Shown one piece after another: positions 1-64,000 of a stretch of 64,000 nt of DNA (position 1 is its first letter; the number at the start of each line of letters is the position of its first letter). Position numbers and translations under genes: made by a program. The notes beneath the pieces were generated by a model. That model was given only the letters and a program-made list of their open reading frames with translations. It was not told where the DNA came from and ran no database searches. The DNA is from Trichoplax adhaerens. Its lineage: Eukaryota; Animalia; Placozoa. Location: contig NW_002060950.1 in NCBI RefSeq assembly GCF_000150275.1, positions 1,910,106 to 1,974,105 on the forward strand. Direction: 5' to 3'.

Positions 1-487
1 AGAACTCGGTAAAGCATATACGGTATGAGACAACACAGTACTAGACTGCATACTGTATCCATAAACCGATCGGCAATGAGAATACGATAGTATCGCGGCA
101 TTTTCCTACTTCGGTACTATACTGTAGGCTTAATCATGTACCCTATCATCGACTAGAGTATAAGGTACTATAGCCTATCATCGAGGTAAAAGAAACCTTG
201 AGTCGATGCTATTTGCCTACTTGCATACTAATTCGTTGTTTCTACAGGCAGCAACAATCTTCGAGGAGTTGGCCGTCATCGATTGCAAATATTCAGTTTG
301 AGCCCCAAGTATCAAATACTTGTGAATATAAATGATTGATCTATAATTAGTAGATTATCATTGGGCCAATTTAATGTTACGATGAATCAATCGCCTGTCT
401 TGCAGAAGTCGATTTTCGGTAAGCAATGATTTGAATGGAGTTGATTTGTTGTACAAGAAAAGATAATGGTTTAGCTGCAGAAGAGCA

Positions 488-3400
488 ATGGATCGCAATA
501 TAGACGTAAACCAAGAGCAATCGAATAGCGAGTTCGATCGAAATAGTAAACCAGATAGCTTGCACACCAATAATAGTCAAGGTAGGCAGCAATACATTGA
601 TATTAAGAAGATTCATGTTGAAGATAATAGCCATAATTTAAGTCAGCAAAAAAGCAGCGATGATGAGAATGAGGACAACGCGTCTTCGTCAGCTATTGAT
701 GCACGGCCACAACATGCATCGGACAACAACTTTGATCATTTAACGCAAACACAATTGGATGATACACAAGGTAAAGAAAATAGTCTTCCTTTACTACAAG
801 ATTTGGAAATTAGAAATGTCAACAGTCGTGCCAATGATGATAGTTCATATCAAATATCTCCGTCAACGTCGTGGTTAGATAGCGATTCTCGTACAAGTGA
901 TCATGATAATTTCAGCCTGCATAGCGCAGCTAGCAATAGTTCTGCATGGACTGATATCAAACTGAATGAAGACGGCCATGCTATTTCAAAGGATGATCTA
1001 ACTGGTAGGAGCCATGCCAAATTTTCTGAGAATACTTCTACTTCTACTCAATCGAGTTGGTTGTCCATGTTTAAGCGTAAAAGTGTCAATACTTCCCCCA
1101 AAAATAGCAATAAAGGTATCTATCCGATAGATTAGCCTATATTTTCGGTGATTGCTAATTTAGTAAATAATGCTTTTTTATTTTTGCCCCATGTCATCTT
1201 ATTCTTTGCTATTTATATCAAGATTGTATATGCTGTGATCTTAAGAGCTACCATGTGGCTCGAAAATGCTTATAGCAATTATCTCCACCCGCCCAAACAA
1301 TTATAAAATCGATTTTCATGTTTAAAAATTAAAACGTTTTACTTAACAACAGTTTTATATCCAATTCACGAACCCTTGTTTATGATACTCTTATCAATAC
1401 GCAACATGGAGTTAAGTCACTCCATGACAGCCAATTGTAACTAACAGTAAATCGATTCATGATTAATGTTGTAGAAACAGCGTCTAAGGCAAGATCTCCT
1501 AGTAAAGTTGCTGCTCTACACGCTAATTCAACAACAGGTTTAATCTTAGAGAATAGACCCAAGTGAGTGGAAGAAACATGCACGATACGTGTAAATTACA
1601 CGCAGTATATGCACTTACCAAATTATATAAATTAATTAATAGTAATGTTCTATATTTTAGTCATCATTATCATTGTTATACAAATACAGTATTTCTGCTC
1701 TTTTATAACTAGAGATAAACAATATGTAAAATTTTGATAATCTCATTCCGTTAAGTATAATAAATACTGTTAAGTTGAGACGAAACTATCAATCATCGAT
1801 TTTAAATGTACGAGTAATAGCATTTACATACCATTATCGTAACAATTGTTGTTTAATGATCTGATTTATGCTATTGCACGAATCATGAATTAATTACGCA
1901 ATAGTCATTTGCCTTCGAAACCAAAGCAAGAAGAACTAAAACATCGCCAGCAATATCTACAAATGTTAGAAAATGCAAAAAGAAAAGCGGCTAAAGAAGT
2001 CGCTATTAAAGAAAAGTTAACGGAAGAGAAATATGACCGTGAGGAGATTCTTCGTCAAAGCGGTAAAAAATGGATTGAAGAAATCATTCCTAACTGGCAA
2101 AACATGTAAAAAAAATGTTATTACTTCAGATTTATAAAAAATCTAACTTGCAATCAATTTGGAAGACTGATCCTATTATTATCAATAGGAGACATTCAAG
2201 TACAGTGCAACAGATTTGGTGGCAAGGGATTCCGCCAAACATTCGAGGAAAAATTTGGAAGCTTGCCTTAGATTTTCGCTTAGATATCTCAGCAGGTATA
2301 TCATGTGCTGTATTCTACGTTCGTATAGTTGCGCATTTTATGATTGAAAAATATTGATAATTACAGTAAGTATTAAGTGAAATGCTAGAAATACTCCTAA
2401 TCTTTGATCTCCATTTTGAAATAATATAAAGACTTAAAGTTTGTTTCTATTTTAAGAAATATTTGAAAAAGAAATTGTTATTACTGACTTATGGACGTAT
2501 TTTCATTTTTTAACAATAGACTTATATAAAGTATTAGTGGAAAAGACTGATGAAAAATTTAAAGAACTAGCTTTAAACGGTTAGATAAATATTCGTATAA
2601 TAATGTTGACGCTATGAAAAACTTGCAGTGACGAAGTTATTTCACAACTTAATTGTTATTAGAGCCTCAGTTGGATTCACAGAGTGATTCTCCATTGATA
2701 CAAATTAAGCTAGACATTTCACGTACTTTTCCAAATCTTGGAATGTTTCAAGTTGGTGGCCCATATCATGCTTCTTTGTTCGAGATTCTCGGGGCTTATA
2801 CCCAATTTAAACCCACCGTTGGCTATGTACGTCTCTTTTGATTCATAGTCCTCATTAAACCTTCAACTTTAAAAACTGTCCTTTGATTTGATTGTAAATA
2901 TCAATGACGTCAAATTTTTTACCTATTGGAGATTCAAGGAATGTCGTTTCTTGCCGCAGTATTTTTATTGAATATGGAACCCCTGACTGCCTTTGCCTGC
3001 TTTGCTAACCTGCTTGAGAAACCGTGTCAGAAATCATTTTACGAAATGAAGACGACTAAGGTATTGATGGAATTTTTGTTACAATTACTTGATTATTCAA
3101 CAGAAACTTAGCTAAGATATGATTTTATCATCACAGACTTGCTTACATTGTTTATCGTGAATTACATAAGTAACTGGATTACATGTTTTAGATGCAAGCC
3201 TATTATCAAACTTTCGATGGCCTGTTTTATAAAAATCTTCCGAAATTATTTAACCATTTTACAATCAATAATGTAACTCCTGATATGTATCTTTGTAACT
3301 GGTAGGTTTAGTAGAATCAAACTTCAAAATTTTTATTTAATGCAAAGAATAAAATTGCCTTATTAAGCTGACTACAAGTTATTATTTCCTATCATAATTG

Positions 3401-3905
3401 ATTGTACACTAGGCTTCGAACTGACTTAATTGTATATTATTATCAAGTATTGATTACATAATCTTTTCTAGGATATACACGTTATATAGCCATAGTCTGC
3501 CACTAGATGTAACATGTCGGATATGGGATATTGTTTTTAGGGATGGAGATATTTTTATATTTCGAACTGCTTTAGGTTGGTTTTCAGATTATAGTTAATC
3601 TTTAAAGATAGTGTCAGTATATGAAAATACAGATACAATTCAATTTCAAAAATTTGCTCATTAATCTGCTTCGAGTTTATACTAAATCTCATTCCTCAAT
3701 ATCTTAACACCTTTTAGGGATTTTAAGTTTATATAAATCGAAGCTAATGGATATGAAGTCGATACAGATAGCGAAATTTTTAACTAAATTACCAGACGAC
3801 GTTGATTCCGACTTACTCTTCGATGCTATTAATGATATCCGTGTTACTAAAAATCGATATAACTCTATGTTACTACAACACTTTGAAAATTTTAACTGTA
3901 AATAG
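488..3905 (+). CDS. TBC1D14: TBC1 domain family member 12/14-like Rab-GAP (10 exons, ~592 aa)
   Basis: Hand-spliced in-frame GT-AG model: 488-1115,1475-1562,1905-2105,2189-2295,2520-2579,2663-2826,2932-3060,3192-3301,3472-3575,3718-3905 (1779 nt). Has the TBC1D12/14-type [25 protein letters not shown] segment, [14 protein letters not shown], the R-finger [10 protein letters not shown], the Q-finger GYIQGMSF and [16 protein letters not shown] at 4246. The start codon is less certain. Confidence 0.92.
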
Positions 3906-5193
3906 GTACTGTCAACGTCTGAAATGCGGCCTAAAAGTGCTTTAAATCAAGACATGAATGAAATTGGAGTATAATTTTATATAAAAATGATCAATTTGAT
4001 AATTACGTATGCTCGCATTGATCTGAAAATGATCGCGAAAAAGTAAAAATTTTATACTGGAGCGTAAATTTTATTCTAAGATTCAATCTTTAGTTCATTA
4101 CTTGTGAATTCTGATTCACATTGTACATGTGTTATACTGTTCGTCTTTGACTATAGCTTTTATGCAATATTTCATTGTGAATGTCAGACTGATCTATGTC
4201 CAATATGACTATTGCATGTTAAAATTTAAAATTTATATTGTCTAAAATAAAAGCTATTTGCTGGAAATATGTACCGCTGCATAGCTACTCAGTAGTTCAA
4301 GCGTGCATGTCTGATCTTAGTAAGCTACCATTATACGCGTATGGCATGAACAATAAGAACTTGCAGTGATCACATTAAATCCATAAGCAGGGGCATCTTA
4401 TATAATTATCGGAAACAATTCACTTTCTAGGCTAAAGCTACATTTGTGGTACCTTTTTAATGAAATTATCCTACCGTATCAATTAATCCCTAAAGGTATT
4501 AGAAGCTACGGAATTAACAAATTTGTTCACGAATTTGATTTATCAAATTCCAATAGCTACATGCCATTTGGGTAACAAAAAAAACTCATAATAATCGCAA
4601 AATAAATCCGTAATTCCATTTCCAATACATTTATTTAAAAGTGAATTAGTGAGTCATTACATTATCCAAGATACTAACACATGTCAAATCGAAAGCAATC
4701 GAAATTCTATTCAGTATTCACAGACAACACTTCTACAAAGCCATTACAACGTAGGTTATATCGTAGTTATGATAAAATGAACATTAACTGTGGGTAGGCC
4801 AAACGATATCAATGCAGAAAAAAGTATCATTCAAATGATCGGAAACCAAAATAACAAGCCGAGATATTTTCTTTTGTATTGAGTACTTGTCCTTCTAAGT
4901 TGAAATAATTATGATCGAAAATAATGTACGAATAGAAAAATAGAATAAACATGTTACAATATGATATTTGTATATGATTGAAGATAACATAATAAACGAT
5001 GTATGTATGCGCTCAGGTAACAGTTTTAAATATTAAAGTTAGCTTGTCTGAGGGAATTATGAAAAGGTCTCAGTAGTATCATTAAAAATAATATAAAATA
5101 AAAATTTTTACGTTACAATTATGCTGTGTACTGCTAATGTATCTCGTGCGATATCTCGATCAGTTTGAGAGGTTAAAATCCTAAACCAGCAAG

Positions 5194-8100
5194 TTACCAA
5201 GAACCTGAACTTGAACTCGAGGACGACGATGAGGACGAAGATGAGGACGAAGATGAGGAACGATGCAAAGCATCAGCAATTATGGCACCAGCGGCTACCC
5301 CCGCGACGAGTCCAACAGCAGCTCCCTTTCCAGCTCCACCCCCACCACGATGATGATGATGATGCTCAGTAACAACAGTAACGCCACCCGTTGGCTGAGG
5401 TGGTGGAGCCTGCTGAGCTTGAGGTGGATAGGCACCTTGTGGGTAGTATCCACCTTGTTGCGGATAAGCGCCTTGTGGAGGATATCCACCTTGCTGAGGG
5501 TATGCTCCTTGTTGCGGATATTGACCTGGCTGAGGAGGATATTGACCAGGTTGCGGAGGATACTGACCAGGTTGAGGAGGATACTGGCCAGGTTGAGGAG
5601 GGTACTGGCCAGGTTGAGGAGGAGGATACTGACCAGGGTATCCGGCAGGATTTTGAGGAGGGTAACCTGGTAATTGACCTCCAGCGTATGGAGGAGGTTG
5701 AGCAGGTGGAGCGGATTGCTCTTTGAATCATAATTAAATAAATCCATTAATCCTTCATAAAATTAAAACTCTTGACTTGGGATTGAAGGGTAATACGGTA
5801 TTACATATACATTTTACTGATGATGATACTTACTTGGCTTTTTTTCTTTCTTGCCCTTATCCTTTTTACTTGGTAAAGCGTTCTAAAGAAAGAATATCAA
5901 TTGATTATATACTTATTGAGAGAATAAGTTGCTACCAGCTATTTGATGCTAGTGTATATCTTTATCGGTAATATAATACCGCTATAAGCGATGACAACTC
6001 CAGAATGTTTACATAATCTGGTAAATAATATATTACGCACTGCAGCATATATTAGAAATTTATGTCGATTGCTTAACATCAGCTTTGTCAGTCGTAATCA
6101 TTACAATTTAATTCTCGCTGTTATTCATGTTAACGACACAAATAAACCGTTCGAAACTCACCATTAAAGCTTCCCTGGTACGCTCGATTTGTTCTTTCCA
6201 GAACCTATTGAGATATTAATACCAAAATATCTTTAAGTCAGGCTTTATAAGACAATAACATGAAACTCCTTAGTACAATCAAAATATGTACACATTGCAG
6301 TTTGTGTGATTGTTCCTTGTGAATCTAGAGACTTGAAAGTGGTCCATAAACATAATCGTAATTTATTATTTCTAAAAGTTATCATTTGTAATTTGCATTT
6401 CTGACAGTATACTACTAAATAGCGTGAAAGGTAGTTGTGTTAAATAAAATATATATATAATTGGTCAACTGTGAGAAATCATGAAAGTTACATATAACTT
6501 TCTGCCAAGTTTTTCCGAGTATTGACGTAATAACAAATTGTAAAGATACATGCTGATAAATTATACTGTAAGTAAAAATTTTACCATTACAATCTACTGC
6601 GATAAGGATATTTACTAACAGTATATCAACGAAGTAAAACGGACGTCTGCAAAAATAATGAGGATCTATAAGGATTTTGTGCATTTCGGAACTCTACCGT
6701 GTAATATATCAATTGTTCGTTCCTAATTAACGGAAATTATATCATTGAGAGCTACAAGTGTAATAGTATTTAAATGTGAATGATGACATAAGAATAATTA
6801 TAAGCAATGTTGAATGTTGCTCTTGTAAAGCATGAGCCCTAATCTGTGAACTTTGAAATACGAGTATTAACTCCTGTTTGGCAAACCAGTTATCAATCTT
6901 TTGTACTATAGCCTATTAGAGACCATAAGCTTGCTATAGAACTTATTGACCATAACGATTGAATAATATCATATTCATAAATTGAAATACCACTACGGCA
7001 TACTATACTACTATACTAGTCGTACTTTGCTTCCTCTGGCGAATTCATTAGAAATACTGATTCTCTACCATCTTCTTCTCTCAGGATCATAACACTATTA
7101 TTATTAGCACCACGAGGCAGTGGTTCACTAGGAGGAACACCAATTCGTAGGCTAACATCATCTTCTAAGATGTGCAATCTATCTTCTTCCTTGCCTCCTT
7201 TGCTATCAAAATAGGCAAACTCTCCATTCACTTTGAGTTCTATGTAGGTCGGCTTCCATTTTTTCCAAAATGTTGCTACATGATTAATAATAATACAGTC
7301 AAACATATACTTAATTGACAATCACTAAAACAGTGTAATCTTAATCAGTATCTAAGTAATATAACGATATCGATGAGAAATGAAATGACTCCTTGATCAA
7401 TTAGACGCCGTCCCGAAATAGCAATGAATGACGTAATTTGGCTGGGAATAGTTGCTGTACTGTACTGTACTGTACTTTATTTGTACAGTACTACAGTACA
7501 GTACTGTACGGTACGTAGAGACGGTAGAGTCTGGCACTGTACTGTACTGTACTGTACTGTACAAATCTTGGCATGCAAATGGAGGTGACGTCACGGCAGG
7601 TCATTTGACTGCGGAATACGGTACTGTACTGTACAGTATACGGTACGCAGTGTAAATGAACGTACTGTACACTGTACAGTCAGCCATCAGCAAGTGAGAA
7701 AAATAGATGATTAATGTGAAAAAGGTGAACTATGCAAATGTAAACGAGTTCAGTCTGGGACATGGTCTGGACAAAAGTGTGAATTAAGCGAGGAGACCGA
7801 CCTTATGACCCATTACTACAAATAACAAAAATACGTTTTACAGAGGAAAGTAAGAGCTTCCGTGTTCTATAAACACATACACTTTGCATTCTATACAAAT
7901 ACCGTCAATGATTCAAAAATATATTGTCGTAGGATTAGGCTAGTATGATACTGAAGCTAGGAAAATGTTGTAGGTGAACGAAGAAGAAACTCTATGAAAT
8001 TGATTTAATTCAAGGTGCCTTTACTATGCCACATCATTTATTTATGAAGTGAACGGTTTATTCGAACATTATTTACTGTTGTACAGTATCTGTGCGACGA

Positions 8101-8603
8101 TTTGACTCTTATTGAAACTAGACTACATCGCGTACTGTGATCACATTGTACGACGTATACGCTTATTATCAAAAATGGGCCATGGGTAATAAAAGATTGC
8201 CGTAGTAAAACAAGTAAACATGCCCGCAAGTAATTTTCCACCACACTGAAGGCCTGATAAATTAAATTGAATGATCAGGTAATATATACTGTACATTGTA
8301 TAAGTAATGGCATCAGTACAGTATATTAAGGACTAAGACAGTGACACATCGCAATGAGCACCATGCAATAATAATCTAGTGTGCATCGATTAATGTACAT
8401 CAACAGCGTACTGTAGTGTACACTGTACAGTAGTTACTGTTATTAGTGTTAGTTTCTATTTATCACGCACGCTAAGCTTCATTTTCGACTAAAAAAATCG
8501 AATTAGTAATCTGTAGAGCTACAGTACTTAAAATTAATCTATCCATTTATAATATCAACTTCAACTCACTCAGACGTTGTGCCCAGGCTTCGCAAACGGC
8601 CAT
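5194..8603 (-). CDS. PLEKHB2: Evectin/PLEKHB-like PH-domain protein with P/Q/Y/G-rich linker and C-terminal hydrophobic anchor (5 exons, 300 aa)
   Basis: complement join 8570-8603,7026-7275,6162-6204,5834-5882,5194-5720 (903 nt, phases consistent). N-terminus [35 protein letters not shown]...FWKEQI matches the evectin PH layout. It is followed by a PPPY motif, GQYPPQP repeats and [17 protein letters not shown], which resembles the evectin Gly/Ala-rich tail. Confidence 0.85.
5505..5640 (-). repeat. Coding 21-nt tandem repeat encoding (GQYPPQP)x~5
   Basis: Repeated CCTGGYCARTAYCCTCCKCAR units on the minus strand within the last PLEKHB-like exon. Confidence 0.85.
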
Positions 8604-8853
8604 GATAAGGATGAGAATACTTTCACTTGACTTTAAAAGTTCAAACCCAAATCGTGAACGAATCTTGATTAACTGATTATAGTGGAGAGCTGCTTCTCTT
8701 ATTTTGCCGCACCGTAACGTACGGTACTGTACTGAAATGTACTGTACACTGTACAGTACGCACTGTACTGTACTACAGTACAGTATAAAGGCAAAAAAAT
8801 TTGTAGTGTACTGAACTGTACCACAGTACTGTACTGTACAGTACACAGTAGCC

Positions 8854-8859
8854 AAAAAA
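8854..8859 (-). terminator. Pol III oligo-T terminator of tRNA-Leu
   Basis: TTTTTT on the minus strand 3 nt downstream of the tRNA 3' end. Confidence 0.8.
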
Positions 8860-8862
8860 GAT

Positions 8863-8945
8863 TACCAGGAGTGGGGTTCGAACCCACGCGTGCATCTGCA
8901 CATTGGATCTTAAGTCCAACGCCTTAACCACTCGGCCATCCTGGT
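8863..8945 (-). tRNA. tRNA-Leu (anticodon TAA), intronless
   Basis: Reverse complement ACCAGGATGGCCGAGTGGTTAAGGCGTTGGACTTAAGATCCAATGTGCAGATGCACGCGTGGGTTCGAACCCCACTCCTGGTA. Acceptor stem ACCAGGA/TCCTGGT, A box TGGCCGAGTGG, anticodon loop CTTAAGA, long variable arm, B box GGTTCGAAC. Confidence 0.98.
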
Positions 8946-10486
8946 TCGCACCTACCTCTTAAGGAAGAATTTTTATTTAAGAAAAATCTTATTCCTCATT
9001 ATTCAGTATCCATATGCATTATGCAGTGTACACTGTACAGTACAGTACAATATATTATAGTAATTAAAGGAGAATACACTGTACGGTATGAAAAGAGCTC
9101 CGGTTAATGAGTACAGTACCACACAGATTGAGAGTATGACTACAATACGAGTTTATAATAATACCCATTATAATTATCAATTCCTTTTTTTATAGTCTTA
9201 GCCATGCTAGTAGCGAACTTTACATGCATTTACAGACTTTTTACTATTCGTTTAAGTTGCAAATGAACAACAAACTTGCGCGAACAGTCTTGAAATGGAA
9301 ATTTATTTACATTGGTTACATTGATTTATGATGGTATTTATATACTGTAATAGTGCAACAGTAGAACTTAGAATAAACGTTCAATTTGAAAATTGAAACT
9401 AGAATTTATTTTATTTATGTAGCGATTGCTTTGTCATCTTATCTAATTGAAATTATAATTTGAAATACTGTACTGTACAGTAAGTTAAGATGTTTACGGT
9501 AGTAATGCGCTATGAATTGAGTGCACAGTACTGTACACTGTACTGTACAGTACAGTACTGTAATACTGGATCAGGTCTAACTGGATGTACTGTACTGTAC
9601 ATTGTACAGTACTGCACATGAAGTTGCCCCAGATTGCCCCATCTCTTGTCCGATACCACTGTACTGTACTGTACTGTACAGTACAGTATAGTACAATACT
9701 TTACTACCGCGCTAAGTGTAGTTAGTGCTATACTGTATACTACTAGATATCCACTCACTATTTATACGTGTACATTGTACTGTACAGCCATTATGCATAT
9801 CTAATCTAATTTAATCTAAGGATTTTACTTCAAACTAAATTGGGATACTGTAAACTTAAGTGAGTATTCTAAAAAAGTGGCTATACAGTAGTTGCACGTC
9901 AGACCGGTCCTAACTGCAGTCATAAAGATTTCAAGATTTTTAGACCGTATCCACTACACTATGGCCTCGACGGCTCCACCCTCCTGCATTGGAGCCTGCT
10001 TATAATAGCGTAACGTTGTGCGTCGCATAGTGCCTTACAGTAATTGTGATAGCTTTGTTATTCAAAATCATTGTTACTCAGTTATTATGTTTTTTCTTGT
10101 AAATTGAATACCATTTCTTGCAATCTATGGCGAAAAAAGCAAAAATAACTCGCCGCCAGCAAAAGCGATGAAGAATAGAACGTACAAATTTTATGATTAT
10201 AGAGCCGGAACAACGGTATTTGCTAAAATTCCAGTAATATAGCCTGTCCCCTTTAGTACTTTATTAGAAACATTTATTAGAGTTATATATTTTAGACGTG
10301 AATCGATTCATCCAAAGAGACTGTAATATCCGATTACTCGTATAGTGCCTCCTATATTTTGAACAATAATTTTCTTTTTACAGTTCGCACGCTTGTTCAA
10401 AACACGAGCTATCTGATGTCAATTAAAATCCAATAATATATTTGAAGAAATCTAGCAAAGCAGCCAACCTTTGGAGTCGCAAAGCG

Positions 10487-13400
10487 ATGGCATTTTGTTC
10501 TCATTCTAGGTACAGCTTTGAATCTGATGGAAATAAACCAGCGAATCAAGGTAGACTAAAGCATTACGCCGTATCGGTTTCACATAAACTACCCAAAAAA
10601 TAAAATTAAAAAAAAATATCTTAATTATACTGCCAATAGACTAATCTTTTCCGAGATTAACTAAAAATACGGCGCGTTATAGTACTGTCTGATTTGAATG
10701 ATATGCTTCATTATTACGCTTCGGAGGGTGGTACTATCGTTGTTTACTTTACTATTTACATTAGTCACTCATTTCGTGATATACCTCCCTCCCAATCGAA
10801 CTCTAGAAATACTCGTAATTCATAACTATACTTGGCTCTCGATTATTATCGTTTCTAAGATTTTTTGGAGACTTTAAAATTCCTGATGCCAATTTAGTAT
10901 CGAACAATTCTGAAGACAATATATCACCATTCTAGATAATTTGGCTACGCAGGACGCATCTGTTCAACATTTAATGAGTTATTATCAATGTCGTCATTAT
11001 GGATGGATTAAGAAACAAGGCGGTAATCATAAAAATTGTAAGTCATGATTAAATTTCAATTTTTCAAACTTCTAAAATTTTACCGATCTAATACCGAAAA
11101 TTTTTATATCATAAAATATAGCAAGGCTTAGTGCAGAAGTAATAAACAGTGTATTCCTATACAATATTTATTTTGAAGGCATTAGTTGGAATTAAGTCAT
11201 AAAGAAAATAAGAAATTAATTTTTAGAGCAAGTATACTGAAATCCTAGTTGTTAACAATACGGTAGAATTGGTGCTCACTGGAATTGGTAGATTTTAAAA
11301 TGTAGTGGCAACGAATTACATGTTCTTTGGTTTAACAACAAGCGTTACAAAATGCTGACATTATAATAACTTCTGTATGCATAGCATCTTTAAAGCAAAT
11401 ATAGTAAATATTATGTCATACGAATTTACAGGGAAAACTCGGTTCATGATATTGTGTCAGGGATGTTTATATTACTATGAGAACGAACAATCAGTCAAAC
11501 CGAAAGGCCATGTTGTCCTTAATAACTACAGGTTCGATATAACTGTTACAGCAGTTGGTGCACTGTACAACCATTTCATGTTATATTTAACACCATAGTA
11601 GTACTTACGCCATGCTGCCGAATATAAATAAATTTTAATTGTTAGATTATATTTATTAGTCAAAATATCCATCAAACCGTGGATATTCATTAATATAGCG
11701 GTATTGCCTTTAATTTCTACTATTAAATACACCTTTCATACCGCAACGAAAACTATCTTTTGATATCTACTATACACTACATCATGAACGAGAACAGAGC
11801 CTGTCCAGCTCCAGAAATGAGAAAAATGCCATGGGTTTTTAAATTACTACATCTTCATCCGTGCATGAGGACGTACTACGTCTCCTGTAAAAATAGAGAT
11901 GAAATGCTGGTAATTATAATTATTTAAATGATATCACATAATATTTCGTGAGTCCAATACCTGCACTTAGGTGGGAATGAGAAATACAGTGGCTGTGAGA
12001 AAATCTTTATAGTCTTTCATATTAACAACTGTAGCGCTGTTCTTATTATCATTTAATAAACTTCAGATTAATTTAAAAGCCATTATTTTTAATATGTTAT
12101 GCTGTCACGTATACGTGTACAATTACGTACTATGATACTATGCAAGTTATCTAACTGTTAGTGCTAGTTGACTTTAAGAAACACTTTGTATTCGAATGAA
12201 ATTAGCCGAATCAAAATTAATCCGCTATTTATACATAAGATGATTTATCAGTAAGCATTATCTTCCACTCTTCACATTGTTCCTATTTCTGCAAATATCT
12301 TGTCAGCGTTGGATCGAAATGATCGGGAAAGACATTGAAGTTTATTGTAGCAGTGATGACTGGTAATACTTTTAATGATAATGGTAAAATAAAATTAGGA
12401 ACGTTGCTTCTGTAACTATACGCTAGTAGCTATCCACTTAAATATTTAACTATATTCTCTTTTTATGATATTATTGGAATAAAATAATATCACTTTGTTG
12501 AATTATTTAAAACATACAGCGAACAATGATCGGACATTTTTAGATTTGTTTTCTACGTAAGATAAATAGTTTATTAAGGTGAAGTTACCTAAAGGTAAAC
12601 CAGGTTCTCGGTTGGTAATTCTTGTGTACAGGGGTCACGGATATGAAAAATATGATGAAGAAAGCAATCCAGAAAACCAAAGAAGAAATTACTTTCAAGA
12701 AAGCGAAATTCCTGTAAATATAAATGATAATCCACCAACTGCGACAGAATCTAGTAAGTAGATGTATTGGTCTTAGTAACTAAATGCTTTCAATCCTATA
12801 GACTTATTTGTTTTTCAAATTCATTTATCAAGGTGACATGATAAATTTCAATTATGACCAACAGATTGACGGGATAATTAAATCTAAAGAGTAAGGAATG
12901 ACTATAGCTCGTAATAGCGATAGTTGATTTTTTCAATAGACTACGATATACAGTTTATAATTATACAAAATAATATTATTTCAAACCAATCTGATCAAGT
13001 TATAAACAAGTATATCATCGTCAATTAAAATGGATATAGTCATTAAAAGAAGGCCACTTAAGAATATTTAAGATACTATATACTACATTACACAAAGTAT
13101 TTTCATTAATGAATTTAATGTGTTATACGGTACCGTACAAACGGTTACGATGAAACTGGAGATGATAAAGTTTTCTTAAGAAGATCTTATAATCATAGCA
13201 TACGAACGTATGAAAATTCGTTGGTATCGAAGGTCTTGACTAATGCATATGTCGACTTCGATAACGTACAATAGTAATAAAGTGGGTATATCATTTATTT
13301 TAAAGCACTGATTCGATACGCTGTAGCAGTTTCAGTAATTAAACAAGGATTTTCGTTGATCCATTTGATGTTTGCTTTGCATAATATCCTAAAATTTATA

Positions 13401-15000
13401 ATTTAATTTTTGAAGTTTCTTCCACGAATATCAAGTTGCACATCCCAGTTCCTTGAAGCCATGGCAAACGGTATAATAACTATTGAAATTTTGGAAGAAT
13501 TAAAGTTAATTAAAAGTAACAATTATTTAAATTAAGCGTAATAGGTATATACGATTGAAGTCAAATTGCCGCATACTGCAAGATAGCTACCATTACCCTA
13601 TTATGTTATCATATATTGCAGAAGCTGTATCTTGTGCTATTCGAATAGCCTAATGTCTACAGTATACAGTACAGCGCTATAATTGTTAGAGTGTTAGATT
13701 GTGCATCAATGCCATATATTACTATATAAATTATTAGTCAGTTGTACTAATTAGGAGTAGTACGAATCTTCAATATCGTGGCTAGTATTAATTAATTAAC
13801 GCTAGATACAGTAGTGATACACAACACCGTCTTGGTTTTTTATTACATGGGCTACTTAATAATTTCTTTTGAGGGAATTTAGTACTCCATGATTATTACT
13901 ATATCACGGGTTGACTCAGGATTTTAGTCGCTAGAGACATACAGAATAGATTAAAGCGAGTCCAGTAAATCAAACTTTGTTGTAGCGCTATAATAAGTAC
14001 TTTAATATGAAAATCAGTGAGTTTATTACATAAAACCGGCAATGCAGTTAATTTGATATTGTTAATCTTACAGTACAGCCAGTGGGTAGCAAAGTAAGAT
14101 ATTAAATTGAATGGTCTAGTCAACGATTTTATGCAGTGATACTGAATTTATCGTAACACTCTGATCAGAATGTTACAGTGAATTGGTTTTGCTTGATTTT
14201 CTTAATGAGTAAATATTGTTATTGCAGGAGTTATCACAAACTTCACAAATAGACAAATTACACTATTTACCAAAGTCAACATTTATAGGAAAAGCTGATG
14301 TAAGCCAAGCCTTAAGGTAAGTTTTTCACTTGCAAATGGTAACTCCTTTATTAAACCTGGTGGCAAAAAATTGATTTAATTTCTTGAGTTTGTTTCTACA
14401 TTGGTTCACTTTGATGAATTTACGATATACTGTATTACGTGCTCACGATAGTAAATCAACATAAATTCTTCTTCATTAGACTATTATACCACCAACCGTT
14501 TCAGGAAGGGCTCTATTTAATTCGAGAAGGCAAAACTTCCATAAATACCACTATGCAAAATATGGTAAGGTTGTTATTTTTCAACCCTAAAACAGTATCC
14601 TTCATTTTGAAATATTGAGACGTAAAATTGAGACGCTGTCATGTTCAATTTCAATAGATATTGACTGTAGGCACTGAAGATGTTCCATTACATTTTAGGA
14701 TACTATATTTTAGTGTAAGTTCGTGAATTAATTATATTTATTTTATATTGTTCGGGCTGCAACACTAGTTAGAATTAGTACAATGGAAAGGTACCACTCT
14801 CAGTTGCACAAATCTAATACTATATTTCATTATTAGTAATATCTATTACTTTAAAATCATTTCCATTTTATTTCTAGGATAAGGGATGGACTCTAGATAG
14901 GTCTTGCTGGTTTGAAAGACTAGATCAACTGATACGATATTATCATCATAACAGTTTACCGAACTGTTTATGTAAGCTGACTCGAGCATACTCTTCGTAA
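10487..15000 (+). CDS. SH3BP2: SH3 domain-binding protein 2 (3BP2)-like PH + SH2 adaptor (12 exons, ~340 aa)
   Basis: join 10487-10550,10936-11037,11432-11531,11798-11909,12307-12362,12632-12753,12833-12890,13416-13470,14228-14316,14480-14564,14658-14714,14878-15000 (1023 nt in frame). PH: HYGWIKKQGGNHKNWKTRFMILCQGCLYYY..VFKLLHLHPCMRTYYVSC..RWIEMI. SH2 of 3BP2 type: LPKSTFI..EGLYLIREG..LHFRI..FERLDQLIRYYHHNSLP..LTRAY. Linker exons are less certain. Confidence 0.82.
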
Positions 15001-15626
15001 AAGATAATATACTATATTCCTATCGCTACACTGGATTACATATTTCTTTCCTATTTTTAAGAAATGGAAGGTGAATTTTGTACTGACCAGGACAATGCTT
15101 TGAGTACATGTACGCGTGCACCGCAAATTATGTACAATCAATCTACGATGCAGTAGATTGCAATAGTTTTGTTATGCGACCTTATCATTAAACATTATAT
15201 CGAATTTTGGTGTTAGAAGAATGTTCATAGTAACGTAATCTAGTTATTATGCCTCGAGCACTGAAATAACAGCATAAGCGCGTATTGTAAAGATACTAGA
15301 ATGCATTGTTGAGCGATTGAGACATACAAATATTACTGTAGTTTGTGTACTGTACATACTGAAGAAAAGAGATTAAGTATAGAATAAAATACTTAAAGAC
15401 TGCAAGTAGTTTACCGCCTTTGATGAAATAGCAACCAACGATATATATTATATTTGTTATATTTACTGTGGAAATATTTTTATTTACGATGCTATCCGTT
15501 TTAGTTAAAACCGACTTCTATCATATAAATGTCTATAACTGCTGCTAACAAATAAACTTTTAAGAAATTTCTTATAACTTAATTGCAGTCGTTCAGAACC
15601 GTCCAATGACAACCCAATACAGTATG

Positions 15627-16644
15627 CTACAAGTACTCGTATAGTTGATCACTGCAAAAATAATTTTTACAGTCTTGAACTAACATTAACATAAAGATTT
15701 CAATAGTGTATCGTAACAAATATTAAATATTGCAAGGCGACTTTTATCCAGATTTCATCAAAATATACTGCTTCTCGTTCACTCTAACGTCACATTGCCT
15801 AAACGTGAGGCTTACCAAGGTCTACGATAATGTCCTTGGCTTGAATTACATCGTCTGAATTTACAGTTTCTTGAACCTATTTTCGCATATATGTAAATTA
15901 AATTTCAAACCATCATTACTATATCGTAAAACGAAGTAGTCTTAAAGAGAAATGCTACGGCTTCGTCTTACAGGTTCTCGGATAGTGCCCTTCTTCACTT
16001 TTATCGTAGTAACATTTTCTCTACTTAAATTATCGCATGACGCCGATAATAGTCCATGATGGAAGTAGAAATCCACATCATTTGGAAATTTCATGGTAGC
16101 TGTAATATCGTTTAAAAATTTTTTCGTTAACAATAATAGTACCATAACGGAATATCTATCGGTAAAATTATCCACGCTGGTTTAAGAATGTTAAATCAAT
16201 GAACGATAAAGATTCTTAATTCAAAGAGCCTTGAATTAGTCAGTAAACACTCTTCTTACCTTTAATTTTGCATTCTCTATCCTTTGGGGTTGTTCCTACC
16301 TTAAATGATTCTTTGATAGTATTTACTAACAGTTCTGAATAACGCTTTGTGGGATCTATAGATTTCTTTTTGGAATCATTGAAGCCCAAAACTTTGTGAT
16401 AATAGTAATTACTTTGTAGACGTTTTAGCCTGTTGATATTAATGTAAATCTAGTCAAGTAAGGAACGTTAGATCTTTGACAGATGGGAAGGAACTACTGT
16501 ATGTTTGCAATGAAAAATTTTACTTTTACCTTGGTTGATACTCCCATATTAAATGGACACCGTTACACTATTGATCATTAACTGACTTACGTTTTGATTG
16601 TGAATGGGGTATGCTTTGGCTTGGTGTATGGAATTCTTTCCTCT
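15627..16644 (-). pseudogene. Unidentified spliced gene or gene relic with two GHYxRxC motifs
   Basis: GT-AG exons 16591-16644,16300-16429,15972-16020,15816-15876,15627-15651 join in frame to EERIPYTKPKHTPFTIKT-LKRLQSNYYYHKVLGF..YSELLVNTIKESFK-RKCYYDKSEEGHYPRTC-SRNCKFRRCNSSQGHYRRPC-DQLYEYL*. The upstream 16.7-17.55 kb looks coding-like but has stops in all frames. No start codon found, and alternative splicings are possible. Confidence 0.4.
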
Positions 16645-17879
16645 CTGAAAATAAATAAAAGTTAAAAATTAAAATTTATAATATGATTAGTATATGTTGA
16701 CGATATTTTCTGCAGCGACAGCCAATACAATGGTATATTTACTAATTTCTCGTCTATTCAAGCTCTTTATGCACATATACAGTAGTCCTTTTTAACAATT
16801 GACATTTTGTTAATACAGTCAATGACTGAAATTAAAAGTTTTCGAGCTCGAAAAGTGGTACATGATTCCAGCACCTAATTATCCAGAATAAAGACGCACG
16901 GTCTTCGTTGAGTTGCAAATTATCATTATATTTTCGATCATCGCCATCCATCATGTTGATTAACAGTTTATCCTGCGGTTTCTGTACTGCCATATTAGCT
17001 CAGAATCCTTTCTATTTTGAAGGTTATTTGAGCCTGGATCGTCACCCTTTCATTATCGATGCTCTGACGGTACTACGCGTCAATTTCTTCCCACGCTCTG
17101 CTTTTTATTTTTTATTTTATTTTTCCTTGTTGAACGCACAACGCCTTAAGCGTCCAATATTTACCCAATTCAGTATTCCATGTCTAATAGTGAGTAAATC
17201 CATTGTGGTGGTGAAATGACGAGTGTTTCTAGTTGTGAACGGTTGCAAGAGCTAAGTATTTTCATGCATTTTTGAGTAACTAGCGCAGGGATTTGTACCA
17301 GGAGAGGAAATACTTTATTTTGCGTAGAGCATTGTCGCTGATATTTATGCTCGTTAACACAGACAACGCTGATACGCGGACGCCAACAAATCATTTTGCA
17401 CAAACTACAATAAATTTCGACCTGCGATATGAAAGCAAGTTCTCTCTCTCTAACGCATCTGCTTTATTTAGTACGCCGTAGTGATTCCATTTTCTTAAAA
17501 TTACATTCTGGATTTACTGTCTTGGATTAATAATGAAGGTATAACCTATTAAGAAATCGCTTATTGAAGTTCGTTATAATAATGAATTATTCATCAAAGT
17601 CTGATATGTGGATTGTACGGGTTCGTGGGTTCAGGCAATAATGACCGCTCTTTGTTTAACGTAGTAAGTGTACTGTACCAACAAACTAGGTTGAAGCCGA
17701 TTTATTGGTCATTGTCCTCAGTGGTCATCGACTACTGAATGTGTTTTACCTGGTTCGGCCCGTCGTTGCTTGAGGTGCTATCACTACATTATGCAATTGA
17801 TGAATGTGCACAGAGTATTTCTACAGTACTGTAGTCGATGGCTGTGTCGATTTCTATTTTAGAAGATGAAATCTCATTT

Positions 17880-18479
17880 GAACTTTCTTTTTATTACCAA
17901 GATTGAAGGCATGAACAAGCTCTACCTCACATCGATCACCAATTCACCTCCTATTTTGGTTTACTGCTAAAATGAATCAATAGAGACTGTACAGTGTACA
18001 GTACTGTACAGTATGTTATGGCTTGCCTCCCACCGCAATGCTACAGTATCTCACATTTACAGTACAGTATTGGTACAGTACTGTACACTGTACAGCATAT
18101 CGATACGCAAATGGTTCATACTCTTCAAAGGTTGTTATAATCACGAAACAGTCAAGGAAGCAAATTCTGAACTCTCTTTTTATTACCAAGATTGAAGCCA
18201 TGAACAAGCTCAACCTCACATCGATCACCAATTCGCCTCCTATTTTGGTTTACTACTAGAATGAATCAATAGATACTGTACTGTTCAGTGTACAGTACAG
18301 TACCGTATACTGTACATTATATCATGGCTTGCCTCCCGCCGCACTGCTACAGTACCTCACATTTACAGTACAGTCCTGATACCGTACTGTACACTGTACA
18401 CTGTACAGTATATCGATACGCAAATGGTTCATGCTCTTCAAGGCTTGTTACAACTACGAAACAGTCAAGGAAGCAAATT
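17880..18479. repeat. Tandem direct duplication (~290/310 bp) upstream of SMYD5
   Basis: 17880-18166 and ~18168-18479 share TTATTACCAAGATTGAAG..CATGAACAAGCT..CACATCGATCACCAATTC..ATCGATACGCAAATGGTTCAT..GAAACAGTCAAGGAAGCAAATT. Confidence 0.92.
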
Positions 18480-18616
18480 GTGAATGGTTCAACATACGAA
18501 GTTAACGTAGAAAGAGAAATTGGCAACTGGACTCAATCCAATCACTGTTTGTAAATCGATCGATTGAATGTGGTCCACGCAAGCTGCTTGATAGATCAAG
18601 ATTCTTTAGCCTTAAA

Positions 18617-21600
18617 ATGGACTTAAACTTATTTCAATTTTTTACAAAAGATTTACCTGTTGAAGTTAAGTATATCAACAATGCTAGAGGTAAAGGACTA
18701 TTTGCTACAAATTGCTTTAATGAAGGAGACGAAATTTTTAAGGAGAACCCGCTGGTTTGCGCTCAGTTCTTATGGAATGAATTTTATAAGTATGAGGCAT
18801 GTGAATATTGTCTAAGATCCTTGGAAGATGCTGAAACTATGGCGCGAAGGTTATCTGGCAACCCCAACGTTGTCTTACCCCATAAAGAGTATTGCAGCAC
18901 GTATGCAATGGAGAATTATGTCAAATGCCCACGATGTCAGGTAGTTTATCAATACATGTATATATTAAAATCACTACGCATACGTTAACAAGACTACAGT
19001 ACTAAAGGGTTGTAGTAATCTCCGGCAGTAATTAGTTATTATGCCTCGAGGTTGTATACGCTTTGCTAATCTTAACCATGTAATAATAACATTTGAAGGA
19101 AAAGGATATTGTTGCAACGACTTTCTATTACCTACAGTAGCAACACAGTGATTGATACATATTTACTCTTTTGTTGCTCTGATGAGCAATTCAATATAGA
19201 TATGTAGATTTGTAATACTGATCTTAGGCGTCTTATTGTCTAGCTATCTCGCTGCAACACTCCGAATAAGTAGTTTATTGAACTAGCTCTTAAGACTTTG
19301 TTGTATACAAATTAACCTTGGCTTCAGTGACAATGTTGTCAAAGTATAAATCAGATTAAACTCTGTGATTTAGAAGCAGATTCATCGTAGGCTACTTAGT
19401 TACCTTCCTTACATTAATTTAACGGTTAATTGATATTGCTGCTGCTTTCGTTATCAACTATCCTGCACGGCGGTAAAAGAGTGATATGTAGTGCGTATCT
19501 GTACTGTAACACCTTGAGAAATCACTTCTTTATCGCTACTGTGAATTGTGCGCTTAGGCTAACAATGATGGATAAATCCTTGGTCTATCTTCTTTAATTA
19601 AACATTTTCAATGATTGAATGCAATTTAGACTATGTACTGCAGTTCTACGTGCTTGGAGAAGGCAGTCAAAGAATATCATCGCAGTCTATGTTGCGGTTC
19701 CAACAATTGCAGGCCGGATCATTCACTTAACAGGCTGAGAGAAACTTGGAGGTAGGTATAAAGTAATAAATGATCTATTAATTATGAATTATTATGCACG
19801 TGTAATGAGTGAATTGGTATATTTTTGATAATCCGGTGCAAGCTTCTGATAATTAGCATAAACGCGTAAATACTGTTGCTGCTACACGTACTGCATATCA
19901 TTTTATCCTACTTTTCTTCCCTATAGGAATATCCATTATCCACCAGAGACTAGCAGCATCATGCTTATAGCTAAAATGATAGCCATGATTGAACAGGTAC
20001 ATCTCTCTCTATCGCTCATACAACTTTCAAGCCAAGTGGTTTGCAAACCTATTAATTATTGATGCAATCCAGACTTTTGAGATTCTACTTGTACTATACT
20101 TTTAGGCAGATGACCCAATGGATGTGCTTAAATTGTTCTCGCAATTTTCTCGTGTAACTGCCAATAACGAAGCTCACGTAGCACACAAGTTATTTGGGAA
20201 ACAATTTGTGGTAAAGCATCTCCGTAACAGATTCTAGTTTTTTTATGTTTCAGTGAAGAGTATTTATAGTATTATGAAAAAATGCATTAAATTAATAACG
20301 TATTATTACTTCTCATCTAGGAACAGATTGAAATTCTTCGTTTGGAATTAATAAACACTTTGCCTAGTAGTAAAATCACTGAAGTAAGATTTCAATGCCT
20401 ATGCAGTGATAATCTGATAATAAACAATATTGCAATATCTAATCTAATGTTGATAAATATTGATTTACATACTTGTGAGATCTGACATAAACATTTTAAT
20501 TTAGTGGTATACACCGGGTGGTTTTCGATCTCTTCTCGCTATGATTGGAACCAACGGTCAAGGCATTGCGTCAAGGTATGCTATCGCATCAGATTAGATT
20601 CAACTTATCTCGCTAGCAAGCAGATGTCATATTCTAAGCATGAAATCAATAAATCACGAATTTATGATTTATTTTTAAAATAAATAAAAGATGAGAGGTT
20701 ATCTCGGTGCAGCAATCTTCATTGTTATTGCAATATATTGAAAGTTTTTCTAATATTAAGACTACAATCTAGTTCTTTTAGCCAGTATGCTCGAAATGTC
20801 GATGCTGCGAAATTTGAGAAACAGGAAGAAGATTACATTAATTCCTTCCTGGATCAATTGTATGCAGATATGAATGAAGGTAAGGTTATTGGTGCATTTA
20901 TTGGTTAATTTAAATTTTATTAATCGGTTCATAATAGAGTGTACGTCATCCTTTACTATAAATCCACAATTCATATTCTCTATATTTTTAGTCGATTCTA
21001 TTACACTATATGCCGTCTTTAAGTTGTTTATCATCTGTACTATTAGAATCTGGGGATTTCTTAGATTGTGAAGGTTCTGGCTTATATTTGCTACAGTCTT
21101 GCTGTAAGTGAAAAAAAAATTGTGTTCGACATATCGCCTTCACGTAAATTGTAACCATTATGATAATAGGTATAATATCATTTATCATCCTGTTCTATTG
21201 TCTAGGCAATCATGACTGTAGCCCTAATGTAGAAATAAATTTTTTGGATAATAATGCGACTTTAACGGTGAAAGCAATTAGGAACATCTCCGAAGGGCAG
21301 GTATTGTGTGTAAATATAGTCAACAGTTATTGAACTTATTTTGTGCTTATGTTTAGTTTAAAATATGTTGCAGTTAATTGTAAGGCTACAGTTATTGTTA
21401 TTACTTTTATTATTATTACTGTAAACCTAAATACAGTATACTATATCTACATTGAACGGACGTTTAAAATTCATAGTACTATTTTAGAAGACAGTATTCG
21501 CTTAACTGACCGGTGCAGTCATATGCTTTATCCATCATTGATTTCGTATGCTTATAGGAGCTTTGTATTTCGTACATCGATTCGGATATTAAAAATTGGA

Positions 21601-21849
21601 AAAAGCGCCAAGCAATACTGATGTGTGTTGCCTATCATTCAATTTTTGTATAGTTTACTGCTAGATATATCACTAATTTCTGAGCTTGTAAGCCTGATTG
21701 ATTTTCTAATAGAAATCAACTATATTACCTTTAGGGAAAATTATCTATTCGAGTGTACTTGTAATAGATGTATGGTAGAATCGCAGCAGCCTGAACCATT
21801 GTCTTCAAGTGAAAGTGAGGATTCGGATGACATGGATGTTGGTGACTGA
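18617..21849 (+). CDS. SMYD5: SET and MYND domain-containing lysine methyltransferase SMYD5 (11 exons, 397 aa)
   Basis: join 18617-18940,19630-19751,19927-19996,20106-20210,20321-20383,20505-20575,20773-20879,21047-21103,21206-21300,21558-21622,21735-21849 (1194 nt). Motifs [75 protein letters not shown], post-SET NYLFECTCNRC, acidic tail. Confidence 0.96.
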
Positions 21850-23014
21850 GGATATATGCACAAATTTGATTTCTCCTTTCTTTAACTGTAAATAAAATTA
21901 AAACACTTTGCAAAAAGCCGAAATTACATTGTATTCGATCCGTATTCGTGTGCTCGGTTCACTCTGATCATCTTTCATTTCCGTATCATAGAAAGCGAAT
22001 GCAATTATTAAATTGAGTAGCATTACATATATATTTAATTAGTGATGTTTCATGGCTACAAATAGAGCTTTGCAGCCTAAGCATTCTGTTGCTTTGACTT
22101 GCAATGGAGATTCTGATGCAATGCCATTCTAAACTAATTCGAATTATGAGCTAAACTTTTATACAACTCTACCCTCAGTACCTTCCAAAATAGTATGGTG
22201 CATACTAAACTTTTAATGTTTTCTATGGTTCAGCTAGAGGAAATGGAGCTGGACCTGAGAAAGCTTCGGCTTAGTGATCGGTCAAGGAACACGGTACAGT
22301 CTCGTACACTTACAGTGCAGTATGGTAGTACTGTTTCAATACCACTGCTTCTACGGTGTAACCATTTAATTATCTAGTAACGATGTTAAATAATATTTAT
22401 TTAATTCATTAATCAAATATATTCATTTTAACTGGAAGTATCTTCAATTAATTCATTTTTCTGTGCAACATATCCCGTCACCGCGGAATTTGCACAGGTC
22501 GGAGGTCTAGTCACAGTAGCACTGTACAGTATTTACTTCCCCGAGGCAGTACAGTATACTGTACATGGTAAACTTTTCTTTCCTGATGTTTGCCGAAAAT
22601 TTTTATTGACAGCAGTGTTGTGAGGAAATCCCCTTGATAGAGCCGACGCCATTGATAGAAAGGTACCGTTTCCTATTGGATTTGCGTTGAGTAGACCTTG
22701 ATCGGTACAGTACAATGCAGTATCCAATTGGACATTCATGTACTGTACCTTTGTTCGCTACCTTACCGATCAAATGCTGGACTACTGTATGAAATGATAG
22801 TACTGAATGAGGCGCAATACTGCGCAGTGTACAATACACTATATTGTACTGTACACTGTGCATTGTGCAGGCCCTATCAATATTTTGCATGCTATTTTTT
22901 GAGCTGTTTTTGCAAAGCTACATGCAGTTTATTATTGAAAATCGGCAAATTAATTGTGCTGCTCGTTGGTTGAAATATCCATATCTACATAAGTTGGCTT
23001 GCTATTTCACGGTC

Positions 23015-26000
23015 ATGCCTCAGCTTTCTGTGTCAGACTTTTTCAAACCCAGTGCTGGTGGAGCTAAACGTTCAGCTACTCAAGCTGGCAATGATACTAC
23101 ACCTGAAAAGAAAAAACGTGGAGAGGATAAAGGTGGCCTGTCACCTGAACAGCTTAAGCGCATGGATGAAAATCGCGCTAAAGCTTTAAGTAAGTTAATG
23201 GAGGGTAAGAATGCCCGCCTAATGAATTTGATCGGCTCGTCCTGGAAGAAAGTATTGGATTCTGAAATCAACCAGCCATATTGCAGGAAGGTATAGATTA
23301 TCAACAATCTCGAGAACATGCAATCGAAAAAGTTTGTGCAGTGCTTGTGTTTTGCCGATGGAATGATAACAACGTTCTCTGTCTATACAGTACATCAGCT
23401 AGTAGTTCGTGGATTTATCAAATTGCCATCCTTTCAACCCGTAATACGGTGTAATCATGAGCTGTCCCAAATGGCATAAGATATAGTTGTACAGTATAAG
23501 TCTGCTGTAGGTTACGATTGTATACTTTAACATCTCAGAATTAACAGAGACATGTTACTGTGCATGATGAGCTTCTTTATTTGCTTGCAACGATGCTTCA
23601 GCCGCTATCAATGTACTGTATTATTATTAATTATTGTTAGTACAGTACTGTGTTGCATAATAGCTATATAATAATTATGCGTAAATGGTGAGTGTGATTG
23701 AAAATTTTGTTTCAGCTGCTTGACTTTGTAGAGCAAGAAAGGAAAACTGCTACTATTTATCCACCAGGTGATTACATGAAATAGTCATATGATAAGTGAT
23801 TTGCGACCGGCAATTTCTGTGCAAAGTTATTATTGCACTTTTATTCGGGCATGTTTTGCAGCTTACGGTTACGCTACTTTATGCTATACTGGGTAGAGTG
23901 TTAAAGACCTGCATTAATGAGTTGCTTATCAACTCCTCATATTTGTGTCAGTTTCCTGCATGTTATAAACCATCTTCTGTTGATACTTTTGTAGTGGCTC
24001 ATTGTACCCGCTTTGCTTTGTAAAACGTTATATTTTTGGTTAAATCTGAGCTCGTTACATATCTGCAATACTTGCAGGTTCAACGTTTTCTAGATGGAAG
24101 TTAGTAGGCTAAAATTTGGTAGAGTAATTTTAACTTGACAGTTAGCAAGTGTAATGCAGGATTACAGAATTGTTGTACGCACTGCAAAAAATGAATCATA
24201 ATAGATTCTTAGTAACTCCGTTACTCCTGTGCTAACTTTTCACATGATCATAACTATAGCACTACACTGTACATCATCCATTTTTATATGAATATATTAA
24301 TTCATCTATAGAAAATCAAGTATTCACTTGGACGCAAATGTGTACGATTGAAGAGGTAAGTTGTAAATAGTGACTATGTGTGTGTATCATTACGGGTACA
24401 TCAATTACACGATATCTTACGTTTTCATTAAAATCACTGATTTTGTAAGCTAACGGTAACTATAATATCGAAAATACTGTATTAATTCATTGTTTATTTT
24501 TATGGAAACGAAATCTGTAGATCAAAGTTGTCATCCTAGGTCAAGATCCTTATCATGGACCTAAACAAGCACATGGTAAAGCTTTCTTGCATGACTACAT
24601 TTCCAAGTCAGATTGTTTGAATTGTGAAAAATATACGAGAATACTGATTAGCAGTGCATATATTTAAAAATTGAGGTGTAATGTTGTAATACCAATTGTG
24701 TAATCAAGATGTTTAAATCTATTGCAGGATTATGCTTTAGCGTACAGAAAGGTGTTGCTATTCCTCCCAGGTAGACTGACTGTATTAGTGCATCAGTAAA
24801 TAGTTCGCATTGTGCTTCATAATCTTATAGAAGTAGTTATATATGGTTATTGCAGACGCTGAGGTATTTATAATGCAGTCCATTGAAATATTAGTACAGC
24901 GTTCTAATGTAATGCATAGCTACATCAGTAAGTACCTTTTCATAGCATAACTTTACTTAGACCGTGTCGAAATAAATGACGATTGGATATATAAAACAGT
25001 TTTTGTTCAGTTGATGTTGTATGGAGATCTTAAGAATAGTAAACGACTTAAGGTAACTGCGTACAGTTGCGGATAACCTACATAGAAGGCTATAATTTAG
25101 GTCCTTATCCGGTCGCTGACTATTCTACATTTAGTATTAAGCAATGCCGTTCCTAAGGTAAACGTAAGCGAACAAAAACTAAAAAAATATGCACTACATT
25201 TCCTGCAATAGTTTGCGCAATATGTACAAGGAATTGGAACAAGATATCCCTGAATTTCAGGCTCCTTCTCACGGTGATCTTACTGAATGGGCTAAACAAG
25301 GTCCGTGTACTTGTTGTACTGTAATACATGAATGAATTCTAGCTACGGCGAGATATGCTGTAGCAGGCATGCTACATACTAGTTCTGTAGCGTATGAAAC
25401 CATACGATTCGATAGCTGTATAGCTAAAATAAGGATAGTAAATACGTACACGATCACTTACGCTGTCATTTAGTCAATCAGATCTCTAGCAATAATAGCA
25501 TGGTTTTCACTTTTAATAATTTTAAGAGTTTTGTTTACGTTCTTAGGGGTCCTTCTACTGAATGCTTGCTTGACTGTACGCGCTGGACAACCGAATTCTC
25601 ACAAAGACAAGGTTGAAATGTAATTTAACTTATAAAGTAGAGTTTAAATGGTAGAATTTTTGTTGTAAACATTTCTGTTTGACTTATCTATTTATATTTA
25701 AATTTGAGAATAATTGTATAATTCAGTATCCATAATTGTTAAGGGTTGGGAAAAATTGACTGATGCAGTTATTAAGTGGTTAAGCAAGAACTCTCGGCAT
25801 ATAGCGTTCTTACTTTGGGGTGCTTATGCTCAAAAGAAAGGTGCCTCTATAAGCAAGGTTAGTTTATGGACTGAAATATACCTGAGTTGGGACGTTACTC
25901 AGAATTTAACTAGATAGTATTTCTTTAACTAATACGCTGTGGTATTATTACAGGATAAACATTTAATCTTAAAGTGTGCTCATCCTTCACCTCTCTCTGC

Positions 26001-26091
26001 AACACGATTTTTCGGCTGTCGCCATTTCTCGAAAGCGAATGAATACTTGACTAAGAATGGAAGGAAGCCTATCGATTGGGCTAAGCTTTAA
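23015..26091 (+). CDS. UNG: Uracil-DNA glycosylase, family 1 (9 exons, 291 aa)
   Basis: join 23015-23290,23716-23767,24312-24355,24521-24575,24728-24770,25212-25300,25547-25611,25744-25857,25954-26091 (876 nt). Catalytic GQDPYH, GLCFSV, PPSLRN, GVLLLN, FLLWG and HPSPLS motifs. N-terminal PIP-like [11 protein letters not shown]-like KKKR and RPA-binding-like [17 protein letters not shown]. Confidence 0.97.
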
Positions 26092-28459
26092 TAATTGTAA
26101 AGAAATGTTATTCATCTGTGTATTATCTCACTTCGAATGTATACAAAATTAATAATAGATTTTGATATATAGTTTAAAGCACTTTAATGACCAGCTCCTA
26201 GAATCATCATGTCCTAAAGAGTATAATTCGCCGAGTTAGTAAAAATTCGCTTTGTGAATTTATTTAGATATGAATGTCAAATTTATTGCATAGTATGCTG
26301 TCCTCGTGCTTTATTTTACGTAATCTCGTTTGTTATACGCTTCTGATCAATTTATATCAGTTGTTATTTTAAGATTTATCAAGCAAGCACAATGTTAATC
26401 TACTGATGGTATTTTTAATATTTTAAATCACTTTTATCCTCATTAGCGCCTATTCATGTTTCTGATAAAAAGATTTCCATTGACGATATGTACCTGTAGT
26501 CATAATTTGCACGATTTGTTGATTCAAATTTAATGTTCATTAATTCGTTTATTTACAGTCCTAATAGCAATAGTCGAAGCGACTTTTAATAAAAGATTAT
26601 TTAAAGATCTTGATAGTGATATTCCGGTTGATACGTATGTGATCATATTTTAAGAGTACTACTGTGCATGAAATCATAAAAGCTATACAAAATACATTAA
26701 CCTAATTATACCTTTAGAATGCCGTATACCATTTATCTCGACAATGAAATGGTGATAGAGAAAGTAAAAAGCAAATCATACAAAATACACGTATTCATTG
26801 TACGTGTTTCAGCCGTGAGTAAAGAATTAAATCTCAAAGTGTTTAACGAATTTCCGAGCAACGGCAATGAACAAGTATGAGCATTAACGAAATAACTGTA
26901 TGGATTGTCAGAATTTCTGCGGCTCAATATTTATCAAATAAATGAAAGCAAGTCTCATGCAAGATTTGATTCCTTTTAATATAAGATCGCAAAAAATCTT
27001 TAACGCGAAATTAGTGCGCCGTAACAGAAACAGTATTTCCTTAAAGTCTACAACCACTGTATTATCAGATACCGCAATGTGCGGTAATATATCTGTTATA
27101 GTTGATTATGCACGTAAGACCTTTTCTAATATTCTAAATCACGTAAACATATCAGTGTAAGTTATTCTCGATCCACCGTCCACTTCTCTATTCTGGAATA
27201 ATTCATTAAAACGTATATTGGTTGGATTAACCTTTGAGTATTATTCCTAACTTTAATAAACTACATTTGGCATACTCAAAACTATCCTCTTACGGCAAAG
27301 TAACGCCAAGTTATAAATCCTTTAATAAAAATCTACATAATTTATCTGATAGGAATCTATCAAAATTTATCACTCCTAGCTTATAACATAATTAATCATG
27401 TAATTGTGGAGAAAATTCTTATTCCGAACATATATTTAAAAATAAGTAGTTCGTTTTATATGTATGCATCCACTTGAATTGATTTTAGATAAAAAATACA
27501 AGAGACTTATATAATAGCCTACAATTTCATATATTAAGATTCTTTTTTTTTATTCCGTTCTATAGCAGTTTTCGATCATACGCAAAATGTAAAGCGGTGC
27601 CCTTTCGATAATTGGTGATGATCTCCATGATTTGGCGAAGTTACATATAACTTACGTGCTTGGAATCTCTTTCGGGTATTTACTTCGGCGTTATCATTTT
27701 TAATAACTAAACTTATACTAGGAACATGAAAGAAGATTTATGGTATTTTTAATTTACTAATAGCAAGAATTTAATAAGAGTTATTAAGTTGATATTAGTC
27801 ACGTGATAGAAGAGAAAATTTCATTATAATTGTTATGTTTACCATCATCGTTTATCTAAATAATATGTTTGGAGATAATTCTTAGAAACATCTGCACGTT
27901 GAGAATCACGTCAAGGTTAATTAAAATATATCGATCGATTTACAATCTACAATTATCATTATTATATACTTCAATATCGTTACTGAAGCACGGGTGAGGT
28001 ATCAACCGTATTTCAAGTTCAATGCTTGGTCTCTATGCATTTAGTAATTTTAACATGTCATTCTGTTGAGATCAAAATGAGTCTTTCTTTTATTTATCTT
28101 TTTTCTTCTCTCTTAGTTTACACGAGAATTGCAATGCTTTCTTTAACTACATAAGTTGATTTATTTTCTACTTAATGTAATAAAACTCTAGGAATAACAC
28201 CATTAATGCTGCAGTCATGATTTCTGTATAGAATAGCCAATGCATGCTGAGATAGCCATCTTTTCATAAACAATGAATTCTTTCTTTAATATAACTATAA
28301 GTTAACTACTGAGTAAATTTTCTTTGCCAGACAATTAACTCTTTCAATGGTAAGGCCCTTTAAAGTATTTTACTTTAACGATTTCAATTGCAAACGATGA
28401 GTCATACTTTCAGATCCAATTTTACATTGAAATAAAGTTGATATTGTTAGAGTATGCAG

Positions 28460-28526
28460 TTGATGAATTAACTTGATGAATTAACTTGATGAATTAACGT
28501 GATGAATTAACTTGATGAATTAACTT
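28460..28526. repeat. 13-bp tandem repeat (TTGATGAATTAAC)x5
   Basis: Five near-perfect units read directly from the sequence; one has a T>G change. Confidence 0.9.
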
Positions 28527-29570
28527 AATGAAATTAAGTCAGACTATATTAAACGAAATAAACGTAAATCGTAGAATAGCACCTGAGTCTTTTGACCAAT
28601 TTGAAAGTTAGCTAAAACAAAGTAGCATTAATCTAATGCAGTTAACGAACTAAATAATATCGAATCCAAATATTAATATAAAGAAGAATAACATGCATGT
28701 GGAAAATTTTGTATTACCCTGAAGTCATGATGGTAACCACTACAGCTATAGATCATTTAATAGATTTATATGTTAAACTCAATACCCAGGATCAATCCTA
28801 GGATTGTCCAATTTCGAATATTGATCGCAACCTAACAATAAACAATTGGTGGAACTATGAATAGTTCAAAATGCAATGGATATTACACCGGTGAATGTTT
28901 CACTATGGCGCCTAAATAGTTTAAACCAGTGGGTTACGGAATGAAGGTAAGGTAGTACACTCAGTTAAGTATATTAAATTAGTATTGTCCCCTATATAAA
29001 TTATGGAAATATTTCATAAGAACGCTTCTTTTCCTGCCAAAATCTAAATTTCAAGAATGTCTGCTTTTACATTGATGGAGCTCATTTTGTTTATACGAAC
29101 TTGCGATAAACCTGTGTTATTTCATGTAAAGGCGCGGGTGATAATATAGATACGTAAAGAAACTGCCTTTAGTTTAAATGCTGTGATATAGTAATTAAAT
29201 AAAGTGAAATTCTTAGCGAAAACCTAAAGTTATGGACGGAAGCTACCCAAAACTATTCGCGTGACTGAACGAGTAGATATGAATCGGTCTTGTATGATAA
29301 AATGACGGAAAATTAACAAAAATACGAACGATTCTTCATTACTTAATTAGTAGTATAGATCTAGTAGTATACAGTATTGAATGTATGCTAAGAAGAAAGA
29401 AAGACTATGCATACAATGGAAATGTTGTACGTAGTAAAATGAACTACATTATTATTAGTAATGATAGTGTATACTGCAATAAAGCTTGGCCTGTGATTTC
29501 AATTTTTGAGATTTATAAGATGGTTCAGTCAAGACTTTTTTAGTGGTAATCAAAATTTAAAGTCTTGCAA

Positions 29571-29711
29571 TTAACCACGGATGCCAAGAAAGAAATCTGC
29601 CAAAGTCATGTTGAGGCACAAAATACCGAAACGTGCAACTGTTTTAGGATCTAAATAAGGCGAAGTCACTAAATATCGCTAACTAATTTTAAGTGAAATT
29701 CCACCGCAACA
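29571..29711 (-). pseudogene. Possible rhodopsin-class GPCR TM1-TM2 relic
   Basis: One minus frame reads CCGGISLKIS*RYLVTSPYLDPKTVARFGILCLNMTLADFFLGIRG*. LNMTLADFFLG resembles the TM2 NLxxAD motif. The match is short and interrupted by stops. Confidence 0.3.
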
Positions 29712-32700
29712 ATGTTTCACTTGAATATCGTGGTGTAAACATCTGTTGACATATACTAGCATATCTGCCTTCATTGGCCTGAAAGTTACTATTTTAGATT
29801 TCTTATATCTATTAGTGTTTATATTAATGAAAAGTGTCATAGATTATATTTTATTTACTACGATTACCTTTCAGCCAAGGTTATAACCACAAACAGCATT
29901 TTAGACTATTGCATCATAAAATACTTACTACCTTCATTATGCTTTCATTTTGCAAATGAAAATACGTATACTAATTATGCATTTATATGTTTAGACGATA
30001 TTTTGATTTGAACTCACTATTACGTTAAAGCACCAAATTTTAGATAGTACTAGTAATTGTTGAGCATAAAGTAAACTTTTACAGTAGAAATTGCTAGGCA
30101 GCGTGGTATGGCATAAAGTTAAGCTTTGTACATCTCAAATTAATACCCTAAGTTCGCTATGTATGACAAGAACGGGTAAATGTGATCGATTTCATGCGGC
30201 ACTATAGATTCTTAGAATTAGACCTAATTGAGTTACCTACAACAAATTTGTTGCTATTTGACTAGAGCCCATTTCTTTCCTACTTGTGTAAGGTTTCAGA
30301 TATCTATCTGTAACCAACTACTCTATTTCACGGGAATTATTCTATTCACAAAGATACGTTCCCTAATTTCTGACGGCTCTGAAATCAACACAATGAATGC
30401 AATATCAATTCTAGAACTTTCTTAACTCATCATTAGTGGTATCATCTAAAATTATAATAGCATGTTATTAATTTGTCATTACACGATGGTATGGTGTAAA
30501 TAAGCGAATAGGATATAAACGCTAAGGTCGTAAAGTTTTTACACGGTTACTAGTTGTGTATATATACAGAGTAATGCATAAAAGAATGAAACTTCATCTA
30601 TAGAACCATTCTTTAGCTGGACTTTTCTAAAATCTTCTGTTTGTGGTATCATAGTATCGTCATCATTATGTCATAAATTACAGGCTTATTCCACTAATTT
30701 TCTGAATTACCAACAAAATCAGAGTTTATTAGTTTAGTGATGGCGAAATATCAAAACTGTTATCAATATATTATATAAAATTTAAACTAATCAAAGCTTA
30801 AAATTGAAAGTAATTTCATCTAAGTTGAGTAAATTAAGTTATGCTTTTAAATGGATAGAATGAATAATTTTAGTTTCACGGAAAACGATATTATTTATTG
30901 GATTTTGGTCACATATAGAGACATATAATATGCAACTGACACGCTTTGAAGATTCTAGTTTATGATCTCGCGACTATAATGAGTAAAATACATAAATAGT
31001 TTCACCATTTCTATAAAATTACCCCTTAAATTCACCGAAGTAAAATCAAAAAATGCTCATCTAGTAGAGTTTGATATGCTTATAGTAATTTAATTCGATA
31101 AAGAACTTGTATTAATGTCTATTTTACTAAATCTCTTATGGCTATTAAATATGAAAAATTTAGAAAATAAGTTTTTCCTACGTGCGATATGGTATGAATA
31201 AAGTAGAAAATAGATTTTTCTAGACGGGAATATTAAATATTTTCGTAATGTTTCTATCATGATATCGATAATAATTTAAGTATCGAGCTACATTTGATTT
31301 AATAAATAATAATAATATAACATTACCCGATATCAATAGTGTTCGAACGCCGCATCGCCTCGCTTAGAATTGACGATTGAGATCCAAACCATGTAATCAT
31401 CAAGAGTTTAAGAAGATTTTCTTTATAGTTCGGTGCCAATCACGATGAAATTAATTAAATTACTTTTTTATGACCATCTTTGACGCAATTAAGATAATTT
31501 TGCTATTTCTATGATAGGAGGTAATTACAATTATAGAGGTTCCGATACTAGTAAGGAATGGTTTAATAAATTTGTGATGATTATTAATTCAGACGGCATA
31601 AGGAATTATAAAATATTGGTATCATATGATCGTTCTTCTACTTAACATCCTTCCAACTTATTTAGCACCAAAGTTAGCACGTTTATCGCTTACTCGTCAA
31701 AACAAATTTTATCGCTAGTTTTCACTGATATACCGTGGTATGTCGTAAGCTGTAGTATACGCGTATAATGTCTGACATCTAAACTTTCTATGTGGAGAAC
31801 GGAACTAATTTTAATTCGATAGCGATGATGCTTATGCTAATATGTACAGATTACTTAGAAACTAGAAATACTAACAAGGTTTCACCATTTATTTCGGTTT
31901 AAGCTTTAACATGCGCTCTAATTGTACAATTGCTATTATTTTTTCTTAATATGATTTATAAATTGTTCACTGCAATGTTTTCCAATGGTGTTACAAATGC
32001 GTCCAGGCTTACGACATAAAGCAGTGGCTATTAAATTAAAATTTTAATATATGATAAAATTTATAATGAGCAGTGTATAAAGAATGATTCCTTCTCTTAT
32101 TAGCGTTAAAGATGAAGTAAAAGACAATAGCAAGCCTTAAACACATTTATTTGCTTGTAAAGTCTTATGATTAAAGTACATTTTAGGAATAAATTCCCAA
32201 GATAAACGAGTTGTCTTAGTTTCTTCATCAGTCTTTAAATACACAAACTTATAATCATTCTACTGTGCAATTAGTTCTACCTTGTAAATGATACTATGTT
32301 TTATGATACGACTTTTACGGAATTAAAGTACTTGAAGTTGTTATGATAAAGGCGGTAATGTCAAGCATCGTTCACATTTGAAGTTAGCCGTATAAATTTC
32401 TAGTTCTGATCACGAATTATGATATAAGTGCCTTAATACGACCATCCATGAAATACTTAATTTATTAATAGGCAGTAGTGGAACCTCATTCTTTGCTTGT
32501 ATGCGCTATAAATCATGGAATTGTTCTTGCTGGCCTTAGCTAACTTTATGATTTATAATAAAACCCATTGTAATTATAAATTTATGTCCAACGGCATCTG
32601 ACATCTAATGGCAAACCCTGTTAATTATAGAATTAATTATTGTCTTTCAGTTTATTCCTTCTAATTCAGGCGGTCATACCCATACCTACAATACAATAAT

Positions 32701-35700
32701 ATGAGAGAAAATTATTCTTTATTGAGAGAAAATCTAATTTCCTATATGCTTGCATTTTCATTCGTTTACTAACTGGAAAAATGATTTCATGGTCGTATTT
32801 ACATATATTCTAAAATTGTATGAAAGTTTGATATCGCAACATGTAAGGAATTATCCAACTGCTGTATTACTAATTATGATGGTAGAACACAAAGTAACTA
32901 GAATATTATGATGCTACAGTATAAGTATAGATTGAGGTACACTCATAATTTCGTTATTGCTATATTTTCAGGCTTCAGAACACGTCAAGAAATGTCTATT
33001 ATCTAATTTTTGCAACTCATCGCAAATTCAGTTTGTTGAGATTTCTCGATGAAATACAAAACTATTCTAATCACTTTGCTTTCTGAAGACTTTGGTATAA
33101 TTCTCTTAATCTTTACTAACTCATGTTATCTAGATGTATGATGAACAGTAAGAGCAAAAGTGTTGAATTAGAACTATAGCCTAATTCAACTAGGAATTTA
33201 TATCTGTATATATGGAATGTCCTGATTGAGTTTTAATGTTCAATAAATTACCATAAAGACCTAAGTTGATGAATACAATGAAAACATTTGCTAATAAAGA
33301 ATATGTATGTGATCGAAGATGCGATATTCAAGTAGTTAGAATAAATCACCATACTACAAATATAATTTATATATTTGAATATACTAATTTATTACCGATT
33401 CACAATATGCGCCTAAATCTTTGTATTAGTTGCGTAAGAAGTGATCACACCAATAAAAGATTTGTCACACCTGACAATTTACTTACCTTACCGTAATAAA
33501 GATACAGTTAATTTCATTTTGTAGAGACAATTAAGCATATTCTACATGAAACCAACTTGTACGTTACCAAAATTTAATTTAATGATTACTTTCTTATATT
33601 AGTAATAGGCGGTAAAGGGAGAGAGGTTCCCTATTTCTTATTCGTAATATTGATTATATCATCATAAATATGGATTAATATGCCATTTATGACAATCTAT
33701 TTTAGCCTTGGATAAAACAGTGAGTTTCGTAAATAAGTTTGATTATTTCATAATGTCTTTTTCGATTAGCAATGTAGTAAATATTTAACAAGTATAAACC
33801 CGCAAAAGCAATACTGCAATGATAAAATAAAAATTACTTCAGTCTGTGTAATTGAAAGCTGTCCATTATGATTAGTATTCTAAGTTGACAGTGTCTTCCT
33901 TCTTAAATAATGAAAGATTAATGTCCTATACATACGAATGTATGAATATCATCAATTTAATTTATAGAATTGATAACCCTATACGATTGATTCATTAAAT
34001 TAGAAATATTTGCTTAACATAGATATTGAAATAGAATTATCAGTATATGAAGGAAAAGAATCAGCCAGAAGGAAGGAAATAAGAAACATTACAAAGATAA
34101 AATAATAACGCTATTAGTTTGAAAGTTTAAAGCGAATCGATAAAGAATAATTGGTTATAGAACTAACTTCTCAGTTAATGAAGACGAGGTAATTATTAAT
34201 TTTTTCTACTTTGTCTACTGTCTAGACAATCTCAATTATAATATTATATGCAAAATAATTGCTCCTATCCTTATGACGTAACTTAACACAGATAATACTT
34301 TAGTTTCTCATTGTCATTACTTCAGTGCGGAAAATCTTCTTTACTATCAATAAAACAGAATGATTTATAAGAGTAAACTATTTTTTAGAACTACAAATTA
34401 TATAATAGTATATATCAGATGTCATCATAAATAAAGTTTATATCTTTACCCAAGAGTTTATCTTGGGCTTATATCATTAACTCTAGAGGGCTATTGCGTC
34501 GAGCTGATCTATTTTCCATTCTAGATACATGCCAATTTATTGTATTTACGCACTGAAATTTACTAAATCGTAGTATACTATAATTTTAGGTATGATAATA
34601 TAAAACTTATAGGAAGTGTAATATTAGTTACCAAGGATAATAGTGTTTTAATCTAAGGATTTTGTCTAAATGAAGTAGGAAGGGAGAAGAGAGTACAGCT
34701 ACATCCTGCCGGTTATTGTATCTGGATTTGATTCATCACTTACACATATATTACTACAATAGTGAAAGGAATGGCTCTATCCTCACAGGTTAACGATTAT
34801 TGTTTAAATACTTTACAAAATCTCATTTTGCTAAGATACGATAAGAAAAGAGACGGCTGCATCCTGTAAGATGAAAAAGTTGATTATATCGTTGACATGA
34901 CATATACCCAGGTGGGCTATCCACGTATCGTAATAATGTAGGATATATCGTTCCATCTGAATAATAAGATACTCTATGTTATTATCGACTAAAACTTATA
35001 CAGTTCAAAGCTAAATGAACAAAGTTGATTTGGAATGCTTTCACCATATCATGCTAATTATAACAACGTCTGAAAAGAGAATTCTATTCCATAATACTTT
35101 CAGAAATAAAGGACACGATAAGTTAGCTAGGAAGATATCGTAGTCATTAAAATCAGCTATATCCAGCAGGCTATCGTAGCATTAAATCAAGTTTATTGGC
35201 ATTAGCAACATGCAAAATGTACTTAATAAGAATGCAATAAACAAACAATTTAGATCTTTCATTCATGAATTATTCTCTTACAATCGAGGAAATTTTACCA
35301 CATTAATCTATCTATTTGAAAATTGAAATCATTGTAAGGCTACCAATTGCTACTGGAAAGTTCATTATTAGTTGCTTAAGTTGAATCAGTTACGATTGAT
35401 AGAGATGAAATAACATCAGAAATCATCATCACCTGTATTAGTGTTTTTATTCAGAAATATTAAAGTAAATGGAATGACACCTAACTATTCTGATAATCCT
35501 GTCACTGTCATTTCTTCTTCCATTTATATTTTACTACATGATTGCGCTCAAATAATGTCTTGACACGTTAAATTGTAAATGCTAGAATTCAATTACTATA
35601 TTGTAATTACAAGTTCTCTCTGAAGTTGTTCGATCATTTACCAAGAAAGTGCGGATATAATTATGTACATAAACTTATTTGAGTAGTTTATCCTCCCGAT

Positions 35701-38700
35701 TTAGATATTAATTTTACAGCATGGAATTATTGGATCAAACTTGGTGTCACATATAAGAGAATAAGATATCAATGAATTCCATTTGTACCAACTAAGATTA
35801 AAACTAAAGTGAAGGGCTGAGGCTATCAATTTTTAAATACCAAGTCATCTTTTTATTACAGAAATGATTGCGAAGTCAAACTATTGACTACGCATATTAC
35901 TTGAGTAGAGGTGAATTTAATCAAGGGTTATAAGATACAATGAAGAATATAGAGGGAAATTATATAATATTATCCAACTTACTAAGAAAAATAGAGCTAC
36001 ACCTGTATCGAGGTATTGTCTACTTCAATCAATAATGTTCGGAAGTCCCTAGTTAACAGTTAGTATTATACAAATAATTCAATCAAAAATCAATGCAATT
36101 TCAACTCCAATTCTTTTACAATGATGTCAATTGGAAAACTAAAGCTATTTTAGTCGATTAATAACTGATTACGTTATTGGAATTAGCCACAATAGGTTTA
36201 AGTCTAAATTTAAACCAATAGATACTGATCGATTTGAAAAGATTGTGTCTAAAGTCCATTTTTCTTTCTAACATTGCTTACTATGAACACGTATAAAATA
36301 TTTAACTTATTAAACAGCTTATTTTCCTTTCCACCTTTACTATTATCTATCAAACTTACGTCTATCTGGCTACTAAAATAATATACCCAAACTGTAGCTA
36401 CAAGAGAATGCAGGAATAATATCAAATCTTAGATCGAGACGTCTACTAGACTACCATATAAATAATATTTGCTACTGTAATCTTCAGCTGAGACAACCAT
36501 TATTTGTACTAGCAAACATTAAGTAATAATAATATGACGATATTAATTGTATTGATACTATGATTACAAAAAACGTTATCGTTATATATAGATTGAAAAT
36601 GATAATTTCCTTTCCTTTACAAATTCTTGTTTCAAGCTCTATGTTCGCGCATTATCTAAGTAATACTTAAAGAATCTATAAATCAATAAATTCAGGAATT
36701 TTTATATATGAAAAGTGTTCTATTTTCCTTTCCTATTAAAGAAAATTAAATTGTCATAAGGGAATACTATGATCTAGATAATGATAACTAAAATTTATTT
36801 CAACCTTTCTAGCCCCGATTTTAATATTTACTTTTCAAGCCATGCTTTAATATTATAAACATTATTAATTAGCAACATTTTAAACCAGCTAAGCTTTAGC
36901 TTAAAGCTTGAGTAAAAGTGCATGGTTTCTTTAAACGATAACAATTAAATATTATTAAAGCGCATCTCACAGATTTATTCCATTTAATTCATGCTATTAG
37001 AATCATGGCGATGACATTAATACTCTTCCGGGTATACAATTTTCAACTTATCACATCTACTGCTTGTAAACAGTAAACATACAGACAGCCATATTTTGTT
37101 AGTTTCTGTCGTTAGCGTAATGTGTAGTAATACCTTCTCATAAATGTAACGCAGGACAAGCAGTAGATTTTTAATGCCATGATCAATTTTTATGCGATAT
37201 TCTTTATTTACTTGACATGATCAAAAAATAACCCAGGTGATTTTTATTTAATTACGCTGTACACTCTACTTTACGTACAGTTACGCATGATGAATTATTT
37301 GCCATTACCATAAATCATCGATCGAATATGAAGCAAATGTTTAGCTACTTTATCACTTTATTCAAATCTAGCCATTGATTCTAATTTGAAAGAGTTTACG
37401 TCATTCGACGATGGCAATAAATTGATTCAGTAAAATATAAAAGGCGGTATAGCAATCATAAAGAAAGTTGATTACTCGCGTGGCATTGAAATTAGGCTTT
37501 CAGTTAATAAGAAGTAAACGAGTGCGTCAAAAATAGTTTTAAATTTTAATGTTATTTTAATCTTTTATTTCATAATTCTTCTAATATTGAATTTGTCACT
37601 ATTGAATGCTTATAAATTTATGTTTAAAATTCTTGGATTGGATGCAATTTATTAATCAACTACTGATTATTTAGACATTGATTGACACTCATATCACCTG
37701 CAGATAGCAAAGAGCACGTATAGGTGATTATTAAAGGTTTAAAATTAAAAAAATGAAGTTCTGTTGATAATCAATAATAGTAGCTAAAGAGAGAGGAAAT
37801 TATACTACGGAAATAGGTCTCACAATATGCAGCCGATCAAGTGGTTGGATGATCTCTATCTATAGTTCATTAGATGGTATTGTTTCGATATCCATTGCAT
37901 TTTTAATTGATTGATTTTATTTTTAGTATTCAGGAAATGTGCAAGAAACAAACGTAGCTCTTATTTCATAATCATTATAAATTGATTTTCAATTTTACCT
38001 AGCTTGAGTGAAAGAGCAACGAAAGTATTCTATCAACTTATATATTCTTAACATTAAGCCATGAATAACCTACACCTATTTTTCGCATTGCAGAATAACT
38101 ATTGTTAACATTAGTTAAATTGTGTACACTACTGTATTTTTTATACTCCTACTTGGTTATATCAAGAATAATATAATAATTATTTTTTGTTCGTATTGAT
38201 ATCGCAATGCTTAAGAGATTTTCTCATATTACGAAAGCGTAAATTCTATTACATACTATAGGACTTACATTTTATATAGTTATTTATAACTTCCCTATAA
38301 TATAATTAGACAATTTTACTTAACTAAACATTGTTCCTGATGCCAAATTCTTCTCTTTTCTCTCGATATTTTTTATCAATGCATTAAATAAAATTGATCT
38401 TCACTTGTACCTTTATAAATTCAACATCAATACCTATCAATTATCATTCTAGAATCATCTCTACATTTGAAATGAAAGAATGGATTAAAAGAATAATGAT
38501 TGCAATATTGATAACTAATTATGCCAAAATATCTTGGCAATTGTATTTAAAACAAGAATGTTGAAATTTATAGCTTGATCGATTTAGCCTAAGATAATGA
38601 TATTGTAGTCTCTTAATTGCTCCTACATTCACAGAATAATGATACGATCGAAAATCAGTAAGTATCCATGTATGTCGATGGAATGCATTATATATATACG

Positions 38701-41700
38701 CCTCCGTTGATTTCTACTTCCTATCTGGCTCACTAAATCTTTTAAAATAGGCTAATTTCTCAGTTACGGTAAATCTCATTTATACAGAATAAAGTCAAAC
38801 TCTCTATCTATTATGTACGATAGTGGCTGTTACATATTTCATTTTTGGCATCAAAAACTCAATATCCTGCTTTAAACAATTTGATTATTGTTATTATTCT
38901 ACTGAATAATGATTAGGTAAGATAACTGGCTGGCTATTAAGCAAGATTGTTTCTAGAACATATAGACAGGAAGATTACATGACTTGCATCGACGATATAG
39001 GCATGTCAGCATTTTATCTTGATTTGTTGTTATTGTTGCAATTTGAAAAAGTGCAGAATAGATCAATATTGCGCCAATAGATAGCTTTTGAATCATGATG
39101 GCAATAGGATCAACAGTTCAATAGCAATTGTCAAGTCATTTTTTTATTTTTCGCTTGACGTCCGTTGTATTTCTACGTTTTAGATAGCTAATAATCAACT
39201 GAAATCTATTTCATTTAGCAGGATTGAAAGATACTGCATAAGATAGCTATCTATTGAATTTTTAAAAACATTCAAAAGCTATATAAATAATCAACAGTAA
39301 TCGATTAACCATAAAAATATCCCTAATCATCCATGTGAATAACCGGTAGCAATTAATTTCTAGTCATAAGTAAAAAGATTAACCAAATATTTTATAACTT
39401 CACGTCTTTATCATATAATTCATATAGAGTTTCATCTCATCATTCACGGCAAAGTATTAAAATAAGGACATCGGGAATTAATCAAAGACTTTTAATAAGG
39501 TAAAAAATGAGAATAAACTGATAACTATACGAGTAATTTAGTAGAAAAAGACAAAATAATGTTGTAAGCCTTGTTACCATTTAGTTAATCATTTTTAAAT
39601 CTGTGATTAATGTTTATTTTACTTGTCCTGATTTTTTCTTCTTTATCTTACATTAAAAAATTTTAAATGTCTTCAACGATATGACCCCTATTGATCCTAC
39701 TTATTAAATTTACCGCTACATGATTCAAAAAATCAATATTTCGTAGTATAAGTATGTAACTAAACTCGTATTGAGTTCAAATACAGACGAGAAATGATAG
39801 CATGCCGCATTTATCTTATAATCAGTGATAAAATTCATCGTCAAGTAGAGAATATAAAGAAGTTATCCATTCCATGTTGATTAACTTGTAGGATAGGATA
39901 TACTAATTTAATCGACTGAATATATGCACAGGTAGTAACGGAAATATTGGCATTCTTTAGATAGAAATACTTTCATTTATAGGATATATAGCTCATGAGT
40001 TAAAACTAATAAAGATCATGACCATTATCATCAGAAGGAAAAATTCTAACCTATATCTTAATTCAATTCTTCGTTTATAGCTTATAATAACCTTGATGAA
40101 AAATAAACATGCTGAGTTATTTATTTCATTCAATTAATTCAATCAAACGCCTTTTTCCCGCACTTATGTCGTAAATTTTAATTTTGTTTCGCTGTGTTAA
40201 TTGAATAAGATACTTATGTGAGAGTAATAGATACCACCTCAATTAGGCTGTTATTCGGTATTTATTGGGCACAATATTAATTAGCAGATTTTAATTCTGA
40301 TATTTTTATAATAAGATATTTACAGTAAGAGTAATTGAATGGCTAATGAAAGCTTTTTCCAGATAGCTACATGAGTCGTTTTAGTGATAAAATTATTAAT
40401 ATAGCACATCCTCATCTTCTAGCTCTATTCAACAAATTAGCGTCACTAAACAGGCAGATAATCGTTCAATAATTTACTATTTTTCTTCGGGGATATCTAA
40501 ATGATTAGAATAATATCGCTCGTTTTTCACTGATCCTGTCCATGATTAGTAATAATGTGGGAGGAATTGAAATCCATTAATATCCGAATATATTAACCAA
40601 GCCATCTGCTTTATAAACTGATAACAATTAAGATTGTAATAAGTCTTCTATATAACAATCTTGCTAATATTCAAGACTTAGCTATAATATCGCAAATTCG
40701 CTTTACTGATATACCGCAGCTTTTACTTGCAGTCTTAAGTAATTGTATCTGACTTACCGATATCGTTTTGTTCCCATTCTCAACCCATTTCAGATAAAGA
40801 TGACTACGCTATTATTATAACTATTTTAACTGATTGTCTTGATAGCTATTAATACACAAATCACTAAAATTGCTATTACATAGCTGATAAACTATGCCAC
40901 AAAGTGCATATATGATGATAGACAACATTTCACTATCAATCAATTTCCCATAAAAAACTGTGCAATTAAGTCAACCAATAATCGCACAATAAGATAACAA
41001 CCTTTGTTAGTATGACTATTTAAATAAGCATGAGAATTGAGATTATCTATCTAATTTCAATCACAACTTTGCTCATTCAATAAGAAACAATTATCAATCG
41101 AAAATATAAAATAAAAATTCACTTTTATAGAAATTAGCGTTATCAAATTACTGCATAGTACAATAAAGAATGATTAAAACCGTCTTTGACTTCAGATGGA
41201 ATTTATTTTATGACATGTTTTTTAGTATCACCAACATAGTTGTTGTTGATTGTATAGGGCAAATAGGGAAAATTTATTTTCAATCCCTATTAAAGTGGAG
41301 CTTTGTAAGCTAAGTAGAGGAAATGAAACCGTAAGACGAGCCGTAAGAATTGCGATCACAGATTCCGAAAAGTCAATCTCATTGCCGGCAGATTGATAAC
41401 ATGCGATAATCTAAGTTATTCTTACAATCAGTAACGATATTTACATTTTATTGCTCAATTTTTCTTCAGAAAACCTAACTTTACTTAAAATTTACCAATG
41501 TCATCCGGTCTGGCTTTCTCACCCTGATAAAATCTAATTGATGAAACAACAATAGCTGTAATTTGACAGTATATCTTTAATAAATTAAATGGAAGGCTAA
41601 TGCCCAATGCTATTTAACAATCAATAGCGCTGCAGCTGCTAGTAATGGTCGAAGATATTCATACATAACATATATACAATTTAATTCTAGATATGATTAG

Positions 41701-42797
41701 GAAGCAATTTGCAGCTTCTTTTTTAACCAACTACGTAATGAGTAGACTATATACTGTAGTGAGATATTATATTATCTAATCCAAGCCATGCTACTGCAAT
41801 ACCATGTTTACTCTTAAGCCATATCACGTATTTTCGATTCCCACTAACTCTAAATAGTATTGTCCTGATCATTCCATTATTATTACTGTTATCATTATTT
41901 ATCGTTTTATCCTTTTTTTTTACATATGCATGGAAGTAATTGTTAGATCTAATTATAAGATGTCCAAATTAACTTTCGATCTTACTATTTAGTTATTTGT
42001 TGTTTATTTATTTCTTAAAAATGACTTATTGTATTATAGTTGTATGAGTACACCAATTGTATTATGATCTAATTAATTTTATGATTTTCATAGTGCTAAA
42101 TAGAAGTTTTAATTAATCGCTGACTGTGAATGAAAACAATCTTGGTTGTGTACAAGCGGAGCCATTCATTCATGACACATCATTGCTTTTAATTTCTACT
42201 TCCAACAAGGTCTATCTGGTGATAGATGAGACTCTATGAGGTAGATTGCATCATTACAAGCTTGGATCAAATTAATTATTACTTCTATTTTTAAACGTTA
42301 AATTGGCCAGACGTCGGTATTTAATCCAACAATTCTTTGCTAGAATTTCATTTTATTTAAAGTGAAGCAAAGTCAACTGGTAACCATTACTGCCACAAAG
42401 CAAATCTAGGGCTATTGGTAAAGAATGAAGCATATTTATGTTTTACAATGTATAGGTAGGTTCAAATTTCACTACGATTACTACATGTCCTGCAAGCTTT
42501 TTCTCTCTCTTTGCTCTCATATCCGGAATCTGAATACTTTACCCATGAGTATACTTTGCGTGTACAATGCTGTATACGCAAATTATAATCATTTTTCATA
42601 TCGAAATAGTCTTTCCTATGTGGATTTTAAATACCTCAATATCGTTAATCAAATTATTAATAAATGTTAGTGTTACGCGTTAATATAACACCTTAACAAA
42701 ATCCCATCCTTGATATTTTACTATACATGTCGATAAGATGATATTTACTTTTAATATCTTGATACATTTTTGCATTTAATATCTATCAACTTGTAGA

Positions 42798-42903
42798 TAT
42801 AAATACGTACAAGATTTTATGTTAAAGCATCATCCTAAATTTCGAAATCAGATACTTCAACTTAAAACTTAGTATTTGATAAATTAAACACAGAGCAGTC
42901 ATT
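42798..42903 (+). promoter_or_regulatory. Candidate TATA box and non-coding first exon of secreted gene A
   Basis: TATAAAT at 42798-42804 and a GTAAGT donor at 42904. A matching acceptor (cttacag, 43337) lies 10 nt before the ATG at 43347. Confidence 0.35.
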
Positions 42904-43346
42904 GTAAGTGTGAAATTACGGCAACAAGAGTAATTTAGATAAAAAAATGAGTTAGACAAGAATTATGGATGGTTTACGATCGTCCATTTTCAATAGCTAT
43001 TTTCTACGTCGTGTTATCAAATAGAATTTTAAGTTAGCATAAGGAATTATAGTTGCTCATAAGTAAGAAAGCCGCATTTAACTTAAATTACCATAGCATT
43101 AGTTTGAATGATAGTTTAATCTCTGATAGAATATGTTAACATTCAAAATAACGAATAAAAGCAATGTCGTTTAGTCTTCGTTTTGTCAAGTTCTGGTTTT
43201 ATTCAAATACAATGATACCTCTGTCTGGCTAAGCTTTGACATATTTATTATTTTACTGATAGAATGACTTGACCAAGCAAATTTAAGAATAGAAAATGTA
43301 ATGTTATCAAACACTTTAACGACTGTATTTCTTACAGCAGTCATCG

Positions 43347-45347
43347 ATGATCCAATTCTTAGCACTGCCTTTGCTACGAATTTCCTCTACTTTCGCCAGT
43401 ATGAGTTAATTTTTAAGTCAACTAGAAAGTAGTCCAGGCTAACTCTGTAAAATGCTAATCATGATTGTATTTAATCTATAGTTTCCGTGTTTAAATTGTA
43501 TAAATTTTTAGTTATTGTTTAGTATAATGTAGTTGGCAGGATAGGTTAGATTTCGATTTAATAACCTAAATTATAAGAGATATTTGCTTATAATGAAGCC
43601 GCAACCCAATTTTTGCTCAATCTTTGAATATGCTTAGAAAGGCTGTTTATTTATTATGACTTATCCATTTTCTATTTGTAGATTATAATGCAGTAATTTC
43701 TTATCTTGATAATCATTAATTATTACTTATCATAATTTTCTCCGGTATTAAAGCATTTTACTCCCATAGCTTGATGGGAATTAATTAGTATACCCATTGA
43801 AAATTAAATATTCCTTACTTTACTAGGCAAGGGATTTTTAATCTTTAACTCAATCTTAATGACAAGTGAATGAATTTAAAATTTATAATAAATAATTAAC
43901 GGATTTATTCTTCTCATTATTCATCTGTTCTTTTAAGCTATATTATCGTTGCTGCTATGGTGTAAAACCAATGGAGAACAAATATGCCATGATACTGTTT
44001 ATATAAGTGATGAACTTGCAAGGCCAAGATATTACTATCATGACCTTAGATTGATGATCGACTTAACTCGGCATACGCTTGATTGCATCAGTAAAATCGA
44101 AAGGAGAAATGATTTCAACCTACCACTTTGTTATGAATTTCAAATCCCAATTAGCGAGGATAATGAGGTATGCAATATTAATACTGTATTTTTTGATACA
44201 CATTAGTCAAAGTCAGTAATATTACTCCAAATGCAAAACAGAAAAGGATTTAATTCGTTAGAACTGTGATTTCATTAACATGTTATAATACGGTAAAACC
44301 AAAAAATTAATATTATCGTGAAAATAAATCTGACCGTTTTTGAGGACTCATTTCTAAATTGTATCATTTTTCTTTTTCTCTATCCATTTTTATGCTCGAA
44401 TGGCAATGATAAAACGTATTATGGATCGAACAATGTGATATTTAGCCCTTTACCATATTAAATAATTCTCTGTATTATGCACATATTATAACAAGCGCAA
44501 TGAATATCATGCTATACGATCAAGTTGAAGTAAATATTACTGATCATATCGGCCTGCACTGCAATAGATCCTTGCAACGGCTAATTGAAGACTCGATGGG
44601 GATAATAACCAATCTTGAGGAGCGAATAGTAAGCCAATGGGTTTAAATCTATTTCTATTTCATAAGTTTTAAGGCAGTAATCTTATTAACTTTTATTATC
44701 GATATGATAATCTATATCATAGTATGGCTAATGTATTATCGTTACCTCTAGAATTTGGCTACATATAAAACGGACGCTATTGATCGGATAGCTTGTAATA
44801 AAGCCTGCGAGGTAACTTTTAAAATTATTCTCTCCTATTCAGTTGGTAATTATCAAAGTAGAAGTAAAAAGGAGATAAAAATTAAGGAGTAGTGGCAAAT
44901 CGGTAACTAACAATTTAATTCAAATTCCTTTTCTAGTTGGTAACATCATGTAAACATCGCCATTGCCAAAGCAATTCCACTATCAAAACTCGGTCTTGTC
45001 ACATCAAATCCTGCCAAAATCGACTATGTAGACGTAACTTTGACCCCAGACCGCATAATAAGGACTGTAAAAAACAGCAAGATAATTGCCCAGGTTTAAT
45101 TTCAGATGGTATAAAGCATTGGCAAGTGGCATTTCAGTTATTTGATAAAGCGTTAAATTATATACTATCCAACATTGAGTTGCAACTATCAAGTTCAAAT
45201 TTGCAAGAATCTATGTTGGACTTAAAATTATACATCAAAGCTTACAAAGAAGATATCAACATTGCACTAGGAAACGATTTAGCTGAAAAAAGAGATAGCT
45301 CTCCTTCACTTAAAGAAATAATTCAACATTACGCCTTCAAACCATAA
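43347..45347 (+). CDS. Secreted helical protein A, putative long-chain four-helix cytokine-like (5 coding exons, 311 aa)
   Basis: join 43347-43398,43938-44167,44446-44628,44752-44811,44937-45347; all GT-AG, phases 1,0,0,0. Signal peptide MIQFLALPLLRISSTFATILSLLLWCKTNG. Amphipathic segments RYYYHDLRLMIDLTRHTLDCISKI, PFTILNNSLYYAHIITSAMNIMLYDQ, CNRSLQRLIEDSMGIITNLEERI and DGIKHWQVAFQLFDKALNYILSNI. Several N-glycosylation sequons. The gene is well supported; the family is inferred. Confidence 0.8.
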
Positions 45348-48300
45348 ATTATAACATTATTAATGTAGAATTGCGTGATGATGCTAGTTTCTACATTAGT
45401 CCCATAAAAGTAGTTTACTAAGGACATAATAAGAATTTTCCTTACATTGGTAGTCCTACAACTTCTTATCGTCATGTTTTCGTTGTATTATAATACAACG
45501 AGCTTACTGCTCAATTTTAGTCTAAGTCTTATTTTATTAATATTAATTAATACTATTTCAGTCAATACGTTGATAAAAATTATTAGTTATGTATCCGCTT
45601 TAAATCAAAGTATTATTTATTAGATTGAGATGATAGTTTTATGTACTAATTAACTGATAAATAGGTAAGATAAAATTAATTAATGGAAAAACAAAAATAA
45701 AAATAACTAAGGCGATATTTGTTATTTCGGTTGTATTATTTTTCCAAAGGAAAAAAGTATCATCGTATTGCATCATGCGATTAATTAGAGATAATTTCCC
45801 CATTTCGTTACATGGCAATGTAGGAAGGCATGGGGCATTTATAATAAATTGGGATATGTTCATCTTAGAGTCCAATGTACAATATAATTTTCTATTTGAT
45901 TCTTAAGTTATCAAAAGAGGAACATGGGGATTATTGTATTCATTACTTTCACCTAGATCTTTATTATTGGAATATAATCTAGAGTCTTCTCAAATTTTTA
46001 GTTCGGAAATCCTAGAGTAATAATAAGAACATAAATTAACTTAATCTCCTAGATCATGTGAGATCCGTTATTATACCAATTTAATAGATTATTGCATTCA
46101 GGTGTGTCTGGTGTCTACATATTTCAAGCGATATTGTTTATTGTATAGCACTTTACTTTAGAACAGTAAAATCTGTTTTTCGGGTATTTTGTCGTCACTG
46201 CTCTACGGTAAAAGTGCTGATTCCATTTACTATAATACTATGCTCCGAATTAAATGATTAAAAATAAGAGTATTACACTACAACTAAGAAAATCGCCAAA
46301 TTTGGCTCCTTTTGGAAGAGAGGAGTAAAATGATTGATAGTTAATCTTCCGTACTTGCTGAATTAAATATATATGCACTTTGTTCTTCGAAAACATTATT
46401 CATCTTATACACTATAGCTTATCTTATTAGTATTCATGGCTGTAAATTAATTAGAGCTCACATTGCTCATTTTATCGAAAACTTTGGAAGAAACTTTAAT
46501 ATTAATTTCTTTTGTCTGTTAGCATATTTAATAATTTCTACAATATCTCCTTAAAGTAATAAATAATAATTTTCAGGAGCATATGGATTTATTTTGGTTG
46601 ATTCATTGAAGGTCGTAGATATTGTAATAACTTCCTTCATTGTAAAAGCAATAGTGTAATAATCTTCTTAGTGGCTATTGTATTACTTACATTTTATATC
46701 AATTACTACCACATACCTGTCAACTACTGATCTTTAAGCCTTGATTCATGGTTATTTATTTGTATAAATAATCAACCAGAATTAGAATTATTGACTTCAC
46801 CAAAGAAAGGCTTAGTATTAACTTTACAACTAAATTTTAAGTATATTACTTTATAGCGTAATGTAATAAATATCATGATAGAACTTATTGTAAATTTGTG
46901 AAGTAATTAATCCAATAATCCCAATCCTGCTTCAATTTGAACACAAAATTAATTATTGTTGTTTTCGCACTATACCTTATGTTGTATTATGTAAAATATA
47001 TTAATGAAGCCTGCCGAGTGTCTAGCCTTAAGATACACTAAGGTTGAACTAAAATATGACAATTTAGCAACACAGAATCATGTACTACGAAACAAAAAAA
47101 ATTAATTAATATTCTGTATTAATTACTAGAATCATAAGATTAATCATTTCTATATGATGCTCATTATCAAATCTTAATGGTGTTATGTTCTTACAGCATT
47201 TTAAAGCCAATAATGGTATTTATTTGATTGATAAGAGCTGAATCTTTAATAACGTTAATGCGTTTTATGTTACATATAATTACATCCTATAATAACTATT
47301 GATTATTGTTAACTCTTATGAATTCAAGTTCGAACATTTTGTAGGATTCTATAATTTATCACCGTTCAAAGTGAGGTCTGTCTTCTATTAATGAGAAAGT
47401 AGGAATTGTAGCTGTTTCTATTAGATTTAAACATCTTAACACTTTAACATTGATAACTGGTACTTTAATAAAATCAATCAAAAGAAGAAATTGTTTGCAT
47501 TTATTTATTGCTTTTTATTTCGGGTTGTAGTCTCTTTTTTTTATTACTTTTACTTATACCACATGTAAACAATTAAACTAGGCAGATAGTGAAACGTAAT
47601 TTACTGATTTCTACTCTTGTCTGTATTAAGCTGCAATAATACTGCTGATTCAGTCCTGTCTTTTACTGTGTTTACACGATTTAAGCTCTGAGACGGAATC
47701 ATTCTTATGCCTTTGTTTCACGTTTCTTAGTAAAAAATATTTATTTATTGACAGTCGATAACAAATTCATAAATGATGCTTACGAGTTCTGTATGGCCTA
47801 AAATATTTTATGGTAACTCAGTAACGACACCCTAATTATTATTGCTTGATTAATAATAACTAGCCGAACTTGCGGGAATTCTATAGTATACTTTAATAGC
47901 TCGACATACGTACAACTGCATCAATATGAAATGATAATTATCAAAATTTGATAAATACGCTAAAATATTGCCGATATAATTTTTACTGTACCAAAATGCA
48001 TAGAAAATTGTGTAACTGAGCTAACTAAATATCTGAAAAGCGCAAGACTCGAATGTCTGAAGAAAGCAATGCACTAATATTGATTATATATATTAGTAAA
48101 GTACGCGTATTAGAAGATATGAAATATTCATACTCATATATTCATCATCTAATACGGGCTGCTTGAAAGATCTTGCTGCCAAGTCATTGTTTAATACAAA
48201 TTCCAGAAATAAATTGTATCTTTAAGATACACATAGTACAGAAAATTGAGTCTAAATTTCTAGAATACCTGTAAAATGACGCGAAGAAATAGTTTTCTTT

Positions 48301-49533
48301 ATTGTATGTATCATTAAGAAAATAGGAAATTACATTTTACGCTAATATTTGACGTATTCTTATATCTGCGAAGTACCATAATCGTTTCAAGCCCACCTTT
48401 AACAGTTCTTAGACTGTAAATTGTAATTTTAAGAAAAGCTTATCAAATTTTCAGATATGTTCGCATTCAATTCATCTTTGTTATTTCAACTGTAATAATC
48501 TAGAAAATTATTATTTAAATAAGGTTAACAACATCGATTAGCACAATATTTTATATTACAAATCCACAGTATGTCTGCATCTACACTAAACAATTACATA
48601 GGGTTGCCTAGCCAAAAAACGATCTCACTCAAGGAATGGGTACCAACTAGTTGAGATGTGAAAAACTATGCTTTAAACTACCCAATCCTTCTTCTTCTTC
48701 TATACAATAGGTATAGTTTAAGAACCCTAAATTTAAGAGCCTTTAATTTTGCTCCGTTCTGAATATCGATTTAATGAGTACATGAATTTATATAGAATTA
48801 TAGATATTTTGGTGTTAAAATATCCAGTTTCCTTATAATATTAAAATAACGCTGTATCCCTTTTAGAAGACTGGTCTAGCTATGTTTTAGAATTATGGTA
48901 AGAATTAGTATGACAAATATATGGCGAACATAAAATTATTATGATTGTACAGTCGTGATTATTGATAAATAGAGCCAGAATCTACGAATGGAATGATCGC
49001 TTAATCTAATTTGTATTGCCGTAATTTTAAACTATTATCAACCCAATTTCTCATCAAAGTGCGGCTTGTAAGTTACCCTACAATTACAGGTCGAGCTGAA
49101 TATTATTAACTGTAAAGCTAGTAAAATAGGCAAGAAGTTCTACTATAATTGTATCTACCATTATAACTTAGTACGGTAACCTGTGCCATTTGAACGTTTT
49201 AAAGTAAAGTTAATGCAGTGAGTGTGGCTAGCTGAGATTATCATTACCGGCGATAATAATGGCATCTAGTCATATTTTAGGCACTCTAATTTTGATATCA
49301 CTTTTATTTTCAGCATTCATTGAGATTAATGAGCATGTTATCCATTTATGTATCATTTAGATTAAATAAGATACAGGATCAAGGCTTCATTACTGAAAGC
49401 GAAGCTGTTATATTATAATAGTCAAAATTGATCTAAGATTGCGGTTAAATATTAAAGTTTTATCACCATAAACCTTCTTAATTAGTTACGTAACAGTTAT
49501 ACTTAACATCATCGCATTTTTAGCTTATGAAGT

Positions 49534-50166
49534 TGTCACAAAACAGCTTTGCAACAAGATAACGCAATATACGATCAATAAGTCAATTCCTTGAACCACG
49601 TATCAAGGAACGATATCTGCACTATCACAAACACTTTTGCTCTACTAGCAGACTACACAAAGACTTAAACGCCTCGTATTTTACGTTAAACACTAAGTTG
49701 GACAATTCTTCTTTATTTCACGATATACTGCATTTATATACTATTCCTCAATAGTTCATGAGTCATAGTTAATACAATTAACATTAGAATCATTTACTGA
49801 ATTAGATATTAATTTTAGCTACTGCTCCCTTAATGCAGACAACAGAATTTACGAACATAGACATGTAATGACTAATACAGAATAGTCAGATTACGATATG
49901 TCCTATCACGGAACATTTCTATGATAATTTACAATCTACCATAAGTAAATTACAATCACAATGATTCGAACTGTAAGCAGATGATTTGCATTCCCTATTA
50001 TAACTATTATAATTTCAGTATGTGTATAAGTGTCACTGTCATAAAAAGTCAGTGCTATATTAAAATACAGTATATCCAAATTAGAAGTTAACTAAGTAAG
50101 GATAGTCTAACAGAATTATCCTAACATAGATATTTCTACTGTAATACAGTGTATAACACTGTAACA
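49534..50166. mobile_element. Solo LTR (633 bp), TGT...ACA, perfect 5-bp TSD GAAGT
   Basis: Starts TGTCACAAAAC, ends ACACTGTAACA. GAAGT at 49529-49533 and 50167-50171. A close copy lies at 59879-60507. Confidence 0.85.
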
Positions 50167-50541
50167 GAAGTAAAGAATACAATACCTTATTGCTAGACTA
50201 TAATACTTTACAAATAAGCTTGTGCGAGAAATTAATATAACCAATTTTTCCATTAGTTTGATGCTTGAGCACAACTAAATAATTTGTGTGCACTTACGTG
50301 TTCATTAATATAATATGTACTTATATTTATTTTACGAGATATGTGCATATCCTTTATATATAACTTTTACATGTTGGCCAGAATTAATATAATATTAGGC
50401 TGAAAGATAGATAGAGATAACCTTGCATATAATTTAGAATAATATTAATTTAGTTATTAGATTAGAATTACATTAATTCCGTTCGTTTATAACTTCAGCT
50501 CATTAACTTCAGACGGTCTAATTAGTAACTATGATAATCGA

Positions 50542-50903
50542 CTAATCTCGTAATTCTTTATTCTCAAATGTGTCTTTCATATCGTCGATGAATCTGGTAA
50601 AGGTGGTATAGGCTGAATAATATCTTAAACTTCTAAACAGCAATTCAATGTTGACATCAAAGCTGGCCAATAAGCTTAACCTTCTATTTATAGCGTCTTG
50701 CTGTACTGCACTTCCTTTCATTTGACATTCATCGATAATCTATTGAAAATAAGTTATAATATAAGTTATATAGGAATTAAATTTGCTTTTGTTATTCGCT
50801 ATGATTATGTATTTAATTTAAAATTACTTGATAAAGTGAATAATAACAGAAGACTGATCAGGATAGAAATATTGCTAAATTTATTCAAAGAAACTCTTTC
50901 CAT
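50542..50903 (-). pseudogene. Possible truncated third paralog (C) or 48-aa secreted peptide
   Basis: Exon 50828-50903 gives signal-like MERVSLNKFSNISILISLLLLFTLS with a phase-1 GT donor. Exon 50542-50612 gives TYTTFTRFIDDMKDTFENKELRD*, which resembles helix A of gene B (RYLVDIGRLLE). Confidence 0.3.
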
Positions 50904-52143
50904 TTTCCGGATAATCACGAGAATCAGTTTCAGCCCGTAGTTGTTTACTTTCATAAATTTAGCTAATTATAGTATTTCTACCCTGATTTTAAGCCAAAGT
51001 TCGCTATCGTTAGTTATAATTGGATATCAACAAGGTAAATTTTACATTCAAATATTTGGATTAGTTACTAATACTGGCTGTTTGTATGAAATTGTGTAGT
51101 ACCTTACTTTCATTACTAGGTTAGTGATAACATGGCTCTAGCGTATGAAATGTATGAATCGGACTTTTAAAACTTTGTGCAATTCTAACGGTCAAAGTCT
51201 ATCGGTCCATCATCAGAATTTAATGTATCATTTAATAAAATAAGTATTTAAATACATTCATCAATACTAAATTATGGATCCTGTGTATTAACCAATTTTA
51301 AATGTAAAAGAATTAATTTTATATGGTTTATCTTCTTTTCACATAAGGTAATATACTTACCTTTTTATAATTATTGTTATAAAATATATCAAACGTTGAA
51401 ATTCTATGGAAGTTTGTGAGGTTGACCTGATTGATATTAATAATGATTAATTAGAATGATTAATACAATAAACATTGAGCACTATTTTCAGAATAAAAAA
51501 AATTAATAGCTTCAATTACCTTGTGGGATTCCTAGCCTAAGTAATATTACTGTATTGCTAAGCTTTATAAAACAAGTACTGATGTAGTAAGACTAAATTT
51601 TAAAACTTATTTAAAGGTTGAGAATATGTTGGCATGTACGATTAACAGAAGTTATTATAAGTAATTTAATGTAGTTAGTATAGGTTTACTCTGCCCAAAA
51701 GTCAGATTTGATATTAGTCAGTAGTAACGAAGACATCATCATGCAACAATATTACCATGGTAGGAGGCATTTGTAGCAGATTATAATTAGCAAGAACCTA
51801 CTAGACATTTTAGACAGAAGTTCTAACTATAAATGTAAGATAATGTACATATGCATGTAAAGCATACGATTATTGATTAATTAACTAACGACAAATACTA
51901 ATATACTGCTTGATTATATTCTGATAAACATATAAAATTAATTTCACTACTTCATGAGCGAAAATAACTATTGATTTTGTCAAAGTTTAATTATTTTGCT
52001 GTTCTGATTTTAAATCAATGCAGTAAAATTTATTTCAGCACGTATGACTTGAAGAAGTAAGGATAATTTAATAAGTGTGATCTTCGTATAGAGATTATTA
52101 GCTTTATTTATTATAATACTTGTATAGCGGCGGGAGATTAACA

Positions 52144-54799
52144 TTATATTAAGGTTTTAATTCTAATTCGATTGATTTGAATAGCAACATTAATTGGATA
52201 ATTTAATAAAAGAAAATTGACGATTACTAAATACATTTTTAAAGCAATTGTAAAGACGTACTTTAATCCGTCATAAATTTTGTTTGTTGTATTGTATGTA
52301 TTGCGTAGTTTATAATTGCGTTTCTTTCTATCTAGACGTTGATGTAAATTAATATTGAACCGAAAATTCATAAAGAGAAATTAATTTTCTTCATGCTATT
52401 TCCATATTCGGTTCTTCCTAATTAAGCTATTTATATACCCTCATTTGGCATAACAGTGAATTGACTACCACTAATTCGTTTAACTATGTTATTGCATGTA
52501 ATTTCTTCTATTTGAAATAACAACTTCAAATAAAGAGCTACATGTATACTAGATATATCAGCAGGATAAGAAATTACACCAACCTACAATGCAGTTCTTT
52601 TACGTCAATTACGTAAGAACTTAGACAAAGAAATCCTTGATTTCTTCCATTCTGTAGTAAAATCATTATACTATTACTATAATTGCAATCTATAACTTAA
52701 ACAGACTCAGACTTTCTTTCTGTAGAAATTTTATGTACGGCATTTTTTCTAAGGGTTGAATAATGGTTTGATGAAAAGTACGGTGATTGTTTAAATTAAA
52801 ATATCGTGATGAAATATAATAAATATTTAAAAACTGGTAATAGGAGACATAAGGTAAAGGATTTTGAAGTCTCAGTGGCCGTACTTGAAATATTAAAATA
52901 AATTAACTAATTATAACGACCCAAATTAAATCACAATAGTATTTTCTAGTCTATTCAATAAATAATATTTAAGCATAGCGGATACCATTATTAAAGCTAG
53001 TTTTGTATGAACTGTATATAATTTGATAATGCAAATTCATCTAACATATGATAATGAAACAGTACCGCTTCTAGAACCTAATATAATAGTTTCTATTACA
53101 TCAGTAGACGAATATACCTTAGAAATAACTTCCAGGCCTAACTGTAATACATTATTGTGGTCATATATCATTAGTTAAGGGGAATTCCACAATGTATGGT
53201 TATAAATATTAATTGATCCGTTAATTAGCTGTGCAGAGTGAAAATTCGTTATCTTTCTTGGCTATTTTTAAGTCAATATTTTATCATGCCCAATAGATGA
53301 TCATTTAATAATAAAGGTGATGATGAGGCGATTGGTATTTATTATAATTATAAATTAACTTACAAAGTCTGCTATATTCAGTATGGCATTAATGATATGA
53401 TCGCGTGTGTCGTTTGATAGATGACAGTTTCTGTTTTGAATTTCATAATATCCCCTTAGTTCGTCTATACCTTGATTCAAGGCTTGTACTTGATACATTA
53501 ACGTGTGTAGTATGCTGAACGGCTAAAAATAAGGCATCAAGTATAGAGATATTATTTAATAAATTGAGAATAATCAATTTTATCTAAATCAATTATAATT
53601 ATCATTCCTACAATTAAGATATAATCTTTGAATAGATTCATTTAAACTAACGTATCATAAAGTCATTTTACATTTTAGATAGGTAATAAAAAGAAAGCAA
53701 TAACTAAATATGTCAACTTTAGATGTTAAAACTTATGAATCACAAACTAATTTCGGTGATATTCTTGGCAAATAGATGATTGCGTAAGAAACATTCATCG
53801 GTACTGCAATTAAATATTTACTTTTAATTGATTGCTTATTTACCTCGTCTTTAAGGGCAATATCTACATAAAGCAAGCTGCAAATCTGATTATTGCTAGC
53901 TAATAATTTATTGGCGTCATAAGCTTTCAGGCAAGTTGCATATTGCTTAATATCTTTTGATGATGCCTCCAATAAGCGTCCAATATCTACTAAATACCTC
54001 GATAAGGCTTCATCAGACGTAAAATGGAACGATGATAGACTCATAGCTATTGACGTAAGTGCTGAAATAATTGTTTGTAATCTTTTAGTGCTCAATATAA
54101 AAGAAGTCTCGAATCAGATAACATTATCCGAGCATCACCATCGTTATTGGTGCGATCGATATGGTGATACGAGATTAATAAATCTCTAATTATATCCTAA
54201 TTATTGAATAGTACTTCGGAAACTTATCCTGAATTCATTATTGATAGAATATAACTAGAATATTATCAAAGTAATGGTAGAATTGATCTTCTTTGAAATA
54301 ATACATAGCTAACAGATGCCAATAATGAAATTCTCATAGATTAACAATGACTTCATTGCATTGATTATGTCGATTTTAATGACCATAAAATAGCTTGTAA
54401 TCGTTCAAGCTTAGTCAGGCGTATTATAGCTACAATATTAAGTTAGAATGTTACTTTTGATTGATAGTATTATTAAGTTGATCAAATGAGATTTTTAATT
54501 GTACTTTCTAAAATTTAGAAGAATGTAATGTAAATACTGTTAAATACCAATAATACTTAATAAAATAATTTTTACAATTCATAAATTTACTACCTAAAAA
54601 CTTCCTTCAGAATAAAATTAAAAAATAAAGATATCTATATATTATTTTAGTTGAAGATAGATCGATAGATAGATAGATAGATAGGTAAAAAATTTATCTA
54701 AATTCGTAATTAGTAAAAAAATTATTACAGATTATTTTCATTATCGTTCTTACTTAAGTAAATGATGGCTTGATACTTGATATATTTCATATTGCTCAT
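52144..54799 (-). CDS. Secreted helical protein B, paralog of A (~232 aa)
   Basis: complement join 54754-54799,53844-54061,53364-53522,(53118-53141),(52584-52651),52144-52327 = 699 nt in frame. Signal MSNMKYIKYQAIIYLTLTSIAMS. Exon 2 ends ICSLLYVDIALKDE (A: LCYEFQIPISEDNE). Exon 3 starts PFSIL (A: PFTIL). The last exon has DGLKYVFTIALKMYLVIVNFLLLN (A: DGIKHWQVAFQLFDKALNYILSN). The two exons in brackets are tentative. Confidence 0.72.
54656..54684. repeat. (GATA)n microsatellite in intron 1 of gene B
   Basis: gatagatcgatagatagatagatagatag. Confidence 0.8.
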
Positions 54800-57700
54800 T
54801 GATCACTAGTTAAATTGAAATCTTCGTTAATTGAAATTTCGGTCGTATTTATAGGGTAGAAGCGGTTAGAAATAATTCAGTGGCAGGAACTTGCATACCA
54901 GTCTTCAATATTCGATATAATAATGACAACGATATCTTTTATGATAGTTTTAGATTAGTATTAATTAGTGTCGAAATTCGTCAACGATTTTTTATTGTGG
55001 TCTTAATAACGAATTGAAATACAAAATCATTGAATTTTATTCTGTCTAAATTATATGGCCATGTACATTATGGTAAGTTATTAGCTAAGAAAGCCGACTT
55101 AAAATTGGTTATTTCGTTGATAGAATTGCAAATATAAATAGAAATTGTATTAAATAAAATACTGTATCTTAGGGTAGTCCTCTATATGATGGTGTTGATC
55201 TAATAGCGCTTTATGAAATTATTTGGATATCAGAGATATTTGCCGTACTTTCTACTTCGATAACGCTCACATAACTGGTTTGATATCAATTAAGGAAGAA
55301 TTTGATATAAAGGTACGGCCTGTTAATCCATAACGGTTTATTTATGTTCAATATCTTAATTGCTTCTTATTCTTTCTAAACATTTGCATGAATCTTATTA
55401 TGACGAGAGCTAATTGCTTGCTATAGAAGATGCTATGAAAAGGATCTACGATTATAGCTTAAATAAATCGTTTACACAAGCAGTGATATAAGTAAATCGC
55501 TGGCGCATATCTGCATGTAGAAAAGAATTACGATAAAGTAAAATGTGCTAGTTCTGATGTAAAGAAACTATTTTTTAGTTACCCTATGTATATTTGGAAT
55601 CTAGAAGTATAAATTATCCTTTTTGTACCTGTCACGTTCTGTAATAGTTACATAATTAGTATGTTACCTTCTTTCTATATATGGTTAAATATCACGATGT
55701 TATCACGTCAGGCGTATATAGATGTAGTTATGGTACTATATTAAGGTTATCTATATATGTATTCTCATGTTGCCATACTTGGCATGATAGTCTATTTGTA
55801 ATGACTAAACTAGGGAAACCTTTCTGTTGGTGATGATCTTGTGATCTACGTCAGTAGATCAAAGGTCACAATAAAGAAAGTATATAAACTCTTCGTTTTA
55901 ACAATAAAGTTAGTTCTTCAACTTGATTACTGGGTCTCCTTGCTGAGTGTAGATCTAGTACTTGTTACAAAATTTGGAAGTTGTAACAGTGCCGGATGTT
56001 GATCCAATGAAATGTACTATGAACAGTACATCATACTGTACTAATAGTATACAAAGGAACTGATATTTACATTCTATTTGGATCATCGTATTTTTTTATT
56101 TACCGTTAGATTGTTTACGATTTTATAATGGCTATTTTTTCTAAATGAATTACTGAAAGCACATGACATACTTCTATTCAATCACGATCTAAATTACGCT
56201 GTGTTATACTAAGAACTAAATTGCGCTTAAGCTAATGTTCTTAAATTTTTTTAGCTAATTTATTTCCAAAGTTTGATGTTATATTTTATTTCCGAATATC
56301 TCCCGCACAAATACTTGATAGTTAAAATATTATAATTATAATCAATTAATCCATCATTTGATTTTATCAAAATTGATTAAAATATTATATTATTGTTATA
56401 TTACTGCCATGTAGAATATGAATCTGAACGCAGGTAACACTATGCCCACGATGTTATTATTCTTAACATTAATTAACGTATATGGAATAATTTCGAATCT
56501 GTAAACGTAGATATAGATAAAAGATTTGTTGGTGAAGATCATCAACTCTTTCTTAACCTAATGTTGTTGTTGATGCATGACCTTTCATCCCATGTTCATT
56601 ACGTAGGCTTGAAGTTTAAAATCTACTTTTAATAAATCTTTTATTATGATAATTATCAACAAAGTAGACATTTTATACAACTATGAAATCGGAAGAAAAA
56701 TTTAGAATAAAATCCCAGTGTTTCATCGCTTATTAGCTCCGATATGATTTTTTATCTCTGAATTAACTTTGAGGGTAACTTACGACATTATTTAGTGACA
56801 AGCCATTATTGAGAAATCTCAATGGGTGGAATTATTTTATATCGTCCATGGTAATATCAATATCATTTATGACATATTATTTCTTCTTCTCGCCGATTGA
56901 ATTAATATCATAGTGTTCACCCATACATAAAAAAATTCACATGTAAAATCATTCTCACTTTAATAATTAATCAATAACACTTAATGTATACAATAAGTAA
57001 GTCAGAATTATTTGTGGCGCAATCGGAATGATTAAATACGCATATAACTTTTATAAAGATTGTCTAACTAATAAATTTATTACTGCATTCTAATCTTTTT
57101 ATACATGAAAATTAAGACTGAATATTGATTAATTAATATATTATCGAAAGAGAGTGTGCATACATTAGAATATATAGCGCAAAATCTAGGGGTATTTACC
57201 ACTTAATGTTCCCCGTGTCAAAATACCTAGCAACATCACGGTTTAGATTTATTTTTAAAATTTATTTCGTCAACTCAATTCCAATATCTGTATCAAGAAA
57301 TGGGTTATGCAGATTATTCTCTTCTGGAAATATTTATATAAAAGTTTCTTATGCCAAAGAAAAAGGTAATTATAATAGCTAAAATTTGAAGAAGTTATAT
57401 TTATCGGCCCATTTCCGACGTAAGGTTATGCGACTAAATAAAGCAATGCCTATCAATTGCCATTATTAATGTTAATTTAATTCCTATAGTTTAAAAATAG
57501 AAATAACGACTGCTAGGCACTAATTAGCTAGTTAATTAGTAGATCACTTCGCTATTGTTTAGCACTATTTATATCAGATCACGTTCTTATGAGATATGTA
57601 ACTAATCAAATCATGAAGGCAGCCAGTATTGCTATAATTTTACTCTATGAAGCATGACTGCATGAGCATTATCACGCACGGAAATTTCCCCTTGTCAAAT

Positions 57701-59878
57701 CGAAAATTGTAGCAATTTTCAATTGATCATTTTTTATAGCAGATGCGACGTTTAAAAGTTAAATTTAAATTTTAACTTAAATGTAAATGCCATTACACTA
57801 GGCTGTTAATATAGCAAGTTATGAATCAAGACGAATACTAGCACATTATTTAACAAATTTTCTTCCAGTAATGATATATCAGTTTAAAGTATTGCAGTTG
57901 CCTATTGTACATAAAAATTGATAGTCTATAAATTAATACTAATGACATTGTCAAAAGATTAAGTTTATAGGGGAACAAAGGTATTCCATAAATCAGCATG
58001 ACGTCTTCAATAGTATTTTCTATCGCATAACTAATTAATTGTGCAAATTTTATCCTCCATAAGAGTAAAAAAGAACTTTATGCGTCTTTGGATTAAATTA
58101 AAGAACCTAAACTTTATTAGAACAACTACTTAATCTTTAAATTATGTCGGTCATCATTGAATAGATTACACCAGTATATTGTGGCTATAATTGTATTAAC
58201 GTTAACAACGCTAACAAATTATTTACTTTTTTACGGATTTGAGGGAAGAAATATGTAAAGCACAAATAGCGCTGTATGCTTATATAGAAAGGCGATAATA
58301 CTGTGTATATATACACATAGGACAATATAAAGCAGGCATATATTCGCCGGCGTGGTATATTGTCAATAAATCTAAGCTTTAAATTTCTCACAGTGAAAGA
58401 TTTCATAACTTACACCCATTAAATCACCACACGACAGATGTAAAAGTGAAAATTTATTCGGGTGTTATTGTATTAGTGAAATCGTCATATTTAAAGTATC
58501 ACGAATATCGACCTCCTCAATTTCGTTATGAGCATTTCACGAAACTGCAGCGTTGGCTGAAAAAATTTGATATATAAATAATAGATTGACAAAGGTCAAT
58601 TTGTTACGGTGAAATGAAATCACAATGAAATCTAAGTTCTTGTAGTATTTTCAACTATTGCAAACGTAACAGTAAATGTGTTATGTATTGGTGTTTCCTT
58701 TGAAAGATCCTCCTCGTTATAAAGTTTCACAATAGTACCGATACAGTAATTCCTTGTTCTAATAAAAATTTTTCTATGTGATTATTAATGGAATAAGTGG
58801 CATCATCTATTTTACTTTATAAACGTTATAGTACTACTTTTATTTCGCTCAAAATAAATTAGCAGACATTAAAAAAGTCATAAATGATATAACATCATCA
58901 ATCTATGAATATTTTGTAGCAGTATTAGTTTTCATATAGCTAACCCAGCAAATTTCCGAGGTGCGTTACGATTTGACGTATTATAGCTTGTTAAGCTATA
59001 TTCACTTAGGTTAATGCATAGCTGAGAATGTAAAAGGAACATTTTCCAGTACTTTAACCAAGAGCACTTTGTGACTAATTTTAGAACCACACTTCAATAT
59101 TTAAAATTCATTATGTAAGCGGTGACAACTTAAAAAGAGGAAATACGCAAATCCTCGATGAAATGTCACCTTTCTTAAATAAAATTTAATACGCTAACTT
59201 AGTCTACATCCATCTGGATTACATGAAACGCCTACTTAATTTCTGAGAATAAATAATCATAAAGCTGCATAGATCAAGTCAAGAACTTGATCAATGTTCA
59301 GAAGCTGTGCTATAAAAATCCAGGTAGATTTTAACCATGGATTACTAAAGACTATCTATCTAGTAGTACATGATTTTAATACGAAGAGTACTTAAAAAAA
59401 TGATTTATTAGCGTTATGACATATAGGTTAAAGCGAAATAAGTATCTATAACTTACAGAACGATCTATAAGAATTTTGTTTTATTAAATTTCAGTCAAGC
59501 TGCAGGTGAAAATTTTAATTATTTATTAAATTTCTAGAAGTAAGTGTGTATGCAACTGCTTATTTTAAGTCATAGACTTAAAACGTTGTTGAAATTTTAC
59601 AACTCAAAAAAGCGGAACTAAACTTATAGGGGCGGGAGAGTAGGATAAATATTTCATTCTTTACCGCTTATTGGAGCACTGTATAGACCTGCAGTTACTG
59701 ATAATGGTTCCTGTCATATGGCTTATAAAACTACGTTATACGTAATTACGTAATTAAGTAAACTGTGTGATATTAAGTCTTGCGAATCAACGTTATGAAT
59801 TCGTGATGAAATCATAGCGTTTATCCTTGTATATGGGTTAGATATTGTTACATTTATCAATGGATGAATAAATACCAG

Positions 59879-60507
59879 TGTCATAAAACAGCTTTGCAAC
59901 AAGATAACGCAATGTACGATCAATAAGTCAATTCCTTGAACCACGTATCAAGGAACGATATCTGCACTATCACAAACACTTTTGCTCTACTAGCAGACTA
60001 CACAAAAACTTAGACGCCTCGTATTTTACGTTAAACACTAAGTTTGAGAATCCTCTTTATTACACGATATACTGCATTTATATCTCTTCCTCAATAGTTC
60101 ATGAGTCAAAGTCAGTACGATTAACTTTGGAATCATTCACTGAATTAGATATTAATTTTAGGGGCTGCTCCCTTAATGCAGACAACAGTATTTACGAACA
60201 TAGACATCTGATGACTAATACAGAATAGTCAGATTACGATATGTCCTATCACGGAACATTTCCACGATAATTTACAATTTACCATAAGTAAGTTACAATC
60301 ACAATGATTCGAACTGTAAGTAGATGATTTGCATTCCCTATTATAAGTATTAATTTCAGTATGTGTATAAGTGTCACTGTCATAAAACGTCAGTGCTGTA
60401 TTACAACACAGTATATCCAAATTAGAAGTTAACTAAATAAGGATAGGCTAACAGAATTATCCTAACATAGATATTTCTACTCTAATACAGTATATAACAC
60501 TGTCACA
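59879..60507. mobile_element. Solo LTR (629 bp), same family, TSD ACCAG/ACCAA
   Basis: Starts TGTCATAAAAC, ends ACACTGTCACA. Colinear with 49534-50166 in the same orientation with scattered substitutions. Flanks ACCAG (59874-78) and ACCAA (60508-12). Confidence 0.82.
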
Positions 60508-63500
60508 ACCAACAAATAGTTATTATCAAAAGAATTTATTTCAAATCATAAAGATAGTGATAGTAAATTATCAGTATGCGTTAGATTGCCAATTTTCCGA
60601 TACCACATTATCCATCTTACTGTTATAAATGAGACTACGAAAAGTTAGATGATCGTAAGACAAATCGTGTAGTGTGGCTTATACATATTTTATTGTACCG
60701 AGCATATCTTGGCGCGGTAGACTAATATAGAAAAGTTCAACTTTAAAGTCTAAAACTTCAATGGTGAAATTTGTATCGAGCAGCTTATATTAATGTATTC
60801 ATGTGTTGTATCACGATAGTCTTTCAAGAAAGAAAAGGATTTTGCTCCTTTTAGTTGTTACATTTTAAGATATTTTATCTGTTTGAAATAGAATTAACGC
60901 TAAAATTAACTAAGTAAAAATTACTCAGTCTTATTTTAAAACTAGTTCTTCTACCATATCTGATAGTGAATTTAGCTGCTTAATGCAATACTAATTGTTT
61001 ATTTATCAATTAGAATGCTATTTCAGCGAAATACTATAAAAATGATGCTATAAATTATAGATGAGAATTTGGTTAAGAATAATGGATCGCATATTAGTCA
61101 AATTGATATCTTATGGATGTGATTTGCTATACAAAATTGTTTTGATGATCTAAATTGATAAATTAGATTTGAGGAAAGTCAGTAACATTACAAAATAATC
61201 CACTCATCTTCTCATGGGTGATATTATCAACTAGGCTGCTGAATGAAAAATCTTTCTCATAATGCGCCATCGTATGCTAATTTTCCAGGCGTAAATAAAA
61301 TATTACAGAAATATTTCATCAGTTCCAAATTGGTAAAATGACTTAAAGTACTAGCAACACTTTCAGAATTAGAGAAATAGTACATTTTCTTGACGTCAAG
61401 AGCAGCAATAGTATTCTGGGTTATCAATTGTAATCACGTATCTCTTAGTCTCTCTTTAATAGTGTAATATGTCTGAGAGGACAGTAGAGTAATTTACCTA
61501 ATTATTGATTAAACTAGATATTCGATTTCAATATTCGCATTTGACTTAAACTATTTATTACACAATGTAACAGTAAGAATACTAAAATAATACATTTGTG
61601 TCACGGTACGAACTACTGTGAAGAAATAGCTATCTAAATTTGGTTAGTATAATATAGTGATCATATATTACAACTAGTTACTTACAATAGGAATTACTCT
61701 AATTATAAATGTGTTACAGTAAATTTGGTACTGTGCTGTAATGTGCACTGAAATGATTCTGTGAATGGACATATTGTAGTCCGACTGTGAAAAATTAGTT
61801 AGTAGATGCTCTCACATAAGTATTTTTATAAGATGACTCATGAATGTTAGCTGCTGTAGAAGGGTATATAAGCCCATCAGATAGTTGAATAAAGTAGTTC
61901 TCAATTGTCTAGTTGAGTTTAACGTAGAATCAAAGGCGTCTAAATTCTTGTGAGGTAGTTAAGGGATACTGAATCTCGGAGACTATAGTAATTTAGGCTT
62001 TTGTTTTACGTTATCCTTGTCACGAAGCTGGTTTGTGATAATTTGAAAAATTGATTTTTATATTACTAGATAATAGTATTACTTCTACGCTCAGGTAATT
62101 TTAATGACAATTATATAATAGACTAAGTAAGATTTAAGGTATAACCATTCGTAGCGAGTTGTTTGCATATTTAAAGTTCATTTTACTAATATGAAATTTA
62201 TTGTTATAATGTGATGCTGCATAACATACTAACGTTACTAATGGAGATGTAAATGAACTTCCACAGAGCTATCATAAAGAACTTGCTAGCTTGGTCAATG
62301 TTTAAATATTTGGTTATAATAAACAGAAGTGCTTAGTTATTGCATGTTAAGCATGGTTTACTTGCCATTAAAAAATACCTTCCATTTTACTGCTAATTTT
62401 ATTCATCAATCTGCAAATCAGATGATATTTCTGTTGCAAGAATATATTGCCATGTTATAAAATACCGTTTTATGATGTTTGTCGTTTACTATTTATTTTT
62501 TTAACTATTTTTGATACATATTTCAAATCCGCTCTCATCAAGCTAAAGATTTTTACATTTTATACCACTCGATCTGTAAATGGATTAGTGTTCAACTAAA
62601 TTATAATCCTTATATCATAAAGTATAGGTATTCATATATAATATTCTACTTCAATATTCTTTACTTCCTGTGATATATACCAATCACGAAATTCCAAATT
62701 TTAGAAAAATAAGGGCTTTATTGAATCTTATACAAAGATTAACTACACAGCTCTACTCTAGCCGAATACTACTTCTAAAGACTTCTACAACGAACTAACA
62801 GAATAATCTAAAGTTGCATGCTTTTATACTTTTCGTAGCATTCGCAGCTACAATCCGCATGGCAACCTTTTACCTTATTTTACACATAGTTAAATTATTC
62901 TTAGTAAGACTATTCTACTGCGGACCATCATTAATCCAATATAGATACGACTACAGTACTTACGTAGACATTATTCACACCAGCCAAAGTACAATGAATT
63001 AACCATATCCTAATATATGATTTACAGTTCTATTTTTACCTATAGCCATATTAGTAACTCAACAGCTTACTGTATATAGTCATCTGTACTCTAGCATAGC
63101 GTCTCTACCACTACAGTCTATAGTTACAGCTACCAAATATCTCTTAGGATAAATATCTACCGTACATTATACTACACATGGCTAACGGTCTACAATCACA
63201 ATACTAAGTTACATTACACTTCCCTTCTTTAGTTATGACAATTCCGACTAATTCAATGAATTTATCCTCGTTACGCTTTAATAAAAGTAAAAGCCTATTG
63301 TTTCTTTTCCTGTAGGAGGTTCCATATCGAAATAAATTACTCTTAATGTAATCCAGATGTCCGCGGTAGCGGTTGGTATCAAAGACAAGATTCTTCTACA
63401 GTAAAAAAGTTGCAAATTATATAATCTTCAAATCGTTAGTATTAGTAAATGGTAAATTAATTACTAACCTACAGCAATCGGTGAAAATTTATCTCCATTC

Positions 63501-63893
63501 CGCGTAAGATCTAATATGGTTATAAAATATTTTTTCGTGAAGACAGTCGAGATCTGTCAATATCGATGTTTTTCTCAATGCAGGCCATTGTTAAGGCATC
63601 TACAAGATGCATTATTAGATAAATCATTTTCACTTGTCCAATGCAAGAATTAAAACGCAAACCTTGATCATTCAACCTAATCATACGGAGTAAATATTAT
63701 CAGACTGGTCTATCCTTACTACGACAATCTATTGATATTGTTAAAATTACGAGGATTACAGTGTTACAAATAAGATTAATCTGTATCGTGATAGCGAAAT
63801 AAAATAATGTCTACTTTTTATCAGATATTTATTCGTGTCTTTCGAAGAGATTCATTACTGTATAGCAAAGCACACAGAGTTTGCATCGCAGTT

Positions 63894-63943
63894 NNNNNNN
63901 NNNNNNNNNNNNNNNNNNNNNNNNNNNNNNNNNNNNNNNNNNN
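63894..63943. other. Assembly gap (50 N)
   Basis: Run of N. Confidence 1.
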
Positions 63944-64000
63944 CAATGATTAATTCTATATATATGGGTCTTATCAATTAATTTTTTTGACAATTGAATA

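Follow-up and report, generated by a model that had tools for sequence, protein, structure and literature searches.

Two adjacent, placozoan-restricted genes for predicted secreted helical proteins in Trichoplax adhaerens

Introduction

The 64,000-nucleotide stretch of DNA analysed here (the window, to which all positions refer unless a contig is named) raises the question of whether two inconspicuous genes encode secreted four-helix cytokines in an animal outside the Bilateria, as a first-pass annotation made from the letters alone had proposed. The source organism is Trichoplax adhaerens, in agreement with the non-bilaterian host that had been surmised, and the stretch does contain the convergent multi-exon pair that had been described: gene A on the forward strand (304 aa) and gene B on the reverse strand (225-228 aa) are adjacent, convergently oriented, placozoan-restricted genes lying 5 kb apart. 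It is likely that both are real orphan genes encoding secreted, helical proteins and that they are probably paralogous.

Structure and Annotation of the Genes

The coding part of gene A exon 1 lies at 42425-42455 (+), where it encodes MKHIYVLQCI plus one base, ends in phase 1 at a GTAGGT donor, and is preceded by an in-frame TAA just 5′ of it. This exon, the true signal-peptide exon, lies outside the interval to which the pair had been assigned. Loose ends of contigs in four runs read ...AATGAAGCATATTTATGTTTTACAATGTAT before 43936 and match 42424-42453, and transcripts join ...ATGAAGCATATTTATGTTTTACAATGTATAG (42425-42455) to 43938, which places the start of the gene 922 bases upstream of the one first given. 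The segment at 43347-43398 (+), previously taken for exon 1, was rejected, having zero depth in all four runs; it is part of intron 1, since transcripts splice 42455 to 43938.

The earlier reading of exons 2-5 is matched exactly by spliced RNA contigs. Exon 2 (43938-44167, +), entered in phase 1 and left in phase 0, is covered by contig pieces at 43936-44165 in four runs and by P0003, the model of this gene in Trichoplax sp. H2; it encodes the end of the signal peptide (ILSLLLWCKTNG/EQ, the slash marking the predicted cleavage site), the first helix, and a Cys-x14-Cys loop. Exon 3 (44446-44628, +), which starts with PFTILNNS, and exon 4 (44752-44811, +), whose 20 codons end in IACNKACE, are both bounded by GT..AG joints in four runs and contained in P0003, with exon 4 being contained also in P0001. 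Exon 5, including the stop codon, was placed at 44937-45347 (+) from transcript contigs and encodes a Cys- and Lys/Arg-rich insert followed by a conserved C-terminal helical region (DGIK...NYILSN...), with the 3′ UTR reaching at least 45700. The RNA-seq examination of the junctions recovered the three joints downstream of exon 2 (44167/44446, 44628/44752, and 44811/44937) with GT..AG ends; they occur in contigs from four runs, each of a different study, and the same junctions are present in P0003. The exon-phase pattern of 1,0,0,0 originally ascribed to gene A holds, although the model from which it had been read contained the wrong exon 1.

Gene B likewise has five exons. Exon 1 (54754-54799, −) encodes (MSN)MKYIKYQAIIYL plus one base before a GTAAGA donor, the conserved start codon being the ATG at 54790. 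Its counterpart on the divergent placozoan-like contig L007 (L007:925-961) encodes MKYIKYQAIVCL plus one base before a GTGAGT donor, and the exon together with about 100 bases upstream aligns with that contig at 76% identity. Exon 2 (53844-54061, −; L007:1233-1450) is contained in the Trichoplax sp. H2 model P0005 and encodes the end of the signal peptide (LTSIAMS/LSSFHF), the first helix, and a Cys-x16-Cys loop; P0006 and P0007 are 78-79% identical. Exon 3 (53364-53522, −), which starts with PFSILHTL, is present in P0005 and shares 42 of 53 residues with L007:1742-1900, so that exons 2 and 3 stand as they had first been read. The 3′ end of the gene had been modelled wrongly, the real exons being exon 4 at 51361-51426 (−; P0005), comprising 22 codons (VNLTNFHRISTFDIFYNNNYKK) with AG and GTAAGT splice sites and 17 of 22 residues identical to L007:3647-3712, and exon 5 at 50542-50739 (−; P0005; IIDECQ...KELRD, including the stop codon), with 40 of 65 residues identical to L007:4292-4501. 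In the comparison with L007, exon 5 is the only conserved DNA in that part of the locus.

An open reading frame at 52144-52371 (−), formerly proposed as the exon for a final “DGLK” helix of gene B, was rejected, being missing from P0005 and having no similarity to L007. Of the final DG(I/L)K helix attributed to both genes, the DGIK of gene A is located within its exon 5, whereas the DGLK of gene B (at about 52270) falls in intron 3.

The description of the genes as hidden applies in part. TRIADDRAFT_58652 (XP_002114622) is a mis-modelled version of T. adhaerens gene A with its N-terminus in the wrong frame, and a T. adhaerens protein model of gene B was not found among catalogued proteins; both genes are, however, annotated in Trichoplax sp. 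H2, where TrispH2_011533 (RDD36744) and TrispH2_011534 are listed as hypothetical proteins. Identity to the gene A exons is 99% for P0001 and P0003, and P0005 is 99% identical to the gene B exons. The three catalogued entries represent the same genes as A and B in truncated versions: both H2 models are N-terminally truncated and lack signal peptides, in all three the signal-peptide exon is missing and translation begins at an internal Met codon, and none has a name, domain, or function attached. The gene identifiers were not found in the supplements of two published studies (PMC12013895 and PMC10580291). The analysis yields two corrected full-length gene models that include the signal peptides, for genes that current annotations truncate or miss.

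Orthologs and Selection

Divergent placozoan-like contigs hold orthologs of gene A (L005) and gene B (L007) with the same exon plan. For gene A, exons 2-5 were located at L005:212-438, 712-900, 1061-1117, and 1207-1602, respectively, with exon 5 being 37% identical; overall, the identity of gene A to its ortholog is 30-40%, with pN of 0.40 and pS of 0.70, and gene A evolves fast. For gene B, five of five exons are present on L007, the alignable DNA consists of the exons and the 5′ end only, and the pN of 0.14 and pS of 0.73 give a dN/dS of about 0.05-0.09, which indicates strong purifying selection.

Gene A exon 5, searched exhaustively with HMMER against 1.84 billion proteins, returned only P0001 and an ortholog fragment, P0002, and word-based searches with A and B returned placozoan-like sequences only. 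A tblastn search with P0003 and P0005 of the neighbouring locus L002, beyond the window, gave no match; separately, the gene at that locus was observed to have an exon plan unlike that of A and B.

Predicted Secretion and Candidate Function

As had been proposed, both genes begin with a short signal-peptide exon followed by a phase-1 intron, with phases 0,0,0 thereafter. Read by eye from the sequence, the signal peptide of gene A is MKHIYVLQCI-A-ILSLLLWCKTNG/EQ, with xNG/ kept in L005, and that of gene B is MKYIKYQAIIYL-T-LTSIAMS/LSS, with AMG/ in L007. In each, a charged n-region is accompanied by 15-17 hydrophobic residues that carry no charge, positions −3 and −1 are occupied by small residues, and the orthologs retain this pattern, which suggests that A and B are secreted by means of a signal peptide encoded partly in exon 1 and partly in exon 2. 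N-glycosylation sequons occur in both proteins. Gene B encodes four cysteines, all conserved in L007, which probably pair as two disulfides; gene A has the exon-2 pair shared with B and, in addition, the insert of about 55 residues, which is strongly cationic and variable and whose Cys residues, at positions only partly conserved, number 9 in T. adhaerens and 10 in L005.

In the model proposed here, A and B would enter the secretory pathway through the split signal peptide, fold into disulfide-braced helical bundles (an assumed fold), and act extracellularly as diffusible ligands of placozoan receptors, with B being the constrained member of the pair and A the fast-evolving, elaborated one. 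This ligand role is put forward tentatively, as a candidate function.

An alternative, judged rather unlikely, is that A and B are secreted in a non-signalling capacity, that is, in defence (antimicrobial or membrane-active), in digestive secretion, or in the mucus of gland or lipophil-type cells. Consistent with that, the evolution of A is fast (pN 0.40; 30-40% identical to its ortholog) and the protein carries a variable, strongly cationic, Cys-rich insert, features that are just as compatible with defence or with another role outside signalling, and both genes are lineage-restricted orphans, as is typical for defence and secretome genes. On the other hand, the constraint on B (dN/dS about 0.05-0.09) is more easily reconciled with a specific binding partner than with a generic effector, and the Pfam search gave no match to an amphipathic-peptide or known antimicrobial family. 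A and B would be sensible choices for inclusion in a screen of the secretome or of ligands.

Relationship between the Two Genes

The first-pass annotation had also called the genes paralogs, and they probably do descend from one ancestral gene. Both have five coding exons with intron phases of 1,0,0,0, the coding bases per exon being 31/230/183/60/408 in A and 37/218/159/66/195 in B, and both proteins begin with MK[HY]I. The observation that exon 2 ends in an acidic residue and exon 3 starts with PF(T/S)IL proved to be accurate, in that Glu followed by P[FY]xxL is found in A, B, and both orthologs; the second exon-2 Cys precedes the boundary by 12 residues in all four sequences, giving an in-register motif, Cys...E/P[FY]xxL (here the slash marks the exon boundary), common to A and B. 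Of the three Cys said to be positionally conserved, the exon-2 pair is comparable between the genes, while the third (LHC/RNC) is roughly co-located and shifts in the ortholog of A. When the first 20 residues of exon 3 were scored, the in-register placement ranked first of about 1,450 offsets in four of four A × B pairs, and BLASTP aligned A with B in register across the exon 2/3 boundary (E = 0.010, a single comparison).

The opposing explanation, that A and B are unrelated genes adjacent by chance, which share their features by chance or by convergence among secreted helical proteins, is unlikely. It draws on the exon-wise hhalign profile comparison, which was not significant (E 0.25-0.95), on the whole-protein BLASTP value being no better than E = 0.01 in a single comparison, and on six-frame searches of the T. 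adhaerens genome with exons 2 and 5 of A and exon 2 of B, in which no other copies were detected and each query returned only itself; nor was significant similarity found between the A ortholog on L005 and B at the exon-2 tail. Against it stand the equal exon number and phases and similar exon lengths, the boundary motif with its upstream Cys in the orthologs of both genes, the first rank of the in-register score in every pair, the shared MK[HY]I start, and the 5 kb spacing. Since the profile comparisons are not significant, the paralogy of A and B rests on gene architecture and one short motif.

Predicted Structure and the Class-I Cytokine Proposal

AlphaFold2 predicted both proteins to be almost entirely α-helical, with low confidence (B, alignment A3: pLDDT 39.2, pTM 0.26; A, alignment A8: pLDDT 41.1, pTM 0.26), and at such pLDDT values no topology is readable in either. 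P0003 and P0005 stood in for the full-length chains, leaving out the first 49 residues of A and exon 1 of B, and A8 was confined to well-placed rows, as MAFFT misplaced divergent L005 exon fragments, with part of L005 exon 3 being left out. The low-confidence model of B places helices at 11-40, 67-99, 104-126, and 153-206, with loops at 41-66 and 127-152 and a link at 100-103, such that exon 3 would comprise two helices and exon 4 just 22 residues. The ESM Atlas models had pLDDT values of 0.44 and 0.39, and the Atlas gave, for both proteins, no usable feature match and no structure neighbours at TM of 0.5 or above except trivial ones. When the B model was compared with the PDB by Foldseek, nothing matched at E ≤ 0.001, an outcome made meaningless by the pLDDT of 39; the top matches were generic or designed helical bundles, and the first 50 included no natural cytokine. 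Among the weak Foldseek neighbours of the B model, none of them significant, are also α-pore-forming toxins, an observation of no evidential weight.

The proposal that A and B are class-I long-chain four-helix-bundle cytokines (IL-6/LIF/G-CSF/Unpaired-like), signalling through a cytokine-receptor-like protein to STAT, is highly doubtful. In its favour, the proteins are predicted to be secreted and helical, B has about 200 residues and a probable local disulfide that follows its first helix, and the low-confidence B map would be compatible with four helices A-D in which the AB and CD loops are long and the BC loop is short. No cytokine emerged, however, from sequence, profile, language-model, or structure searches: hmmscan against Pfam with P0003, P0005, and every exon yielded nothing, detecting at E ≤ 10 none of the cytokine families (Pfam IL6, LIF_OSM, CNTF, EPO_TPO, Hormone_1, and others), and sequence and profile searches of the PDB at E ≤ 10 gave no solved cytokine and no match. 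As helical-cytokine families diverge beyond sequence detection, these missing matches are a weak negative. The AlphaFold2 confidence is too low to support a topology, and since the last “helix” of B extends over 54 residues and the insert of A is followed by two to three helices, five to six helices are as likely as four. The intron phases 1-0-0-0 are those of IL-6 and G-CSF; phase 1 after the signal peptide and phase 0 elsewhere are, however, the commonest phases, and the pattern, being common among secreted proteins, is weak evidence. IL-6 has one helix per exon, while exon 3 of B seemingly holds two.

The genome search for pathway components gave a divided result, with STAT_alpha matching above cut-off at two loci and JAK-specific domains not being found; STAT_bind, Jak1_Phl, and JAK FERM_F1 were missing from a six-frame search that had no positive control and in which the domains are fragmented by exons, so that these are weak negatives. 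A review (PMC12026705) reports CRLF3 in Trichoplax, which favours the proposal, and dates the assembly of the full cytokine pathway to the Bilateria, which speaks against it. The literature search turned up no publication describing placozoan helical cytokines. Taken together, the class-I four-helix fold is neither supported nor refuted and has a low probability, and it is similarly improbable that A and B are helical-cytokine-fold ligands that reach STAT through a receptor resembling CRLF3 or gp130, with no canonical JAK involved. If the cytokine proposal were true, the origin of helical-cytokine ligands would move before the Bilateria, the question would become testable in Trichoplax, and the slow- and fast-evolving gene pair would offer a handle for finding the receptor.

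Comparison with Known Ligand Systems

Long-chain class-I cytokines (IL-6, IL-11, LIF, CNTF, G-CSF) have five coding exons with phases 1-0-0-0 and a local disulfide close to where the first helix ends, and A and B share these features with them, along with predicted secretion, a length of roughly 200 residues, and a predicted helical character. They differ in that no sequence or profile similarity to these cytokines was detected, the exon-to-helix mapping is apparently different, A is extended by the Cys-rich insert (about 55 residues) and by additional helices at the C-terminus, and JAK was not detected in the Trichoplax genome. The Unpaired proteins of Drosophila (Upd1-3), which are helical ligands that are secreted and glycosylated and have diverged beyond the reach of BLAST, act through Domeless, Hopscotch (JAK), and Stat92E. 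In their use of JAK, not found in the Trichoplax genome, they too differ from A and B, and they provide the precedent for invertebrate cytokine-like ligands that are invisible to sequence searches.

Gene Structures and Transcripts

The first-pass annotation proposed a multi-exon gene on each strand, and both genes prove to be real, although the first exon of gene A and the 3′ end of gene B had been misassigned. The gene A model (+ strand) was rebuilt from the sequence and then checked against four public sequencing runs from four studies, one recorded as RNA-Seq and the others containing, among sampled words, roughly the fraction that is exonic. In each of the four, one contig skips the introns 44168-44445, 44629-44751, and 44812-44936 with GT..AG ends, so that exons 2-5 stand exactly as first read. 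The exon 1 proposed at 43347-43398 had zero coverage in all four runs. Upstream of 43936 all four contigs instead carry letters from outside the adjoining stretch, the nearest 30 of which, AATGAAGCATATTTATGTTTTACAATGTAT, were located by sequence match at 42424-42453 of the window, placing the true first coding exon at 42425-42455 (ATG...TGT ATA G, donor GTAGGT, phase 1), with an in-frame TAA immediately upstream. The contigs continue for at least ~380 letters further upstream as 5′ UTR, and the 3′ UTR extends beyond 45700.

The resulting protein has 304 residues, and its N-terminus is read from the sequence as MKHIYVLQCI-A-ILSLLLWCKTNG/EQIC: after the charged start come ~17 hydrophobic residues that carry no charge, then T-N-G as a cleavage-type site. 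The RNA contigs of two runs from two studies (X9 and X10) show up to 15 differences from the window over 44485-45653 (exons 3 and 5 and the 3′ UTR), including a G>A at 45081 that changes Asp to Asn, the residue of Trichoplax sp. H2; these runs probably derive from H2-like strains.

For gene B (− strand), exons 1-3 were correctly proposed at 54799-54754, 54061-53844, and 53522-53364. In the 207-residue H2 model TrispH2_011534, exon 4 lies at 51426-51361 (VNLTNFHRISTFDIFYNNNYKK) and exon 5 at 50739-50545 (IIDECQ...KELRD), with the stop at 50542; no T. adhaerens model of the gene was found in protein database searches. The ORF at 52144-52371 (−), whose DGLK motif had been taken to open the final helix, is unused in this model and intronic.

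Conservation and Probable Common Descent

When 1.84 billion representatives were searched exhaustively with HMMER, gene A exon 5 matched only two proteins. The first, XP_002114622 (TRIADDRAFT_58652, 196 aa), is a T. adhaerens model whose residues 1-20 translate exon 2 in a wrong frame and are joined to mid-exon 3; the H2 protein RDD36744 (TrispH2_011533, 255 aa), from the same 90% cluster, takes a Met inside exon 2 as its start, and its junctions 2-3, 3-4, and 4-5 match the transcript-confirmed ones. The second is a 74-residue fragment, 40% identical, on an ENA metagenome scaffold of 1,687 bases (L005). This scaffold carries the full set of gene A exons 2-5, whose splice acceptors and donors fall where they do in the window and in matching phases, and which have 27/75, 22/61, 7/18, and 50/132 identical residues, respectively; at the DNA level, three short exon pieces align and nothing else. 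With pN at 0.40 and pS at 0.70 (saturated) over 286 aligned codons, gene A is real and conserved, yet evolving fast. Its exons 4-5 carry a Cys- and Lys/Arg-rich insert with 9 Cys (10 in L005), positions being shared in part. Dibasic sites occur within the insert in the window (44752-45110; RR, KK) and in L005 (1061-1370; KK, KR, RR), making it a candidate proprotein-convertase target at which the product might be cut into two chains.

A diverged gene B ortholog was present in Logan contigs from three runs (L006-L008). In L007 the gene is complete at five exons, the first encoding MKYIKYQAIVCL plus 1 base ahead of a GTGAGT donor. Identical residues number 55/72, 42/53, 17/22, and 40/65 over exons 2-5, and pN is 0.14 and pS 0.73 over 212 codons (dN/dS ~0.05-0.09, where dS is computable). 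DNA alignment is confined to the five exons and ~100 bases upstream of exon 1, the introns, DGLK ORF included, giving none; a blastn pairing of a short (TCTA)n-type microsatellite in intron 1 (54655-54700) with L007 4977-5004 was discarded as a chance match between similar simple repeats. The ATG at 54790 is the start that is conserved; L007 lacks the one upstream of it. The N-terminus reads MKYIKYQAIIYL-T-LTSIAMS/LSSFHF (AMG/ in L007). All four Cys (YATC, QIC, RNC, DEC) and both sequons (NDT/NHT and NLT) are conserved in the ortholog.

The two genes are alike in having five coding exons of similar lengths with phases 1-0-0-0, and both products start with MK[HY]I. In both genes and both orthologs, exon 2 ends in Glu, exon 3 starts with P[FY]xxL, and there is a Cys 12 residues ahead of the exon 2/3 boundary, with a second Cys 13-16 residues earlier. 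The best BLASTP segment between the H2 proteins (E = 0.010) spans this boundary in register, and when the first 20 exon-3 residues are scored ungapped, the in-register pairing comes first out of ~1,450 offset pairs in every one of the four A × B combinations. Against common descent, exon-wise hhalign gave non-significant E values of 0.25-0.95, the exon-2 tail similarity to gene B is confined to the T. adhaerens gene A, and six-frame searches of the whole own-genome assembly (105.6 Mb, 1,414 contigs; window at G000:C1407:1910106-1974105) with exons 2 and 5 of gene A and exon 2 of gene B returned self only. On balance, common descent of the two genes is a good deal better than an even bet.

Locus and Organism

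At 99% identity, the window-encoded proteins match NCBI entries for both Trichoplax adhaerens and Trichoplax sp. H2, which bears out the assignment to a non-bilaterian animal. Gene B is bracketed by two direct copies, putative solo LTRs, of ~630 bases (49534-50166 and 59879-60507; 93-96% identical, 10.34 kb apart), the first ending ~380 bases past its stop codon; none occur on the orthologous contigs L005-L007. ORF pieces of ordinary housekeeping-type genes lie at 18617-18988 (by eye, a SET-domain-like N-terminus) and 22844-23296 (by eye, a uracil-DNA-glycosylase-like N-terminal region); if they are such genes, the supposed gene desert would start only past ~24 kb.

Function and Comparison with Known Cytokines

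Judged from sequence, genes A and B most likely encode a placozoan-restricted pair of secreted helical proteins. The products are plausibly extracellular ligands, the main alternative being a defence or secretome role. As to a pathway, Pfam STAT_alpha matched two loci of the genome above the curated cut-off (G000:C1414:9845024-9845248 and G000:C1413:8995512-8995727), so that Trichoplax may have two STAT-like genes. The presence of STAT_alpha matches agrees with STATdb, which lists a STAT lineage for placozoans (PMC4144846). STAT_bind, Jak1_Phl, and JAK FERM_F1 had no match in this exon-fragmented search, negatives that weigh little since the controls were also silent. A review assigns the complete cytokine pathway to Bilateria and notes CRLF3 in Trichoplax (PMC12026705). 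Another Trichoplax orphan gene labelled cytokine-like, ~15 kb outside the window, proved dissimilar in sequence to both gene A and gene B and differs from them in exon plan.

The earlier interpretation is supported in part, the proteins being predicted to be secreted and helical, probably paralogous, and from a non-bilaterian, whereas its core, that they are class-I cytokines, has met with neither positive evidence nor refutation and appears improbable. The database proteins closest to the mature chains, TrispH2_011534 (gene B minus its first 18 residues) and TrispH2_011533 (gene A minus its first 49), gave AlphaFold2 models with helices throughout and unreliable tertiary structure (pLDDT 39.2 and 41.1, respectively; pTM 0.26 for both); the ESM Atlas's own models were of similarly low quality, and searching the atlas by features produced no match for either protein. 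Foldseek with the low-confidence gene B model matched nothing at E ≤ 0.001, yielding generic or designed bundles only, and no cytokine was found in Pfam searches or among PDB sequences with either gene as query.

The low-confidence helix map of gene B allows a reading with helix A, a long loop, helix B, a short link, helix C, a long loop, and helix D. However, its last helix would span 54 residues, its exon 3 appears to encode two helices, and the low-confidence gene A model places two to three helices downstream of the insert. Genes A and B therefore agree with the IL-6 gene plan in their intron phases alone, and among secreted proteins no intron pattern is more common than phase 1 after the signal peptide and phase 0 thereafter.
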